Below, piece by piece: positions 1 through 64,000 of a stretch of DNA of 64,000 nt. The translations under genes and the position numbers were made by a program. The notes under the pieces were generated by a model, which worked only from the letters and a program-made list of their open reading frames with translations, ran no database searches and had not been told where the DNA came from. The stretch's first letter is position 1. Each line of letters starts with the position of its first letter. Source of the DNA: Camelus dromedarius (lineage: Eukaryota); assembly GCF_036321535.1 (NCBI RefSeq), contig NC_087436.1:29576001-29640000 (forward strand). The letters run 5' to 3'.

Positions 1-106
1 CCCTATGACTTATTTTATAACCGGAATTTTGTACCTTTTGATCATCTTCATCCATTTCACCCACCCCCTAGTCTGTGCCTCTAAAATGATCAATCTGTTC
101 TATGTA
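1..106 (-). mobile_element. L1 3'UTR fragment
   Basis: Resembles antisense mammalian L1 3' end (ttattttataac..tttgtacctttga..ccatttcacccacccc..caatctgttct). Confidence 0.65.
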
Positions 107-1577
107 TGGGATAATTTTTATAGTCATGTGAATTTATGAAATACCATCTTACATTAAGAACTGTGCAGTACAGATATACAGGTTGTCCAATGCAAACAGG
201 TCCCACTTGAAAGAAACAATACACATCACAGATACATAATGACAGATTAAAGGGCAGAGGCAGGTAGAGATTCCAGGCCTTTTGGAGAAATCTTAGAGCA
301 GCAGAGGAGAGATCCCCCTTTACATAAACCCTCACCCTCGCACAAGGCCACAAATTCACTCAGTGCACTTGACAGCACTTTTTTCAATGGAGCAGAACAA
401 TAAGTCTGTCCTGACCATGTTATCAGGTGTACTAGGTCCTGAGGTCATTTTCTTTTCCAATCTAACACTTCATAGTTCTTGATTCTTATTCTTGGCTAAC
501 ATCAAATCCAATATTTTCCTTCAATTTTGGATGGGGAAAATTTGGATTGTTTATACTATTAATGGCATAAATGACAGGCCACATTTCTGACATGTGTGGG
601 AGGAGGTTAGAGCACCGGTGCAAGTATTTGAACAGTCAGGGCCTCTGCAACCAAGGTTATGAACTGCTCCTCCTGAGAGACCAACCGGCCAGGGCACTTT
701 CTAATTTGCATATAGGGGCTCTAGGGACTATCCCTTTCTTGGAGATTCATAATGCATATATAAAGTAAAATAAAAAATTGTCGCAGAAAAAAATATAAAA
801 TATATTTGGACTCAATATTTAACACATTGGGATAATGTCTAGCTTATCTATCCTTTTACTGAAAATTTGTCTGTTAAAATAATCTAAAATATATCACAGT
901 TTTAAAAAGATAAATTTTGATTTGCTCCAATATTAACAAGCTCACTTAATTTTGTTTACTTAAATTTTTATCCCTTGCAACATTCTTGACTTTAAGAACA
1001 GGAATTTTATTGTATTTTTTTTTCCTTCATTTCTTTTTTTAACCCCTGACTCTAAGCATAGGGACTAGCATATTTTAGGTGCTTAAATAAGTGATTGTTG
1101 AATATAAATAAAGTGAACCTTTTTTAAATTTTAATCATCCTATTATGGAACATTTTTTTCTTAAAAATAAGCCCCTCAAAGACACTGTTATTTAAAATAA
1201 ATACTGTTTAAAATAGAAACTAGAGAATTTAAGAGAGTCACAACTGTGACCTGACCTGTGAATAGGAGGCTGCTGGAATAATACTAACATGCTGAACATT
1301 GAGAGCTTCAACAAAGCCTCTTAAATTCTCTGAGTGACTTGTCTTGGAGTGTGATTACCCTCTCAAACATTCCACCAATCTGTCAATTTGAAGAAAAGGT
1401 CTTTAGCCCTTAAAAATAATATTTTGCCCTTAAATTATAACTAGTTATACAGGTAACTTAAGCCTCAGTTTGTTCATCCATAAAATAGGTGATTTGGACT
1501 ATTTTTATGGTTATTTACAATTCTAAGCATGTAAAAGGTTTGACGCTTTTTATTTACAGTATTTGGCAGGTAGACTC

Positions 1578-2236
1578 TGTTGCCGGTGGAAGCAACCGGT
1601 GTTCCAGGTTTTTGTCCCATCCCAGGAAGAATTCAGAGACAAGACACAGTGGTTAAAAAAGTAAAGTGAGGATTTATTAAAGGATGGATAGTATACTCTC
1701 AAGGGGAAAACAGGCAGGCTCAGGTGAGTGGCTGCGCTGTGTTTCTTTGGCAAGTTAGTTACATAGAGTGTAAAAATGAATGGGCGGAATATTCATTGGA
1801 GAGGGAAGGGTTTAGGGTCGTATTCCCTGATTATCATCCCAACTCCACCTTCCCAAAGGGAGGAAGGATTTTCGTCCTTATTTGGTCTGGATCGGAAGCA
1901 TCATGGTGTTGGTGCATGATGGGTACTTCTGATCTGCAAGGCTAATTTTATTGAAATGAGGGCATAGTGAGCAAAAGGTTACATTCGGACACTGGAAATT
2001 CCTGCCTTTTATCACCTTTCTTTGTTCTTCTCTAGGTCACTCATCACCCCAAAAGATATGATCCCTTATCAACCCAAAGGTTCCTACTTTTCTTTCCCTG
2101 CCCAGGGACCCCTGGTGCTCACATGATGTGTGGTTTCCTGCCATTTGGCCTGTGCCCCTCCTTTCTGCCCAATTCCTGCCATTTGGTCTGTGTCCCCCTT
2201 TCTCTGCTCATATCTAGCTATCTGCCTGCTCTAACA
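1578..2236 (-). mobile_element. Solo ERV1-class LTR, 659 bp
   Basis: TG...CA termini; near-TSD of 4 bp (actc 1574-1577 / attc 2237-2240); AATAAA on minus strand at ~1674-1679; GC-richer than flanks; internal tandem repeat (cctgccatttgg x2) in the putative U3. Confidence 0.85.
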
Positions 2237-4950
2237 ATTCCATTCAACGAACAAAATAGTATAATCTCCAAATATAAAAAAAAATAATTAATGCAATGAC
2301 TACTGAACAAGGACATACTGTTATTGAGGAAATTAATATGATACATTGGAAAGAAAATAATCATAAAAATTAACTAAGTTTGAACTTGAATCTCCTGTCT
2401 GCTTCTTTAATAGCCATGAAATCTTAGATAAGTTTATTAAAATTTTGAAAATTTATGTACTCCAGATAGAAAATGGAGACTATGAGACATAAACTATGAT
2501 GCCCATAGTTATTAAAAAAAATGTTAGTTTTCTTATATTATCCTTGCCTGCAATGTATTTTGTTGCGCATGACAAAGATCCCAGTAACTGTTTTAATGTG
2601 ACATAAACCCGTGCTTTCCAGCTTTGGTAGTTTCCCACTGATAGTTTCTAATGATGCCCAGTTTCTCTTAAGATTTATCAATAAAGTCCTTGGCCTCCAA
2701 GGAGCCAGGTGAATTACTTTTACCCTTACCACCATGAATACTAGGCTGTTTATGGCAGAGCTCCTTTAAAGCTCTGTATCTAAACCATGAACAGACCTTT
2801 CAGAAAATAGCTCCAAGTTCTCCAGAGAAACATCTAGAATATCTTAGCTACGCCTCATTCTGTCATAGCTTTTCCGTAGTTTATTTTTGCTTACTCTCAG
2901 GCAAAACACAGTGCTGATACTCCCTGAGATGAGGTTAAAATCACAAACATTCAGACCTTTTCTTTCTTGTCAAATGATGTAAACTATGTTCCACAGGCAA
3001 CTTCCCAACTCAGGTATGCAAAAGACTTGAAAACATCCCCAGAGGTCTTTCAGTTTCCTGAATAAAACCCGTAAGCCATGAGGAAAAGAGAGTCCAGCCA
3101 GACCAGATCTGGGCATCCCTTAGGTCTTTCATGCAAATATTCAGACTAATCTCTAATAATTGCATGGATATTTAAGGTTATTGCACAAATTACATTTAAT
3201 ATACCTGTGCTCACCATCTGCTCTACTCCTTGGGGAAGTGACACTGGACATTTGGGAATTCTTTTTTATATGCAATGATGTTTTATAGCTCATAAAGTAT
3301 GAATGAAATAAACCCTTTTAATTTTAATCACATATGAGACATTTATACTACTTCAAGGAGAGTTATGTATCTCTTGTTTAAAGGTGACAAATTATAGAGG
3401 CAAGGAATATACACAGGTATGCACATCCCAAATATACCACATTTCAATGAATTATTTCATTTTTACTGACTTTGTTCAAGAACAATATTTTTTAATGTAG
3501 CATCAATTCAGGCAGAAGAAAGACAGGAATTTTATCTTTCTAAGCAGATGTCAAAAACATTTAAACAGCTGTCAGACCAGTTCAAACTGTCATCAGAAGT
3601 GACCTTAAACCAAGTTTAGTTTTTAAATATTATTTAAAAAAAGAAGTGAAAAGACAACACAGTGCCGTTATGCAGCTGTCTGAAATATTAAATGACAGAA
3701 TGAACATCTGTTCAGTTGCTCTTCAAACTTTAATGGTTTGGAGAGAAATTCTGTTGTCTCAGATCTTTAAGAACATCTGAGGCCCATACAGCTTCAACAC
3801 CTGTGAAAGATCCTCTCTGAAAATGTACATTCTCACTTCAAAGTCTTTTACTACTGTTCTTTGCCAAACATATGCCAGTAAACAACAGAACATATTATTA
3901 ACAATACTTATCATATTTAAGGTCCTCTTGTAGTATATATTTCAGAGTGAGAATAAAACCCTTTGGGCTTTACTATACTTTTATTCACAGAAATACATAT
4001 TTTATTTTTCTTGCAAATACTAAAACAGAGCAATTTGGTAGCAAACAATTGAGATATCATTTTTAGCTTATCTGAACACTGGATATCTACAATTATTTGT
4101 TTTTAGAATTAGCTATAGATTAACTTGTTTGTATATTGGCTATGGTGCCATTATTTTAAATTCAGTCCTCTGAATACGATTATTTCATTTCACCTTTATG
4201 AGAAAATTATTCCTTCTGTAATTGAAAAAAAATCCTCACAGAAAAGCATCAGGCTTATATTAATGTATTATTTGAATAAAAACTACCTTGCTGATATAAA
4301 TAAAATACTTCTAGACATATATTTGCCTACTTAGCGTGAACATGCACATTCTGTTTATGTCTCTTACACACATACACCTATATGTGAGTAAGCATATATT
4401 TATATATGTATGTGTGTGTGTGTGTGTATGTGTGTCTGTGCACGTATAACAGATTTTCTACATGCTAGCAGGTGATACAGCACTCCAAATTTAATATCCA
4501 AAATCTGAAATCATCTCTGGCCAAAGAGATTCAATATAAATCAACTTATGTACATTAACAACGGAGAAACTTCTGTTCCCAGATCCTTCTTCTAACCTGA
4601 AAGCATCTTCAATTTCCCTATTGGTCTTTTGCATCTTTGAAGAGAAATCAAATTTAGGATTGAAAATCCTAATGGCTATTAAATCCAAAATTGTTTTAAG
4701 TTAAACTGGAATTTTAAAACTTGCACACCACCACATATGAGAGTTCTGAAAAGAAGCTCTAATAAACATTTCACCTGAAGAATATACATCAGATTTTAAA
4801 TGCTACCAATTGAAAAGTACTAGTGAAAACAGGAAAAAATTTAGAGGGAGACTGTACTTTTACTCTAATGCTTGGACACATGAGGGATATATCTTTATAC
4901 TGATATTAGACCCCAAAATTCAATTCCTTCATGCTCCTACAGATGAAAAT

Positions 4951-5116
4951 CAGTGGCTCTTAACTCTGGCTTTACATTAAAAATACCAGGAAAAATTTTA
5001 AAAATCCAGATACTCAGACTATACCCCAGACAAATTAATCAGAATCTCTGGGTTGACACGCAGATATTACTAGTGTTTAAAACTTCAAGCAGTTATCTAA
5101 CTTTTGGAACCATCAG
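4951..5116. mobile_element. MER5-family hAT-Charlie MITE
   Basis: cagtggctcttaac...cattaaaaatacc..ccccagacaaattaatcagaatctctggg matches the MER5A/B pattern. Confidence 0.75.
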
Positions 5117-6356
5117 TAAAAAATGTAAACAATCATACATCAAGTATAATCAAATAATAGTGTATTGCATTATCATAAAATATCACTAGAGGGTTCTAAA
5201 ATTAAATCTGAGATATACGAAACTAGAGAAACTTTGAAAAAAATTAATCTATCCTCATTATCAAAAGCAATTTAAATTTGTATTTGTATGGTATATAAAC
5301 AGATGTTTATAATGGCAACATGTAACTCTTAAAAATACATTATCATATATCCACTGAATAGTGTTATTAAATAAATTATAATTATTATTTTATTTGTGTA
5401 ACAAATACATAGAAATATTTAGAAATGTACATGATGATGTATAGAAATAATTTTGAGAGTATATCACACGAAGTCTTAAAAATCAGTATGCATGGAGGTT
5501 GGATTTTGGATAGTATTTTTTATTCTTTATTTTATAATTTTCTACCAGAAATATATGTTTACTTTGTTATAAGATGAAATTTTAAAATAATTTTAGCATT
5601 TCACAAAATTCCAAAATTGGATATTTCAAATTCTCAAAATTAATTATTTCAAAATTAATTACAGCACTTTTACAGCTTCACTATCAGTTAATTCCACCTA
5701 CTTCAACCTAATTTTTGTCATTAGGTGAAGACTTTCTAAAGGCAGACTGGTTTAAAAATGGTAATAATGAACAATTATCTTTCTATTTCACCCTTTTCTA
5801 ATTACTCCATTTGGCTAAAACTCTGGAGATCAGAGGAAGTTTGTTGTTTTTCGTTATATTCTCTACATATTATGGCATGGCCTTGGGTAGATTGCAAAAA
5901 ATAAAAAAGATTAAATTGATCAAAAGAATATAAAGGTCCTTGGATAAGGTTGCCATATTTTTGCCACAGTACTTTATTTCAGTCTGTTGAAAAAGTTTAT
6001 GATTTTACATTTCTGATCTTATTATCTCAGCCACTGCATCTCACACTAAATTATTTTAACACTCCACTGCGTTTTTCTTCATAGAAAATGTTACTGTGAA
6101 ATTCCCTGATTATTTTCCTTGTCATATTTTAAAAAACTTTTAGTAAGTCATTAGACAAAGCTTCATTTTATCTACTTTAACATGAAGAAAGTTGTATCTT
6201 CTTCATGAAGTAACCGACATTTAGAAGGCTTTACTAATATTAAAACATATTTTAAGTATTATAGTATACAGTAAATTCGCAGTTTACTTTCTAATTAATT
6301 GAGGAACTTATTAAGACGTATACTTCCTGAGAACATTTAATTAACACTAAATATGC

Positions 6357-6404
6357 TATATGTGTGTGTGTATATATATATATATATATACACACACACA
6401 TATA
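6357..6404. repeat. Compound (TG)5(TA)10(CA)5 microsatellite forming a perfect 48-bp palindrome
   Basis: Read directly: tata tgtgtgtgtg (ta)10 cacacacaca tata. Confidence 0.95.
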
Positions 6405-8769
6405 TATAAAGACGTTCAGTAACACTCTTACCGTCTCAGAGACAACCAACCAACTAACCAAGCAAAAAGGAAACAAAATACATTCACCTAAACATGACTT
6501 AATTTCTATTTAAGAAAAATCCTTTTTATTTTAAATAATTTACTACAATAGATTAAATATGGTAGCTTCAGTTGTATATTTGCAATTAAAATGCTTAATG
6601 ATTCTATATGGAGGAGCTAAATATTTAGGAATGCTAGCTAATATTTAATAGCCGATATTTACAACTTCCGGTTTTCCCTGGGAGTAACAGTAATTAATTC
6701 AGTCATTAATTACTGAATACTAACTATTCTCTTTATTACAAAGTTTTATTAATACCTTACAGTTAAACAAGTTTTATAATTTCAAGAAGTTTTTTGATAA
6801 CTCATAAATTATCTTAAAAGTAATTTGTAATTTATTCTCTCATAATTAAAATCTACATACTCAAATAAGTCGGAAATACTGTGAAATTCTGAACTAAGCA
6901 GATACAAAGCTCTAAGTTACATCAGTAAAACACCACAAACTTTGGAAATGGAACTCCCTCTAATTCAAAGTATTTGGATTAATATTTTTACGTGCTTCTC
7001 AGAAAAGGAAAACAATCCTATCAACTAGCAGTCTCATAAGCAGCTAAATTTCATGTCATTTGCAAATACTGTTTCATAATTTCTTAACTGCGTTTTTGCT
7101 TTCTCTTTAAAATTATAGTATTTAAATTTACTCTGTCTTACAAGGAGAGAGAAAACACTGATAATTAATTTCATATACTAACAAACCATGGTTCCAATAT
7201 TTACAAACTTTTTGAAAACTGTTCCACAAATGCTTTAAACTACATCATTTTCTACAATTCAGACCCTCTCTAAAGGCAGTTATCGTTCTGTTACATTGTA
7301 AAGACTAAAGATGAGCAGCATCAAAGAAAAAGATGTTAAATCTTCTACCTTAATTAATGTTCCAATCTATATTTAATTTAATCTTAACAGTATTAATAGA
7401 GAACGAAAAAAAATCAACAAGATACTTACAGATTGAAATATCTAAGATTTTTGCAGTTCATTTGTTGAATCTGGCAGCTTGAAAGACAGTATCTTTCTTG
7501 TATTTGAAGTAATAGAAATAACCTCTTCCTCCCTGTGCAATGACATTTAAAACAGAACGTAAGTTTTTTTCGTTTATTCTCTTAATGGAATGTGGATTAG
7601 GGGCATATCTCCTAAACAATTATCTAAAAAAATACCTAAAAATTTCAAAATATCCAATTACTAAGGCAATACAGACAGAGACACACACAGAGACACATAC
7701 ACTCACAGGTATGCCTGTATGTATATATGTAAATATCTTTCTATATTTATAAGTAAATTTAGTCAAATATTATATATATATATATATATATTTAAAACAA
7801 TAAATGGAAGAAAAAAATTCTATTTCTTCTTGGCTAGAAATAACATAAAAATATAAAGAGTGGATTACAAAGTGAAAATACTAAATTCTTCTTTAATCTC
7901 TGTGATAATACACGTCTGACCTTTGATCTTGCATTAAACTAGCTTTTTCTCTCACATTTTTTGCTAGTTAAGCTACTATTTGCCAAAATATGTAGGTAGT
8001 AAAAAATGTGATAGCTCATTAGCAGATGATTTACTATCTGCACATAGAGCCCAGTATGGATTCAATCTTGGCATCTGTGGCTAAATGCCATTTGGAACGC
8101 ATTTGCACAAGGACATCTTGGAGGAAATGATTTTGTGTAAACTGAATGTATGCACTGTTTAAGAGAAATTATGGATCAGGATCACAGAATGGCAGTATAA
8201 ATATATTTGATAATTGCTTACGATGTATTTGCAAATGCTGTTTCATTGAAAGCAGTAGTATTTGGCTCTATGTGTTGTCAGTTATTCTTGGCACTTCATA
8301 ATTTCTTGGCAGAGTTTAAAGTCTGAGTGGAAAACAATTTAGAAAAGTGTCACATCAAATTGGAGAGAATTATCTAAACATAATCTAGTTAGAGCAAAAA
8401 GATGCAACAATTCAAAAATGTGGCAGCATAGCTCTCATTTAAGAACAAAATGATTTGCCCTCAATGGATTTTTGCTGCAAGCCAAGCCTTGCCCTGATGA
8501 CAACAGTGCTTTACAAACAGAAACAGTATATGATACCAATACTTGAAGAAAATGTAAATGGAGAACTAGGAGAATAAAATCTGTGGAAATTAAAGTATAC
8601 TAAGCATACACATATTAGGTTCAATGGAAGATGGCCAATTAGTAAGTTATTGAAAGAAATGTGTCTAATTCAAGAAAAAAGGAGAAATTTAACACTTCAA
8701 CTTTTTTTTAAATTCCTATACTGGTTAATCTGTAGAATATTATGTTCTACAGTCTAAAAGGGCACTGAA

Positions 8770-9160
8770 TGTTTGAATACTGGAATTAGATAGTGTTCTT
8801 GTTCGGATATTCAGAATTTTTGCAGCTCCATTTTCTCACCAGTAAAAGGGAGATAAAATTATTCCAATTTCATACTGTTTGAATAACTATTAAATGAGGA
8901 AATACATATAAAACTTAGCAACAGTGACTAATATTTGAATGTTCACCATGCCCCAGACATTCTGTTTTAAACACTTTATGGATGATTGTTCTGTTAATCA
9001 TTATAAAAATGTTGAGATATATTCTCCTCTTGTTCCCATATTAATAATGAGTAATTGAGGCACAGAGAGGTTAAATAATATGTTCAGGGTCACAGGTAAA
9101 TGATGGATCATGGATAATATCTAGGCTAGACTGTCTGGTCTCTGAACCACTGTACTGCTT
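8770..9160. mobile_element. Two adjacent MIR SINE fragments in opposite orientations
   Basis: MIR core motifs: ttttctcaccagtaaaaggga and taattgaggcacagagaggttaaata. Confidence 0.65.
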
Positions 9161-12100
9161 ATTATAATACATTATGGTTTTCTCAACTTTAGTATTTGGA
9201 GGACCTCAAATGAGATTGAAAACTAGGTTAAAATGCCTGCTATATAAAAGAAAACAACACCTAAACTTGTGATTTTTATTGAAAATACCAAAATTTCCTT
9301 TTGTTTGTTATTTTTCCTTAGTATTACCAGCTACTTAAAAATCTTGTAAAACAAAGTAAACAAATCTATGTTATCTTTGACTTTGTTTTGGGCCAGATAT
9401 AGTATGCCTTATGCCATATCCGCTTGATTAAAATGCAATACAGAAAACAAAATTATACAATGAGAGTTTTGGATTTTGTTTCCTTTTAAAAGAAATCCCA
9501 TTATTATTTAGTGAAATATAAACTTTCGAAAGAATTCTAAATTTAAGGTCTTTAGAGATTAAAAATAGCTTAGTTTCTATAGCATAGTTTGATATTTTAA
9601 GAAATGAAATTATAATCAATTAGCAACAGTGAAAAGAGGGATAAGTTAAATTTTAGGCTTATAGCTAAAATATTATTCTAATCTAAAAATGAAACAAACA
9701 AGTCTTATTAAGAAAAATACATTAACTTTTAGTTTCTCTTTTGCCTAATTAATTGGATAAAAACTTGGCTATTGTTAGTAGACAGTTTTCTATAACTCTT
9801 GTAATCTCACAGTTGAAAATCAGGACTTGCAGATAATAGCAGTAAAAGTAACCTATTTTGTCTCCCACTGTTCTTCCTCTGCATGAATGAACACTATAGC
9901 AATCCCATGATTCTCTGTTAACTAACAATGCCTTATCTTATGGTTTCTTAAATTGCAAACATGATTACTAACCTGTACTTAGCATATCTAGTTTTTGTAA
10001 TATTCAAGCTTCTAATTCCGTTCAAAGTAATATATATCTTCTCCCCTGCTACCACAAGGTTCAGAGAAACGTATGAACTTCTTATTTTCCATTACAAGTA
10101 AGTACATATGCTATAACACAAGTATTGTGTTGATATGATAAACACAAATAACTGGTGGGTATAATCTATATATACTAAGGGCTCAAAATATTTCTCAAAT
10201 TAATTAACATTTAAAGAAATACAAGCATGTTTAAAATTTAACCGGAAGTAATGAAATTAAACACAAAATGAGAGATAAAAATATAGTTTTCACTCACTAG
10301 AACCTTGATCATATACCATAAAATTGAATTTGACCTAAGGTAATAAAATTTCTCTTGAGAAAATGTGCAATAGTAATATAGTTTTAATAAAAAGGTCTCC
10401 CTAATATTAGGGATTATAACTTAAAAAATATTATCAAGTTTCTGTTTTAGTTATAAAAACTCAGCTTCAAATATATGAAAAAATGGAACTAGTTAATACT
10501 TGATTTACTTTTAAACTACAGGGTTTACAAAACCTTTATTGAGCACTGTAGCTGAAAATGCCATTTCACATTTACAGCTGTGATGGAAGTCTTTTATGAT
10601 ATTTATTCCACCATGGACACCCTCAGGTCATATTTCTTCTCCTGTCAAAAAAATATTTACTTTTATCATGAGCTTGTCCGTCTACCGTACTAAAATGGAA
10701 CAAGTGAATGGTTTAGAAATCATGACGTCTCTGGTAACTATAATGGCCCTAGATATCTTGCAATTATTTTGTTATTAAAATATTTTTAAACCAAGTATTA
10801 ATTCCAAAATATTGTGAGACAAGATAAGTGAAAGAAGAGAAACCTGAATTTGGAGGTAGTAAGTATTCTCTTGCTGATTGGTAAGACAATTTATCCTGAC
10901 ACTAGTCAGGTTTACAACCTAGTCTACACAAGTCATTTAACTGGCTCTTTGACAGTATTAGAATCACTACTATTACCCAGAATATTCACTTTATAAATTG
11001 TAAGTACAAGAAGACAGACTCTCTGGATGGAAATAGCTACTTGAAAGAGTGACCTTGAGAATACAGAAGGGTAACAACTTTGTGTGCTCTTGATCTAGAT
11101 GAAGTCTATTTTTCAACACAGAAAATTAGGGAGAAACCTCAGCAAGGAGGAAAGGAAGAGAAGCTTAGCCAGCCAGGTGAGCCAAAGGAGCCTCATAACA
11201 GAACTATTGACAAATCTTGCCCTCTTTGCCTATTCATCCTGGCATGGCTCTGAAGAACAGATCCCATGCCTGATGTTTTAAACTTTGGTAAATTTATATG
11301 GCATAATATGAAGTGAAAAATTTGAAGGTACAAACTGCCAACAGGGTATTTCTCAAGGAAGAAAAATTTCAGTTTGAAGACATTCAGTGTTGTAGCTGAC
11401 AATGTGTTTTAGAAATTCAAATCGTAGATAAATATAGTTTTAGGAAGACCAGAATGGTGAGTTTTTAAACTTATGCTTAATATTCTCTAACCTTTTAAAA
11501 AGTTTTGAAAAAAGAGTATTTCTGACTACAGTTAAATTTCAAAGTTAAAAGACTCCTGTTTGATCTATGTGCATTTTAGGATAATTTATTTCACCTTTTT
11601 TTTAGGTGAAAAAAAGGTGAAATAAATATTCCACAGTTATTCTGGTGGCTTACAAATTATATAAATTTTTTCTTTTTTGACATTTTCATCCAAAGTAGTC
11701 CTTTATATTCTACTGTACTTGTAACATGAATAACCCCCAGACTTCTTTATTTATTATGCTCAAAACAAGTATTTATAGTCATAGCTCTCTTAAATATAAT
11801 CTGTCTTGCTGAGTTGTGAGGTCATTTGTCCAGCCATATACACATACAACACACAAGACTTTTCCTTCTTCTCCACCTTACATTCAATCTATCAATAAAT
11901 TACATTGATTTAACCCTCCAAAGTCCTCTTTAATATACATTTCTCCTCTCCAAGTTAATTTTAATGCCTTAGATCAAGATCTCTTTGTTTCCTATTAAAT
12001 AAAATCATTAAAAATTATCAAAGCACACAGGAAAAAAGAAAAACAGTGAACATTTCACAGAAGTGAATGAACGTCACAGCATATTTGGCAAAGAGTTCAG

Positions 12101-12840
12101 ATTACCGTTACGCAAATTAAAGTACCTTTGAGTAGTTGCTTTGCATATGTTTATTTAGAAAAGAATAAAATAAAAATATATTGTAGTGATACTGATAGCC
12201 TTGGACACCACTGGTACACCAAATATTCTTTCAATTTACTTAAAATTTTGTGGAGCAACAGATTTGAAGAGTCATAAAAATTCAGATCTTTGAATGTAGT
12301 GAGCTCTTCTTTTCACTCAATAATATATTCCTAGGAAGTGTTCAAGATAGTCACTTATCAGTCTTATAAATGTGAAACGAGATAAACTACAGATAAAATG
12401 AAATTTTCAAAATAAAAAAGCATAATTTTTCTAGTAGTGTTTACAAATGAAAGATTAACGTTTACCTATGGATGAAACATAGGAAAAAAAAAAACAAGTA
12501 TAACAGAAAACATAATTTTTGAAGCAGTGAATTCAAGATGCTAAAGTCCAAATTAGAATTTTTTCATGTTCTGAAACAGAATGCATAAAATTATATTTTT
12601 TTGCAAATTTTACTTTTCTATGAGTTGAATATTTGTTTTAAGAAATAATTACCAGTTAAATGCCTCTTCAACAAACATAACCCTCTCACGTATATTATGA
12701 ACATCTGTCACTAGAAGAAATTAAACAATATTAAACTTACAGGAAAAGGTTATATTGATACCATGTGAATTTTCTTTACTAGTTAACTTAAAAATCCAAT
12801 TTATAGGAAAAATAGGCACCTGAGAAAACGGAACATCCAG

Positions 12841-13497
12841 CCTGGTCCTTAACTTCCAGCACACACCCTCGGTAACCAGAGGCCACCCGTGATGAGGGAC
12901 CAGAAAGGACCCTGGGGGTCGCAGAGTAACGACAACTTCGAAGGCTACAGGAAGGCCCTGGATATTGATTTTGCCTCCTGCAATATGTCGTCTGTCTGAC
13001 TTAGATGACGATCATCCAGAAAGATGGTGATAAGTTCAAGGCGAAAACCAACCGCATATTTCGCAACTACAACATCAATTTCGCGGGGTGGAGGAGTTTG
13101 ACGAGGACACAAAGGGCCTGGACAACCGGAATGTTAAGACGCTGGTCATCTGGCAAAGTGATGCCCTTGTGTCCGTGCAGAAAGGGGAAAAGAAGAACCG
13201 TGGCTCCAAGCAGCGAGTCGAGGGGAACAAGCAGTACCTGGAGCTGACGTGCAGAGACCGGGTGTCCGTCAAGCGGTCAAGGAGTAATGGCGGTGAGGGC
13301 GCCTACTGAGCATGCACTCCACACTCCCTGCGAAAAGTTCTGTACTGGCTTTGGGACGCCGCCGCCGGGACCCTCCCTCTCCTGGCAGAGCCCCTTAGAG
13401 CATCCGGATGGGTTTTAAAACAAACGAGTGAGTAACAGTGACAGACACATTCGTTACTTCCTTGAAAGCTGGCATTAAACGAAAAGACAAACAAAAA
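12841..13497 (+). pseudogene. RBP2: Processed pseudogene of cellular retinol-binding protein 2 (CRBP-II)
   Basis: The three frames stitch to (V)[27 protein letters not shown] / [17 protein letters not shown] / [36 protein letters not shown], matching RBP2. RBP2-like 5'UTR from 12841. All three intron positions are fused. Start codon mutated to GTG (12889), about 3 frameshifts and an in-frame stop. ATTAAA at 13474 is followed by an A-rich tail. Confidence 0.95.
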
Positions 13498-13830
13498 TTT
13501 GTTTCTAATTATAAAACATTTGAAAGTTTATGTTCCACGACGGAACGGTGATTATTAAAATAGATACTAGTACATATATATATAATAAAATAGCAACTAC
13601 TTATCTAAAATTATGTAGTATAACAAGAATATCAGGTGACATTGAATATGTCATTATATTTTCTTAAGTAAAAATTAGGTATGTCACATTCAATTATAAT
13701 CAAATTTTTGTTGAAAAGAGACAGGATTTTTGAACGTGGTTGTTTGCGTGAGGCTGCCCCTTTTGCAACATAACCCTGTTAACAGTAAAAACTCTGACCA
13801 GTGCTCTGAGTTGGAGGACTTTACTATTCA

Positions 13831-14001
13831 CGAGACCAGCTACATAATTTGCAGGCTCAGAAAAAAGTGAAACTGCAGAGCTTCTTGTTCAAAAGTTATT
13901 AAGAATTTCAGGATGGCAGAGCATGAAACCAAGCATGGGTCCCTTCTGAGGGCAGGGCCCTGTGTAACTGCAGTGGTCACATGCCCATGAAGCTGGCCCT
14001 G
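13831..14001 (-). mobile_element. MER45A-like hAT-Tip100 element
   Basis: gctacataatttgc...cttgttcaaaagttattaagaatttc...gggccctgtg...catgaagctggccctg matches the reverse complement of MER45A. Confidence 0.8.
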
Positions 14002-14299
14002 GCTGCTCTACATGTCTCCTATATTACTTTCATATCGTTGGGTGTTTTATGATTGTGTAATTCAGAGAAAAAAATTAAAGACATATTTTGCACTCTTTTA
14101 ACAAATACTGAGCATCTTAGGTGGTATCAATCCTGAATCTGAAAATATATTCATAAATAAAAATTATGGTATTGAATATAATATGCTATTATTCACAATT
14201 CTAAGAGTACTCTTTCAAATATAACCACAAATATTCAATGGAACAGAAGCTGAGATAAAGGTTTAATATACAACATTAGCATCACCTAATAGAGCATTC

Positions 14300-15640
14300 T
14301 CTCAAGATTCTGGTCTTTTGTTCCTCGGGCCCATTCATATTGACAACACCTAGGCTTAATTCTAGGTATACTTTCTTCTTTTTCCCCTCTTTTTTTTTTT
14401 TCTCCTGTGTATGTATTTGCTGGTTTGCTTGCCTGCAGTAAGACTGATTAAGCCATTGAATCATTCTTAAGTTATATCCATTAGTGAGTGTTCTAGATCT
14501 GTTTCCTTTCTTACTTGAGAATTTCCCCCCAAATTATTTATAATGTAATGTTTGTATGAGATCTTTCTGAGACCTTGAATGGTTGGAATGTTTAAATTTG
14601 AATAAAATGTCTGGCTATATGTAAAATTCTAGGTTCAAATTAATTTTTATTAAATACATTAAAAATATTAATCCATTGTCAACTGGCATCCCAACGTTAC
14701 TAATGAGAAATTTAGATTCTACTTCATTTCATGTGACTTACTACTTCTTTTTGACATTTTTTAGAACAATTTATATAGATTTTATGTCTTAGCATTTTAT
14801 AACATTGCTTTTGGGGCAGTTTTTTTTTTTTTTTTTCTATTTCTTCTATTTAGTAATCAATCAATGGTCTTTTAATGTGAAGTCATTCATCCCTATTTAA
14901 ATCTAGAAAATTTATCTCCATTATGTCTTCAAACACTTTATCTTCACTACTTATACTTATGTTTTCTCTTTATGATATTGCTTTCACCTGAATTTCAGCA
15001 CATCCATTTTCATTCTTTATATTTTCACTTTCTTTTATATTATTTTATTTCAATATCTTTCTCAGTTTCACTCTTTTAGAGATCCTTAAATTGATATTCT
15101 GAGTTGTTAATCTGTTTTTTAGCTATATCCATTCTACTATGTATTCAATTTACTGTGTCTTATGGTCATTATATTTTATATAACAAATGTTACCGCTTGT
15201 TTTATCGGTATATCTTGATGTTATGTTAGACTAGTATTTTCCTTTATGTCTTTTATTATGCTTATTAAACTTGATTTACAGTTTTGCAACATCCATTTAA
15301 ATTCTAAAAGTCTATGTCAGGGGTCACAAATTAAAGACTTCATATTTTTATAAACAAAATGTCATTGTAACACATCCATGCCCATTTATTTCTCTATTAG
15401 CTATGGCTGTTTTAGTTTAACAAGGGGAGAATTAAGTACTTGAGGTCACACAGCTCAAGAAATAAAAATACTCTCTCGCCATTTACAGAAAATGTTTGCT
15501 GATTCTTGTATATGTAATTCAACTTGCTCTTTTTCTTTTGAAGTAGTTGTGTTCATTTTTTCCTGAAAGTATTGGAAGTTACTCTGAGAATGAGTCTGAG
15601 GAGAGGCCAAAGGATGAAACTTGATTCTGTTCATTTATTT
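14300..15640 (-). mobile_element. Old HAL1/L1M ORF1-region remnant
   Basis: T-rich antisense LINE-like sequence with typical motifs (ctttctgagacct, tggctatat..aaaattctaggttc, aaatttatctccattat); interrupted by MER58A. Confidence 0.55.
15318..15508. mobile_element. MER58A hAT-Charlie MITE
   Basis: caggggtc...catgcccatttattt..ctatggctg...tttacagaaaatgtttgctga; near-TSD tctatgt/tatatgt. Confidence 0.8.
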
Positions 15641-15918
15641 GCATATGTGTATCCAAAAATAGCACTATGTAACTGAAGCATTCTTTATCCCAGATGATGG
15701 AGGAATACCCTGCTGATAGCTCATGCTGAGTCCTTCTCTAAGAATTGTTCTCAACTGAAGGAGGAATACTTTGTCCTGCCCTCTTGCTTAATTCAGAACA
15801 ACTTTGAAGGACTATCCCAGTTAGAGAGCTCTCTGTAGATTCTTAAAGGTAGCAAGTGTAACTGACCAATATTTCAAGTTCCACCATGCTCAATCTTTGC
15901 TTTCTTCAGTCCCTTATA

Positions 15919-16254
15919 CAGTGGTGTGTCTTAGAGCTAATGAGAACTAATTTTTTTTCAAGATTTCTTAAAAAAAATTTCTGGAAGGGGGGTAATTGGG
16001 TTTATTTTCTTGTTTATTTTTAACAGAGGTACTGGGGATGAACCCAGGACCTTCTGCATGCTATGCATGCACTCTGCCACTGAGAGCAAATTTTTAATAT
16101 TCAATAATTTTGCAAACTAGTTGTCAAACCATTGCTAGATAAGGGGAAAAAAAGCCATAGTAGAATTATTTAAATCATAGAAATCAGCAAATGTATAACA
16201 GGGTTTTATTTTTCCCAAGAGAGCTGAGGATACCATTATACCAGCATGCCATTG
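15919..16254 (+). mobile_element. MER63A-like hAT-Blackjack element split by a SINE
   Basis: Termini cagtggtgtg...ataccagcatgccattg and internal ttttgcaaactagttgtcaaacc..gaaatcagcaaa. Confidence 0.75.
15951..16085 (-). mobile_element. Camelid vic-1-type tRNA-derived SINE, slightly 5'-truncated
   Basis: Minus strand reads CTCAGTGGCAGAGTGCATGCATAGCATGCAGAAGGTCCTGGGTTCATCCCCAGTACCTC (tRNA-like A/B boxes), then a TAAACCCAATTACCCCCC tail and A-rich end. TSD-like tgagaactaatttt / tgagagcaaatttt. Confidence 0.9.
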
Positions 16255-16350
16255 CTTACAGATGCGGTTCCCTAGAGCACCCCCTAGTAAACTTCCTTCA
16301 TGCAACTCTCCATTTCACAGTCAGGTTCCTGGGACAGTGATCTTAAGAGA

Positions 16351-17930
16351 AATGGGGCCAGAAGAGGTTCGAGGAAGCAAACCCCACGTGAAATTTTGTA
16401 GCTGGATCACGCAACACCTGGATGGCAATGAGAGCTCCATTATTGTTATCAAGGAGAATAACAATAACCCTGGGATAATGTAGTGCTGATATTGTAACAC
16501 TTACCACTGGTGGTGAACTGGAATTGAATGCCAGTAGGAGAAAATGCACTGATACAATATCTCTAATATTAGAGTGGCTCAAGTAGTAGTAGTTATAAGA
16601 CAATGCAATTAAATGCCTTTACCTTGGTGAGAAAGATGAATTTAAAAAAGAGGGAGGTGATTAATCACCAGTTTAAGGCAAAGTCATAAGATTAAGGAGC
16701 TTCTTTTGTAGCATAAAGAGACTCTTATCTATTAGAGCCAAAAGCAGAAAAAGCTAGGGATCAGGCCCAAAACTTAATTATAACGAAAGCAGAGATCCAG
16801 AGAATGTTGAATTCTCAATTCTGGCAATTGTTTATGCCAACTCAGGGACCTTGTTGAAAAAGAGTGATACTCTTTGACCTGAGACAGGGATATCTGACTC
16901 AACACATCAAAGAACCTTGAAACTCCAGATCCATCCCTTTGGACCTGCAGAAGTGTATCATTGTTCTTTCATCAAGGCGAGAAATTTCCTCTTTCCTTGA
17001 AGAGTATGCAGAAGGCTCTGGCTTATAAAACAACACCAGCCTTCTTCAGAATCTACACATACTTTTCTTTCTGAATACCAGAACAATAACTGGAATAAAA
17101 TCACAAACTATCTCATTTGGGGAAGTACTGAGTCTCCTTTGAATGTCAGGTACTATACCACAAGGGAGCTTTGGATCTATCAATTAGTATTAGCAGGAAG
17201 CAAGACAGTATGTATGAGATAGGATCCTGAAGATGCAGAACTGAAAGACGATGAGACATCAACCTGAAAAAAGAGAAAGTTTGTCGTCTGGGAGGATGCT
17301 CATGTAAGAGAAGATTTAATATACTGGCAAGGTCCTCATGATGCAGTATTAATATTAATACTAGGTTGGATTTTGGAAACATGAAAAATGTGATAGCCCA
17401 CACAAATTGAAGGAGAGCTTGCAGAAATGCCACAGCTAACCATGTAGTTATAAATCAAAAGATTCAGAAAAATGAGAATGAGAGAATGGGTATGTTATGT
17501 GAAGCCAAAAAAAAAAAAAAAAAAAAAAAAACACCACCAGGTGACTATGTTCCATGGCAGATCCAGAGCTCACTTCTTCTACCATAGTGTTAAGGAAAGT
17601 GCTATTGAGAAAGGTTTTAGGCCAGGCTGATAATAGGAGATGCTATTACAGAACTGTGTTCCCTGCTACCAATGCAGATGATAATATTCCAAAATAATAC
17701 AAGTCAGATATTAGCCCTTAACCATCAGATTAAAGATGAATAAATATATTTTAATAAATGGCAAGGATGGATCAGTAGCTTGAGATGTCTAACTTTGAAT
17801 AAAGTATCCCTGGGGCCAAGAAAAAATGGGCAACCAACAAAAGGGTTTTGCTCAATCTATAAAACACAAGGAAATAGAGAATCAGGCATGTAACCCAATA
17901 AAAAGTCATAGCTACTTGCTCATTATCTGG
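16351..17930 (+). mobile_element. ERV-L (ERV3-16A3-like) internal leader/gag remnant
   Basis: Follows LTR16 via a PBS-like region; gag-like motifs (gcagaaaaagctagggatcaggcccaaaacttaattata, agaatgggtatgttatgtgaag); no intact ORF. Confidence 0.75.
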
Positions 17931-17974
17931 AACTGGGTTTTTGGGGATTTTGGTGGTTTGTTTTTGCTTAGGAA

Positions 17975-18935
17975 CCACTTGAAGGAGAGGATTTTCAGTT
18001 GACCATCTTCATTCACACTTAGACCTGATTGAGATAATGAGATCCTGAACTTCAAGCCTGAGCATGATCCCATAATAGGATGATGCTTCTGGAGAGGAGG
18101 GTATCATGGAGGGTATGGAGGGCTGTGTGTAGTGTGCATGTGGCAGGTGTGTGAATTGTCATAGTTGACTTCAGAAGATTCTAAGTTTCCTAAAACTGCA
18201 TTTCCTATCATACACAGTCTTCCAGGACATGTGCCTTCTGTCATCAAAAGGTGGAGTTCATGCCTTGCTCCTTTGAAACTTTTGTGATAGACTCAACTAA
18301 TAGAGTATGACAGAAGTTGCACAGTGTGACTTTGAAATCTAGACCAAAAACAATATAGTTGACCCTTGAACAACACTGGTTTGAACTCTACAGGTCCACT
18401 TATGTGAAGATTTTTTCCAATAGTATTACAGGACTACACGATCCACTGTCGGTTGAATCCACAGATGCGGGATCGTAAATACAGAGGAACAGAACATAAA
18501 TATAATGAGGTCAGACTCTAAGTTATACAAGAATATGGACCACAAGGAGTTGTCCCTAACCGCTGCTTTGTTCAAGGTCAACTGTACATCTTAAGCTTCT
18601 TTCTCTCTCTAGAAATACTTGCCCTTACAATCCAGATGCTGTGATTTTAACAAGCTCAGATCATACAGTTCTTGCAGAAGAACCAGGGCTATTGCCCCTC
18701 ACATTTGGCTGAATCCCAAGCTGAGAATCATCCCCAACTTGCTAGCCCAATGATTGAGCCAGCCTGAAATCAGATTCTCCAGCCCTCAGTCAAGCCACTC
18801 CAGTTGATGCTGCCTTGAACAGAGAAAAGTCTTTCCCACCAAGCTCCATGTAAAATGGAGCTTCATCAGAAAAAGGAATGACTTTTTTCAAGCAAATAAG
18901 TTTGATTACTATAACTTTGTAGCACATCTTGTAAT
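17975..18935 (+). mobile_element. MaLR internal 3' end plus MLT1 (F/G/H-like) LTR
   Basis: gagatcctgaacttcaagcctga..ataggatga int end, then catcaaaaggtggagt, aatagagtatgacagaagt, ccagccctcagtcaagcc..ccagttgatg. Confidence 0.75.
18356..18584. mobile_element. Tigger2-family MITE (TcMar-Tigger) inside MLT1
   Basis: TIRs (t)agttgacccttgaacaac ... gttcaaggtcaactg, flanked by TA TSDs at 18354-18355 and 18585-18586. Confidence 0.9.
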
Positions 18936-18949
18936 TACCTAGTAGTAAT

Positions 18950-20720
18950 CCTCCAACTGTATTCTTTATTGTGATTATTTTGACCATTGAAATTCATTTC
19001 CATATAAATTTTAGAATACGGTTGAAAAAAAATACAAGAAGAAAACCTTCTGAAAATTTGATTCAACTTGCAGTGAATTTAAAGATTCATTTTGGGAAGA
19101 ACTGACATTAAGTATATGGAGTCATCTAATACATGTGCACATGTACATTTAGGAATTTAATATCTCTAATGAATTTGCCCCCTTATTTTTATGCTATGTC
19201 CCTTTTCATCTATGACACTATTTACTGAATTGAAGACTACATTATCTGAGATTAATAGAGCCACTCCAACTTTCTCAAGTTTATTTTTATCCCCTGTTGT
19301 TTCTGATGAGAACCAAGTCACCATTCACATTACTGCTACATTGTATAAGATGCACATTTTTTTCTTAGACTGACTTTGGTTTCATTAGCCTGACCACATG
19401 TTGGAGCTGTAGTTTTCATTCATCTATCCTGCCTGGGGTTTATTTAGATGCCTGATTTGTAGATTTAGATTTTTTTCAATGAACTGGGAAAATGTCCAGC
19501 CATTGTTTCTTCAAATATTTTAATTCTGTCTCATCCTCCCCCACTCTCTTTCTAAGACTAATCATTATGTCTGTTTAAGAAATGATATTGTTTTAGAGAT
19601 TGCTGAGGCTATATTTATACTTTTCATTCTTTCTGTCCTTCACATTAGTTAATATCTATATTTTGTCTTTATACTGAGATTTTTCTGCAGTGCCAAATAT
19701 GCTGATAAGTTTATCAAGTGAATTTTATTATTCCACATATTTTACTTTCAATCACAAAATTTCCATTTAGCTCTTTATAGTATCCATTATAACTCTCTCC
19801 CTTTTGTTCACTGATTATGTTTATCATTTCAATTAAGTCCTTGATTATAGTTTTAATAGCTAGTTTTAGTCTTTTCCTTCTAGCTCAGGATCAGGGTAGT
19901 TTTGTGGTCTCTTATCTATGACAGATTTTTCTCTTTATTGTAGGCCACGTTTCTTGCTTCTTTGAAGTCAAATGCTTTTTCAAAAAAATATGCTAGACAT
20001 TGTAGATGATAGATCATAGGGAGTCTGGATTATGTTATATTTTTAAATGATCTTGACCATTATTTTGGCAAGCAGCTAAATTACTGGCAGATCGTTTTAA
20101 TACTTTGGGCTTGGTTTTATTATTTATAAGATCTATTTTGGTATTGTACCTTAGTCTTAGCATTTAGACTTTTTCCTAATCATGCTCCTTTCACCTAAAG
20201 TGTGGCTTTTATGGGATCTCACTTGAATATTTGAACTCAGGGAGGTCTCTGCATTCTAGCTGACCCAGAACTCCAACACTTCCCAGACCTGTGTGAATTT
20301 TGAGAGCTCTGTTCAGCTTCTAGCCACACAATAACCACTTTTGATGTGGTCCCATGGGGTTTCCCTTTGTGTGCCCAGCCCAGCACTGAGCCAAGGATCT
20401 GTGAGGAACCCATATGCAGACTTTTGATGTCCCTGTCTTATCAGTTTCAATCTCTCTGGTTCCTTCCCTCAAATTTTTTTGCTGTGTTAAGAAACTTGAA
20501 ATTCCAAGGTGTGTCTTTCAGTTAAGCCTGAGTGTAATGATCTGCTTGAACTTCACCTCCTCGCATTAGTCTAAAAAGAGTATACCTAGGCAGAAAATCA
20601 GGGGCTTATCAGGGCTCTGCCCATTACTCTCCTTCTGTCAAACATCAGTGTTCTGCACTACTTATTAACATCTGAAAATAATTGTGTCATATATTTGGTC
20701 CATTTTTATGGTTGCTTATG
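18950..20720 (-). mobile_element. Old L1M remnant (ORF2 scrap, ORF1 region, 5' region)
   Basis: Antisense L1 motifs (ttccatataaattttagaat, ttgggaagaactgacat, gggaaaatgtccagccattgtttcttcaaatatt). Confidence 0.7.
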
Positions 20721-22248
20721 GTGAAAATAATGACCAGATCTTTGTCAATGGGTTAGACTTATACTGCACTAGAGTTGGCTCTAAATCCAAAAGTAGAATT
20801 TATGGTGCAAACCTGATATGGAAAGTCAGTACCATGAATTGAATCTGATCTCTCAAAGCACTGACCACCATAGTCGACACTGAAATTAGATGTGGGCTGA
20901 AAGGCTATCTCATGGGCCACCAACAGCATCTGCTGCAACCTGCTTTTAATATTCTAAGGTTTTTTTGTTTCTTTTTTTTTTTTAACACCTTAATAGTCTT
21001 CTGTTATCTGCTATCCCATTCTCTGCCTTTCTGGGTTAATGCCTTTTTGATTCCTTTAATTTTATCTTACTGGGTGTTTTGAAGTGAAGGAGAAACTGCT
21101 GCTTAACTAGAGATATCAAAGAAGTTTACCTTATAGCCTGTTTTGAGAAAGATCCCTACAGCATATATCTGCAAGGTTATGAAACAACATTATATTCAAA
21201 TGCAATAATTATCAAACACTAGTATTTACAATCTAGGTTCTATTGTCTAAAATATCAAGTAATTCCTTCAATTTGCTCACACACATAACCTGAACGTATA
21301 TTACCTTTCAGAATCCAAATACACAGAAAATAATTTAGAAGTGATGACACCAGTGAACTTATCTGTCTGGAAATATAGTGCCTTTTTTTATAAAAGTAAA
21401 TGTAAATTCAAAATAAAGTCCAACCAAATATATATAAAAGTTTTTAAATGATCATTATAATTGTTTTATATAAAAATATGCTTTGTAAATATTATATTAA
21501 TACAAAATTATTTAGGATGAGAAATGCTATTTTTGCTTAAAATTATTATGGCCTAGTTCATAGCACTATAAAAGAAAAGCATTTTTTCAGAAGTATACAG
21601 TATACTTCTATGAGTTGTAAGGTTAAATTTAAGGAAATTATTTGTATTTATTGCTATATATCTGACACTGTACATTGTGTTAAGTATCCACTGGGGATAT
21701 TTTTTTTTTTTTACTTTTTTTTTTTAGAACCGAGAAAATGTCTCAGGGGGAAATGCCAAGCTTTCTCTCTTCAACTGACAAAAAATTTAATGACAACAGC
21801 TGTTAAATTTTTTTAAAAAAAACATGTTTTATATCAAGCCCTATCAAATAGACAATTTTAATAGAATGTTTACTGTTACTTTTGTTTTCAAAAGCCATAA
21901 AACTCATATAATATGAAGTAAAACAAAAGAATTGTATTGCTACCAAAACAATGAATAATTTTACTGAACTGTCTTGTTAAATATCTTGGGCTTGACACAT
22001 TGTTGGTTATGATGACAGGTTACATGGAATTACAATACATGCTCACTTGGCTGGTATTACATATCATCAGAGTGTTTCACGCAAGAGAATGTTAAAAATT
22101 CATGCTGAACTAAATTTTGTATGGAAAGGAATCTATTAAGAGCTGCACTGCCATTTCCAATATGTGGTAATGCTATTAATTATGAAAACACACATAATAT
22201 AATCTCATTTTGCTAAGGATTTCAAGATACTAAGCAATCCCTTACGTA

Positions 22249-23147
22249 TTGTTGCAGATTGGGTTCCCCAGGTAGCAAACTCTGAGATGGAGAAGAACAT
22301 ACAGAAATCTACAGAGAATAATTCTTAGCAAGAATTTCCGAAGGGGAAGAGAAAGAAGCAGGATTGGGTCATGGGGGAAGTTAGGTTCTGATGTAGTCTT
22401 AACAGAAACCTCAGCCTGTTTCAAGGTGGCTCTTGAAACAAGCCTATCTTCATATTTTGAAGGCACTTCCCTCTAACTTGCCTTTAGAACACCAACTTCA
22501 CATCACTTGAAACTGTCTGTAGGAAGCATAATAAGAAATTTGAAAAGAGGTTTGTTAGAAAGTCTTTTCAACTTCAGGTTGATGCATCAAATCTACATAT
22601 GTTCCATTCTGGGATACTAATGTGTTTGCAAAACTTCCTTCGTCTGCCTTGTTGGAAACACATATTTTTGTGTTTGGGAAACAGGCCTATCTGCATATCC
22701 TAAAAGGACTCACCCTTAGAACACCAACTTCACCTAACTTGAAAATGTCTCTAGGAAGCATAGTAAGAAAGGTGAAAAGAATGTTGTTAGAAAGCCTATT
22801 CAGTTTGGGGCTAGATGCACCAAATCTTTGACACATGTTCCATTTTGTGAACATAATTGGTCTGGAAAGATTCCTTCATCTGCCTTGTTGGAAAGGCACT
22901 CAAGGGTAGTCCTAAACTGGAGCGAGAGGGCTAGCCCTTCATATACTCTCATCTAAAGTGATATTGTTTGTGGGCTGGCTCAGAAAGGCAACATTATAAC
23001 TAAAAGCAAAAGTTTTTTCTTTAGGTGAGGCAAATGCAGAAAAGATCTTACAGCTAGGAACATCTGTTGGGAGTGCTCCAAGGAATTGATGGGGGGATGA
23101 ATGTTAAGTATTTTATTTCTGAAGGGGAGTACAAAATCCACCACAGT
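22249..23147 (-). mobile_element. LTR16A 3' LTR interrupted by a satellite-like insertion
   Basis: tgttgcagattgggttcccc..gcaaactctgagatggag..gaagcaggattggg; the LTR resumes after 22894 and ends gaagggg..ccaccaca. Confidence 0.85.
22435..22894. repeat. ~1.9 tandem monomers of a ~243-bp satellite-like unit
   Basis: Units start at 22435 and 22678 and share gaaaca.gcctatct.catat, ttagaacaccaacttcac, taggaagcata.taagaaa, ttgttagaaag, atgttccatt, tctgccttgttggaaa. Confidence 0.9.
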
Positions 23148-23960
23148 TTATACTTTCCACTACACTAGGAGTAGACCTTATATGAATTCCAGGGTTTTGG
23201 TGTGCTTATCTCTGGAAGGCAACATAAAATAGGAAGACTAGTGGGACAATTGTATCCCCTGCTACTGCAACTGGACTCTGGACCGTAACTGCTACGCTTT
23301 ATCTCTCATTATCTCCCTCCCTGTCATCCAATCTTGACAAAATCAAGTAGCAATTCTGCTGGCATAAGTGGCTTCACTGGTGGTAGGATTCAGACTCTCA
23401 TTTATCAGTCAAAAAATATAATATTGGTAGCATGTCCAGCTGGTCCTGGTCTTTTTGGATGATGTCAAGACAGAAGGTAGAAGAAACAACATAGCCCTGG
23501 GCAAGATAGTAAATGAATACTGAGGTCTGTTCCAAGTAAATACAAACTGTTTCAGCTCCTCTGTTCTGATAGAAATGGAAAATAACCAATTTGCCAGATC
23601 AGTGGCTGCATACCATGTACCAGAGGCCATGTTAATTTTCTCCAGCAAAGATATCACATCTGGCAGAGAAGCTACAATTGAGTTATTACCTGGTTGAGTC
23701 TGCAGTTATCCACTGTCTGTCCTTAGGTTCCATCTGCTTTTTTATTGAGCCAGATGGTTCAAATGGAGATATGATGAATCCTTGGATCCTTTAGATCTTT
23801 AAGAGTTGTACTAATTTCTGCCATTTCCCATGGGGTTCAGTATTGTTTAAATTTATTTTATTGGCTGGGGGCAAGTATGTTTTTTAATATCCATATTTAT
23901 TAATTTTGTCCTGAAAGCAAACATGAGGTTTCTATATTAGCAATCAGTACTTACTACGGC
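23148..23960 (-). mobile_element. ERV-L internal remnant with RT fragment
   Basis: ORF 23409-23657 ISLLEKINMASGTWYAATDLAN..FSI..KQFVFTW..QYSFTILP matches ERV-L pol RT. Confidence 0.9.
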
Positions 23961-24432
23961 AATAACAGCACTGATATCCTGGACCCTAATCCTCCTTGGG
24001 CAGATGTCACCTGCACATTTACAGGAGAAGAGCCCTGAAATTATGTGTCTGGGAGTTTATATAGGAACTTTTGACACCACCCCCACTGCACTCCCCAAGC
24101 CTCCACCCCTGAAAGAGGGAGGCAAACCTTCCTCAAAATGTAAGCAAATCCTCTCTTAGAAAAGCATGCTGTTTTTACAGCGTTTTGGAATATCAGCGAA
24201 TGCTTTAGGGGTTTATTACCTTTAAAATGCAATAACACAACTATAGATATAACACCCTGAGAATGTGAAGAGCAAATAGTTCTGGAGGAAATGGCACATT
24301 CTCTGTCTTTATAGCATGTCAATTTTCTTTGCTCCAAAACTCCTGACAATGCAGAAATATGAAAATATCTTTCCCCACAGAAGGTGATAGTTTTAGAAGC
24401 TTGCACTTGGGTTTCACTATGATAGCTCTTAC

Positions 24433-24760
24433 CTTGCAAGGCAAGGCACAAACAGAAGATTCTTCCAATTACCTAGAGTGTCTATTTCCATTAGTATCTA
24501 TTTGGGGAGTGGAGAAATAGCTACCTGACGGCTTTGCAGGCCCAGCAGCCCCACTGTGAGCCCAACCCACAGGGCTGATACGCTCAAATATCCATTTGCC
24601 TCATATGCCCCCTCGCTAACAGGGGCCCGCCATGGTATTCTGGCCTGCTGCATACAGTGATAAGTCTGTGTCTGATACACACTTTACAGGCGAAAAGCAC
24701 TATTGCTATTACTAGACTGCATTCTCAGTATGCAGACTGTAGCTCCCAAGAAACTTTAGA
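24433..24760 (-). promoter_or_regulatory. Candidate promoter and first exon (ZNF143/SBS-like motifs, residual CpGs, splice donors)
   Basis: Non-repeat GC-richer patch; two tandem degenerate ACTACAnnTCCCAGnATGC-like motifs at 24715-24733 and 24735-24754; minus-strand donors CAG|gtagct (after 24525) and AAG|gtaaga (after 24433). Confidence 0.35.
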
Positions 24761-26132
24761 CTTTAAAACTCTAGGGGTTTTGGGGGAGGTTTACTAAGGT
24801 TATTTTTCTACTTCTTGACATTTTCACATGAGACTTTTCTCTTTACTAATAATTATGGAACATAAACATCTAACTCTCTTCCAAGTCTCTGCCCAGCCCT
24901 CCTGCCCCAAACACACAAAGTGCACACATATCCACACACCCCTAGATTCACTTCTCCCACCCCCAGATCCAATCGAGCTATAGATTTAATTTTTAAAACA
25001 TCACTAAGCACTATGTGCATCATTATAAGGATGTACATATTTACAACTAATTTACTTAATGTTCTATGTTTGTTACAAAGCCTTTCTTATATAACTTTTG
25101 TTTTCTCTTGAATTACTGGTGCACTGTTTTTTTACATTTGCTGATTTAAAAATCCTTCTTTCACTTTTTAATGTAATTTTTGTGTGATTTTATTATAATG
25201 AAATGTACTATAATGAATATTATATTTGATATAATGAAATGTAGTCCTAGGAATTATTATTTAAATAATATCACAACAATTTGGATCCCATTTTTCAGAG
25301 ACGTTATTTGCTCACAATTTAGTGTATATTCTTATAGAATTGTTCTCATGCACATATGCATATATGTGAAATGCGTATTTCTTGTATATCAAAATCCGAT
25401 AATACTAATTAATATGTAAACAGAAGTAACACAGCATAATGATTGCAGGTATAATTCTGGAGGCAGAATACTTAGTTTTAAATTATAGTCCCGCTTTCTT
25501 CACATATTAAATAATGTAATAATAACTACCTTATAGCTTTGAAATATATATTTGTTAATTTATATATACATTATATAAGTTTTTGCTAATCTATTATCCT
25601 TTGTGCTTACTTTGGTAGTATCATGGACAACTTTTTGTGTCAAAATATATAAATGTACCTAAAAGTAAATAATATGACTGCGTCATCTTGCAAACCCCCC
25701 AAATCAAATAACATTCACATAAAAATTGTCAGGAAATTATATAAAATCAAAGAAATGCCACCTTTGAGATACTTCGGTTTTCTCTGTGAAAGGCACATAA
25801 TCCATTGTTGAAGAAGCACTCTCTTTTCTGATAATGAGTCAACAAAGTTACTGATGGATTGTGCTACATGGGTAACAAAGAGCATTTGTGAGGCAAATGT
25901 TACAAGTTCAAGTTTCACATTATTAATTATTATCATTCATATTAAGGCATATGGGGCCATATCACAGTATAAGTTAATCTCCACTAAAATAAAATAATAC
26001 GGATTTGGAGAACTGAGGTAGATATTTAAGATAAACATTGCCTCTCTAAGACACCTGACTCAAGCCCCATTGCATCTGATGCATTGTAGAGCCAGGGATG
26101 TGACAGTTTGCACCACAACCTAAATTTGTTAT

Positions 26133-26837
26133 GAAACAGAACCAACACTTTCTGAGAAAGAGAGAGAAAGAGTGAAAGAGAGATTTATAAGATTTTTTTT
26201 TTACTGCAGCACTTCATTTTCCTCACATAATGACATGATTCTCACATGACAGTAGAAAACTAAAATTTGTTGTCATCTCTTAAAGAACTTGGAATTGTGT
26301 ACAAATTACATAAATTTAAAAATAAATAAATTTACAGGTGTAAATGCCAACCCTCTTCCAATTCAAGGCAAGTAACAACAACTTCTGGTTAGAAAAGATC
26401 AGGTAACATGTTATCTTATATAGAAATTATAAAGAATTGGCTCACATGATTTTGAAGGCTGGGAAATCCCACAATCTGCCATCTGCAAGGCAGAGACCCA
26501 GGAAAGCCAGCGGTGTTGTTCCAGCCCAAGTCTGAAGGCCTAAGAACCAGGAACACTAATGCTGCAATTCCCAGTTCAAGGGCAACACAAGAGTAATTTT
26601 ATAGCTCAAGCAGTCAAAGAGTGGAGTCTCCCTCCATGTGCCTTTTTATTATAATCAGACTCTCAATGGATTGGAAGATGCCCACCTATTTTGGGAAGGG
26701 CATCTGCTTTATTCAGTCTACCAATTCAAATAATCTCACTCGGAAACACCCTCACACACACCCAAGAAATAATGTTTGACTAAATGTCTGAGCACCCCAT
26801 GACCCAAGCATGTTGACACATGTACTTATCAATTACA
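26133..26837 (-). mobile_element. MLT2 (C/D-like) LTR inserted in ERV-L pol, split by a retro-fragment
   Basis: gaaacagaaccaac..gagagatttataag / gaattggctcacatgatt..gaaatcccacaatctgccatctgcaag..gaaacaccctcac..gttgacaca. Confidence 0.85.
26193..26406 (-). pseudogene. ACTG1: 5'-truncated processed pseudogene fragment (terminal 3'UTR of gamma-actin)
   Basis: Minus strand ...tgttacttgccttgaattggaag..gcatttacacctgtaaat..aagagatgacaacaaatttt.gttttctactgtcatgtgagaa..gtcattatgtgaggaaaa..aagtgctgcagt plus A10 matches the ACTG1 mRNA 3' end as I recall it; imperfect TSD agatttataaga / agaaattataaaga. Confidence 0.85.
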
Positions 26838-28969
26838 GTAGCCTTCTAAGAGAGTACAAGCTGTCTTCAAAGTCCAAAGAGATGCACCGTAACCTCTGCT
26901 TTATTCATAGAGGTAGAAGATGCCATGTTCCGCACCTTCTCCTTTACCTTAATACGACTTCTTGTCATGGTCCAAATCACTGAACTCTTGAAAATCCCCA
27001 TGTGAGAAAGCCGAATCTTTGAAAGGTTTCTTTCTCTTCCTAGCATGCATGTTTCTCATTAGGGCATCGAGTGTACTTTTTACTTCCTGTTCTTTAGGTA
27101 CAATTAGCATGATGTCAGGCATGAATACAGTGGACCAGTGTGAGTTATGTGGAATGTCAAAATGATCAAGGTCCTTTTGAACTCTCTTGTGACAGAGCAA
27201 GACAGTTAACATAATTCTGGTGCAAAATATATGTAAATTGCTGTTCTTATGTGCATAAGAACGGATTTTTATCTTCTTTACTAATGGAGATTGAAACTAA
27301 TGCACTATCTAGATCAATAACCTATAAAAATTTCCAAAAGCTGTATTTTCCCCCAGTACAGATACTGTAAAAGCTGTGATGGGGGACTACTGCTTGGTTG
27401 AGTTATAATTGGGACCACTATTTGGTTAAGTTTTCTGGCATCGTTTGCCACTTTGGGCTGGGGTGGAAATTGGAAATTAATGTGGATGGGACGAGAATCA
27501 CTATTCATATATTCTTAATTTTTCAAAGGTGGAGAGTTTGGGGGGTTTAGTTTCCAACTACACCCTTTCTTTCACTAATGACCCTTAAATTAAAGGCCAG
27601 TGGACCCAAGTGAGAGCTCTGTCAATTATTAAACGTATCTCCCATAAGTTGTGACTTTAGAATAAGGGGAATGAAAGAGAGTGAGAGCTTGTCGTCATCT
27701 TATTTACTGAAACGCTGAGATTCACATGCTAAGACTACATTTATCTTTTAGTTTCCACCTACTTCCTGCCAGCAAAGTCCATTACTTATCCGCAGGCATC
27801 AGTGTCACCTCGGGGCTTTTGCCCTACAAACTTTTGCCTGTAGGTGTAAGTGTTTCTCCTCCCTGCCTCCAACCATGTAAATTACTCTGATAAATGAGAA
27901 TAAACCATTTTGGAAAAATTGGGGAGATATTTATTGTCCTTATGTGTAGTGATGTTTCAGGGTCATTTTCAAAGAAACCTTGCCTCCATTCCAGTCTATG
28001 GACTCTGGGCTTAAGAACTGCTCAGAGCTAGAAACTGGGTGAGGAAGCATGATTTTCCATTTTGACAGTTGACATGATTTTCACCAGGTTTTGACTTGAT
28101 CCTCCTGTTCTAAAATTTAAGGAACAATCAGGTCACCTGTTACTTTTCTTACTCTTGGGACACTGTGGCCCATCACCACATATCCCCTAGACATAAGGAC
28201 CCTGGCTGCCACTTAGCTCTTGTGGTTCAATAAAATAATTATTTCTGCCTTGTATGTGATGTTTAATTGTCATTATCTGGCCTTTGTTATTCAAGAATCT
28301 TCTCATTCCCATTAACAAAAAAACCCAGTTTCATGGCTGTCAACGTGAATGTTGACTTAGCTATTCAACTTAGCTACTCAAAGATGTTGGTACACCCACA
28401 CTAGTGTATTCTTTTTTGCAATAATAAAGTGAAAGTCTCCTTAGCCCTTTGAGGGGAATATTATCCATTTGTATATGCCCTGGTTTTATGTAATAAAGTT
28501 TTTTTTGACCACACCACATCCCTGTGCATCCTGATATCTCTCTCACACTCTACAGGACAGTCTGGGTTTGGGCATCTCTACTTCATAATTTTTGGCCATT
28601 GACATACAAAACTTCAAAGAATCGTCCCACCAGCGTATTATGACCATCTAATGCTATTCTTGCCAAGATCTTAAATCCCATGCTACGCTGCTATTTCAAC
28701 AAGCTTTTCTTTATCCTGCCTTGTATTCTACTTCCTGGCCCAATACCCTCAAGATTCACTCCCATATGTGTTATTACTCAGGTACTACAATTAATGTAAT
28801 TGGTAAGTTCTTTCTTCCTAGAGCAATAACTGTATTACCCAACTCAGAATATTCTGTGACCTCACCTTTGTTAGTGATAGGGAGGCAATTAGGGGAAGAC
28901 GAGGATAATCATCAACACATTGTAAAGTAGTGCCCACATAGATGAGGTTTTTAATTTGTTTGTTTGGTT

Positions 28970-29208
28970 TTTCCTTTCCTCCCTCCCTTGTTTCCTCCCT
29001 TCCTCCTTTCCTCTCTTCCTTCTTTCCTCTTTCCTTCCTTCCTTCTTTCCTTTCCTTTTCTTTTCTTCCTTCCTTCCTTTCTCTCTCTCTCTTCCTTCCT
29101 TCCTCATTTTCTTCCTTTCTTTCTCTTTCTTTCTTCCTTTCTTCCTTCCCTCCTTCCTTCCTTCCTTCCTTCCTTCCTTCCTTTCTTTCTTTCTTTCTTT
29201 CTTTCTTC

Positions 29209-29295
<87 letters not shown>

Positions 29296-29378
29296 TCCTT
29301 CCTTCCTTCCTTCCTTCCTTCCTTCCTTCTTTCCTTCCTTCCTTCCTTCCTTTCTTTTCTTTCTTTCTTTCCTTCCTT
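28970..29378. repeat. Long compound (TTTC)n/(TTCC)n polypyrimidine microsatellite
   Basis: About 400 bp of nearly pure C/T; source of the five spurious low-complexity ORFs. Confidence 0.98.
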
Positions 29379-29705
29379 AATATCCAAAGACATCTCTCCC
29401 CTATGGAGACAGGCTGCATATGCTGGCCCAGAGAGAGGTTTTAGGACAATCTGGTGTTTAAGGTTCTCATATGCATCTATTCAAATGTCCTCATCTTGGG
29501 TCTCAGAGACTCACTCATTACCAATCAGGGCACTGACTTTGACACAAAAAGCAGCCATATATCACTTCTGCTTTCATGAAATGCCCAGAGTCAAGAGTTA
29601 GCTAACCTAAAGCTGTTATTTTCTTTTTCCAGGCTTAAAAAGCATTTTAAAAAATGCCACTGACTCTATAATCCTTATGATCATTATTTCTCCCAAATGT
29701 TAGAG

Positions 29706-29883
29706 CAATGATTCTCAAACATTAGTTGAGCATCAGTGTCCTCTGGAGAACTTATCAAAATACAAGTTGCTAGTCCCTAAAACTCCAAATTTCTTATTCA
29801 GTAGGTCTGGAATGGATCTAAGGAATATCATTTTGAACAAATTTCCAAGTTCAGGCTTGGTCCACACCTCAAGAAATACAGTG
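29706..29883. mobile_element. MER5A MITE inside ERV-L
   Basis: caatgattctcaaac..gcatcag..ctggaga..attcagtaggtctgg..aacaaatttcca. Confidence 0.75.
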
Positions 29884-30313
29884 ATACAACTTCTACATAG
29901 CCCAGGGTTTTCCCTTTTGCTTGTACTTAGTTCTAACTCACCACAGGTGAAGTCCTTAGTTGCTGAGATGCTACAATATCATTCAATTGACATGGCACCC
30001 TTTCTTGCTATCCAGCCATGGATAGATTCTCTTCCAGACTTTCATCCCAGAAATCTGCTTCCTGCAACCATTCCTGATAACAATTCTCTTAAGTTTGAAT
30101 TTCCTCGAAAGCAGAACTTACAATAAAGTGCTAGTTACAGATTGTTTGAGAGGCGGTCACAGAGATAAAGGTTAGAAAGTCAGGAGAGAGATTCAGGGAA
30201 GGAGAAAAAGAAAACAATGACTTGTTATCTATAAAGAATAAGAAATGGCAAATATGTAATATAATATTAAGTTAATATGGCTAATTAGTCATATTGGTCA
30301 TATTAGTCATGGC

Positions 30314-30760
30314 TGTATTAGTCAGCGTTGTCCAGAGAAACAGAACCAACAGAATGGAAATATAGAGAGAGGGAGAAAAATATTTATTACAAGGAAGTGG
30401 TTCATGCAATTATGGTGGCTGAAAAATCCCAAGATCCACAATCAGCAAGCTAGAGACCCAGGCTTCAACATAAAGGCTGGTAACCTTGAGACTCGGGAAG
30501 AACCAGTCTTTCAGTTTGAGTCCAAGAGAAAGAAAGAAACCGTAGCTCAGCTTGAAGGCCATCAGCAGCAGGAAATTCCCTCCCATTCCTGAGAAAGTTT
30601 GCCTTTTTGTTCTATTCAAGCTTTCAGCTGATTGAATTAGGGAGGGGCAATCCACTTTACTCAGTCTACTGATTCAAATGTTAGTCTCATCGAGAAACAC
30701 CTTCATAGACTTACCTAGAATAACATGTGGGCAAATGCCTGGGCACTCTGTAGCTCACTG
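30314..30760 (-). mobile_element. MLT2 (C/D-like) solo LTR
   Basis: tgtattagtcag..tccagagaaacagaaccaac..caagctagagacccagg..ttctattcaagctttcagctgattg..gaaacacc. Confidence 0.85.
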
Positions 30761-31299
30761 AATTAATTATATTAATGATTTTGAACCATGTTGGCCCACT
30801 GCTTGATTCTGACATATTGTTTTAGAACATACTGTTGAAAGTAATTACATAATTAGCTGAGGAATGTTGCATTTGCATTCAAATATAGGTATAATTTAAC
30901 AATAATCTCCTTTGTATTTTCTTTATCCACTATTGATAGCAAGATTTCACTAACCATATAGAATTGATTATTTTTCCTCTTTTTATCTTGTTTCTTGAAA
31001 AATGTCCATAATATAAGGGTTAAATCCTTTTAGATATTTATCAGAACTCACCTTAATACAAGGTAAATAAGATATCTCTTTATTGGTAAGTGCTGTTTAG
31101 AATTTTAATGTATTGAATGTTTATTGAGCCAGTTAAGTTTCATATTTTATCTTCTCTTGAAGTTTTTCATCTCTGTTCCATAAATTTTACATGTAATATT
31201 TCGATCATGGTCCACATATTTCTCTTATGAACCCCTGTTATTGTTTGCATGTTTTCATTAGTAAACATATAAGTTTTAGAAGTCTTTTAAAAAAAACAT

Positions 31300-31560
31300 A
31301 GGAAGAAAATAAATCTATTAATATTTAATCACTTAAAGAACCACTGGGATAGCTGTGTAACCAGGTTGGTGATTATGGGCACACTGACCTCAGAACTGGT
31401 CCTCTGACGGTGCTGACAGTACCACTGCAGAGCCTGGGATACCACACACGGTGCCACCACCACCACCTGCAGAGTACAAAGAAGCTGCTTATGACACTGC
31501 TGTTCTTGAGACAAGAATACAGATGCGGCTGTCGGTGCCACTAGCTCTTCTACAAGGAAT
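31300..31560 (-). mobile_element. LTR33/LTR41-like ERV-L LTR fragment
   Basis: GC-richer patch with gaccagttctgaggt and cagctatcccagtggttctttaag on the minus strand, resembling the LTR33/41 3' half. Confidence 0.4.
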
Positions 31561-31944
31561 TTTCTGTCCCTTCTTTTCTTAATTTTTATATTTTTATTAT
31601 AAAATATCTGACACCTATAGGAAAGAATATGTAACGGGTATGAAAGGTAAGGGGCAAAGAACCCAGTGAACATCCATGCACCTTATGTCTAACTTCAATA
31701 AAACACCAATTCAACTGATGTTCTATCATTTGTTGATTTTTATCATTTGAATAATATAGGATATTTTCAATCTGGCATTGTATCAACACTGTAAATAAAT
31801 TATGACCCATAAAATTTTTTAAATCCATCAAATTTATTGCCACATTTACAAAGCTCAAAAACATACAGGAAAAATAAATACATATGTATGTACATTTTTT
31901 TAGACATGCATATATATTTCATAAAATATAAAGGGAAGCTACCT

Positions 31945-32700
31945 AATATATCTATCAGCCACATACAGCTCTTGAGCACTTGGCATATGTGAAGTTTGAA
32001 CTGTGATGCGCTTTAAGTATAAAATAAACACCCATATCAAAGGTTTAGTTTCTGATATCGAAGGACTAGTGAAAAGTATATAGAGTGAAAACAGTTGGAA
32101 TGGCAAGTGCAAAAAATATCTTAAAATCCTTAAACATTTGTATTTATTTTTAATATATATTTTGGCAAATACATTATCACAGAATTATACAATATTTTTA
32201 CAATGGTGTACATAATACATCAGAAAATCAACTTTAAACTCGCACAATCATAGCTATATATATATATTCACATTATGAAAAATAGCATTGTCAGAAACAA
32301 TTTCATGGGCAATATGCTTGCTTACTACAGAATATATTTTTGAAATCAAAAAATTAGATTTAAATAATATATTTTAAATGACAGAACTATTTTATTACAA
32401 AGATCATATGGGTAAAATACAAAATAGTACTAACCTTTTAGATGTTGAATTAATATGTGGAGTTTTGTTTGTATAGTTTTAAAATTTTTGTTAAGGAAAG
32501 ACGTACCAAATGCTTTATAATTACAGATGGATCACTGATTTATAAAATAAATGTAGAATATTTCATTAATATTGTAAAATGTTAAACTGATACTATATAT
32601 CAAAATAAATAAAATGTATTTTAAAATAATTTCATCCTTTTCTGGCTATCAGAAAATGTATATATTTGGCTATCACTATTGTTTATTGGACATCAGTATT
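31945..32700. mobile_element. MER33/MER3-like hAT element, split
   Basis: agccacatacagctcttgagcacttgg..gtataaaata; far end aaaataatttcatcct..tttattggaca. Confidence 0.6.
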
Positions 32701-32939
32701 ATAATAAAGTGCAAGGGGATGGTCATCACCAATTCAGGGCAGTTTACTCGAGGTAGGCACGAGGATATGATGGGATAGCAATGTGTAGTTTATTTGACTC
32801 AAGATGCATCAAAACCTTATCAATAGATTCTCATCAAATTTATTGAGAAATTCAAGGACCTTACTTAGGATTACAAAGACTGACAAGTGTTGTTCCTGGG
32901 ACACCTCTCCAAATGAATTCACTACGATCGTTCCTACAA

Positions 32940-33405
32940 TACTAGCCCTCTTACTTTACCTAGAATAAGGTAAGCATGTTCCCATGTAAGAACTTTTAAA
33001 TTTGTTCTTATCTTCATTTGAAAATTTTATCTCAAATAGTTTCATGTCTTCTGCATTTTATTTATATTTCTACTTTAACATCACCTTATTCATAATGTTT
33101 CCCTTCACCATCCTATTGAATATTATACTCTGTTCCATATTTTGCACCGCATAGCTTTTTCTACTATTTGATTTTTGTCCCACTATTCCTTTGTGTGTTA
33201 ATGTCAGCCTACCTCAGTACCACATAAACTTTGCAAGGACGGAACCTTCATTTCCTCTGTTCCCTGCTATAGCTCCAGCTCCTAGAAGCTCCTAGAAGAT
33301 GACTGGCATATATTTAGCAATCATTAAACACTGAACCTAATCCCTACCACCTAACTAAACCCTAGTAAAGAGAAGAAAGAGTGGTTAAATAACTGAATGA
33401 ATTAC
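32940..33405 (+). mobile_element. L2 3' end fragment
   Basis: ..cataaactttgcaaggacgg..tctgttccctgctatag..cctagaagatgactggcatat..gaatgaa. Confidence 0.65.
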
Positions 33406-36154
33406 ATTAATCAAAGCAGAGTGCAAAAATATCTGAGCATCAAAATCAAATTGTTACACAGAAAAAATATGTATTTACTTGCAAATCAAATTATATATGG
33501 AAAGATTTTCCACCAAATTGTTGCCAATATTTCTATCATAGTCCTGTAATTACAAGTAATTTTTACCTTGATTATGTATATATTCTATCTTTTCTGCAAT
33601 TAGTATATTCCATTAATTCAAAAAAGATACATGTAATATTTAAATTAATTGCTAATATCTAATTATTTTTATAATTAATTTGAAAGATAAATTAAGTACT
33701 ATGCTACACTTAACATATTTTTTAAACAAGACCACAGATATGAAACACTTTCTTATACATGACTATTTTAATGATTATGAAAATATTTATAAAACAAACC
33801 ATATTCAAATTCCATAAAATCACTGTACGTATTTGAGACAAATTGTAATAGAAGGTCTGTTACTTTAGAGTGTTAACATTTTAAAATCATTTTTGAGAAA
33901 TGGCTGTGATTCACTTCTATAAAAATCTTAGAATAAAGTTCTATATATTTTTTCTCTCTTTATCTTGTAGTGGTGGATGCTATATACTGAAGAGAATAAA
34001 AGTGTAGTGGATATTTTATCTTCAGTTTCAAAAAGATTTTAATAGTCAAATCAAGTTTATAATTAATCCATTACTATAAATCTAAATATTTTAATGGAAA
34101 GAATTGTACTTCCACTATAAATATATATTACTTGTCTGAGTGTAAATGTTCTTGATTTGTCTGGTTAGGCACACAACTTCCACACTTTAAAGAAAAAATA
34201 AGATTATTATAAAAGAGGTAATTATGCATACCATCACTACAGCTCACTTTTTAATGATAATAATATAAAGGTTGATTGGTGTGTTTTATACCTTTCTTCA
34301 TTTATTAGGATATGTAAAAAGAAACACCTCATTTACACAATTTTCAATTTATATAAAAATAGAGTATATTTAAGAATCTCTCAGTAGTGACATGCAAAGA
34401 TTATAACATTTTCTTATTATCTCCAATGCATGTTAAATTATTTTCAATAATTTAAAATTAGGCATTTTGATTAATTCCTCCTTTCCAGGAAACATATATC
34501 AGATTCCATTCTGTATTAAATTAAACTTTAGAGTTTAATTAACTCATTTTAAATGCACATAGCTTCTAGTAGGGTATAATGAAAGTTATGTACATATATA
34601 AGAAAGAGTAGATCCCTCTGGCCTTTGTAATTTGAGTAATTCAGTTGAGTAAGCACCACTTATTATTCATGACACAAATACTTGTATCTCTTCAACTTAG
34701 AAAATCAAACATAATTTTCATGCTAAATACTGTATGGCACCATACTTATTAAATCAAGTACTTTATTATAGATACCCCAAACGTTAGATTATTGAATTAT
34801 AAATATTCATCTCTAAGTGATTATTGAAAAATTAATAATGTTAATTTAAATTCCTGAACTGGCAATGTTCTGATGGGTGGCATGTTTCAATGAATAAAAA
34901 GTTTAGTAGCGATATACATGATTACTAATTGATTTTATATGAGTATAAAACTCATAGTTTTAACTTTATTCAGAGAGTAGAGAAATTTTAATAATATTTT
35001 GGAAATCGGATAATTGACTCTATTTTTTGAAACTCTACTCCTTTCAAGGTAGTGTAAAAAATACATAATCAGCATAAAGAACAATTTACCCTACTAAATT
35101 TATACTTTATTATGTCAGTAGGCAAAGTGTATATATGCCATTAGGGGAGCCCTAGAAGAGAAAATAAGGGTAAAAACATCATTAAAGGGATTTCAGAAGA
35201 CTTGGAGAATGCATTAGAAGTTCATTCAAGAATTACTTACTGAAGACCTATTAAGGGTTAAACAATGAAGAAAACAATACATAAAATAGACAGGATCTTG
35301 AACAAGGCAACAAAATAGATAAGATCTTCCCTCCTCATCCTTTGTTACATGGTCTGATCTGGAAATTGAGGGAAAAAATAAGTACAGTCATTTTGACTAT
35401 GATAATGCATACATTTTTAAAGAAGAGAGGGCTGTGGTTGTGATTTATGTAGGAAGAGAGATGAAGTCCCTTGGATCTAGGGACTTACGAGGCTTTGATA
35501 TATTCAATTATTTTTAAAATGGAAACGTAATGCCAAAGGACCAGGACAGTGAAAAGGGAGAGAAAGCTATTAGGATTAGAACTGTTTGTCGATTTGGCTT
35601 AACATGTTAAATTTTTAATTTATTAAGTACCTTTATCCTATCCCCATTCAGGGGCTCTACGTTGTTTGAGGATAGATTCTGTATCTTCTTCATTTCTGCA
35701 TAGCCATGAACCTGCACAGTAGCCACACCAAGAATGCCTTAAATACATATTTGTTGGGGGTAAAAAGAATTAGTGATTGTCTCCTTGTCTTTGGTGTAAG
35801 AAATTTTGTGGATTTAGATATGCTATTCTTGAAGAGGTTCTCATTGCTAATTAAATGTAATTCATATGGAGACTAGGTGCCTTGACAATGAATATTCTCT
35901 TAGCATTTATTCATTCTATGTGATAAACTATAGACTGTATCATATTTGTGCGCAGTTTGTATGTAAACACTCTACTTAGTAAGAATATATGTAAAGCTGA
36001 TAATAAGTATCCAGAAAAGTGTACTTCTCAGTAAACACTATTTAAGGTGATCCCTGAAACTGGTAACAGCCAATTATTATTCTGTCTGTGGCAATCAGGC
36101 CACCTTTAAAAATGCCTGGTTTTCTGAGTCACTTGTGAGGACATAGAGGGATGC

Positions 36155-36532
36155 TGTTATGGACAGCGTGTGAGTGTGTCTCCCCAAAATTCATATTTTA
36201 AAAACCTACTCCCCATTGTGACAGTATTGGGAGGTAGGGCATTTGGTAAGTAATCAGGATTGATGAGATCATGAGGGTGGAACCCTTATGAAAGGGATTA
36301 GGGCCCTTATGAGTCACAAGAGATCTTGCTTCCTCTCTCTCTGCTTTATATCATGTGAGGATAGAACAAGAAATGGCATCTATGAACCCAGAGGGTGGTT
36401 CTCACCAGATCCTGACCATGCTGGTACCCTGAAGTCAGACTTCTAGCCTCCAGAACTGTGAGAAATACATTTCTGCTGTTAATAAGCCACCCAGTTTAGA
36501 GGACTTTGTCATAGCATAGCATTTGAAAGACA
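36155..36532 (+). mobile_element. MLT1A-like MaLR solo LTR
   Basis: tgttatggac..ccccaaaattcatat..catgagggtgg..gacttctagcctccagaactgtgagaaatacatttctg..taagccacccagt..aagaca. Confidence 0.9.
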
Positions 36533-36663
36533 TGTGCGTAGTAACTGAAAGACAGATGCATTGCACACAAAAATATGTGCTCTCTTGATCTTTGCTAAAA
36601 GTCTCCAGAAGAGCAAAATTAACACAAAATAAAATTTCAATTACCTTTTCTATATTGTGAAAT

Positions 36664-37280
36664 TGAAGGAGTTACAAAATGGCTTCCCTGATGCTAAAAC
36701 AGTTTACAGAGTTTACTGTGGCTGATTAACTTATTTTCTTGGAGTTCTTTCTAACTGACTATCATGTTTTTTTCCTTGCCACTGCTGTTGTTTAATTGCT
36801 TAGATGATTATGTGCTTAGCAACTCCAACTATGATTTACGCCCTACTCTACATAACCTGTATCCAAAACCCTGAAGTTATTTTCCAGAAAGAAGGCCATG
36901 GAATGATAACCCTGAAGGAACGGCCAGATCGCCCAGAAGCCCAGAAGCCCAGAAGCCCCTGTGACATCAGAAGGATCAGACCAGATAACGCCAAGGCCTT
37001 GGGCAGGACCTACTTAATGGACCACGAGAAGTTCCCATGATGCACGATAAACTTTTGTAAAAGACTCTATTGTTCGTTATCACTGATATGCTCCCGTCCT
37101 GCTTGCCTATATAATCACCAAGCCCCAACCCCAAGATAGATTCAGTTTCCAAGGCATTAGTCTGCTATGACTCCCCTTTGCCAGGCAAAACAATAAAGCA
37201 GCTCTCTTCTTTGCTCCCTAAACTCTGCTTCCAAGTCTGAATTCACTGTATAGGGTGCAGAGGCTGAGTTTTCAGCAACA
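36664..37280 (+). mobile_element. Solo ERV1-class LTR, 617 bp
   Basis: TG...CA termini with exact 4-bp TSD AAAT (36660-36663 / 37281-37284); TATATAA at ~37107; AATAAA at ~37192; (gcccagaa)x3. Confidence 0.88.
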
Positions 37281-38864
37281 AAATCATAACACTAATATAA
37301 GTATAAATTTCATGACTCAAAGTCAAAATTACCCACAGTAATTATGCATCCATTTTTATTCTCATTTGTGGCAATGTATTGTTAGATCAAATTATAAACA
37401 CTTGATAATTAAAATATACCTCTAAATCCCTACAACACATTGCTCTCCAACCTAATTAACCACATACTCTAAGTTGTTCTTGATATTGTAAGTTAATTAA
37501 GATTTCATACTAACTGCTTACTTATTTTTGACTTATCTCCTGTCTCAATTTTTTTAGTCATACCTCTTACATGTCAAAATATATTTCTGCTCACCATTAA
37601 CTTATTTTATTGGGCACTTTCTCCTTTCCCAGCACCCTGGTATGCCTAACTTACTGGAAGACATTTTCCTCAAAGATAATATTCAGAAAATGTTAACATA
37701 TTAAGATTTTTATTTAATAAAAGTTATTACCTATTTAAAAATCCACAGACCAGGTAAATTCATTACGAGTGTAGAGAAGTGTGGATTTCCTAGGTTTCCG
37801 GAATGTTCACATTCCATTCATTTCTGCCCTTGTTACTGATAAGGGTTTCCCTGCATGCCTGCCTGAACCATACTAATTAACTCATTATCCCATTGTTTTT
37901 CATGAAGCCTGCAAGTGTCCCTAAAAGAGAGACACTGTTTTATGGCAAGAAATATACAGTACAACACCTCAAATGACTTGATAATTTCTGTCAATGCTGG
38001 TTCCTCATCTTTGGGCTAGAGAAACCTTCTGTTGCTCCCCACTTGCAAAGCTCTGCTTTTTTTGTCTCTCAAGATCTGTTCATTCACGTGCGCTCCTTTC
38101 ATTCACCTTTCCAAGCTTACATCTTATCAATTCTTTGGGAGAAGGAAACAGTTTCTCAAAATGCATTTGTATTTTATTCCTTTGCCCTGGAGTGATTGTT
38201 TCTACATTGGTAAAGGCTGGATTAAAATGAGAGAGAGAGAAAAATGGAAACAAGGGGATAATGAAGTGATTAATACGTAAAGTAATATGGCAGAGAAATA
38301 CATGAGAATTACAGGGGGACCATAGTACTTAGCAACCCATTAAGCTCACACTAAATCTTTGAAAATGTCTGCTTTTCATTAATGAGTGCTCAAATGCTGG
38401 AGTTTGTCTTCTTTTCTAGCAGCACTGACTGCACATGTTATGGAAAATTTTTTTTCATCTAACAGGCACATTTAGTTTGCTCTTAAGTAAATGTATACTT
38501 CATTTGTTCCCCAAATGAACTGTCCAAAAGGATTCTCTGAGCTTCTATTTCTTCTGACTATTCTGCTCAGTCTTCTAGTGATCTTTGCTGATCCCACTTC
38601 CCTTGGTCAGCAGTTTCTTTCTTTTTTTTTTTTTTTCACTTTTCAAGATTTCATAGATCAAAAAGTAATTCCAGCCTACTACTGTAATTTTTTTATAGTT
38701 TATCTAAGTATCTTATGGATTTTTCTTTACTCCTTAGAAAATTACTTTTGTACCATTTTATCTTTTTTGGGGGGAGGTAACTATGTAGATGGAGAAGATA
38801 CACATATTTATTGGGTGAGATCTACTGACAATGAATTAAAAAGCAAAGTGCTTTTTACCCACTC

Positions 38865-38972
38865 ATTTTATTACTGAGTTATTGAGTTATAATTAACATA
38901 CAGTATTATGTTAGTTTCAGGTATACAGCATACTGATTCTGTATTTTTATACATTATGAAAAGATCACTCCA
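38865..38972 (-). mobile_element. Short L1 3' terminal fragment
   Basis: attgagttataattaacatacagtattatgttagtttcaggtatacagcatactgattc. Confidence 0.75.
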
Positions 38973-39679
38973 CTTTCATTCTCTTCATCCTGGAGATTGC
39001 CTTTTTACTGTAAAATAGAACTCTATAATATCCCACAGTTCTTTAAGATCATGCCCTTCAGTGAAGTCCTTCATTCCCTTATTTCTTAGAATGCTTCCTT
39101 ACTTATTATTTTTTATAACTTGGGTATAGTTAATTTGTTAGATTTGAAACTAAGCTTGTCTATATTTTCCATGAAGGACCTATATAATCTTGGTCTTTAC
39201 CTTATAGATGGGAAATTACTTACATAACCCCATTTCAGATTTTGTATGTCTTATAAATCATCCTAAGTAGCAATCAGGAAAAAGATCAACTCCAAACTTC
39301 CAGAAACCATCATATTTGACTGACCATTAGTTTTAATTACCTTAGTAACCTTTAATATATTAGGAGAAGTATGAAGCTTTCCAATACCAGTAAATCAACG
39401 TTGTCTTTCTGTGTTCTCAGTTCTCCATGGATCTTTCTCTGTAGTCACCAACATACCCACAACAACAAAAAAAAATTACTAATATTTCCAAGACATAATT
39501 CACTTAAACAGATGTCTCCCACAATACACTGACATACCTTTAAAAATATACAACTGTGTCATAGATATTTGCACATCTATATACATACTGCCCTATAAAT
39601 ATGCTTTGTAAGATTTTTACCCTATTTACAGCTCATAATAAACTATAGATAGGACTAGGGCTAATATGACATTTTCTTA

Positions 39680-39949
39680 GGTGGGGGGGTGGGAAGGCAT
39701 AGACTGGGATTTCAAAATGTAGAATGGATAAACAATATTATACTGTATAGCACAAGGAAATATATACAAGATCTTGTGGTAGCTCACAGAGAAAGAAATG
39801 TGACAATGAATTATACATATGTTCGGGTATAACTGAAAAATTGTGCTCTACACTGAAATTTGACACAACATTGTAAAATGATTATAAATCAATAAAAAAT
39901 GTTTAAAAATTTAAAAAACAATAATAAAGGAATTGTAAAAATTTAAAAA
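39680..39949 (+). mobile_element. Young 5'-truncated camelid L1 (3'UTR plus A tail)
   Basis: G-rich start, L1 3'UTR, AATAAA and A-rich tail; exact 14-bp TSD atgacattttctta at 39666-39679 and 39950-39963. Confidence 0.93.
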
Positions 39950-40112
39950 ATGACATTTTCTTATTCTTGCATATTTTTATTCTCAGGCTGCATTTTTTAG
40001 CATTTATTTTATATTAATCATTAAAAATATTAACTTCAATATTTTGACTTCCATTCACCTTTCAAAGTTTGCTCTCTGCTATCTTAATAATTATATGTAA
40101 TCATTACTTGTA

Positions 40113-40534
40113 TGTTGGTTTGCAGTCATGGGAGTTTCCCTGGTGAAAACTGAAACTGGCCCCATACACAGAGAGCAAGGAGAGAAGGAAGAAAGAAAGA
40201 GGCAGGCTATTCCAGATTGATAGGTGGGAGGTTTAATAAGAGCAAAGGAACTTAACATACGAGGCCTGTCTTGTGTGGCTGCAAGACAAGCAATACTCTG
40301 CAGCCACCGCCCTTACAAACTTAGAGGCCTTTCCTGGGTTCAGTCACATGCACAGTCCAGATGGTCTCAACACCACAACACTATCAAGGTGATGTCCCAA
40401 GGCACCTTTTAGGGTAGGGAAGGCAGGCAGAGCACACATTCCAAGGACAGGGGAGGAGATAAAAGGCCTCTGATTGCCTGGATCCAGCTTATGGGTCAAC
40501 CAGCATCATGTCTTCTCAATGGTCTCCTCCAACA
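40113..40534 (-). mobile_element. Solo ERV-L LTR (MER73/MER74/MER88-like), 422 bp
   Basis: tgttgg...ccaaca inverted termini; 5-bp near-TSD ttgta/atgta; ATTAAA on the minus strand. Confidence 0.82.
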
Positions 40535-43500
40535 ATGTATTAAGGAAAAGTTTCTATATTGTTAAATTAGGTAAAATCTTTTCTATTAATGTCAAAAATA
40601 TTATTGAATTTTGAAGAGCTGAGTTTTTAAAGATAATACATTTATTGAGCGATATTTTAAATTTCCAAAATAAATGTACAATTACATTTATATATATATA
40701 TATGTACAGATATTCACATGTGCACATTTATGTAAATATGTGAATACATAAATCGTCATGCAAATTAAGGATATGGATATATATGTATTGTATTTCTTTA
40801 ATCTATCTGACAAATAATAACATACAATTAAAGTGCTGATCACTATGTTCTAAATTATCTACTTGATCAGAAGATATGTCACACTAATGTAGGTTTTCTA
40901 TTGCCTGAAAGAAGAAAATACAAGCATTTTAAAGGTTCAAATTATAATTAAATATGGAAATGTTCTATTGAACCAGAAACTCCCATATAGGAACTATCAT
41001 ATTAAGTCTAATATATGGATTAGTTATACAATGCTGATATTTCACTTTGTGTTATTTTTTAGGTTTTAAGATAGCATTGCATCAAAATATAGTCACTCAT
41101 ATATCTGGACTGACCACATGCCAGAAACCTAGATCACAGTTCATTTTAAAAGTTTTGGAGTGCTCACATGTAAGAAATGCTCAGGGAGAGGATTCTTAGA
41201 GACATAGATAAGTTATCATGCTTTCAGGAAAACAGTCAATAAAATCTTTAGCTTCTCCCTAAATTTAATGAGAAAAATTTACTTCATGTTCTGAACCCTA
41301 TCTCATTTGCCCTCCTGCTTTTTTAAAAATCAGATTTTTTCCTTTGAGCTGTGATCATGATACATTTTTAACTTTAATTATTGAGCTCTCTACTGTTTAT
41401 AGAGTGTTCACTCAAGTCTGTAAACAAAAAAAGAAAACAAAAAATCCTAAAATATAATTTAATATTATTCCTTTCTACTATATATATATATATATTAAAG
41501 AGCCATTTTTTGCACAAATATGTGTACATAATGTATTTGTTAATATGCTATATGCCTTAATCTATCTTGGAATAGAAAGAGATCATGTAGCTCTTCTAAC
41601 CTTCAATTTCCCCCCTATACAATGCTGTCATTTCAGAATCTTCTTGTGTTCTATCAAACTATTACCACTCAAGAATGTGCTAAATTGTAGGAGATTTAGT
41701 AAAAAACTATGTAGTCAATACTTTCTTTTTGTGTCCACCTTTCATTACAGAAAGGCTTTTTTAGTTTGTGGTGGCCATGGCCTTAGGAAAAGGCAATACT
41801 TGAGTTTCTCGTTTCCCTCTATTCTTTATTTTTAATCATATAATCTAATGAATATTTATTTGCTTAAAGTGTAATAAATCCTACCGGATTCCTTTTACCA
41901 GCAACTCCTAGCTCTCTCCTCAAATAAATGGATTTTGTACTCAGGGCAGGAAATTTTCTTTGTGTTCTCATATGTTCTTATATGGTAGGATGAGGTGTAG
42001 TTTAATGGTACCTATACAGTCCTCTAGATAATATAAGCTTTCATGCACAATATATGGTACATGCACACAGTTAATTTTTTCCTATCTCGCCCGCTCTCCA
42101 ATGTTCCACATTGTCTTTACCATGGTAGCTCTTGACTGACATTCACTCTACAAAAACAGTAGAAGGAATGCGATACAAAAATGGGTGGCAAATTTAACCA
42201 AAGTTCCAGTCAGAATTATTCTTCGGTTATTAGCTATAATTTCAGCATAAAACTCTCTCCAACATGACAGTGACTCAGGGAAGTCAATTAAATTGTTTTC
42301 CTGTTTTACTCATTTCAAATTTAAAAAATTTGCCTGTACTGAATATTGCCTGCAATAGTAATATCACAAAGGATAAAAGAAAAAATGCACTTGACATAAT
42401 TACTAGTAGAATAAATGAAGTACTATGTGTTCTGACAAGTTTAAAGCATAACCTGAAAGGAGGGGTGGTTTTTAGGAATTTAACTTTTAAAAAGTAAAGC
42501 TTAGTGTATATACTATCTTCAGTTGATGTAAATACATACAGTGAAACATTACATGAATTATAAAAAGGTGCTAATCAGTCTGAAAGGACAGTATGATGAA
42601 ATAACCATGCTTGTGTAATTATCTGTGCCATTTTTCTTGACTATAAAAGCAATTCCCACACTATGTCCAAATATGATACTTTCATAGAAAAGATGCTTTA
42701 AAATTTCTCTATACCCAGATAATATTTGCTTTTCTATTACAGGAATGGAATTCCATTTCTATCATGTAACAGTAAGCTATTACCTTAAATACTATGCTGT
42801 GCTCTTTCCTGCACATTGATACTGACTTCTGGTGTTCAGTCCAACTAAATATAGAAATTATACCCAAATAATTACAAGGAATTCAAGCTCTTTGTTGGTT
42901 CTTTCATATTAAAATTAATATTCCATTTATTTTCTGTATTCATCATCACTCCACATATATATTAGCGTTGACTGAAAACTACAAATTTATGAATATTAAA
43001 AGTATAATTACTCTGAGTAACATAAATGCATTTTCCTCTTATGTGCATTTGCCACGATTTAGTGATTAAGAAAATGAGGACAAAATGATATATCTGGAGG
43101 ATGTTGTAATATTTAAAGCTAAAGAGCAGTTTTCAGAGATCAAGTAGGGAAGAAAAAAGAAATACCAGAAATACTTTTTGAAACCTGTAGTTAATCACAG
43201 GAAAAATACTTCTGTTTGTAAATAAAGGTAGACTCAGCTAATATTTTTTTAACATGTGGTTTTAGGTTCCATTTTGGTATACGTGAATCTAAAAAGGCTT
43301 AATTTCATTGGTCTAGATGTAAGAGTCAGGTATATGTTCCAATGATATACATATATATATATATTTAAATAAGGACATTCAGTTATAACAAATTTCCTAT
43401 TATAATTGAACATGTATCTAGTTATTATTCATTTTAGAATTTCTACAATTTTCACATTGCATAAAAATATTACAGGTTAAATAAATACCACTTTAGAGGT

Positions 43501-46500
43501 CAGAATTATTCCATAAGAATCAACTGTTTTTCTCAGCAGTCTTTACGTCCTCTCATACTTTCAATTATTTTCACTACAGTTTATTTTTTCTTTTGTAAAA
43601 ATTCATAACCACCTCTTACTTGACTGCATTTAAGTCAAATTCATATTATGTAGTCAACTCCTGTGATTCTATAGAATGTACAAGAATAAAACAAAATCAA
43701 TTTGTAACTAAGAGAATGAGTAAATATATGCTATAGGATGTTAAATTGAGGATTTTTATCAGCTTTTGCCGAGGCCCAATAAAGGAAAGTGTCAACTACT
43801 TTCACATTCTAAACTGAGGTTCTAAATTACTTCTTCAAGACTTGCAAAGGAGATACCCAAGAGTCAAATCGGAGAAAATTAGTTAATGAACAATATCCAG
43901 TCTATTAAAAAGGAGTTGGACTGTCTGAAAGAGAAGCACTGGATTAGGATTTTCTTGGCACTAGTTACTGATACATGCCATGAGTCCATCTTTACTGGCA
44001 CATAGAAGATTGGGATAGTTTCTCCTTTACCTCAAATACACTCCTTAGAAAATTTAACACAAGTTTTCTAGAGTTTGGGAAACACACGGAGACTATTACA
44101 TAAGTTATGTCTAAGAAATCTCGAAGTCAAGAGTCTGGGTGAAGTGGTCTGTGGGTTGTAGGCTGGGAAAAAAACCTGCAAATCCATTTGTAGCTGGACA
44201 AAGCTCTGGAATTCTACCATACCAGATGAGGGAATCACCCTGGCATTCTTTTAGATGGCAGCAGCCTGGAGAGGTAAGGAGAATTCAGCAGAAATAAATT
44301 GGGCTTATTCACATCCTAAGAGAGGAAAGAGCTGTCCAGAGAGGCCAAATGATGGACGTTCTCAACAGGCTCTGAAAGACGTCTCAGAAGACAATCAATT
44401 TTCAACCCTTATCAAACTTAAACTAAGAAGCAGTAAGATAAGGCATACCTTGCTTTTTTAGATCTTCCTTCCTTTTCCTGCTTTGATCTGCAGGGTTAGA
44501 AAAGATGTTTCGTGTCGGGCAGGGACAGAAGCACAAAGCACAAAAATGGATAAGAAGCCAACTGTATTTCTCATTTTTGTTAAAGGCTTCCAAAGTTAGT
44601 TCCAAACTACAGAAAGAGAGATATATTATTTTTAAATAAAGTACAGAATTTTGACTATTTAATGGGGCTGGATATTTAATGATAATTATAATCATTTTAT
44701 GACTTAAAGTGACTAGAGGGTTGTCATTGTCTGAGTCAAAAGATAAGTCATTGGGACCTATCTTGGATCTCATCCAAATTCTGGGGAACTAGACATTGAT
44801 CCCCCAGAGCATCTTAGAACAAGGAGAAAGGGGAAAGAATAAGGTTGCTCCTGTTCTTTTCTGAGTTCCACTAATCCTATGTGAAAGTCCTCAAATCAAA
44901 GACACAGGGATGATAATTAAGAACTCAGTTGTTAATTTAGTGCATTTCATTTATGCTTTATCATTCTCACGTAAGTGTCCTAATTGGCTTTTAATTGATG
45001 TGTTTTATTAAGTAGGTAACGTTTTTGTAACAAGGGGCAAATATTGATACTTTGATAGAATTTTTACAATTTTATTAGTTTGCAACTGTCAACTTAATTA
45101 ACCAACAAATATCTTAACAACTTTTAAATATGCTTGAAACAGAGAACACACCTAGAGGAAAAGGAAGAATAAAGCTAACGATATAATTTGTTAGACTGCT
45201 GAATGTCTGAAATGCATGTTAAGATAATTTTCTTGCAGTTTGATAGAAAGCCAGTTAAATTTTGCAAGCTAGAAATTGGCATAGTCAATACCAGTTTTAT
45301 TCTAATCTTTATACAGAGTATATATACATATTTTTAAACAGAAATACTAGAATAAGAAAAATATATTTATAAGGCCATTAAGTAAAACTGGAAGTTAATA
45401 CTACTCAGAATTAGGCTCATAGTTATTTAAATTTTAAAAAGGGGAATTATTGCGAAGAAAGAATTGGCAACAGTTAATTGCTATTTAAAAAAATAAGATA
45501 AATTCCATTTCTTTTGCTGGAATAATGCATGTTACTTACAAACATGTTTATGTGATTATGCTACTACAAAGAAATTAAATACTTAAGGAGATTATTCTAG
45601 GGATAATCTAGAGGTTTCCTATTCTGGGAGCAAACTTCATTCACTTAAATTAAGCCACTCTTCGAAGCACTTTGTGAAGTGCCAATTGGTCATTCTGTGC
45701 AATTGTGGGAAGATGAATTTTATATCCACTTCTTTATTATGTCTGTGCCTGGCCAAATGTTCCATCCTTTTAATATCTAATCCCCACCTTGCCTCATTCC
45801 ATGCCATTGATTGCTGCTTCTCTACTACATCCCTTTGTATTAAAATAAGTGTTTTAAAACACATATCAAGTCTTCTATTTTTTTGTCTTTAGATAGAGAG
45901 AAGAAGATACATTAAAATGAGGAGTAGGAGGAGGGGAGGAGGAAGAGAAGGGGAAAAAGAAGGAGAGAGAAGTAGTCCAGGGACTAAAATGTGAGAAATG
46001 GCTACACATTAAAAAAAAAAAAACAAGACAGAAAAAAAAGACAAGTGGTCAGAAGCCAATTCAAAACGATGTTAGTCTGGGTATTTCAGGTGCACTAAAA
46101 GCAGTACAGCTTGCTTTTTTTTATTCCTCTGGAAGAAGCAGAGATTAGCCTCATTTGCCTCATTGCAAACCTCCTGCATGCTTTCCTACCTCTTAAAGTA
46201 CCATAAACCTCATGCAGATCATTATAAAAGAATATAACATCTAGGCTGAACAGTAAAATCAGGATAATTGGCCTTTGGAAAACTTAATTCCAAGTTGAAC
46301 TTGGCTGTAAAAAACGGCAGAGCTGAGTTACTCTCACAGCTAGAATTTATGCTTGGACTGTAATCACTCATCCAGTTAATGAAAATGTGGCCATTTGTAT
46401 CTTAAAGGGACTGTGGGTCTAATGGTAACATTAAGCAATACTCCATTATTCATTGCTATTTTTATGATATACAGGAATTTAAAATATGTTGCCACAGAAA

Positions 46501-48705
46501 TGAGACAGAAAGAAGATCCCCTGGTTATACTTCATTTACTCTTTGACTGACATGGAATTGACATTTATGCTTTGGCCACTATTTGCTATATATCACAATT
46601 TATCGTTCCCTATTCTTATGTGTTTTGCTCAGAAGCCTTTCATTTTCATGACCTGACATATCAAAAGTTAAACTATTCTCTTTAGGAGGTTTTTAAGTGA
46701 AATGACCAACTTTTTCTGTCCAAATGTGAACTTCTGTCACATTTTATTTCTCTTAGACTTATTAAACTGATGGATACGTACAATAGTTGTATATTAAATA
46801 GAATTCCCTCACCTAAAAACTATCTTGTCTCTATGACTTTTTCATTTGTTGTTATTTATTATTTGCAGTGATTTTACTGATTAAAATCTGCTATTTACCT
46901 TATTTGCCCTGGCTGATTTTCTGAGGTTAATAAATATTAACCTTGACTTGACTTATTCCATTTAACACTATAAATATTTGAAAAAATAGCTTTTTTTCAG
47001 TAGCTTCCTTCTTTATTGTTTCCCACCCCCTTACCACTAATTTTGGACTCCAGCAAATATATTTGAGATTCTGTTTTGTACTATTTTTGTTTGGCACGAA
47101 AGAAACTCTGTTCAAGAATTAGAATAATACCCATTTAGATGACCATAAATTTTAGATTGTATAATATATAGAAAATGAATAATTTAAAATTTTAATTATA
47201 GTTTTACTTTTAATCAATTATTACAAAAGAACAACAACATGACACAGTGAACTGGGAAAAAAAAAAACTGAGTTTGTCTTGCTGCCTCTTTTTTCTTTGA
47301 TATTTTCCTGAAGGTAGGCAGCTGATCTCACATTTCCAGAGAGTCTTGTCCCCAAAGGGTGTTTGGTATAATTATATAATAAACATTTTTTTCTATGTTT
47401 CATAATTTTGAGTAAAGACAAAAAAAAACCCAAAAGGTTATTATTTGTTAAGTGAGAATGCCATTTTATACCTACTAAAACTATTTAACCCATAGTTCAA
47501 GTATTTTTTTTTGTTGCTGTTATTTTCCAGATAGTTTGTTAGTTTCATTGTTCTTTAAATTATAATCAGGATTATCAACATTAATAGGACTAAATATGGA
47601 GCTTAAAAGGCCTTTAGAAAAACACTTAAGTTTACACAAACACAACACAATATAACATTTCAAGTATTCATGCTAATCAGATGAAAATTTCTGCGACAAG
47701 TGAACATAGCAAATCTTTACTTGAATGTCTTCACCATAAAATGATTATTACCTAGAGGTGGGCCCCATTCTTCCTTAGAAACATTTAACATCTAGCTAAT
47801 GCACTGTTATTTGAATGAGAAGAATTAGAAGCATCTCCATTGATTGGGAGTATTGACTACTCAGTGCATAAAACCATATTTAACTGAAAATGTTAGCCAT
47901 TTACCAATTCAGAAATATGTTATGCAATAACATCCAGAGACAGATGCAGCCAAATGCTTTCAGAGGCCTGAAGATTTTATTCACAAATATTATCCTTTAT
48001 CAGAAATGACAGAAAATTGATAGAAACAAATAATCTTATAACATCTGATTCTTAAGGAAAAGATGACATCATTCTCTCCATCTCACCCTCATCAAAAATT
48101 GAAAGATGCAAATATATGGTTTTACGTCTATTCTACAGAAGTTTCCAGCATCACGACTACAGTATTTTAAACTGCAAGTGAAGCATTCTGCCTCAAGAGA
48201 TGCACTAGGGGCTACACTGCCTTTATGTCGGTGATGATTAAGAGAACAACTCGTACGAGGGCAATAAAGAAGACACTTTAAACACTGTTGCTGGGTCTTA
48301 GATTTCAGGAATTAGATTTAGTTGTCCTCTTGGTGGACCAAGCATTCTGCCCTAAATGTAGTTACTGAGATGTGTGTGTGTGTGTGTGTGTGTGTTAACA
48401 GAAAATGTGTACAGATATATAAAAGCAAGTCCTGGGGCTTCCACAAACGTGTAAAGCTTCTAGTGAGACTGATGTAAGATTATAGCACAATGTATATACC
48501 TAGCTGATATTTTCTGGTTCAGTACTTAGTATTCACCAACAACGTGAATCCTAATTCTATGCAAAATACCACACGAGTATTGAGACATAATAAAACACTA
48601 ATGTAGTATTTTTTTAATCCAGAAGTACAATATATGTGAATTTAAAGCACACCATAATACACTGTGCATTTTAGAATCTGTAAAGTGTTATGAAATGTAT
48701 TACGT

Positions 48706-48926
48706 CAGAAGTCAGAAAACTACTATCTCCAAGCCAAATCCACCACAGCATTTATTTTTGTAAACCAATTTCACTGGAAAACAGTCCCACCAATTTATGT
48801 ATACATTGTCTATGGCTGCTTTCACAGTACAATGGTGGAGCTGAATAACGCAACAGAGATCACATAACCTACAGAGTCCACAATATTTACTATCTCATTC
48901 TTTCAGAAAAAATATGCTGGTCCTTG
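48706..48926. mobile_element. MER58A MITE
   Basis: gccaaatcc..tttttgtaaa..tattgtctatggctgctttcac..gcaacagaga..aatatttactatct. Confidence 0.85.
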
Positions 48927-49343
48927 CCTTACATCATTAGACAAATAAGATAAATATTAAATCATTTTACAAAAGAGAAAAATAGAGGCTTTATAGTTTT
49001 GACAAAGAAGTACCATGAGATAACACTCATTTTACTATTAATAGTGAAAACTCCTGGATAAAATAAAATAAATCAAAATACATAACCAAAGCTTTTAAAA
49101 CAAAAAAGAAAATCCACAGATATAATGCACTAGCTCTGGAGAAGAGGGTTTTAATACCAGATTTGGTATTAAGTAATACATATAACAATACCAATTTGTT
49201 ATCAAGTAATACATATCTAGATTTCTATAGCAATTTTGGAACAGGTAGTGAAACCTTGCCTCTGTGTGTATTGTAGACAGAGAGTTAAGTCTGTAACCAA
49301 TTTTATAAAACCACTGACCTTCACTGAAAAATTAACAGTATTA

Positions 49344-49423
49344 ATAGTAACAGTAAAACTACATATATATATACACATATATATAGTAACAGTAAAACTA
49401 TATATATAGTAACAGTAAAACTA
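49344..49423. repeat. Three copies of ATAGTAACAGTAAAACTA separated by (TA)n-rich spacers
   Basis: Copies at 49344-49361, 49383-49400 and 49406-49423. Confidence 0.9.
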
Positions 49424-49439
49424 TGTAAACTTCTCATTC

Positions 49440-49636
49440 TTTTCTTGAATGGTGGAAGAGGCTAAGGATCTCTCTGGAGACTCTTTTATAAAACACTGGT
49501 CCTATTCAAGAGCGTTTCCTCCTACAACTCAGGCACCTCCCAAAGGTCTTACTTCTCTGTACCATCATCTTTGGGAGTTAGGATGTCAACATATGAATTT
49601 TGAGGGGAGGAGAGAGACAAAGTCTCAGACCATACT
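49440..49636 (-). mobile_element. MLT1A-like LTR 5' half
   Basis: ggatctctctggagactcttttataa..cacctcccaaagg..caacatatgaattttgagggg..cagaccata. Confidence 0.75.
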
Positions 49637-49739
49637 ATATATATATAATATATAAATTTATATATATTATATATACAAATGCATATATGTATTATGTATC
49701 TACAGACATATAAAGTGTACATATATATATTTCAGTCAG

Positions 49740-50760
49740 TAGAAAACTCAACCCAGAATAAAGTACTGGAATGACAGACACAATGGTGAGCATAGATATT
49801 GGTGAAAATACACACACAGATGGAAAGAAGCATTGTTTATGATAATTTGGGAAGTTTACAAAAATGTAAGGAAGAGAAGCTACAATCAGATTTAAAGAAT
49901 ATAAAGCCTTAAATGGTTTGTCTGATGGAAATAGCTATTGATAAACATTAAGTATGTTTCATACAGGTTTAAATATTTGGGCTAAAAACCTGTGAAAGAA
50001 AATAAATATAATGTATAACTTCCAAACTAGTATAAGAAATTAATAGAAAGAGAACTCTATCAGTCAAAAACTATGCCACAAGCAAAGAAAAATGCCTGAT
50101 AAGTATAAAGCATGAAATAACATGACTAAATCCAAATATAACATAATCTCAATAGAGATAAATGAACTACCATTTATCTGAGCTGAATATGCTAACACAT
50201 CACCAAAAACAATCTAGATTAAAAATTCACAGACACAACTCAGGGCTTACAAGAGGCACAATGAAATATCATTACACAAGAATAAAAGTAAAAGAACTGA
50301 TAAAGACATGCCATACAGGTAACCAAAGAAGTCTGGTGTGGCTAGACTAATTTCAAACAGAATGTAAAGCGAATATGATGCAAATTACTACATTACTACA
50401 CGTAAGTGAGGGCTATATAATAATAGAATAAACAAATCTTCAGAAAATTATAAAATTACAAAATTTTATGTCCCTAATAACATAAGCTGTTTTTCTAATG
50501 TAAAGAAAAATATGGAATAATAAAAAAAAGGGAAAATCCTAAATTATATGGGAAATTAAAAAAAAAATCTTGGAGAGATTCACAGTTTAAGAAGAGACAT
50601 TGTAAATTAGAATATAGAAAATATGAATAACATTTTCTAGCACATATGGAATAATTACAAACATTGACCAGTGGGCCATTAATACTTTTAACAAGTATTA
50701 AATAATCCATAAACTTAGAAGACATTTCCCAATGACAATGCCATTATGTTACAAATCAGA
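49740..50760 (+). mobile_element. Highly decayed old L1 (inter-ORF / endonuclease region)
   Basis: A-rich sense L1-like sequence (taaatccaaatata, aaagacatgccata..aaccaaag, ttttatgtccctaataaca). Confidence 0.55.
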
Positions 50761-50821
50761 AGTACTTTTACTCCTTTGCCAAACCATTCATACCTATGAA
50801 AACTGAACACACACACACACA

Positions 50822-53258
50822 GATATTTAATCTCTAGGTCCATCCATGTTGCTGCAAATGGCTTTATTTCATTCTCTTTTATGGCTGAGTAGTATTTCAT
50901 TGTATAAATATACCACTTCTTCTTTATTTACTCATCTGTTCATAGACATTTAGGTTGCTTCCATGTCTTGGTGATTGTAAATAGTGTTGCTATGGACACT
51001 GAGGTGCATGTAACTTTTCAAATTAGAACTTACTCTTAATATATGCCCAGGAGTGGGACTGGTGAATCATATGGTAACTCTACTTTTAGTTTTTTGAAGA
51101 AACCTCCATATTGTTCTCCATAGTGGCTTCAATAACTCACATCCCTACCAGCAGCTTTTATTATTTGTAAACTTTTTAATGATGGCTATTCTGAGTGGTG
51201 TGAGGTGATACCTCATCGTAGTTTTGATTTGCATTCCTCCAATAATTAGTGATATTGAGCATCTTTTTCATGTGCCTTTTGGCCATATGGATGTCTTTGG
51301 AGAAATGTTTATTTAGGTCTTCTGACCATTTTTTGATTAGTTTATAAAAAATATATATTAAGCTGTATGAGTTGTTTGCATATTTTGGAAATTAATTCCT
51401 TGTCAATCGTGTCATTTGCAAATATTTTCTTCCATTCCACAGATTGTCTCTTCATTTTGTTTATGGTTTCCTTTCCTGTGCAAAAGCTTTTTGTTTAATT
51501 AGATCCCATTTGCTTATTTCTTCTTTTATTTATGTCAAAGATGTTCTGCCTATATTTTCCTCTAGGCGTTTTATAGTATCTGGTCTTACGTTTGGGTATT
51601 TAATCCATTTTGAGTTTATTTTTGCATATGGTGTTAGAGAAATGTTCTAATTTTTTTCTTTTATCTGTAACTATCCAGTTTTCACAGCATCACTTATTGA
51701 AGAGAGAGTCATTTCTCCATTGCATATTCTTACTCCTTTGTCATTAATTGACCATAGTGCATGGGTTTATTTCTGGACTTTCTATCCTGTTCCATTGATT
51801 TATACGTCTATTTTTGTGCCAGTACCATACTGTTCTGATTACTGTACTTTGTAGTACAGTCTGAAGTCAGGGAGAATGATTCCACCAGCTCCCTTCTTCT
51901 TTCTCAAGATTGTTCTAGCTATTCAGGATTTTTTGTGTTTTTATATAAAAAATCCCATTGGTAATTTGATAGGGATTGCATTGAATCTGTACATTGTCTT
52001 GGGTAGTATGGCTATTTTAACAATATTGATTCTTTTAATCCAAGAACACAGTATATCTTTCCATCTATTCAGAAAGATAGATGGAAATCTTCACTTTCTT
52101 TCATCAATGTCTCAGTTTTTGGAGTACGGGTCTTTTGCCTTCTTAGGTAGGTTTATTCCTAGGTATTTTATTCTTTTCGATGTGATGGTGAAGGGGATTG
52201 TTTCCTTAATAAAACTTTTTCTGATATTTTGTTGTTAGTGTATAGAAATACAACAGATTTCTGTATATTAATTTTGTATTCTTCAACTTTACCACATTCA
52301 TTGATGAGCTCTAATAGTTTTCTGGTGGTGTCATTAGGATTTTCTATGTATAGTATCATGTCATCTGCAAACAGTTGCAGTTTCACTTCTTCTTTTCCAC
52401 CTTGCACTCCTTTTATTTCTTTTTCTTCTCTGACTGCTGTGGCTAAGACTTACAAAACTCCGCTGAATAAAAATGGAGAGAGTGGGCATTCTTGTCTTGT
52501 TTTTGATCCTTAGAAGAAATGCTTTCAGCTTTTCATCATTGAGTATGATGTCAGCTGTGGGTTTGTCATATATGAATTTCTGAAGAGTCTTTATCATAAA
52601 TAGATACTGAATTTTATCAAAAGCTTTTTCTTTATCTATTGAGATGATCATGTGGTTTTTTATTGTTCAATTTGTTAATGTGGTGTATCACACTGATTTG
52701 TGGATATTGAAAAATCCTTGCATCCCTGAGATAAAACCTACTTGATCATGATGTGTGAGCCTTTTGATGTATTGATGGAGTTTGTTTGCTAGTATTTTGT
52801 GGAAGATTTTTTGCATCTATGCTCATCAGGGATATTGGTCTTTAATTTTCTGTTCTTTTTCTTTCTTTTGTGTGTGTGTGTGTGTGAGATATCTTTGTCT
52901 GTTTTTGGTATTAGGCTTATAGCGGCCTCACAGAATCAGTTTGGAAGTGTTCCTTCCTCTGCAAGTTTTTGGAATAGTTTTAGAAGGATAGGCAGTAATT
53001 CTTTTCTAAATGTTTGGTAGAATTCACGTGGGAAGCCATCTGGTACTAGACTTTTGTTTGTTGGTAGGTTTTGAATTACTGATTCAATTTCAGTACTGGT
53101 AATTGGTGTGTTCATATTATCTACTTCTTCTTGGTTCAGTCTTGGGAGATTGTGCCTTTCTAAGAATTTGTCCATTTCTTCTAGGTTGTCCATTTTATTG
53201 TATAGTTGCTAGCAGTAGCCTCTTACGATCTCTGTATTTCTGTGGTGTCGGATGTAAC
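50822..53258 (-). mobile_element. L1 ORF2 fragment (Z/RT to C-terminal region), disrupted
   Basis: ORFs [51 protein letters not shown] and [21 protein letters not shown] are L1 ORF2; frameshifts and deletions present. Confidence 0.97.
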
Positions 53259-56200
53259 TACAAATTAGTTTTAGACTTATGTAGAAAATTTGACATAGTT
53301 GCCAGGATCAGTATTACAAACAGATTGATATTATTAGTAGAGTTATCTAAAGGTATTTTAAAACTGATTTTGCTTCCTGACTCCCCTTTTCTCCTGTATC
53401 CTCAACATTTTTCCCATAATTACTCTCTTTATCTACCTCCAGCAAAGGGGAAAAAGAATGTCAACTGCTTTTAACTAACCTTAAATTTCTTTATTATTCT
53501 GTTAGAACCTATATATAAATGAGGCCTTAGAATATTTAATGTTGTTTTCTCCTTTTTATGTCTAGCTTCTCTATTACAAGGAATCAAATGTTGACAAATG
53601 TTTTGCACTAGAAGAAATAAAGTAGCATATGCAGGTATGCACATATGAATGAGTGTATCTGTAGGTGTATATAAAATATGACTGTTTGGAAAACATAGAT
53701 ATCTTAACCATAGATTCAAAAACAATATGATTAAACTGCTGTGAATGTGTTTACAACTTCATTTGAAAATATAATATCACTTGCAAATAATAAAGATATT
53801 CAATTTAAAAATCGCATTTCTGTCATGGCAATAACTTCTAAAATACTTTTTTCATTTTCTATTTCAATAAAAGAGGTATCTCAAAATATTAATATAATTT
53901 AGCTGGAGGGACACAATGTACTGTGAGTAACTGTGACAAATTTTATTTTCCCAAGATATGTATTGGCTAGCTACTGTTATTATTGGAATCTCCAAGTATA
54001 ATATTTTCAGTTATTACTTTTTTTGACACATATTGTGGAAACTGAGTAGGCACATGATGCAAGATTTGGTAAAATAAAATATCCTTAAAAGAAATCATAG
54101 TGTTGAACTTTTAAAATTAGCACATTGGGTTAAAATATAAATGTGCTACTAATAAAGAGATATTAACTTATTATGCACTACCTATTCAATTTTAATCTAT
54201 GGTTGGTGTACTTTATACTGCTAAACAAGCTTCCTCTGTTGATTTTTCATGGGTTTCATGGGTTTTCATAATTACCCAGTTTAACTAAAGTAGCTGCACT
54301 ATCTAGGCTAATATGTTAGATTATAGAACTTATTTGTTTTAAGATTATAGAACAAATCTTTCTTACTGTTGAGAACAAGCTCTTAACTCCTACTATATAA
54401 GCAACATAGAGTGGTCTTTAAGATTTTTTTTCAGTGGAATAGACTTTCAGGTTATTCTGACCCTATAACATTAATCAGGATATTGTAATGGTCTGAGCAA
54501 ACATTTACTCATCCAGAAAATGGGGTTAAGAAAATACTCTTCATAAGGACAGGTGATGATCAAATGAGATTGTATATGCAAGTCTCCCATTTAGAGTCTA
54601 ATACAGAGAAGATATTTAAATAATATACAGTATTATTAATATTAAGATGCAAGGCTATTAATTTAATTTATTGATCACTTTTTCACTTGCAATGGATTTC
54701 CATCAATATTGAAAAATGCTGATCTATGGGATCACATATACTATTAAGAACACAACAAAAAATAAATTTGATGTTACTAAATGGACTTAATAAATGAAAA
54801 GATATTGTCCATAATATAGTAGACATATGTTATGTAATATTGTTTCTATTGTATAATAAATTTTAAGATGAGCAGAAATATCATAAAATATTAGGAAACA
54901 TTTTATGTGTTTTTATTTCTCATATAAAATATAAATGAATTAAAGGTATACATTTAAAACAAAAGTACAAAAAAGCTAAATATTTAATTAGCTTTTGTGA
55001 ATTTGAGTATTTATGCACCAAACATGAAATATAGAAAATACAGAAAGAAAATCTTTTTCCTATATAAGAAAAATACAGATCAAAACTACAAGGAAGTTAA
55101 AGTAAAAACACAGAAATTAATGAAACATTTCAAAATATAAAAAATGTACCATAAGTGATATTAACTTAATATTAGCAATATAGAAAAAACTCCTATTTAT
55201 ACATAAAATGAATAAATCAAAGGGAGAAAAGGTAGTGTGAATTCAGAAAATTCACAAAAATTGTCAAAAATAAACAAAAATTGGCAAAAAAATTATTTCA
55301 TTTTACTACTATTCATAGAAACACAATCCAAAGTAAAGTTATAACATCATTTTCTATGACTATGAAGCATACTAATAGTCATAATATTTCAGGATGAGGT
55401 TCAGTGCACTCATTTAGAATCTGTGATGACCTATGTATTTCAGAAGCATACCTTTTCATCTGCAGGACTAGTATTACAAAGTGTCATAATCTTCGATCTA
55501 GTGATGTGGTCAGCATGCAATATTGATCACAGAGGTCTTAATTTATAAATAATTATAGACATCCACACATAACTCTTCACGCATATTTATATCAATATTG
55601 TAAAGATGCACACCAATGGAATTGTTTTATTGTGTTTAGGTGTTAGCATTTTGAGTGATTTTGTGCTTTTTATGCATTTTGAAATTGCACAAAATTATTT
55701 TGCAAAATAACCATATATTCTCAATTTTGTACTTGTAATTAAAAGAGTAAATATATTTCCATTTTAGATAAAAATAAAATTAAGGACTAATATCTAAGAA
55801 ACATCTAAGTTTACTAAAATTCCCTGCTATAGAAATCCAACCTGGAGTAATGGTATAAAAATTGTGTTATTGTTGGTAAGACTGAGACAAAGGCATGTAT
55901 AGTTATTTTTTTAATAGATTTTAAGTTTGATTTAATGAGATTTTAATGTTATACTTCATAACACACCAATATTTTCTGTATAGTATGAAAGATAGTAATT
56001 GGAATATATGGTCCAATTCACATTCAATTAGTGATATCCTCTTTCATACTAAAACTTACGCTGCTGCTAAATCTTTTAATTTGTGAAGACTGTATTCTAA
56101 TTAGATTTTATAATGATAATTCAAAGAAATTATCTGGCAAAATTTCACAGTTGTTTTTATTTCCCTCTTGAGAGGGGTTATTAATTACTGAATCCATCAC

Positions 56201-59200
56201 ATTCTAATCTGTACAAAAAGACTAGTTACTTTAGTGACTTAATAAGTGCAAGACCTTAAACTGTTACTATAATTTTATTAATAAAACATATATTTGATGT
56301 ATAAACATAGTATAATATGATTAACACCAATCTTGGAAAACTACTTTTTTCAAACATCAGATCTTTCTTAAGTGACATCAGTAATAAGGAGAGCCACAAA
56401 AAAAAAAAAACTTTTCAAATGCAAACAAGTGTATAATGAAAAAGATATGAATAGAAATAAAGGAAATCTAAATTTTTCAAGTAGTGTCAAATTCTAAGTT
56501 ATTAATAATACTAATAATATGGCAGTGTAAAATGCTACAAGGAATCACGGGAAAACAGAAATTGCATGTATTGTGGGAATGTATATCAGAACAGTATTCT
56601 AGAAGACCATTTCACAACACCTATCAGAAACTGTAAAGTTGTGTTTTCGCTTACAGAAATTTGTTCCATCAAATTATAATTAGTTAGATATATATTTAAC
56701 TTGATGCCTATTTGTCATCACATTGGTTATTAAAATAAAAGTACGAACATTTCCTAAAAACAGAAGACTGGTTAAAAATATTGAATTAAATCTATATGAT
56801 GGTCAGTCATAAAATAATGTCCAATAACTTAAAAATAATAGAATTTTAAGATTGTTTAATAATTGTAAAGATACTCACTACACATTTAATATGTGAGCTC
56901 CTAGCTTACAAAATAATGTAGATTTTTCTTTATAATGTCTATGTGTATAGATCTGCTTTAGTTCAAGAGAGAAAATATATTATTTTGCTTGTGCAAATTA
57001 TGAATAATAGATAGACATAAGGAATAAACATTAAATATAATCGCTTTGTTTCATTTTCTTTATGACATCAAAATATCTATTTATATTTGAATCATCTTTG
57101 ATAGTCAGTCATGTGGAAGGTTTACTTAGACTGAGTATTTTCTCATAATCACAGAAAAGCATAAACAGAACAAACTGCTTATTTTAATTCTTAGGCATTA
57201 TTAAAATTCTTAATAATGCAATTTCATTATATAAACAGTTTCACGTGCCATTGGAGTTGTGGATGTTGGCTGAGTTGGAATGTAGCTCAATACTATTACT
57301 AGACATATCTCCATGCTTGAAATAGTTACTTTGGCCATGATGGTTCTGTTAACAGAGCCCGTGGACTGTGGCTTAAAACTCTTTTTCAAAGCTGAGAAAT
57401 TGCCATGAAATTACATTTTCCTTTGGAGAATATATCTTTCCATAAACAAGACTACTGAAAGTAGGAGAAAATCCTAGAAAATACAGCATAGCAATAGTAA
57501 TCATAATGTTCTATGTCTTCTCTCCATCCTCTTACTCTTTTTGTTTTCATTTTTCACCTTCCATTAGACACTGCATTCTCTTTACATTAACTCTTGAACA
57601 AAGTGAAAGGTTGGGGGTGTGTGTGTGTGTGCATTCATGGCTGTAATTTAAGATTCTTCTGGGTAAAGAAATCACTGATCTATAAAATATAAGTGACCCA
57701 GATTACTGCAGGGAGTCTTGCCTGCTGCCATTAACCCTTAACTCTATATAGCAAACCTATGAGTAAAGAAAGCTTCTCACAGCAGGCTGTGACCAACATC
57801 CATGAGAGAGGAAAAGGATTATAAATAGATACAGTAGATAAAAGGAGGACAAAATCTGGATCAGGAAGCCTGAAACCTAAATATCAAATACTTGAGTATA
57901 TTTAAATAATAACTGAAGTCAAGCCACACTCTGTTAAATGCACTTTTCAAATTTAGTTGATTCCTGAATATGCAGAATAATTATTCTTCTACAAAATAAT
58001 GTCATTAAAAGCAATTTTAGATATTATGAACATAAATTCATGAAAGTAAACATGATTCTTTAATAGGAATTGATCCATAGTGAAACTGCATTATTAAGAA
58101 AACACTTGAGCATGGTCTATACAATTTTACATGCTAATGTATAGTCCTATAAACCTTGTCATTTCTTAACTTGTATAGGAAATAAGTCCTATGATCACTG
58201 AAGTCCAAAATTTCATGGTATATTTAATTCCTTGCTTATTCTCTGATATCGTAAGTGCTGTTTATACATTTTCCATTTGTTAGAATTAGTATGAATCCCT
58301 TCAACATATAGAATTTCCTCAGTATTGATAAATGTATTAAATCATTAATATATTTTATTTGATTATTCTCATAAAGAATAAAACTTACTGTCATAATTAT
58401 AGGATTTTTCTGAGTATCTGAGACTGAGAAGCGAAGTCAACCTTTCCCTGAAGGCCACTGAACCAATTTATAAGTGATCAGCAATCCAGTCATCCAAGAA
58501 ATCAGAAAGATCTGGTTTTATTTATTCACTGAAAGGAGATAGAGCTTCCCACATTTATTTCACGTGACAAAAAGTTCTTTATTCACAATATGACTAAAAC
58601 TGTACACTTCCAAGTTGATACACCAATAATGCTAGTTTTCCTCTGTATTATCTGTTAGAGTCTCAATGCTTTTACTTAGTCTAATAATGCATGTAACTGG
58701 TGGAATCAATACAGTCATGGGAGTAGTTTCTATAGTAGCTGTTTTATCTTGATGATAGTTCATGTTTTTAATGATCTTTATAACAATTTGTTAAGGCAAA
58801 CAGAAAAATTCTGTATAACCGCAGTATATTTGAGTTTGTGAATCCTTTTAGAATACCCTCATTTACAGAAGTGAGAAAAAGGGGGCTGAAGGTGGTTTAG
58901 AAACTTAAAGAAGGTCTTAGAATTAATGCCATGTTAAGACTAGTGCCAGAGACTATGACTTTCAATCATTCAACTATTTATTATTATTTCAAGATCTATG
59001 TTAAAAATTGCAAAAACAGATTTTTTTAGGATTAGTTAATAATGTAATAAAATGTAGCAAATATGAAAATTCTGTATCAATTCCAAGATTAACTGATTAT
59101 TTTTTACCATTGTTTTTCCAAGATTATCTTGATTTGTTACTTAGCTTCTGCTAAATTCAAACTAGCTTCCTCCTATACCTCTAATGTGTAAGCATTTATA

Positions 59201-59254
59201 ATTAGTAAATATAAATCACTACAAGTGGACATTTGTGTTTTTCATGTAGATTTT

Positions 59255-60215
59255 CCTATTATGGTAAAATATGCATAGCATAAAGTTTAATATGTTAACC
59301 ATTTTAAATGAGCAATTCAGTGGTATAATTACATTTACAATGTTATGCAACCATCACTATTATGTATTTCCAAAAACCTTCATCACACTAAACAGAAACT
59401 CTGTCCATCAAGCAATAACTTACAACTCTCCTCTCCCTTGTTTCTGGTAAACTTTATTCTACATTTTGTCTCTATGAATTTGCCTATTCTAGATATTTCA
59501 TGTAAGGGTAATAATACCATACTTACATTTTTGTGTCTGAATTATTTAACTTATAACATTCTGTGGTTTATCCATAGTGTAGCATGCATCAAAACTGCAT
59601 TCCTTTTGTGACTGAATATATATACACACACTATATTTTATTTATCCATTCCTCAGTTGATGGACACATGTTGTTTCTACCTTTTTGCTATTGTGACTAA
59701 TCCTGCAATAATTTTTATAAGTATCTGTTTAAATTCCTATTTTCAGTTTTGAGGGGCATATAATTAGTAGTCAAATTGCTAGATTATATGGTAATTCGAG
59801 GCTTCACTTTTTGAGAAACTACTGAACTGTTTCAAACTGTCTTCCACAGCAGCTACACCATCTTATATTCCCACTAACAATGCACTAGTGTTCTAATTTC
59901 TTCATGTCCTTATCAATATGTCTTATTTTCCATCTTCTTCAACTATTAATATTAGAAATATCCTAGTGGATACAAAGTGGTATCTCATCAATTTTAATTC
60001 CCCTAATGACTAATTATGTTGAGTATATTTTTATGTGTTTATTGATAATTTGTATACATCTTTTGGAGAAATATCTATTCAAGCCCTTTGCCCATTTTTA
60101 ACTTAATTGCTTGTCTTTTTCGTCATTGAGCTGTTCTTTATACATTCCAGTTATTAAATCCTTATCAGATATGACTTGTAAATATTTTCTCCAATACTGT
60201 AAGTTGTGCATTTTG
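59255..60215 (-). mobile_element. L1MB-like 3' region
   Basis: aaccattttaa..caattcagtgg..acaatgttatgcaaccatcac..ctatgaatttgcctattctagatatttcat..ttggagaaatatctattcaag. Confidence 0.88.
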
Positions 60216-63200
60216 ATTATAATTTTAATGCTTTTTAAAAGTAAACCATGAGATTTTATATTTAAAAAAGACATGTTGTAAAGAACTACCAAAGCAATAG
60301 TAAAATTTTTAAATAAACAAGTTAATGTAAGTTTTAGAATTACTATTGGGAGTACAGGTTGTATTTAAAGATTCTTACTGAATCTCCTTCCGTTAGAAAA
60401 AGAATATTTCTTTTTGCCTGAGGTAAATATTGAATCATGTTCATCAGTTGTTATTCATGAAAATGCTGCTTAAAAAAATGCTCAATAAGTATACAAACCA
60501 TGGAAAATTCTGGCAAAAGTATTTAGCAAGCTGTAGATAAAACATACCCTCCTTAATATGATGACTAGTACATCAAAAAATTATCACAATGATATCAATG
60601 TAAAAAATCATAATTATAATAAATAAATAACAATATAGCAAATATTAGAATAACCATTAAAGCAAAAGGAAGATAATATGGCCATCAATCACTTGGTCTG
60701 GTCATCATTTAGCAGAACATACTCATCTGAACCAAAAGGAAAAACATAGACTAGAAGAGGATAGAACAGAACAGAATAGAGTAGAATTGTATAGCATAGT
60801 ATAGTCCAGTATAGTATATATATTACCAGGTAAATAGTGTTATGAATAAGGACTCCTAAATGAAAACTTTGCACAGAAAAGTACTTGTCTTCAAAGGCTC
60901 TGATGGCCATTTCACCATTAGATTCACTGCTGTGACACAAACAAAACAAAATAAAATATCACTACACAAATGCTAACACTTCCTAAGTCTGGGTTACACG
61001 GGTTTTTATTTTGTTTGTTTAAATGATTAAAGCAGAAGTTCTCAAGGTCAGAAAATGTTCTCACTTTAGTTTTAAAGAGTGTATTGATTTAGTCTGTCCA
61101 AGAATAAAACATAATTAAATATTTGCATAATAAAGATAAGTATTCTTTTCAGAGCGTCCTGGTGATTTAAATATTTTTGCATTGACCTAAATGCTCCTTG
61201 ATAATTACATGGAGTAAATGTATTCTAACCAAGGGTGCACCTTGTGCCATGAATATATTTGCTAATCTAGAAAAATAGAAAATATTTTCAGTAGAAATAC
61301 ATTCCACAATAGCTTGATTTCATGGGAACATCGGGAACAAAACACTTTTGAAACAATATTCATAGAACTGACCCAACAGGACAATGAGGAAATTACTATC
61401 ATCTCTGTTGTTCAGGTCACTAAGCTGTGATTTGGAGAGGTTGAACAATTTGTTTAGGAAAAAAGAAATCGTACACACTCAAAAACAATAAAAATGAAAA
61501 CCAGCCTAACCTCCCACAGTCAGTGCCTCTATCAATTTCATTGTTTTGTAACAATTGAGAGTAAAACACAGATTTTGAGAGATAATAATAAGAGCTCACT
61601 GAAGATTTCCAGTGCCAGAGATAACAACAATTAGATAGATAGATAGACAGACAGATAGACAGACAGACAATTTGTTGTATACATGCTTTAAGCCACAAAG
61701 CTACTGAACTCATTATCCTAAATAGGATATTGCCAGGTTTTCTTGTATTTTTGAATCTGAAATTGAATAGAACGTTTAAGAGAAGAAGAAAAATGTATTA
61801 TAAGCACAAAAAAGTATTTAGAGTTGATACGTTTTGCATATATTTATATTGAGTATTATTAGTTAACTTCATGCTTGTTTACATTTTAATATTGAGTCTT
61901 TGATGTGTGTATGTAGTAGTTTATTTTTTCATGCATAAGTGACTAATGCACGTAAGTTATGATTAAAAAGCTTTTATATAAATGCCTGCCAAATAATTTT
62001 CTTGTAGACATTTTCCCTCTAAAACTATTCTCTGAATATCAAACAGAATTGCATGATAAGTTCTGCTTAAAATACCAATAAAAATTATATTAAAAACTCT
62101 GTTTTAATTCTAAATCCTAATTGTTTTCACTTGAAGCAGAGCCTGAAGTGAAAATTAGGATCTAACACTGTTTGGAAAATGTAAGTTCAGGGCAGTGGGA
62201 ATTAAAATGATGACAACAGTAATAACAATAATAAAAATAAGGGAGGGAAGATATAACTCAGTTGTATTCTGTACCTCACTAAGTGGCTACTACTTAATAA
62301 AGTTACTTGCTCCTCAGACTATTAGAAAGGTAAGAAGAGAAGGAATGGGATTTACCTGTTCAGATTCCTCCTGTTTCCTGTCAAAGTTGATTTCCTAAAT
62401 TATTTGATATTATAAAGTTTATCACCCATGAAAATCTGTATATCTAAGTTGATAAGATGTATTTTTAAAGTCCTATGCTGTTATGTTAATTTAATAGTAA
62501 TAGTAACTTGATTTTCTTATTTTATTTCCTTGCAAATAATGTGCTGTCCTTCAGGAAAATTTTTCTCAGTTGTTATCCGTCAAAACCCTCAAAATATAAT
62601 TGCACTGCAGACACCAAGTCAGTAATATTGACTCAACTTCATTATCTGACTTTTTTCTATGAAAATGTTTTATCCCTTCTCTACCAGCAGAGTATTGTAA
62701 AGTCAGGTATTAGGAGGTAGACCTAACACTTTCTCTAAAAATCTCCCTCAGACCAGCCACCAAGAAATCATGATCTTTTTTTCCAGTTAAATACAATATA
62801 TTTCTTTATGCAATACTAGTTTAGCATACAACATGATAAGTTTCATCTGGAGAGTAACATTTTGGGGTAAAAGATGATAAATTTTATATGATGTGCTTTT
62901 AATACAAATTTGCAGTGGTGTAGGCTTGGTATCTCCCTGTAGATAAATAAATATATGTATGTACTTAAAGTCATTATGTAGTTAAACATTAAATGAAATT
63001 ATTATTAAAGATTAGCAATTATGTTTTTATACTTGAAATAACATTTTTCTACTCTAAAAATATATTTATGTATTAATTAAGAACTCAAATATGTCATACA
63101 AAAATATGTAATATGTGGTATAAAATAGTATTACAGTTGGGTACCTTTAAATTATATGATTGAAATATTTTAATAGTAAAATTTCAAAGACAAAGTAAAA

Positions 63201-63561
63201 GATATGCTAGCTTCATTTTATACACCATCGGATATTCAATATTTATTGTATTTATTAAAGACTGATATTTATTGGGGATATTGTCTTACTATCTTATAAA
63301 TTCAGAAACTTTTGACTGAATATGATAAACACATGCACACTAATACACTCATATACATAATACACATATGTATTAAAAATCAGTCACTTATCTCAATGTT
63401 TTATGAACGTATGAACTTAACTGTCCCTGACAGAAACTACAGTTGATCAATGTTGACAAAATAATTGTTAATTTCAGTTTTCAGAAATGGCTGAGAAGAG
63501 GAGGTAACGAGGCTTACTATGTGTATTTGAAAATTAAAGACTTTTTTTTTTTTCCCTAGTG

Positions 63562-63773
63562 CAATTGTTCTCAACAGGAGAAGGTGGGCTCCTTTGGGGG
63601 ATATTTGACAATGTCAGCAGACATTTTTGGTTGTCATACCTTGCTGGAGGGTGCCACTGGCATCTAGAATATAGAGGCCAAGGATGCTGCCAAACATCTT
63701 GCAATGTTCAAGAGACAGCAACAACAAAACATACTGGGCCCAAAATTTCAACACACTAAGTTGAGAAAATATG
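63562..63773. mobile_element. MER20 hAT-Charlie MITE
   Basis: gttctcaac..gacatttttggttgtca..actggcatctag..gaggccaaggatgctgccaaacatc..ggcccaaaat..gttgagaaa. Confidence 0.88.
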
Positions 63774-64000
63774 TTGTAGAGAAAGAAAAAAAAAAAGGCA
63801 GGAGAAAAAATACAGTAGGCAGGTGTGTCAAGATGGCACTTAACGTTTTCAGAAATGGTACGTCCAGTACTTGATTTTAAGTTTTATGTAACAAGCAGCC
63901 TCTTGGTTAAACGGCAGCTCAGGTAAAACCTATTACAAATATAATGAGTAGATGACGTCTGGTTTGACAGTGAACCAAACATCAGGAGGACAACAGACAC

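Follow-up and report, generated by a model that had tools for sequence, protein, structure and literature searches.

The window analyzed here, a 64-kb stretch (C1:29576001-29640000) of a 2.31 Gb genome, holds a neutrally decaying processed pseudogene of RBP2, which we call copy A, and this dead gene carries an apparently orphan CpG island in AT-rich, CpG-poor DNA. From comparison with its relatives in the same genome, we consider it probable that the island was kept by retention under low germ-line methylation, starting from an intron-less, CpG-rich stretch. New CpGs in copy A arise at chance rate and then persist, and the signature of biased gene conversion belongs to a sister retrocopy on the same contig, copy B, and not to copy A.

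The RBP2 retrocopy and its CpG island

Searching the genome with copy A gave at least seven matches, namely copy A itself, the four exons of the parent gene, copy B, and a short piece referred to as fragment C. RBP2 was the top PDB match of copy A (E 2.8e-22), while Pfam assigned no family to three ORFs. The four parent exons, spread over 21.7 kb on C2 and translating into the full 134-residue RBP2, match one unbroken stretch in copy A, with all three introns missing. On the plus strand of the window this stretch begins with a 24-nt leader (12814-12837), found by pattern search to be common to copy B and not present at the parent locus, and continues with a part derived from the 5′ UTR (12838-12888), as seen in a three-way alignment with parent exon 1. 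The dead coding region (12889-13287), delimited with the codon table, the PDB match and the parent exons on C2, is followed by a part aligning with the 3′ UTR (13288-13490), which has a GCC-rich run at 13355-13368 and the polyA signal ATTAAA at 13474-13479, and then by a decayed A/T-rich tail recognized from sequence and alignment (13480-13525). The start codon is lost, 1-bp deletions lie near 12986, 13087 and 13266, a stop occupies 13002-13004, and one Lys codon is missing near 13279. Changes private to copy A affect 7 of 80 synonymous and 34 of 322 non-synonymous sites by the codon table, and copy A is therefore neutral at the protein level. The original prediction of a dead RBP2 retrocopy is well supported by the missing introns, the frameshifts, the stop, the lost start, and the polyA signal and tail. 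A young insertion is ruled out by the divergence of 15–17% from the parent and 20% from copy B. No target-site duplication was found for copy A or copy B; the best for copy A is a 7-nt repeat of 12828-12834 at 13540-13546 (plus strand), a possible remnant that is not significant (shuffle p 0.25).

Only two GenBank gene models lie at copy A, and both are built on the pseudogene itself. The proteins EPY78081.1 and KAB1282625.1, each named ‘retinol-binding protein 2’, are annotation artefacts in which this pseudogene is combined with unrelated ORFs. The models, which are single-member and come from Camelus ferus and C. dromedarius, match the residues of copy A exactly over the covered stretches, placing the genome among the camels, with the stitched coordinates being window 12892-13293 with 36819-37037, and 3078-3125. 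An intact retrogene was ruled out, as the models in its support bridge the breaks and run on into distant ORFs. Neither the list of ORFs nor a crude search for splice sites gave a convincing exon in the 64 kb, a result still compatible with a very long intron. Elsewhere in the window, judging by eye, ORFs with reverse-transcriptase-like wording at 23409-27300 (23.4–27.3 kb) suggest old LTR-element remnants, ORFs at 51855-53208 (51.9–53.2 kb) suggest a LINE-1 ORF2 fragment, and a long purine/pyrimidine microsatellite array occupies 28950-29440.

A CpG island is at least 500 bp long, with a GC content of at least 55% and an observed-to-expected CpG ratio (O/E) of at least 0.65. The sequence of copy A passes this definition, narrowly so for GC, with values of 0.552 (O/E 0.74) for the 500 bp from 12894 and 0.553 (O/E 0.70) for the 600 bp from 12813. 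We place the island at 12813-13426, where 600-bp windows have a GC of 0.547–0.553, an O/E of 0.70–0.74 and 32–33 CpGs. About 34 CpGs had been predicted for 12841-13490 amid CpG-poor, AT-rich DNA, and exactly 34 were counted, with an O/E of 0.74 against 0.18 for the whole window (GC 0.33); other 650-bp windows in the 64 kb have a median of 3 and a maximum of 9. The measured GC of 12841-13490, 0.532, agrees with the roughly 55% that had been claimed. Also present as described are GACGCCGCCGCCGG and a donor-like GTGAGT at 13428-13433 (plus strand), both found in copy B as well. The latter, a putative splice site, is absent in the parent and fragment C; GTGAGT occurs 8 times on the plus strand of the window, and 0.37 donor-like matches are expected per shuffled copy. 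All five codon changes that had been named were recovered in comparison with the parent gene in this genome (ATG>GTG at 12889, ATG>TCG at 12919, TGG>CGA at 13214, CAG>CGG at 13259 and GTG>GCG at 13273), four of them private to copy A and one, TGG>CGN, common to copy B. The claim of extra CpGs in both flanks holds marginally, as 5.9–8.4% of comparable flank pairs (100–1000 bp) in the window reach the same number, but the CpG of aaaacggaac sits in the shared leader and not in unrelated flanking DNA.

The sister copy and the origin of the pair

Copy B is located 8.6 Mb away on the same contig (C1:21015718-21016373, with its leader from 21015707) and is 78% identical to copy A. Its island is stronger in composition, with 46 CpGs, a GC of 0.60 and an O/E of 0.82. 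The flanks of the two copies are unrelated, homology stops at the polyA tail, and since the flanks do not align, segmental duplication was ruled out. In the pattern search the 24-nt leader had exact matches only at copy A and C1:21015707, and it is absent within 130 kb around the parent, where the best match has 9 mismatches in 27. No match supported the leader as a member of a repeat family or as an exon upstream in the parent gene; one match with three mismatches, on C15, is without further likeness to the parent region. Copies A and B also have three deletions in common (1 bp at codon 127, the Lys codon at 132 and a 7-bp gap in the 3′ UTR), and they share changes at Thr52, Trp107 and Trp110, where rat, human and other relatives have conserved residues. 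For comparison, in all 15 pairs of independent old GAPDH copies the shared deleted columns number 0–1. Given the shared leader and the three shared deletions, a transcript of one copy probably served as the template for the other, with either direction being compatible. If so, the source copy would at that time have produced RNA in the germ line or the early embryo. Among the 24 sequencing runs listed, two recorded as RNA contain fractions of 0.34 and 0.20 of the sequence words and two guessed to be RNA contain 0.26 and 0.20, which gives no evidence of transcription; the parent mRNA has only 6 of 1371 31-mers in common. A literature search of limited coverage found no RBP2 retrocopy in camels and no retrocopies of retrocopies.

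As far as origin is concerned, A and B might instead have been copied independently from an ancient RBP2 transcript that carried an upstream leader exon, since lost from the camel gene. At the very point where homology begins, the parent has a CAG after CTAAC and a pyrimidine run, and the shared sites are as many as a star tree would give. However, the leader remains unmatched around the parent, and the frameshifting 1-bp deletion, the lost Lys codon and the Trp changes, all shared, would be impossible to obtain from a working parent mRNA, so we regard an independent origin as unlikely.

The surroundings of copy B hold two further elements. An LTR-like repeat on the same strand (C1:21014900-21015358), with 40 other matches that are about 70% identical, ends approximately 350 bp upstream of copy B and is a possible promoter. 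Fragment C (C1:21015408-21015515, minus strand) is a separate 5′-truncated insertion of the RBP2 3′ end with its own 8-nt flanking repeat; it lies upstream of copy B, about 190 bp away and in inverted orientation, forming an inverted repeat with it, and is 89% identical to the parent and 78–80% identical to A or B. Two of the three RBP2 insertions are thus close neighbours. The camel parent itself differs from rat and human at two conserved residues (Thr38 to Ile and Thr121 to Arg), and its silent sites seem to have become poorer in GC and CpGs.

Probable CpG retention in copy A and the signature of biased conversion in copy B

Of the 34 CpGs in copy A, 12 are present in the modern parent, 12 are common to copy B only and 10 are private. 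Over 631 ungapped columns the ancestor of A and B has about 33 CpGs and 55.5% GC, and compared to this ancestor copy A has lost 9 CpGs and gained 9, where 7.8 gains are expected (context-blind permutation, p 0.38). The net gain that had been predicted for copy A is thus not supported. The prediction that its CpGs arose after insertion does apply to single new CpGs at amino-acid-changing sites, but lacks support for the island as a whole, with 12 of the 34 already in the modern parent. Copy B has lost 7 and gained 19, where permutation gives 19.2, and with gains in both copies matching permutation, selection for new CpGs was rejected.

At 39 sites A and B agree with each other and differ from the parent, and these are not polarised at the DNA level; a metagenome scan for outgroup RBP2 DNA gave 5 loci from 475 candidates, which at 59–83% identity over exon 2 were too distant to use. 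Within the coding region the shared differences fall at 9 of 80 synonymous and 7 of 322 non-synonymous sites. Of these seven, the rat and human residues show two to be parent-derived, three are derived on the stem leading to A and B, and two are ambiguous, leaving 3–5 of 322 non-synonymous sites to mark the stem. A neutral stem of 1–1.5% would yield about one synonymous change as opposed to the nine shared ones observed, so most of the differences that A and B share against the parent probably arose on the parent’s lineage, and a comparison with the modern protein would then overstate CpG gain. The idea that all shared sites stem from a GC-biased stem was dropped after this codon analysis. Losses in the parent cannot be the whole account either, since 15 CpG losses are needed and only 6 of them are transitions; true stem gains must therefore be present among the 12 shared CpGs, the one at codon 110 at the least, and their number lies between 1 and 12. 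Fragment C has the parental state at two sites and the A/B state at one (13428).

To put the decay of these CpGs on a scale, we used 12 GAPDH retrocopies from the same genome. At approximately 15% non-CpG divergence copy A keeps 13 of 20 parental CpGs and copy B keeps 13 of 22, compared to 9 of 184 in the eight GAPDH copies at 10–22% divergence (Fisher p of 2e-10 and 1e-9 for A and B, respectively). The four younger GAPDH copies (3.6–5.5% divergence), which were left out of this sum, keep 5/33, 17/34, 17/37 and 12/37. One of the eight, lying between A and B on the same contig, keeps 2 of 36. The ratio of CpG to non-CpG transitions is 3.2 in copy A (9/66 vs. 12/278), or 3.7 when corrected, and 11.7–16.4 in the four young GAPDH copies, which puts CpG decay in copy A at about one quarter to one third of the rate of ordinary pseudogenes in the same genome. 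The observation behind the original prediction, that this old pseudogene has not lost its CpGs in the usual way, is borne out by these counts. In the densest 300 bp of GAPDH, where 16 CpGs equal the density of the RBP2 ancestor, only 4 of 82 are kept; density alone therefore does not explain the protection of copy A, and length or bound factors would have to matter. Among the controls, the GAPDH retrocopy at C19:11851304 has the most gains, with 0 of 12 parental CpGs kept and 9 gained; its 1.9 CpGs per 100 bp are below the 3.1 of copy A.

The two copies differ in their substitution bias. Outside ancestral CpGs, copy A has 18 AT-to-GC changes (W>S) at 276 sites and 17 GC-to-AT changes (S>W) at 278 sites, or 10 and 17 without any CpG sites, giving an equilibrium GC of 0.52 and 0.37, respectively. 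The W>S share is slightly above that for an equilibrium of 35% (p 0.03), and against 40% the p value is 0.11. In copy B the private changes are 36/276 W>S vs. 7/278 S>W (Fisher p 2e-6), with an equilibrium GC of 0.84. The conversion hotspot that had been proposed for copy A is thus not reflected in its 18:17 changes, and copy B, at 36:7, is the better candidate.

We can outline a probable history of the pair. The ancient RBP2 mRNA would have been CpG-rich, with roughly 33 CpGs in 631 nt and 55% GC, and loss of 21 kb of introns would have joined four short exons into a single CpG- and GC-rich stretch. Such DNA can form island chromatin unaided (PMC4204011). The joined stretch probably escaped germ-line methylation for the most part, in which case old CpGs would survive and new ones would not be erased. 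In the germ line or the early embryo, one copy would have given transcripts that started upstream of the insert, with a second retrotransposition giving rise to the other copy. Copy B may later have become a site of GC-biased gene conversion while copy A did not, or did so weakly; default hotspots are known to sit in hypomethylated DNA (PMC11161765).

Other accounts of the island can be weighed against this history. Its CpGs could mostly have been gained after insertion through a GC-biased gene conversion hotspot, either here or in the common ancestor of A and B, given that 22 of the 34 are not in the modern parent, that transversions, which are not what methylation decay produces, separate many shared CpGs from the parent, and that copy B bears the conversion signature strongly. 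The 39 shared sites, if placed on the stem, would comprise 22 W>S and 6 S>W changes, similar to copy B. Yet the own branch of copy A is without clear bias (equilibrium GC 0.37–0.52), and with so short a stem the majority of shared sites agree with changes on the parent’s lineage, as illustrated by the two parent-derived sites and by fragment C siding with A and B at 13428, making this account an unlikely one. That selection kept the island for driving a non-coding transcript, as its promoter or enhancer, is doubtful: one copy was once transcribed if one was copied from the other, and a YY1-like core and the donor are common to A and B and absent in the parent (both motifs are used here in their generally known form), but CpG gains do not exceed chance, short single motifs of this kind are expected at 0.2–0.4 per shuffle, and the overall divergence, with 8.9% private changes, is not reduced. 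Orphan islands do often start transcripts (PMC5927659), which could favour such selection.

By analogy with CpG 85 in PPP1R26P1, the island could also be an imprinted-type differentially methylated region (DMR), maternally methylated and unmethylated in sperm. The intermediate CpG decay ratio (3.7 vs. 12–16) is what methylation from one parent could give, although partial or time-limited methylation yields the same ratio, and both copies carry a donor-like site after the island. Against this, the ZFP57 hexamer motif, in its generally known form, occurs 0 times in A and 0 times in B, and the crude scan shows no host exon in the 64 kb, known cases being intronic. Both of these points make imprinting less likely for copy A, and even with the precedent (PMC3839921) it seems to us quite improbable. 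Retention under low germ-line methylation thus continues to be the reading we prefer. In its broadest form it would hold that CpG-rich retrocopies in the AT-rich gene deserts of camelids regularly escape methylation, become germ-line promoters that seed further retrocopies and then turn into long-lived PRDM9-independent hotspots, with the RBP2 trio recording the three steps and fragment C showing that a copy already in place can attract insertion of the same mRNA, but we think it unlikely that the pattern is this general.

Comparison with known retrocopy-derived islands

Copy A is one more retrocopy-derived CpG island, a known kind of event. About a hundred human intronic islands come from retrotransposition (PMC4122923), and orphan islands can act as promoters (PMC5927659); as in these reports, copy A is an apparently orphan island brought about by retrotransposition whose fate would be set by both sequence and site. 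The closest likeness is to PPP1R26P1/CpG 85 in intron 2 of human RB1, where a retrocopy keeps an island from an ordinary CpG-rich parent exon, as here, and where the authors conclude that the CpG-rich progenitor arrived with the insert (PMC3839921). PPP1R26P1 is intronic and has been shown to be an imprinted DMR and promoter, whereas for copy A no host gene is seen in the 64 kb and the island is known from its sequence alone. In addition, the intergenic sister retrocopies of PPP1R26 lost their CpGs (PMC3839921), while both full RBP2 copies keep them, copy A being apparently intergenic.

In many mammals, PRDM9-independent hotspots occur in hypomethylated DNA, according to a study whose main text does not name camelids (PMC11161765). 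Copy B resembles these default hotspots in having a CpG island, 36 W>S vs. 7 S>W changes and an equilibrium GC of about 0.8, and copy A lacks the bias. Two sister pseudogenes on one chromosome that both escaped CpG decay, with only copy B biased, make up a small natural experiment, in which low methylation can be separated from recombination as a maker of CpG islands. It is important to note that what looks like CpG ‘gain’ when judged by a modern parent can in fact be retention. Unlike retrocopy islands in general, the copy A and B pair, together with controls from the same genome, separates retention (copy A) from biased conversion (copy B).
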